DNA of 14,351 bases from positions 1 to 14,351 of the forward strand of contig JBDZWC010000078.1 of the NCBI GenBank assembly GCA_040256005.1, given 5' to 3'. A model generated the notes under the pieces. That model made no database searches. It was given only the letters and a program-made list of their open reading frames with translations, and had not been told where the DNA came from. Each line of letters opens with the position of its first letter. The first letter of the stretch is position 1. Positions 1-14,351 of this stretch are shown here, in pieces. A program made the position numbers and the translations under genes. This stretch comes from Deinococcaceae bacterium. Lineage in GTDB: Bacteria; Deinococcota; Deinococci; Deinococcales; Trueperaceae.

Positions 1-1011
1 ATCGAGGGTCGCGGGCCGGGCCAGCCGCGGGTGGGCCACCCGGTCGGTCGCGGCCCCGAGCTCCGCGGCGCGCGCCGCGAGGCTCCCGGCCCGCCGCTCC
101 CGCGCCCTCGCACGCTTACCGTGGCGCGCCAGCTCGGCCGCGACTCGCTCCAGTCGCTCGGCCTCGCGGCGTGCCTGAGCCGCTCGCTGGAGACGGGAGG
201 CGTTCGCCGCGGTCCGTAGCTTCGCGGCTCGCTCGTACCCGCCACTCACGCGCCGCAGGTCGCCCGCCTCCAGGAACAGGGTCTCCGTCGTAGCGGCAGA
301 CAGCAGCGCCCTGTCGTGGCTCACGACGACGCAGGTACGAGCCCGCCGCACCAGGTACTCCTCGAGCCAGACCCGACCGCCGATGTCGAGGTGGTTCGTG
401 GGCTCATCCAGGAGCAGCACGTCGGCGGGCGCGGCGAGCACGGTGGCCAGGGCGAGGCGCCGGAGCTGGCCCGCCGACAGTTCGGCGACTGGTGCCTCCC
501 ACGACGATGCCGGGAACCCCAGGGCATGGAGCACCTCACGCAGCTCGGATTCCGCCGCGTAGCCCCCCAGCCGTTCGTGCTCCTCCAGGGCGTGAGCGTG
601 GTCCGCGGCGGCGCCCAGCAGACCGCGCGAGAGCCGTGCCTCGGCGTCGCGCATGCGGGCCTCGGCCGCTCGCACCTCCAGCATGGCCGCCGAGGCGACC
701 TCGATGACCGTGAGGTTCGCAGGGCGCGCGCTGGATTGCGGCAGATGGGCGACTCGCACGCCTGGCGCCCGTACTACCGAGCCCTCGGCCGGTGCCGTCG
801 TCCGCGCCAGTAGGGCCAGCAGGGTGGACTTGCCGGCCCCGCTGCGGCCCACGAGGCCCAGCCTGTCGCCCGCGACGACCTCGAGGCTCACGCCCGAGAG
901 CAGGGGAGGGGCCTCCGGGGCTCCGGGCCGCGGCACCCCGGCGCCGGCGACCCTGAGCAACAGGCCCGGGGCGGAGAGCCGGGAGGTCGTGCGGCCGCGG
1001 TCGCGGTCCAT
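1..1011 (-). CDS. ABC-F family ATP-binding protein, N-terminal part (runs off the left edge)
   Basis: Manual translation from ATG at 1011 is open to position 1; the ORF track misses it because there is no stop in the window. Motifs: Walker A GRSGAGKST (~823-849), Q-loop HLPQ, arm region ...LEEHERLGGYAAESELREVLHALGF, signature LSAGQ, Walker B LLLDEPTNHLD, H-loop VVVSHDR, then a charged Arg/Ala-rich linker. DEPTNHLD plus the arm and no TM helices are typical of ABC-F. Confidence 0.92.
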   Translation of the reverse strand, partial: MDRDRGRTTSRLSAPGLLLRVAGAGVPRPGAPEAPPLLSGVSLEVVAGDRLGLVGRSGAGKSTLLALLARTTAPAEGSVVRAPGVRVAHLPQSSARPANLTVIEVASAAMLEVRAAEARMRDAEARLSRGLLGAAADHAHALEEHERLGGYAAESELREVLHALGFPASSWEAPVAELSAGQLRRLALATVLAAPADVLLLDEPTNHLDIGGRVWLEEYLVRRARTCVVVSHDRALLSAATTETLFLEAGDLRRVSGGYERAAKLRTAANASRLQRAAQARREAERLERVAAELARHGKRARARERRAGSLAARAAELGAATDRVAHPRLARPATLD

Positions 1012-1018
1012 GGTCACC

Positions 1019-1028
1019 ACCGTATGCT
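1019..1028. promoter_or_regulatory. Overlapping divergent -10 elements (TACGGT on minus, TATGCT on plus); probable bidirectional leaderless promoter
   Basis: ACCGTATGCT: minus TACGGT (1024-1019) is 7 nt before the ABC-F ATG; plus TATGCT (1023-1028) is 8 nt before the RNHCP GTG. The two starts are 25 bp apart. Confidence 0.6.
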
Positions 1029-1036
1029 GGCAGGTC

Positions 1037-1381
1037 GTGAAACGCTTCGTGGGCCGTGGGGCGAACGAAGGCTTCGTCTGCGCCGTCTGCGGGGCGAGCG
1101 TGAGGCCGCTGGGACAGGGCTCGTACCGCAACCACTGCCCTGCCTGCCTCAGCTCGCTGCACGTTGACGTCAACCCGGGCGACCGGGCCAACGACTGCGG
1201 CGGCGTGATGGACGCCGTCGGAGCCGAGCTGTCAGGCAAGAAGGGCTGGGTCATCGTGCACCGCTGCCGGGTCTGCGGGGAGGTGCGCCGCAACAAGGCG
1301 GCGCTCGACGACCCCGACCAACCGGACGACCTCGACGCGCTCGCCCGGCTCGCGGCGGGAGCGGCTCCGCCGGACCGGTAG
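1037..1381 (+). CDS. RNHCP domain-containing protein (putative zinc-binding), 114 aa
   Basis: C-terminal part of ORF 653..1381: NEGFVCAVCG...YRNHCPACLSSLHVDVNPGDRANDCGG...HRCRVCG..RNKAALDD. Start moved to GTG 1037 because the upstream extension overlaps the ABC-F gene on the other strand. Confidence 0.9.
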   Translation: MKRFVGRGANEGFVCAVCGASVRPLGQGSYRNHCPACLSSLHVDVNPGDRANDCGGVMDAVGAELSGKKGWVIVHRCRVCGEVRRNKAALDDPDQPDDLDALARLAAGAAPPDR

Positions 1382-1387
1382 TAGACT
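1382..1387 (+). promoter_or_regulatory. -10 element TAGACT of a probable leaderless promoter for the enoyl-CoA hydratase gene
   Basis: TAGACT-7 nt-ATG(1395), with no Shine-Dalgarno in the 13-bp intergenic gap. Confidence 0.55.
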
Positions 1388-1394
1388 CTCGCGC

Positions 1395-2171
1395 ATGGCA
1401 TACCGGGACCTGCGGGTCACCCGCGAGGGCCACGCCCTGCGGATCGCGATCGACAGGCAGCACGTGCTCAACGCGCTTAGCCCGTATACGCTCGCGGAGC
1501 TGGCGTCCGTCCTGTCGGCGCAGGCGACCGACGACGACGTCAGAGCCGTGCTCATCACCGGCGAGGGCAGGGGCTTCAGCGCCGGGGCCGACCTCGCCGA
1601 GACGCCGGTCGACGGCGACATAGGGGCGTTCCTCGAGCGCGGCTACCACCCTGTCGTGCGGGCGATCGTCGATCTCGAGAAGCCGGTCGTCGCAGGAGTC
1701 AACGGGGTCGCGGCGGGCGCCGGCCTGAGCCTCGCCGTGGCGTGCGACCTCAGGGTGGCGTCAGAAGCGGCCGTCTTCGCGTTGGGCTTCACCGGCATCG
1801 GACTGGTGATGGACGCCGGCAGCAGCTTCCACCTGCCGCGCCTGATCGGCGTCGGGCGCACCATGGACCTGGCGCTCGGGAACAGGCGGTTGGTGGCGGA
1901 GGAGGCGCGCGCGATCGGGCTCGTCGAGCGACTGCTGCCGGCGGACGGCTTCCCCGAGGCGGTATGGGACCTGGTCAAGGGGCTGGCGGAAGGGCCGACG
2001 TTGAGCTACGCGCTCGTGAAGCGCCAGCTGCAGGCGACCTTGGACAACGACCTGGAGGCCCAGCTCGCGCTCGAAGCCGGCGCCCAGTCCCGCGCCGCCT
2101 CGAGCCGCGACGCCCGCGAGGGCGTGACGGCCTTCCGGGAGAAGCGCCCTCCGCGCTTCGAGGGGGTCTGA
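1395..2171 (+). CDS. Enoyl-CoA hydratase/isomerase family protein (PaaG-like)
   Basis: Crotonase motifs LITGEGRGFSAGADL, EKPVVAGVNGVAAGAGLSLAVACDLR, and C-terminal EGVTAFREKRPPRF. The IGLVMDAG segment has Asp at the position typical of PaaG-type isomerases. Confidence 0.9.
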   Translation: MAYRDLRVTREGHALRIAIDRQHVLNALSPYTLAELASVLSAQATDDDVRAVLITGEGRGFSAGADLAETPVDGDIGAFLERGYHPVVRAIVDLEKPVVAGVNGVAAGAGLSLAVACDLRVASEAAVFALGFTGIGLVMDAGSSFHLPRLIGVGRTMDLALGNRRLVAEEARAIGLVERLLPADGFPEAVWDLVKGLAEGPTLSYALVKRQLQATLDNDLEAQLALEAGAQSRAASSRDAREGVTAFREKRPPRFEGV

Positions 2172-2173
2172 GG

Positions 2174-3751
2174 GTGGCGTACGCCGACGTCCTGTTCCTG
2201 GGGTCCGTCTTGACGATGGACCCGGCGATGCCCCGGGCCTCGGCCGCCGCGGTGAGGGCCGGGAAGGTGCTCGCGGTCGGGTCGGCGACCCAGCTCCACG
2301 AACTCGCCGGACCGGACACGCGCGTCGTCGAGCTGGGTCGGGGCTGCCTGCTGCCCGGCTTCCATGACGCCCACCTGCACCTGACGCAGTACGGGCTTGA
2401 GGCTACGCAGCTCGACCTGTCCCGCACACCCACCTTCGATGCGGCGCTGGAGCTCCTCGCCACCAGGGCGGGAGCGCTGGGACCCGAGGAGCCGCTGCTG
2501 GCCACCGGCATGGCCCTCAACACCTGGGGCCTGGAGACGATCGGCAGGGCGGAGGCCGACGCCCTCGAGGCCGCGGTCGGCGGCCGCACGACGCTCATCA
2601 GCAGCCAGGACCACCACTCCAACTGGGCCAGCGGTGCCGTCCTGGCCGCCGCCGGTGTCAGGGACGACACCCCGGACCCGCCCGAAGGCGTGATCGTACG
2701 GGACGACAGCGGACGCGCCACGGGCTTGCTGCTCGAGAAGGCGCAGGCGCTCGCCGACGACGCCCTGCCAGCACCCACGCGGGCGGAGTTGCGGCGCGCG
2801 CTGCAGGACGCGGGCGCCTCCCTGGCCGCGCACGGCATCACAACGGTCCACCACATGGCCGCGGAGCCTCCCTCGTACTTCAGGGAGCTGGCCGCGGCGG
2901 CGTCGGTCGACGAGTACCCGCTGCGGGTGTGGGCCTGCATCCCGCACGCGCAGCTGGAGGCCGCGGCCGACATAGGCCTCGCCACCGGCCAGGGTGGCGG
3001 CAACTTCCAGGTGGGCGGCGCGAAGTTCTTCGCCGACGGAGCGCTCGGTAGCAGGACGGCCTGGATGCTCGAGCCCTACGCCGGGTCCGCCGGCGTGGGC
3101 ATGGCCGTCGATGGACCCGAGGTCCTCGGTGAGCGCGTGCCGCTGGCGGTACGGTCCGGGTTCGCGCCGGTCGTGCACGCGATCGGCGACGCCGCGGTGA
3201 GAGCGGTGCTGGACGCGTTCGAGACGGTGGCCGCCGAGGCGGAAGGCGCCGGCCTGAGGCCGCGCCTTGAGCACGCCCAGCACATGCACCCCGCCGACGT
3301 CACCAGGGCCGGCGCGATGGGCGTGGTGGCCTCGATGCAGCCCATCCACCTGACGTTCGACGCCGTCGCCATCGCCCGGCTGCTGCCCGACCGCGTCACG
3401 CGCGCCTACCCGTTCCGGTCGCTGCTGCGGTCGGGCGCGCGGCTGGCTTTCGGGTCGGACGCCCCTGTGGCCTCGCCCGACGTCCCCACGGGGCTCAGGG
3501 CGGCGTGCCGACGCATGGGGGCCGACGGCAGCCGTCTCGCTCCTGCGGAGGCGATGGCGCCGGACGAGGCGCTGATTGCCTACACGGTCGGGGCGGCGTA
3601 CGCGATCGGTTGGGAGGGGCGCTCGGGGAAGCTCACGCCCGGCTATGACGCCGATCTGGTCGTGCTGTCACACGATCCGTTGGTCAGCCTCGACGGCCTC
3701 GAGGTGGTGGCCACCATGAAAGCCGGGCGCTTCACCTACGGCGAGCCGTAG
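2174..3751 (+). CDS. Metal-dependent amidohydrolase (Amidohydro_3 / YtcJ-like), ~525 aa
   Basis: Motifs PGFHDAHLH, DHHSNW, TGLLLE, KFFADGALGSRTA, HAIGD, EHAQH, FGSDAPV, ADLVVL. True start is probably GTG 2174, 2 nt after the upstream stop; the ORF-track extension to 1742 overlaps the hydratase. Confidence 0.9.
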   Translation: MAYADVLFLGSVLTMDPAMPRASAAAVRAGKVLAVGSATQLHELAGPDTRVVELGRGCLLPGFHDAHLHLTQYGLEATQLDLSRTPTFDAALELLATRAGALGPEEPLLATGMALNTWGLETIGRAEADALEAAVGGRTTLISSQDHHSNWASGAVLAAAGVRDDTPDPPEGVIVRDDSGRATGLLLEKAQALADDALPAPTRAELRRALQDAGASLAAHGITTVHHMAAEPPSYFRELAAAASVDEYPLRVWACIPHAQLEAAADIGLATGQGGGNFQVGGAKFFADGALGSRTAWMLEPYAGSAGVGMAVDGPEVLGERVPLAVRSGFAPVVHAIGDAAVRAVLDAFETVAAEAEGAGLRPRLEHAQHMHPADVTRAGAMGVVASMQPIHLTFDAVAIARLLPDRVTRAYPFRSLLRSGARLAFGSDAPVASPDVPTGLRAACRRMGADGSRLAPAEAMAPDEALIAYTVGAAYAIGWEGRSGKLTPGYDADLVVLSHDPLVSLDGLEVVATMKAGRFTYGEP

Positions 3752-3763
3752 GCCGCGAGCTGC

Positions 3764-4972
3764 CTACGCCTCGCGACGCCAGACCGTCGTGCCGCCGAGC
3801 ACGGCCTCCGATAGGTGGGGGTCTCCCCACGCGTACAGCGGGAGAAGAGCCTCCGAGCCGCTCACCACCAGGTAGTCGGCCTTGGCGCCTGCGGTGACTC
3901 GGCCCAGGTCCGGCCGGCCGAGAGCGTCGGCAGCATGCGCCGTGGCGCCCACCAGCGTCTCCTCCACGGTGAACCCGTAGACCGCCGTGGCCAGGTGCAG
4001 CGCGGGCAGCAGCGAGTACAGGGGGCTCGAGCCCGGGTTGTGGTCGCTCGCTACGGCCAGCTTGACGCCGCTGGTGCGGAACGTCCGCGCGGACGGGAGG
4101 CCGGCGCCGAGCAGCGCAGCGGCGCCGGGCAGCACCGTCGCCACCACGCCGGCTTCCGCCAGGGCCACCAGGTCGCTTTCCGTCGCGCGCTCCAGGTGGT
4201 CGGCCGAGAGCGCGCCCAGCTCGGCCAGGAGCCTGGCGCCGCCGGTCCGCGTGAGCTGCTCGACGTGCCCCTTGACGGGCAAGCTCGCTGCGGCCGCCGC
4301 CTCCAGCAGGCGCCTGGCCTCGTCAAGCTCGAAGGCGCCCCTGTCCACGAAGACGTCGAACGCGTCGGCCAGGCCGCTGGCGGCGGCCTCCGGGATCGTC
4401 TCGGAGGCGAAGCGCTCGACGTACGCCGAGCGGTCCACGCGCGGGTCAGGGACGTGTGCCAGCAGCGTCGTCGTGATGCGCTGGAAGCCTTCCTCGCCCA
4501 GCCGCCTCGCCACCTTGAGCTGCTTGAGCTCGTCCTCCGTCGTCAGGCCGTAGCCCGACTTGACCTCCAGGGTCGTCACACCTCCGCGCACGAAGGAGCG
4601 AGCCCGGATGCGCGCCTGATGCAGCAGCCGTTCCTCCGACGCCTGCCGCGTGGCGGCCACCGTGGCGTGGATGCCGCCGCCGGCCGCCAGGACCTCCTCG
4701 TAGTCCGCTCCCCTGGACCGGGCGACGTACTCGTCGACGCGGCTGCCGTCCCACACCAGGTGCGTGTGACAGTCGACGAGGCCGGGCAGGACGCCGCGTC
4801 CGCCCAGCTGCACCGGTGGCAGGTCGGCGTACTCCGGCGGCACGTCGTCCTCCCTGCCCACCCATGCGAACCTGTCGCCGTCAACGACGAAGGCCGCGCC
4901 ACGGATGCGCTCGAAGGGGGTGTACAGCTCGGACACTCCCCTGACGAGGTAGGCGCCCCCTGAGGATCCCAC
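3764..4972 (-). CDS. hutI: Imidazolonepropionase
   Basis: Motifs PGLVDCHTHLV, YEEVLAAGGGIHATV, EVKSGYGL, HVEQL, SADHLE, ASDHNPGSSP. Start uncertain (GTG 4972 gives 402 aa; the ORF extends to 5008). A TATGGT box at 4988-4983 lies 10 nt upstream of 4972. Confidence 0.9.
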   Translation of the reverse strand: MGSSGGAYLVRGVSELYTPFERIRGAAFVVDGDRFAWVGREDDVPPEYADLPPVQLGGRGVLPGLVDCHTHLVWDGSRVDEYVARSRGADYEEVLAAGGGIHATVAATRQASEERLLHQARIRARSFVRGGVTTLEVKSGYGLTTEDELKQLKVARRLGEEGFQRITTTLLAHVPDPRVDRSAYVERFASETIPEAAASGLADAFDVFVDRGAFELDEARRLLEAAAAASLPVKGHVEQLTRTGGARLLAELGALSADHLERATESDLVALAEAGVVATVLPGAAALLGAGLPSARTFRTSGVKLAVASDHNPGSSPLYSLLPALHLATAVYGFTVEETLVGATAHAADALGRPDLGRVTAGAKADYLVVSGSEALLPLYAWGDPHLSEAVLGGTTVWRREA

Positions 4973-5059
4973 TTGCCGACAGACCATACCGCAGGGGCGC
5001 TGATGCACGTCCTCGCGGTTCGCGGCGCCCGAGCGGGCGACAGGCGGTCTGGATGCGGG

Positions 5060-5077
5060 TAGCCTCTGTCGGGAGGT
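5060..5077 (+). promoter_or_regulatory. Putative -10 (TAGCCT, 5060-5065) and Shine-Dalgarno (GGAGGT, 5072-5077) of the pst operon
   Basis: Both motifs are seen directly upstream of GTG 5082. Confidence 0.45.
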
Positions 5078-5081
5078 GTAC

Positions 5082-6041
5082 GTGAGGCTCGTCGTCGGCT
5101 GCGCCCTGCTGCTCGTCGCCCTGGTCGGCTGCGCCGGAGGCGGCGACGTGCGTGTCGACGGCTCCTCGACCGTCTACCCGATATCCCTGGCGGTGGCCGA
5201 GGAGTTCTCGATCCTGAACCCGACAGCGAACGTCTCGGTCTCGTTCTCGGGGACGGGCGGAGGCCTGAGCAAGCTGTGCCGCGGCGAGATCGACATCGCG
5301 GGCGCGAGCCGCGTGATCGAGACGTCCGAGCTGGCGGCCTGCGCCGAGAACGGCATCGGCGTCATCGAGCTGCCGGTCGCCGCCGACGCCATCACGGTCG
5401 TCGTCCATCCGGAGGACGACTGGGCGGACTGCCTGGACCTGGGCGCGCTACGCGCCATATGGGAACCCGGGTCGAGCGTGACCACCTGGAGCGACGTGGA
5501 GCCCGGCTGGCCTGACGAGGAGATCGTCCTGTTCGGCCCGGGCGCGGACTCGGGGACGTTCGACTACTTCACGGAGGCCGTCAACGGGTCAGCCGGCGCC
5601 ACCCGCACCGACTTCTTCCCGAGCGAGGACGACAACGTGCTGGTGCAGGGGGTGAGGAGCGACAGGTTCGCTCTGGGCTACTTCGGCTTCGCCCACTACG
5701 CCGAGAACCGAGGTGCGGTGAGGGCGGTGGCTGTGGACGGCGGCGACGGGTGCGTGCTTCCGACGCCGGAGACGATCGAGGCGAACTCCTACAGCCCGCT
5801 GTCCAGGCCCCTGTTCGTCTACGTCGCGACCCGATCGCTGGAGAAGGAGGCCGCCGCCGAGCTGGCCGCGTTCTACCTGAGCGACGAGGCTCGCGGGCTC
5901 GTCTCCGGCAGCGGCTACGTGGCGTATCCAGACCAGGTCTACGAGGCGGCGACGGCGCGCCTGGCGAACCGCGTGACGGGCTCCGCGTTCCAGGACTTCG
6001 AGCCGGGTGACTCGGTGCTGGGGGCCGTGCGGGCGCGGTGA
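5082..6041 (+). CDS. pstS: Phosphate ABC transporter substrate-binding lipoprotein PstS
   Basis: Signal peptide with lipobox (MRLVVGCALLLVALVG-C). Motifs DGSSTVYP, SGTGGG, DIAGASR, DSGTFDYF, SEDDN, GYFG, YSPLSRPLFVY. GTG 5082 follows GGAGGT. Confidence 0.95.
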   Translation: MRLVVGCALLLVALVGCAGGGDVRVDGSSTVYPISLAVAEEFSILNPTANVSVSFSGTGGGLSKLCRGEIDIAGASRVIETSELAACAENGIGVIELPVAADAITVVVHPEDDWADCLDLGALRAIWEPGSSVTTWSDVEPGWPDEEIVLFGPGADSGTFDYFTEAVNGSAGATRTDFFPSEDDNVLVQGVRSDRFALGYFGFAHYAENRGAVRAVAVDGGDGCVLPTPETIEANSYSPLSRPLFVYVATRSLEKEAAAELAAFYLSDEARGLVSGSGYVAYPDQVYEAATARLANRVTGSAFQDFEPGDSVLGAVRAR

Positions 6042-6054
6042 GGAAGGCCGAGAC

Positions 6055-6954
6055 ATGCGCCTGAGGGCCGGCGCGCGTGCCAGGGAGCGCCTGTTCGGCG
6101 GAGCGCTGCTGGCCCTCGCGTGCCTGTCGGTGCTCACGACGGCGGGCGTCGTCGCCGTGCTGGTGTTCGAGGCGACGACGTTCTTCTCCGACCCCCTGGT
6201 GAGCCTGAGAGAGTTCTTCACGGGCAGACAGTGGACGCCGCTCTTCGCAGACCAGCGGTTCGGCATCCTCCCGCTCCTGACCGGCACCATGATGGTGACC
6301 GGCATCGCGCTCGTCGTCGGCGTTCCCCTCGGGCTCATGAGCGCCGTCTACCTCTCCGAGTTCGCCACGGCCCGCAGGCGCAGACGCGTGACGTTCGTGC
6401 TCGAGCTCCTCGCCGGTGTCCCCACCGTGGTCCTGGGCTACTTCGCGCTGCTGTTCGTCACGCCGCTCCTGCAGCGGTTCGTGCCGGGCCTCGACCTCTT
6501 CAACCCGCTCTCCGCCGGCCTGGTCATGGGCTTCATGATCCTGCCGACCGTGTCTTCCATCTCGACGGACGCCATGCAGGCGGTTCCGGTCGCCCTGAGG
6601 CAGGCCGCCTACGGCATGGGAGCCACGCAGGTCCAGTTGATCTGGCGTGTCGTCTTGCCGGCGTCCCTGTCGGGCATAGTCGCGTCCGTGATACTCGCGT
6701 TCTCGCGGGCCGTCGGCGAGACGATGATCGTCACCTTGGCTGCCGGCCAACGACCGCTGTTCACGCTCGACCCCCGTGAGACGATCGCCACGATGACCTC
6801 GTTCATCGTTCAGGCGGCCAGCGGGGACCAGCCTGCCGGCTCGCTGGCGGCACGATCGCTGTACGCCGTGGCTGCGACGCTCTTCGCGATCACCCTGGCC
6901 CTCAACCTCGTGTCGCAGATCGTGGTCAGGCGCTTCCGCGAGCGCTACGAGTGA
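6055..6954 (+). CDS. pstC: Phosphate ABC transporter permease PstC
   Basis: Hydrophobic helices; motifs FGILPLLTGT, ELLAGVPTVVLG, EAA-like QAAYGMGAT, SRAVGETMIV. ATG 6055 follows a GAGGAAGG SD. Confidence 0.95.
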   Translation: MRLRAGARARERLFGGALLALACLSVLTTAGVVAVLVFEATTFFSDPLVSLREFFTGRQWTPLFADQRFGILPLLTGTMMVTGIALVVGVPLGLMSAVYLSEFATARRRRRVTFVLELLAGVPTVVLGYFALLFVTPLLQRFVPGLDLFNPLSAGLVMGFMILPTVSSISTDAMQAVPVALRQAAYGMGATQVQLIWRVVLPASLSGIVASVILAFSRAVGETMIVTLAAGQRPLFTLDPRETIATMTSFIVQAASGDQPAGSLAARSLYAVAATLFAITLALNLVSQIVVRRFRERYE

Positions 6955-8198
6955 GCGCCGTGCGAAGTCCGGAGCGGATCGACCTTCCCGACATGCTGGA
7001 CGTCGGCGGCCGGCAGGCGAGGCGTCGCAGGCGCACCGTGAGAACCGTGGAGGCGGCGGTAGCGATGCCTGTCCTGCTCGCGTTGCTGCTGCTGGGGGCG
7101 CTCCTGTTCGACGTGATCACTGACACCTTGTCGTGGCAGGTGCTCGCGCCCGCCGGGTCCGGCCGAAGCTTCGCCTTCGCCGAGGGTTTCGCTCCCTTCG
7201 GCTCGTGGGATAGGGTCATGCGGCTCGAGCTCGCGGCGCGCGGCGTGCCGGCTGAGGACATCGAACCGCTCCTCGCCGCTCCCGAGGAGCGCAGGGTCCT
7301 CGAGGCCAGGAACCGGGTGGAGTTCATGCCGTGGGTCGATGGCCGGCCCTTCCGCTGGCTGGTGACGACGGTGAGCGACGAGCTGGTGGCCGACCGGCCG
7401 TTGTGGAGCGGCCTCGCCAGTCGCCGCGAGCTGTTGGCCGCCGCCGAGCCCGGCCAGGTCGTGGTCCTGAACGCGTGGCTGGACCCTGCGTTCGTGCTGA
7501 GGAACGCCTCGCGCAGCCCGCTCGTGGCCGGTCTGCTGCCCGCGTTCGTCGGCAGCCTCTTGCTCGTGGGCCTGGTCATCCTCCTGGCGGTGCCGATCGG
7601 CGTGGGTACGGCGGTGTACCTCGAGGAGTACGCCTCGGACACCAGGCTGGCACGGCTCATAGAGCTCAACCTCTCCAACCTCGCCGGCGTGCCCAGCGTC
7701 GTGTACGGCATCCTGGGCCTCACGGTGTTCGTGAGGCTCATGCGCCTGGGTCCCGTCGTCCTCGCCGGCGCTTTGACCTTGACGCTCCTGGTCGTGCCCG
7801 TGGTCGTGGTGGCTGCTCGCGAGGCGATACGGTCGGTGCCCCCCAGCCTCAGGCAGGCGGCCTACGGGCTGGGAGCCACGCGCTCGCAGGTCGTGCTGCG
7901 CGTCGTCCTGCCCAACGCCGTAGCGGGCATCACGACCGGCGTGGTGCTCGCGATAGCCAGGACGATCGGTGAGACCGCCCCTCTTCTCGTCCTCGGTGCC
8001 GCCGCCTTCGTACCGCGACCGCCGGACGGGCTGCTGTCCACCTTCACGGCGATCCCGATCCAGATCTACTCATGGGTATCCGAGAACGACGTGGAGTTCA
8101 CGCACGCCGCTTCGGCCGCGATCGTGGTGCTGTTGGCTGTGCTCGCGGTCCTCTACGGCATCGCCTACTACCTCAGGCGCAGGTTCGCGAGCCGCTAG
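6951..8198 (+). CDS. pstA: Phosphate ABC transporter permease PstA with an extra N-terminal soluble insertion (415 aa)
   Basis: GTGA overlap with the pstC stop. Motifs AVYLEEY, NLAGVPSVVYG, QAAYGLGAT, ARTIGETAPLL, PIQIYSW. Confidence 0.93.
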   Translation: MSAVRSPERIDLPDMLDVGGRQARRRRRTVRTVEAAVAMPVLLALLLLGALLFDVITDTLSWQVLAPAGSGRSFAFAEGFAPFGSWDRVMRLELAARGVPAEDIEPLLAAPEERRVLEARNRVEFMPWVDGRPFRWLVTTVSDELVADRPLWSGLASRRELLAAAEPGQVVVLNAWLDPAFVLRNASRSPLVAGLLPAFVGSLLLVGLVILLAVPIGVGTAVYLEEYASDTRLARLIELNLSNLAGVPSVVYGILGLTVFVRLMRLGPVVLAGALTLTLLVVPVVVVAAREAIRSVPPSLRQAAYGLGATRSQVVLRVVLPNAVAGITTGVVLAIARTIGETAPLLVLGAAAFVPRPPDGLLSTFTAIPIQIYSWVSENDVEFTHAASAAIVVLLAVLAVLYGIAYYLRRRFASR

Positions 8199-8219
8199 GC
8201 GGCGACGGAAAGGTGAGAC

Positions 8220-9026
8220 GTGACGGACGCCGACAAGATCGCTGACGAGACGGTGCGCAGCTCACCGGTCCCGGCCGAGGAGGCGGCCGTCGTGATCGAG
8301 GACCTCAGCCTGTGGTACGGCGACTTCAGGGCGCTCTACGACGTCTCCCTGACGGTCCCCCGCAACCAGGTGACGGCGCTGATCGGCGCGTCCGGCTGCG
8401 GTAAGAGCACCCTGCTGCGGTCGATCAACCGGATGAACGACCTCGTAGAGGGGGTCAGGGTCAGCGGGGCCGTGCGGTACGACGGGGTGGAGCTATACGG
8501 GCCGGACGTCGATCCGGTCGAGGTGCGGCGCAGGATCGGCATGGTGTTCCAGAAGCCCAACCCGTTCCCGAAGTCGATCTACGAGAACGTCGCGTTCGGC
8601 CCCAAGCTGACCGGCTTCCGGGGCGACATGGACGCGCTCGTGGAGAGGGCGTTGAGGGGGGCAGCCCTATGGGACGAGGTGTCCGGCAAGCTGCGCGAGT
8701 CGGGCCTCGGGCTCTCCGGCGGCCAGCAGCAGCGCCTGTGCATCGCCAGGGCGTTGGCCTCGGACCCCAGCGTGATCCTCATGGACGAGCCTACCAGCGC
8801 CTTGGACCCGATCGCCACGGACAGGATCGAGCGCCTTATCACCGACCTCAAGAGGGACTACACGGTCCTGATCGTCACCCACAACATGCAACAGGCCGGC
8901 CGCGTAAGCGACCGCACGGCGTTCATGCATCTGGGGCGCCTTATCGAGGAGGGACCCACGGACCTGATCTTCACGAACCCGCGGCAGGAGCTGACCGAGC
9001 GGTACGTCTCCGGCAGGTTCGGATGA
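8220..9026 (+). CDS. pstB: Phosphate ABC transporter ATP-binding protein PstB
   Basis: Motifs [73 protein letters not shown]. Confidence 0.97.
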
Positions 9027-9086
9027 AGCGCTGCCGTGAGCATGAGGCCCCTCGGCTGCCGGGTAGTTGCGGTAGGCGCGGTCCCA

Positions 9087-9172
9087 GCAAAGAAGTGACC
9101 CCGCGTGGGAGGCGCGGGGTCTTCTCGGAAGAGGATGGGAAGAGGTAATGGGAGGGTTACCTCAGTCCTCAG
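9087..9172 (-). ncRNA. Candidate small regulatory RNA with two CCUCCCA-loop hairpins (~85 nt)
   Basis: Minus strand reads GAGGA-CT-GAGGTAA-[CCCTCCCA]-TTACCTC-TTCCCA-TCCTC-TTCCGAGAA-GACCCCGCG-[CCTCCCA]-CGCGGGGTC-ACTTCTTT. It is preceded by -10 TAGCCT (9184-9179). Ends are approximate. Confidence 0.65.
9088..9125. terminator. Intrinsic terminator, probably bidirectional (pstB on plus, candidate sRNA on minus)
   Basis: 9-bp stem GACCCCGCG (9097-9105) / CGCGGGGTC (9113-9121) with a 7-nt loop, followed by ACTTCTTTG on minus and TTCT on plus. Confidence 0.75.
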
Positions 9173-9178
9173 GTACAT

Positions 9179-9210
9179 AGGCTAGCGGCTGGCCCTTACA
9201 AAGTTCTTAC
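9179..9210 (-). promoter_or_regulatory. Candidate sRNA promoter: -10 TAGCCT plus GTAAG-N6-GTAAG direct repeat (11-bp period) over the -35 region
   Basis: Plus-strand CTTAC at 9195-9199 and 9206-9210 in an AT-rich patch. This geometry is typical of OmpR/PhoB-family and SARP binding sites. Confidence 0.55.
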
Positions 9211-9356
9211 TCGGCCCTGAAACGCTGTCCTGGACGGCTTCCCGCGCGGATCGACCGGCATGACGGGCGGTCCTGTCGCGAGAGCGCGTACATACCGTCT
9301 ACCGCGCGCATCGGGGTTCCTGCGGGTCTTTCTGGCGCCGCCGACAAGCTGGGTCT

Positions 9357-9399
9357 TTGCCTAGGCAAGCGCCGGCTCGATCGCCCGGCGCGCTATGCT
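9357..9399 (+). promoter_or_regulatory. Putative promoter/operator of the regulator gene: palindrome TTGCCTAGGCAA and -10 TATGCT
   Basis: Perfect 12-bp palindrome at 9357-9368, inverted repeat GCGCCGG/CCGGCGC at 9369-9391, TATGCT at 9394-9399, AGGGGG SD at 9418-9423 before GTG 9429. Confidence 0.45.
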
Positions 9400-9428
9400 G
9401 GTCACCCTTCAGTGAACAGGGGGCCAGC

Positions 9429-11363
9429 GTGGGCAGCACGTCGACGGGCGGGCATGACGTGGAGTCGCGCGGTCGTACCGGTGTAGCGCCGGGCGGGCGG
9501 GCGGGGGCCATGGCGATGATGGACGGCGACTCCCTTGAGTCGGCGAGGGAGGCCGTGGCCGCTCGGTTGCGCCATGGGTCCTGGCGCGATGCCCTGGCCG
9601 CGTGCCGGCACCACGCGCCGGAGCTGGCCACCGAGGTCGTGGACCAGGCCGGGAACAGGGCGTTCAACGAGGGGGACTTCGCGGGTTTGTGGCGGGAGCT
9701 GAGCGCCCTGCCCGAGAGCGTCCAGTGCGAGCCGGCGGTCGCTTACTGGCTGTACGTCACGGCCACGGCGGTCAATAGGCAGGCCGAGGTCATGGGCCTG
9801 GTGTCCACCGTGCTCGGAGGTTCAGCCGCACCGGAGCTGCGTGCCGCGGTCGCCGTGACGAAGCCGGGCGCCGACGCCGGCGCCGAGACGCTCAGGGCGC
9901 TCGAGGCTCACGAGTCCGCGACGACGATCAGGGCCAGGGCCTTCGCGTTGGCGCTCGAGGGTGACCGGCACTCGCCCATCCTGCTGTTCAGGAGGGCCAT
10001 GGCGCTCGCCGAGCACTCGGACGCCAGTCACCTCGTGGTGGCCTGCGCGATCGACGTCGCCAACCAGGAGCTCGCGCTGGGGCACTACAAGAGCGGCCGC
10101 GACTGGGCCAGGTGGGCGCTGGACGAGTACGAGCGCCGCGACCTGCTCGAGGCGTACAGGCGCGAGGTCGCGGCGGCCACGCTGGCTTTCGCCCAGATGC
10201 TCCTCGGTGACCTGCCGGCCGCGCGGGCGGCCCTGGCGCACGTCGCGATCGAGCCCGAGAAGCTCGGCATCCCAACCTACGAGGCCGTCGTGTCCACGTC
10301 CGCCGACCTGAGCCTGCTGGAGGGGCGCTGCGACGAGGCGTTGGGTCTGTTCACGATGTTGAGGCGGGCGTCGCCCCTCACGCAGGTGGCTTCGGCGTCG
10401 CTCGACGTCACCAAGTGCCACCTCGCCATCGGCGACGTAGAGGCCGCCCTGCACTCGGCCGAGTACGCGTTCTCCCTCAGCCGCGGCGCCCCGCGCGCCC
10501 AGGCCGCGATCGGGACGCTGGGGATGGGCATGGCCCTCAGCTACCGCGACCTACCGCGGGCCACCACCCTGCTCGAGACGGCCGCGAGGCAGTTCGAGCA
10601 GACCAACTTCCAGCTGTTCCAGACGCAAGCCGCGATGTGGTTGGCGCTGTGCCACGTCAGGCAGGGGAGGGTGGACGAGGCGGCCAGGGCGCTGGCCCTC
10701 GGCGCTGACGGCCTGCGCGAGCTCTCCGAGACCGGCTGGCGGCTCCTCATGGCGTGCGACCCGCAGTACGCCCAACTGATCGCGCTCTGGCGAGGCGGCG
10801 GGAGCCCGCTCAAGGTCAGGCTGCTCGGCTCACCGTCGGTCGAGTACCGGGCCCGCGAGCTCCCTTTGACCGCGCGGCAGCGCGAGGTACTGGCGATCCT
10901 GTGCGACAGCGAGGCCGGCGTCACGGTGGGGCAGCTGCGCGAGCTGGTCTTCGGCTCGGACGTCCATCCGGGCACGGTCAAGTCGACGGTGTCGCGGCTC
11001 AGGCAGCTGGTGCCCATCTCGGCCGCTCCGTACCGACTGCTGGCGCCGTTCGAGTGCGACTTCAAGCAGGTGCTCGCCTTCATCGCCACCGGCCAGGCTC
11101 ACCGGGCGGTGCAGCAGTACACGGGCCCGTTGCTCCCGGGTTCGTTCGCGCCCGGCGTCGTCGACCTGAGGCTCCACGTCGAGGAGTGCCTGCGGCGAGC
11201 CGTCATGGCGGCCAGCGACCCAGACCTCCTGATCCAGTTCGCTACCGCTCAGGGTGACGACCTGGAGCTGTGGGAATCGGCGCGCGCCAGCCTGGCGCAT
11301 GGCGACTACCGGCTGCCGCTGGTCATCGCGCGCATACGCCGGATACGGGAGGCGTGGCGATAA
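9429..11363 (+). CDS. Putative transcriptional regulator: long TPR-like helical N-terminal region plus C-terminal OmpR/SARP-like winged helix and BTAD-like helical tail
   Basis: C-terminus from ~10809: LKVRLLGSPSV...LTARQREVLAIL...LRELVFG...TVKSTVSRLRQ...PYRL...YTGPLLPGSFAPGVVDLR...DDLELW. The N-terminal ~430 aa are Ala/Leu-rich amphipathic helices. No Walker A motif seen. Start uncertain (GTG 9429, or ATG 9510/9516/9519). Confidence 0.75.
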   Translation: MGSTSTGGHDVESRGRTGVAPGGRAGAMAMMDGDSLESAREAVAARLRHGSWRDALAACRHHAPELATEVVDQAGNRAFNEGDFAGLWRELSALPESVQCEPAVAYWLYVTATAVNRQAEVMGLVSTVLGGSAAPELRAAVAVTKPGADAGAETLRALEAHESATTIRARAFALALEGDRHSPILLFRRAMALAEHSDASHLVVACAIDVANQELALGHYKSGRDWARWALDEYERRDLLEAYRREVAAATLAFAQMLLGDLPAARAALAHVAIEPEKLGIPTYEAVVSTSADLSLLEGRCDEALGLFTMLRRASPLTQVASASLDVTKCHLAIGDVEAALHSAEYAFSLSRGAPRAQAAIGTLGMGMALSYRDLPRATTLLETAARQFEQTNFQLFQTQAAMWLALCHVRQGRVDEAARALALGADGLRELSETGWRLLMACDPQYAQLIALWRGGGSPLKVRLLGSPSVEYRARELPLTARQREVLAILCDSEAGVTVGQLRELVFGSDVHPGTVKSTVSRLRQLVPISAAPYRLLAPFECDFKQVLAFIATGQAHRAVQQYTGPLLPGSFAPGVVDLRLHVEECLRRAVMAASDPDLLIQFATAQGDDLELWESARASLAHGDYRLPLVIARIRRIREAWR

Positions 11364-11369
11364 CGTTCC

Positions 11370-11397
11370 GGCGCCCTGCCCGGAAGTGCAGGGCGCC
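11370..11397. terminator. GC-rich hairpin between convergent genes (possible terminator)
   Basis: 10-bp perfect stem GGCGCCCTGC / GCAGGGCGCC with an 8-nt loop, 6 nt after the regulator stop. No strong U tract on either side. Confidence 0.45.
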
Positions 11398-11540
11398 CAA
11401 GCGGAGCGCGTAGGAACGAAGGAACCTCGGTCGCAGGAGGCAAGTCCCCCTGAGCGGAGCGAACAGAAGTCTCGGAACCTAGTTCCCGGCAGGCCAGTGC
11501 GCCCAAGCGGAGCGGGAAGGGCCGCGGAACCCGGGGTCGC
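11384..11540. repeat. Degenerate tandem repeat, 3 units of ~53 bp
   Basis: AGCGGAGCG at 11400, 11453, 11506. GGAACC at 11421, 11474, 11526. Units 1 and 3 share GCGCCCAAGCGGAGCG (11393, 11499) and GGTCGC (11429, 11535), both 106 bp apart. Confidence 0.75.
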
Positions 11541-12485
11541 TCAGGTCGTGAACAACGAGCTCACCGAGGTGTGCTGGTGCACGTTGCGGATGGCCTTGGC
11601 CAGCAGCGGCGCCACGCTGAGGACGGTGGCGTTGGTGACGTCCTGGCGCAGCGGTACCGTGTCCGTCACGTAGAGCCCGGTGATGGCCGGATGCGTGAGG
11701 CGCTCCTGGGCCGGCGGCGTGAAGACCGGGTGCGTGGCCGTGACCCTTATGTCCGGCTCGGCTCCCAGTCGGAGCAGCGCCTCTATGCCTTGGCGCATCG
11801 TGCCGGCAGTGCTGATCATGTCGTCGATGATGATGGGGCGCATGCCCTCCACGTCACCGATGACGTGCGTGACCTGCGTGTCGGTGGGGCTGGTGCGCCG
11901 CTTGTAGAGCATGGCGAGCGGCAGGTTCAGGTACTGGGCCAGACGCCTGGCCTCTGTCGCCCTGCCCACGTCCGGTGATACGACGATCGAGCCCTCGAGA
12001 TCGGTCTGCTTGAGGTGGTCGCCGAGTATCGGCAGCGCCGTGAGGTGATCGAACGGCACGTCGAAGAAGCCCTGGATCTGCCCGGCGTGCAGGTCCACCG
12101 AGATGACACGGTCGGCGCCGGCGGTCTCGAGCAGGTTCGCCACCAGCTTGGCGGTGATGGGCTCCCTGGCCTGAACCTTCTTGTCCTGACGTGCGTACCC
12201 GAAGTACGGGATGACGGCGTTGATGCGCCAGGCGGACGCCCGCCTGAGCGCGTCGATGAGGACCAGCAGCTCCATCAGGTTGTGGTTCACGGGCGCTGAG
12301 GTGGACTGGACGATGTAGCAGTCGGCGCCGCGGACCGACTCCTCGATCATGATGCGCGTCTCACCGTCCGGGAACTGGGAGACCGTGCCGCTGGCCAGAG
12401 GTACGCCGAGATGCTTCGCGACCGATGACGCCAGGACCGGCGTCGAAGTGCCACGGAAGAGCTTGAGGTCCTCGCCGATCCTCAC
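11541..12485 (-). CDS. prs: Ribose-phosphate pyrophosphokinase
   Basis: Motifs FPDGET, ESVRGAD, PYFGYARQDKK, DLHAGQIQGFFD, VSPDVG, IIIDDMISTAGT. GTGA overlap with the rny stop. Confidence 0.97.
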   Translation of the reverse strand: MRIGEDLKLFRGTSTPVLASSVAKHLGVPLASGTVSQFPDGETRIMIEESVRGADCYIVQSTSAPVNHNLMELLVLIDALRRASAWRINAVIPYFGYARQDKKVQAREPITAKLVANLLETAGADRVISVDLHAGQIQGFFDVPFDHLTALPILGDHLKQTDLEGSIVVSPDVGRATEARRLAQYLNLPLAMLYKRRTSPTDTQVTHVIGDVEGMRPIIIDDMISTAGTMRQGIEALLRLGAEPDIRVTATHPVFTPPAQERLTHPAITGLYVTDTVPLRQDVTNATVLSVAPLLAKAIRNVHQHTSVSSLFTT

Positions 12486-14152
12486 CGGGCGTACTCTACC
12501 GCCCGCGACTCGCGCACCACGGTCACCTGGACCTGGCCCGGGTACTCCATGTCCTGCTCGATCCGGTTGGCGATGTCACGTGCCAGCAGCACGGCTGAGG
12601 CGTCGTCGACCTTGTCGGGCTGGACGATGATCCGCACCTCGCGTCCGGCCTGGATGGCGTAGGCGTTCTCGACGCCCGGGAAGCTCGTCGCGATGTTCTC
12701 GAGCCCCTCGAGGCGCTTGATGTAGCTCTCGAGTGTCTCGCGTCTGGCGCCCGGACGCGCGGCCGAGATGGCGTCGGCGGCGTTGACGATGATGGGGTAG
12801 AGCGTCTCGGCGCGGTCGAGGTCGTGATGGTTGAGGATCGCGTCGATGACCTCGGGCGGCTCGCCGAAGCGGCGGCCCAGGTTCGCCCCGATCTCGGTGT
12901 GGGTGCCCTCGATCTCACGGTCTATCGACTTGCCGATGTCGTGGAGCAGGCCCGCCCGGCGCGCCATGCTCTCGTCGACGCCGAGCTCGGCCGCGAGGAT
13001 GCCGGACAGGTGCGCCACCTGCACCGAGTGCTTGAGGATGTTCTGCCCGTAGCTGGTGCGGAACTGCATGCGGCCGAGCAGCTGGATCAGGCCCGGCTTG
13101 AGGCCGACGATGTTGGCCTCGAGGGCCGCCTCGTCGCCGCGTTCGCGGATGTAGTTCTGCATGTCGTGCTGCGCCTTGTGCACGACCTCTTCGATACGCG
13201 CCGGGTGGATCCGCCCGTCGGTGACTAGCTCGGAGAGCGCGAGCTTCGCGACCTCGCGCCTGATCGGGTTGAAGGACGAGAGGAGCACCGCTTCGGGGGT
13301 GTCGTCGATGATCAGGTCCACGCCTGTCAGCGCCTCGAACGCCCGGATGTTGCGGCCTTCGCGGCCGATGATGCGGCCCTTCATGGCGTCGTTGGGGATG
13401 GGCACCACCGAGACGCTGATCGCCGCCGAGACCTCGGAAGCGCTGCGCTGGATCGCCTGGGAGAGGATGTCGGTCGCGCGCCTCTTAGACTCGGCATCGG
13501 CCCGCTCGAGCGCAGCCCTCACCCTGACCGCCTTCTCGCGCTCCAGTTCACGCTCGACCCGGTCCAGGACCAACTGAGTGGCCTGCTCGCGCGTGAGCTG
13601 CGCTACCTCGTGCAGCTGGGCCGTCAGCTGGGCCTCGCGGCCCTGCAGCTCGTCCTCACGCGCCTGCATGTCGACCGACCGCTGGTTGAGCCTCTCCTCG
13701 GCCTCGTCCAGCCTCAGCGCGCGCGCGTCCTGTTGCTCGCCGCGTCGGTTGAGTCTGTCCTCCTGCTGTTCGAGCTTCTCGCGGTCGCGCCTGATCTCCT
13801 CGCGCATGTCGCGCAGTTGGGCCAGCTCTCGCTGGCCTTCCTCGCGGCTGCGCTGGATCTCGGCACGCACCGCGGCCCGTTCGCGCTCCAGGTCCTCCTG
13901 CAACCGTTGCCGCAGGCGCTGCTCGTCCTCTTCCCAGCGGCGCCTGGCCTGCTCGATCTCGGCCTGGGCGTCCGACTGGGCTCGTTCGACAGTGCGCCGG
14001 GCCTCGCGCTCGGCCTCCTCGACGCGGGCTCGGTACAGCCTCTCGGCCTCGGCCTTGGCGTCCGTCTCCTGGCGCTGCCTCAGGACCCAGACGGCGGCGG
14101 CGCCGACGGCCAGGCCCACGATGAGCAGGAGTATCCCCAGGGCCGCGCTCAC
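12482..14152 (-). CDS. rny: Ribonuclease Y
   Basis: N-terminal TM anchor, long coiled coil, KH domain (MKGRIIGREGRNIR..DDTPE), HD domain (RTSYGQN..HS..LLHDIGK..ADAISAARPGARRE), C-terminal AIQAGREVR..YPGQVQVTVVRE. Confidence 0.97.
   Translation of the reverse strand: MSAALGILLLIVGLAVGAAAVWVLRQRQETDAKAEAERLYRARVEEAEREARRTVERAQSDAQAEIEQARRRWEEDEQRLRQRLQEDLERERAAVRAEIQRSREEGQRELAQLRDMREEIRRDREKLEQQEDRLNRRGEQQDARALRLDEAEERLNQRSVDMQAREDELQGREAQLTAQLHEVAQLTREQATQLVLDRVERELEREKAVRVRAALERADAESKRRATDILSQAIQRSASEVSAAISVSVVPIPNDAMKGRIIGREGRNIRAFEALTGVDLIIDDTPEAVLLSSFNPIRREVAKLALSELVTDGRIHPARIEEVVHKAQHDMQNYIRERGDEAALEANIVGLKPGLIQLLGRMQFRTSYGQNILKHSVQVAHLSGILAAELGVDESMARRAGLLHDIGKSIDREIEGTHTEIGANLGRRFGEPPEVIDAILNHHDLDRAETLYPIIVNAADAISAARPGARRETLESYIKRLEGLENIATSFPGVENAYAIQAGREVRIIVQPDKVDDASAVLLARDIANRIEQDMEYPGQVQVTVVRESRAVEYAR
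12493..12498 (-). promoter_or_regulatory. Internal -10 TAGAGT inside the 3' end of rny; probable leaderless promoter for prs
   Basis: TAGAGT-7 nt-GTG(12485), the same spacing as at 1382 and 1019. Confidence 0.45.
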
Positions 14153-14351
14153 GCCGGGCCTCCGGCGACCGGCACCGGGCTCGCTGCCCCGGCGCCGATA
14201 GCGTTCATGACCGCTTTCCGGATGTCGTCGACGAGGTCGGGTCTGGTGGTGAGCAGCTCCACCGCCTTCTCCTTACCCTGACCCAAGCGCGTCTCGCCGT
14301 ACGAGAACCACGACCCGGACTTCTGCACCACATCCAGATCAGCCGCCACCT
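14149..14351 (-). CDS. recA: Recombinase RecA, C-terminal end (partial)
   Basis: DVVQKSGSWFSYGETRLGQGKEKA is the RecA C-terminal domain signature. GTGA overlap with the rny start; recA-rny adjacency is well known. Confidence 0.92.
   Translation of the reverse strand, partial: VAADLDVVQKSGSWFSYGETRLGQGKEKAVELLTTRPDLVDDIRKAVMNAIGAGAASPVPVAGGPA

What the first reader, a model, noticed from the sequence alone, without database searches (positions are those of the whole stretch)
9087..9184. Candidate sRNA with twin CCUCCCA anti-Shine-Dalgarno loops
Seen: a self-contained minus-strand unit with -10 TAGCCT, hairpin 1 (7-bp stem GAGGTAA/TTACCTC, loop CCCTCCCA, extendable by GAGGA/TCCTC), extra CU-rich segments (CCTCTTCCCA, CCTCTTCC), and hairpin 2/terminator (9-bp stem, loop CCTCCCA, U-rich tail). 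Two unrelated stems presenting the same 7-nt loop is unlikely to be chance. Established: C-rich loops that pair with ribosome-binding sites are used by alphaproteobacterial cuckoo/CcsR sRNAs (CCUCCUCCC) and S. aureus RNAIII/RsaE (UCCC). Inference: a trans-acting translational repressor, possibly an undescribed Deinococcota family.
Basis: partly seen in the sequence, partly recalled or inferred. Interest (0 to 1): 0.85.

Follow-up and report, generated by a model that had tools for sequence, protein, structure and literature searches.

The report
Trueperaceae C-rich regulatory small RNA family
This is a small non-coding RNA gene, present in several copies across one family of Deinococcus relatives, that probably blocks ribosome entry on messenger RNAs and shares a promoter switch with pilus and c-di-GMP genes; it is predicted from genome comparison only and no transcript was shown.

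Summary
A covariance model finds it in 92 of 121 genomes of the host family (Trueperaceae; 30 of 36 genera), 1-7 copies each, and only weakly elsewhere. All nine terminator pairs covary while the C-rich loops persist. Rfam has no match above threshold, and the cuckoo loop CCUCCUCCC occurs in 0 of 89 copies, so it is not a cuckoo RNA. (1) A GTAAG-N6-GTAAG repeat lies 10-11 nt before the -10 box. This is the geometry of CiaR-driven csRNA promoters, and the same repeat precedes pilT, pilins, c-di-GMP enzymes and c-di-GMP-II riboswitches. (2) The genome holds two more copies. (3) A CAU-plus-pyrimidine linker between the hairpins, held by a short 5' latch helix, is the likely seed. One ABC-importer leader keeps a 16-19-nt complementary site over its ribosome-binding site in 8 of 9 same-genus genomes. 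Best reading: an Hfq-independent trans-acting translation repressor (about 0.72). Transcription, the regulator and the targets are unproven.

The parts
9195..9210 (-). Direct repeat GTAAG-N6-GTAAG (11-bp period), putative activator site in place of a -35 box
   Evidence: Found (up to 1 mismatch) before 59 of 89 aligned copies, with TANNNT 10-11 nt behind it in 48 of those 59. 11 exact copies in the genome against 0.2 expected, 0-3 at other spacings.
9179..9184 (-). -10 box (TANNNT type), 10 nt after the repeat
   Evidence: Sequence; spacing conserved.
9087..9172 (-). Small RNA, about 85 nt; 5' end inferred at 9170-9174
   Evidence: Model R1 match 9171-9087, 93.1 bits. In 30 of 37 copies with repeat, -10 and an NNGGA 5' end, that end starts 6 nt after the -10; here 8 nt.
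9166..9170 (-). 5' latch strand (GAGGA) that pairs with the linker (UCCUC)
   Evidence: MFE fold. At least 3 of the first 5 nt are paired in the MFE fold of 37 of 37 copies examined, with different 5' words meeting matching linker words.
9142..9163 (-). Hairpin 1, 7 bp, loop CCCUCCCA
   Evidence: 86% of cells paired on MAFFT alignment A1, 4 of 7 pairs with double changes; 89% and 6 of 7 on model-fitted A2.
9125..9141 (-). Pyrimidine-rich linker with CAU followed by a C/U run (anti-start codon plus anti-SD orientation); proposed seed
   Evidence: CC-purine-N then 5 or more pyrimidines in 75 of 89 copies; CAT plus 5 or more pyrimidines in 59 of 89. Pairs with the candidate target leader.
9097..9121 (-). 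Hairpin 2 / intrinsic terminator, 9 bp, loop CCUCCCA
   Evidence: 9 of 9 pairs with compensatory changes, 99.9% of cells paired in 89 copies; 97.9% on unfitted A1.
9087..9096 (-). U-rich terminator tail
   Evidence: 4 or more U in 10 nt in 74 of 89 copies, 4 or more A in 3; terminator scan.
8220..9026 (+). pstB, last gene of pstSCAB; convergent neighbour 60 nt from the RNA's 3' end, not part of the unit
   Evidence: Pfam ABC_tran; operon neighbours PBP_like_2 and BPD_transp_1. In G007 the RNA persists without pstB next to it.
9420..11363 (+). TPR-repeat protein with a weak winged-helix signal; divergent neighbour (start uncertain)
   Evidence: Pfam TPR_16 E 4e-4, Trans_reg_C E 0.09; adjacent in all 10 same-genus copies of this subtype.

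Best explanation
An independently transcribed, about 85-nt, Hfq-independent trans-acting sRNA of a multi-copy Trueperaceae family. Shown computationally: the RNA gene, its strand, its structure, its paralogues, its promoter repeat, and the genes that share that repeat. Inferred steps: (1) an unidentified winged-helix activator, probably an OmpR/PhoB-type response regulator, binds the 11-bp repeat in place of a -35 box and turns the RNA on together with type IV pilus and c-di-GMP genes; (2) an exposed CUCCC loop makes first contact with a G-rich ribosome-binding site; (3) the short 5' latch helix opens and the CAU-pyrimidine linker forms the long duplex over the SD and start region; (4) 30S loading is blocked on several mRNAs, one likely example being an ABC-importer solute-binding protein gene. 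The RNA would be the repressive arm of an activator regulon, as csRNAs are for CiaR.
For: Family-wide conservation with full covariation of the terminator and C-rich loops kept. Strand: U tails 74 against A tails 3 of 89; 20 G-U against 0 A-C cells in the terminal helix, on a model-fitted alignment. Copies occur in many unrelated neighbourhoods and in tandem, and the window copy has no same-strand gene behind it. Repeat plus -10 geometry holds in 48 of 59 and equals the 10-nt CiaR-box-to-(-10) spacing used to predict csRNAs (PMC3091779, passages). The repeat precedes pilT, yqeG-pilB, pilins, GGDEF-EAL and HD-GYP-type genes in this genome (15 upstream sites against 0-3 at other spacings). It precedes several of the same genes and c-di-GMP-II riboswitches in other genera. 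The 16S tail of this genome carries the CCUCC anti-SD. No Hfq and no CsrA. Candidate target G000:C205:32965-34392(-): duplex -28.7 to -35.0 kcal/mol at -22..-4 in 8 of 9 same-genus genomes, net -7.9 to -15.0 after opening costs. Orthologues extend the match beyond what selected it. Ungapped identity is 0.71-0.75 over -21..-5 against 0.35-0.42 further upstream.
Against: No transcript shown. Genome-wide, complements of the linker are not more concentrated at start regions than those of shuffled linkers: 96 of the top 150 against 54, 97 and 89; 15 of 220 against a comparable share in 25 shuffles. The top-ranked target has no orthologue in 60 other genomes, and 6 of 119 shuffles gave as good a best hit. 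Enrichment for secreted proteins is modest: 8 of the top 25, 1 of 119 shuffles as high; 18 of the top 100, 23 of 119 as high. The ABC-importer site is absent from all 5 orthologues outside the genus, although at least 4 of those genomes carry the RNA. The gene occurs in only 14 of 121 genomes, so it cannot explain family-wide conservation. In the window copy the linker costs 8.6-10.6 kcal/mol to open. 30 of 89 copies lack the repeat. The regulator was not identified. Gene starts came from a home-made caller.
Confidence: 0.72

Rival explanations
1. A real sRNA that works mainly by binding a protein (for example titrating ribosomal protein S1 or another pyrimidine-binding factor) or by sponging another RNA, not by covering ribosome-binding sites.
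For: Long single-stranded C/U tracts; 22 of 89 copies sit upstream of the S1 gene; no genome-wide start-region enrichment above shuffles.
Against: Most copies lie elsewhere. The conserved words are complements of SD-like and start-codon sequence. One leader keeps a long complementary site in 8 of 9 genomes.
Confidence: 0.12
2. A cis-acting leader/attenuator (for rpsA or the ATPase gene opposite cinA), of which the window copy is a displaced duplicate.
For: 22 of 89 copies precede rpsA and 18 precede one ATPase gene, on the same strand; some rpsA-linked copies have weak U tails.
Against: The window subtype has no downstream same-strand gene, yet the body from hairpin 1 to hairpin 2 is almost identical in 10 genomes while its flanks diverge. 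Copies occur in tandem with separate promoters. Many copies have convergent or unrelated neighbours. No antiterminator appears in the folds.
Confidence: 0.06
3. Only a terminator for the convergent pstSCAB operon, or a repeated extragenic palindrome, with no RNA product.
For: Hairpin 2 lies 70 nt behind the pstB stop and is symmetrical.
Against: The tail is U-rich on the minus strand only. Promoter repeat, -10, latch, hairpin 1 and linker are conserved with it. The unit persists without pstB. Genomes hold 1-7 copies, not dozens.
Confidence: 0.04
4. A plus-strand CsrB/RsmZ-like RNA that presents GGA motifs to CsrA.
For: The plus strand has five GGA words and folds stably (-40.7 kcal/mol).
Against: CsrA found in 0 of 41 family genomes while the control rang in 3 known holders. 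Promoter, U tail and G-U pairs all point to the minus strand.
Confidence: 0.01

Closest known systems
Streptococcal csRNAs (CiaRH-dependent small RNAs)
   Same: Several paralogues per genome. Two stem-loops with an unpaired anti-SD/anti-start (CAU) region between them. Promoter with a 6-bp direct repeat at 11-bp period placed 10 nt before the -10 box (PMC3091779, passages read).
   Different: The repeat is GTAAG-based, not TTTAAG. The loops also carry CUCCC. There is a 5' latch helix over the linker. Different phylum; no csRNA Rfam model matched; the regulator is unknown. Convergence is inferred.
Cuckoo RNAs (ar14 RF02344, CcsR1 RF02791)
   Same: Adjacent hairpins with variable stems showing the same C-rich anti-SD loop; multi-copy; ar14 is the best-placed Rfam hit.
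   Different: Loop CCUCCUCCC in 0 of 89 copies. ar14 scores 20.6 and 21 bits against a gathering score of 58.8. Cuckoo RNAs were found only in alphaproteobacteria among 2,680 genomes, and RSs0680a binds Hfq (PMC4615179, parts 1-2 of 6 read); no Hfq here.
S. aureus RsaE / RNAIII UCCC class; B. subtilis RoxS and FsrA
   Same: Hfq-independent, 5' hairpin plus terminator, several unpaired UCCC words that block the initiation complex; RsaE targets include an ABC-transporter mRNA, oppB (PMC2790875, passages).
   Different: No Rfam match above threshold (FsrA 25.5 bits against 80); different phylum, promoter and length. The likeness is one of mechanism.

Membership tests
Cuckoo (ar14/CcsR) | Loop motif CCUCCUCCC in each hairpin | tested here: not met
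   0 of 89 terminal loops; window loops are CCCUCCCA and CCUCCCA.
Cuckoo (ar14/CcsR) | 2-4 adjacent hairpins with variable stems and C-rich loops | tested here: met
   Two hairpins with covarying stems, though separated by a linker.
Cuckoo (ar14/CcsR) | Rfam score at or above gathering threshold | tested here: not met
   ar14 20.6 and 21 bits against 58.8.
Cuckoo (ar14/CcsR) | Alphaproteobacterial host | tested here: not met
   Named holders are Trueperaceae or other Deinococcota labels in 39 of 57 loci, unnamed in 17, one conflicting label.
csRNA (CiaR-dependent) | TTTAAG-N5-TTTAAG CiaR box | tested here: not met
   Consensus is (T)GTAAGA-N4-(T)GTAAGA.
csRNA (CiaR-dependent) | Direct repeat 10 nt before the -10 box | tested here: met
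   TANNNT at +10 in 27 and +11 in 21 of 59.
csRNA (CiaR-dependent) | Unpaired anti-SD and anti-start (CAU) between two stem-loops | tested here: inconclusive
   CAT plus pyrimidine run in 59 of 89, but partly paired by the 5' latch; median opening cost 4.35 kcal/mol in 82 copies.
csRNA (CiaR-dependent) | Transcription depends on the cognate response regulator | not testable with these tools
   Needs mutants; regulator not identified.
UCCC-motif class (RsaE/RNAIII-like mechanism) | Conserved unpaired UCCC in loops | tested here: met
   Both loops unpaired; CTCCC in 56 of 89 terminal loops, CCCC in 25.
UCCC-motif class (RsaE/RNAIII-like mechanism) | Blocks 30S initiation complex on target mRNAs | not testable with these tools
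   Predicted duplex only.
CsrB/RsmZ | CsrA encoded in the host | tested here: not met
   0 of 41 genomes.

The most novel reading that the evidence does not exclude
Trueperaceae have independently evolved a csRNA-like module: one activator switches on type IV pili, c-di-GMP turnover and a set of paralogous and non-homologous C/U-rich sRNAs (further boxed C/U-loop RNAs were seen outside this family) that shut down nutrient-import and secreted-protein mRNAs. The RNA's own 5' end mimics a start codon and latches the anti-start seed. In many copies it is also a leaderless GUG minigene (30 of 37 start with RUG; 24 of those 30 stop within 5 codons), so ribosome binding could unlatch or stabilise the regulator.
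Probability: 0.2. Interest if true: 0.78.

Novelty: new member of a known kind. Interest (0 to 1): 0.57.

Why it matters
It adds a well-bounded, multi-copy riboregulator family for a Deinococcota lineage in which my searches found no described sRNA. It comes with a testable promoter motif, a predicted regulon (pili and c-di-GMP) and one concrete target site. If confirmed, it is an independent origin of the 'response-regulator box plus anti-initiation-region sRNA' design known from streptococci, in a phylum where many mRNAs are leaderless (60% in D. deserti; PMC4007540, passages), so anti-SD sRNAs could address only the leadered subset.

Tried and rejected
Expression: 13 runs were offered and 4 laid. 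All were assembled contigs, with long contigs running through pstB, the RNA and beyond in RNA-labelled and DNA-like libraries alike, so they say nothing on transcription, strand or ends. Regulator: the OmpR-type gene with the repeat before its start (G000:C29) keeps it in 5 same-genus genomes and one other genus, but was not found in several genera that have the repeat. A second OmpR-type pair (C28) was not found in G021 or G018, which have it. The TPR-winged-helix gene upstream of 17 copies was not found in G017, G027 or G033, which carry 26, 15 and 4 repeats. None is assigned. A site reported for D. radiodurans DrRRA (PMC9195949, passages) does not resemble the repeat; that G000:C190 is the DrRRA orthologue rests on its match to PDB 3q9s plus recall. 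A phosphate (PhoB) link was rejected: no repeat before pstS. The 106-codon minus-strand ORF 9178-8858 starts directly at the -10 box and its ATG is not kept in most relatives. The top duplex hit (C212 lipoprotein) is genome-specific. The LSM profile was the wrong test for Hfq, since its control missed E. coli; it was repeated with PF17209. Viral contigs: 0 matches. Hits outside the family (8 of 108 genomes, 30 bits or less): 3 were inspected and lack the architecture. Paper search was too loose to be informative.

Full report
Setting. The window is contig C18 of G000. The finding lies between pstB (stop at 9026, plus strand) and a divergent TPR-repeat gene. A GTDB-wide pattern scan shows that close relatives of the RNA come from Trueperaceae: of 78 loci, 57 score 53.9 bits or more with my model. 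Of these, 31 are titled Trueperaceae or Truepera, 8 carry other Deinococcota labels, 17 are unnamed and 1 is titled Ferruginibacter. The last has the same upstream gene end as a Trueperaceae locus, so I read it as a label conflict. The other 21 loci score 18.8 bits or less, or not at all.

Observation. The strand folds better than 199 of 200 shuffles (z -3.22), and both loops are open. A single such hairpin is common by chance. A pair within 80 nt appeared in 0 of 36 simulated genomes and once in the real one.

It is a conserved RNA family. BLAST found near-identical copies (E below 1e-30) in 9 of 11 same-genus genomes and shorter matches in other genera. A covariance model built from 26 copies matches 92 of 121 family genomes, in 30 of 36 genera, with 1-7 copies each. 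The genomes that supplied the 26 match by construction, and the tally includes one genome flagged unpublished (G067), on which no other claim rests. In the four other families of the order only 8 of 108 genomes had a hit, all at 30 bits or less. On the unfitted alignment 8 of 9 terminator pairs show double changes and 97.9% of cells pair. On 89 model-aligned copies, chosen to span the score range, all 9 do (99.9%), as do 6 of 7 pairs of hairpin 1. These controls do not correct for relatedness. U-rich tails follow the terminator in 74 of 89 copies; A-rich stretches that would serve the other strand occur in 3. Rfam gives nothing at threshold for the window or for 10 other loci.

Paralogues and neighbourhoods. 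G000 has three copies: this one, one upstream of rpsA (C2:968-1047) and a more divergent one between cinA and an ATPase gene (C241:15398-15493). Among 89 copies, 22 precede rpsA, 18 precede that ATPase gene, and the rest lie in many other places. Two tandem copies, each with its own promoter, occur in G021. The window subtype sits beside the TPR gene in 10 of 12 same-genus genomes and beside pstB in 9 of those 10. This pattern fits a free-standing gene, not a pst terminator or a leader.

Promoter. A GTAAG-N6-GTAAG repeat (9210-9195) precedes 59 of 89 copies; in 48 of the 59 a TANNNT follows after exactly 10 or 11 nt. The repeat is over-represented in the genome (11 exact against 0.2 expected) and in most family genomes against a reversed-pattern control. 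It is also over-represented in one sister genus, slightly in a second family, and not in two others. In G000, 15 upstream regions carry it against 0-3 at other spacings. The genes behind it include pilT, yqeG-pilB, pilin clusters, a GGDEF-EAL protein, two HD-GYP-type proteins, acetate-CoA ligase and an OmpR-type pair. In five other genera the 30 exact sites examined again include pilT (2 genomes), a major pilin (3), HD-GYP-type genes (2) and single receiver domains (2), and c-di-GMP-II riboswitches above Rfam threshold lie behind the repeat in G020, G034 and G000. An 11-bp direct repeat just before the -10 box is typical of OmpR/PhoB-type activators (own knowledge), and the same 10-nt spacing was used to predict CiaR-dependent csRNAs (PMC3091779, passages). 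I could not name the regulator.

Seed and latch. The linker carries CC-purine-N plus a pyrimidine run in 75 and CAT plus that run in 59. That order (CAU 5' of the C/U run) is the one needed to pair with SD followed by a start codon. The first five bases fold back on the linker in 37 of 37 copies examined; opening costs a median 4.35 kcal/mol in 82 copies and 8.6-10.6 in this one.

Targets. With a home-made gene caller (2,919 genes) I ranked start regions by duplex energy with the linker. Genome-wide signals are weak: start-region enrichment does not beat shuffles, secreted proteins are enriched only at the very top (8 of 25; 1 of 119 shuffles as high; 23 of 119 at top 100), and the best hit has no orthologue in 60 genomes. 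The second hit, a family-1 solute-binding protein heading an ABC-importer operon, is more convincing. A 16-19-nt complement covering the SD is kept in 8 of 9 same-genus genomes while the sequence further upstream diverges. Six orthologues extend the match at its 5' side, and two replace a G-U pair by A-U at the cost of the canonical SD. The ninth genome, G010, lacks the site and no copy of this subtype was found in it, but it is 80% complete. The site is absent in all 5 orthologues from other genera. Of two further candidates checked, one kept a similar energy in 4 of 5 orthologues and the other in 1 of 2.

Mechanism. Most likely (0.72) an Hfq-independent trans-acting repressor: activator-driven transcription, loop contact with G-rich ribosome-binding sites, latch opening, linker duplex over SD and start, blocked initiation. 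Existence, strand, structure and promoter motif are shown by comparison; transcription, regulator and repression are inferred. Public RNA data were contigs only and uninformative. A plus-strand CsrA decoy is excluded by the lack of CsrA in 0 of 41 genomes.

Known families. It works like csRNAs and the RsaE/RNAIII UCCC class (PMC2790875, passages) and looks like a cuckoo RNA, but fails the cuckoo tests: motif 0 of 89, ar14 about 21 bits against 58.8, and a published range limited to alphaproteobacteria (PMC4615179, parts 1-2 of 6 and a term search). Not found in print by my searches: 'Trueperaceae' with 'sRNA' gave 0 papers; 'Deinococcus, small RNA, C-rich, Shine-Dalgarno' gave 3 listings unrelated by title and abstract start; regulator searches gave no such motif in listings. 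The library lacks most subscription papers, and I read no supplements, so large motif-discovery tables could hold it. Earlier scan notes had no look-alike.

Verdict. Real, conserved, apparently undescribed; a new member of a known kind, with an unusually complete predicted context. Interest 0.57.

Noticed in passing
L254 (G000:C199, behind the repeat at about 3972, + strand); L351, L356, L337: A different boxed RNA-like element upstream of a thioredoxin-domain gene in four genera: a helix closing a long C/U-rich loop, then a GC-rich hairpin. Not matched by my model; possibly a second sRNA of the same regulon.
   Followed up: partly
L344 (G033) and L331 (G034), just behind the repeat: Boxed, ORF-less hairpin RNAs with C/U-rich loops; L344 ends in a terminator with a long U run, in a genus where the family model finds nothing.
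   Followed up: partly
L354, L355, L335, L256: c-di-GMP-II riboswitches (tandem in L354 and L355) directly behind the GTAAG repeat.
   Followed up: partly
5' ends of boxed copies (e.g. L056, L057, L077); not the window copy: 30 of 37 begin with GUG/AUG, typically 6 nt after the -10 box, and 24 of those 30 reach a stop within 5 codons (TAA 14, TGA 8, TAG 2). This may be a leaderless minigene or a by-product of the hairpin sequence; the window copy starts GAG.
   Followed up: partly
L259:2955-4646, L264:2419-4119, L257:60-503; window 9420-11363: TPR proteins with a C-terminal domain resembling a winged helix lie next to many copies (17 of 89 for the rpsA-linked gene; all 10 of the window subtype for the window gene); no Pfam or NCBIfam regulator family reaches threshold.
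   Followed up: partly
L243:440-461 (G000:C29): The repeat lies 6 nt before the start codon of an OmpR-type response regulator and is kept near the start in 5 same-genus genomes and G023; possibly autoregulation or repression.
   Followed up: partly
L207: Record titled Ferruginibacter carries two tandem family copies and a Trueperaceae-type gene end; probably a mis-binned contig.
   Followed up: partly
window 11541-14349, minus strand: Ordinary gene run: end of a recA-like gene (by inspection), RNase Y, ribose-phosphate pyrophosphokinase.
   Followed up: no
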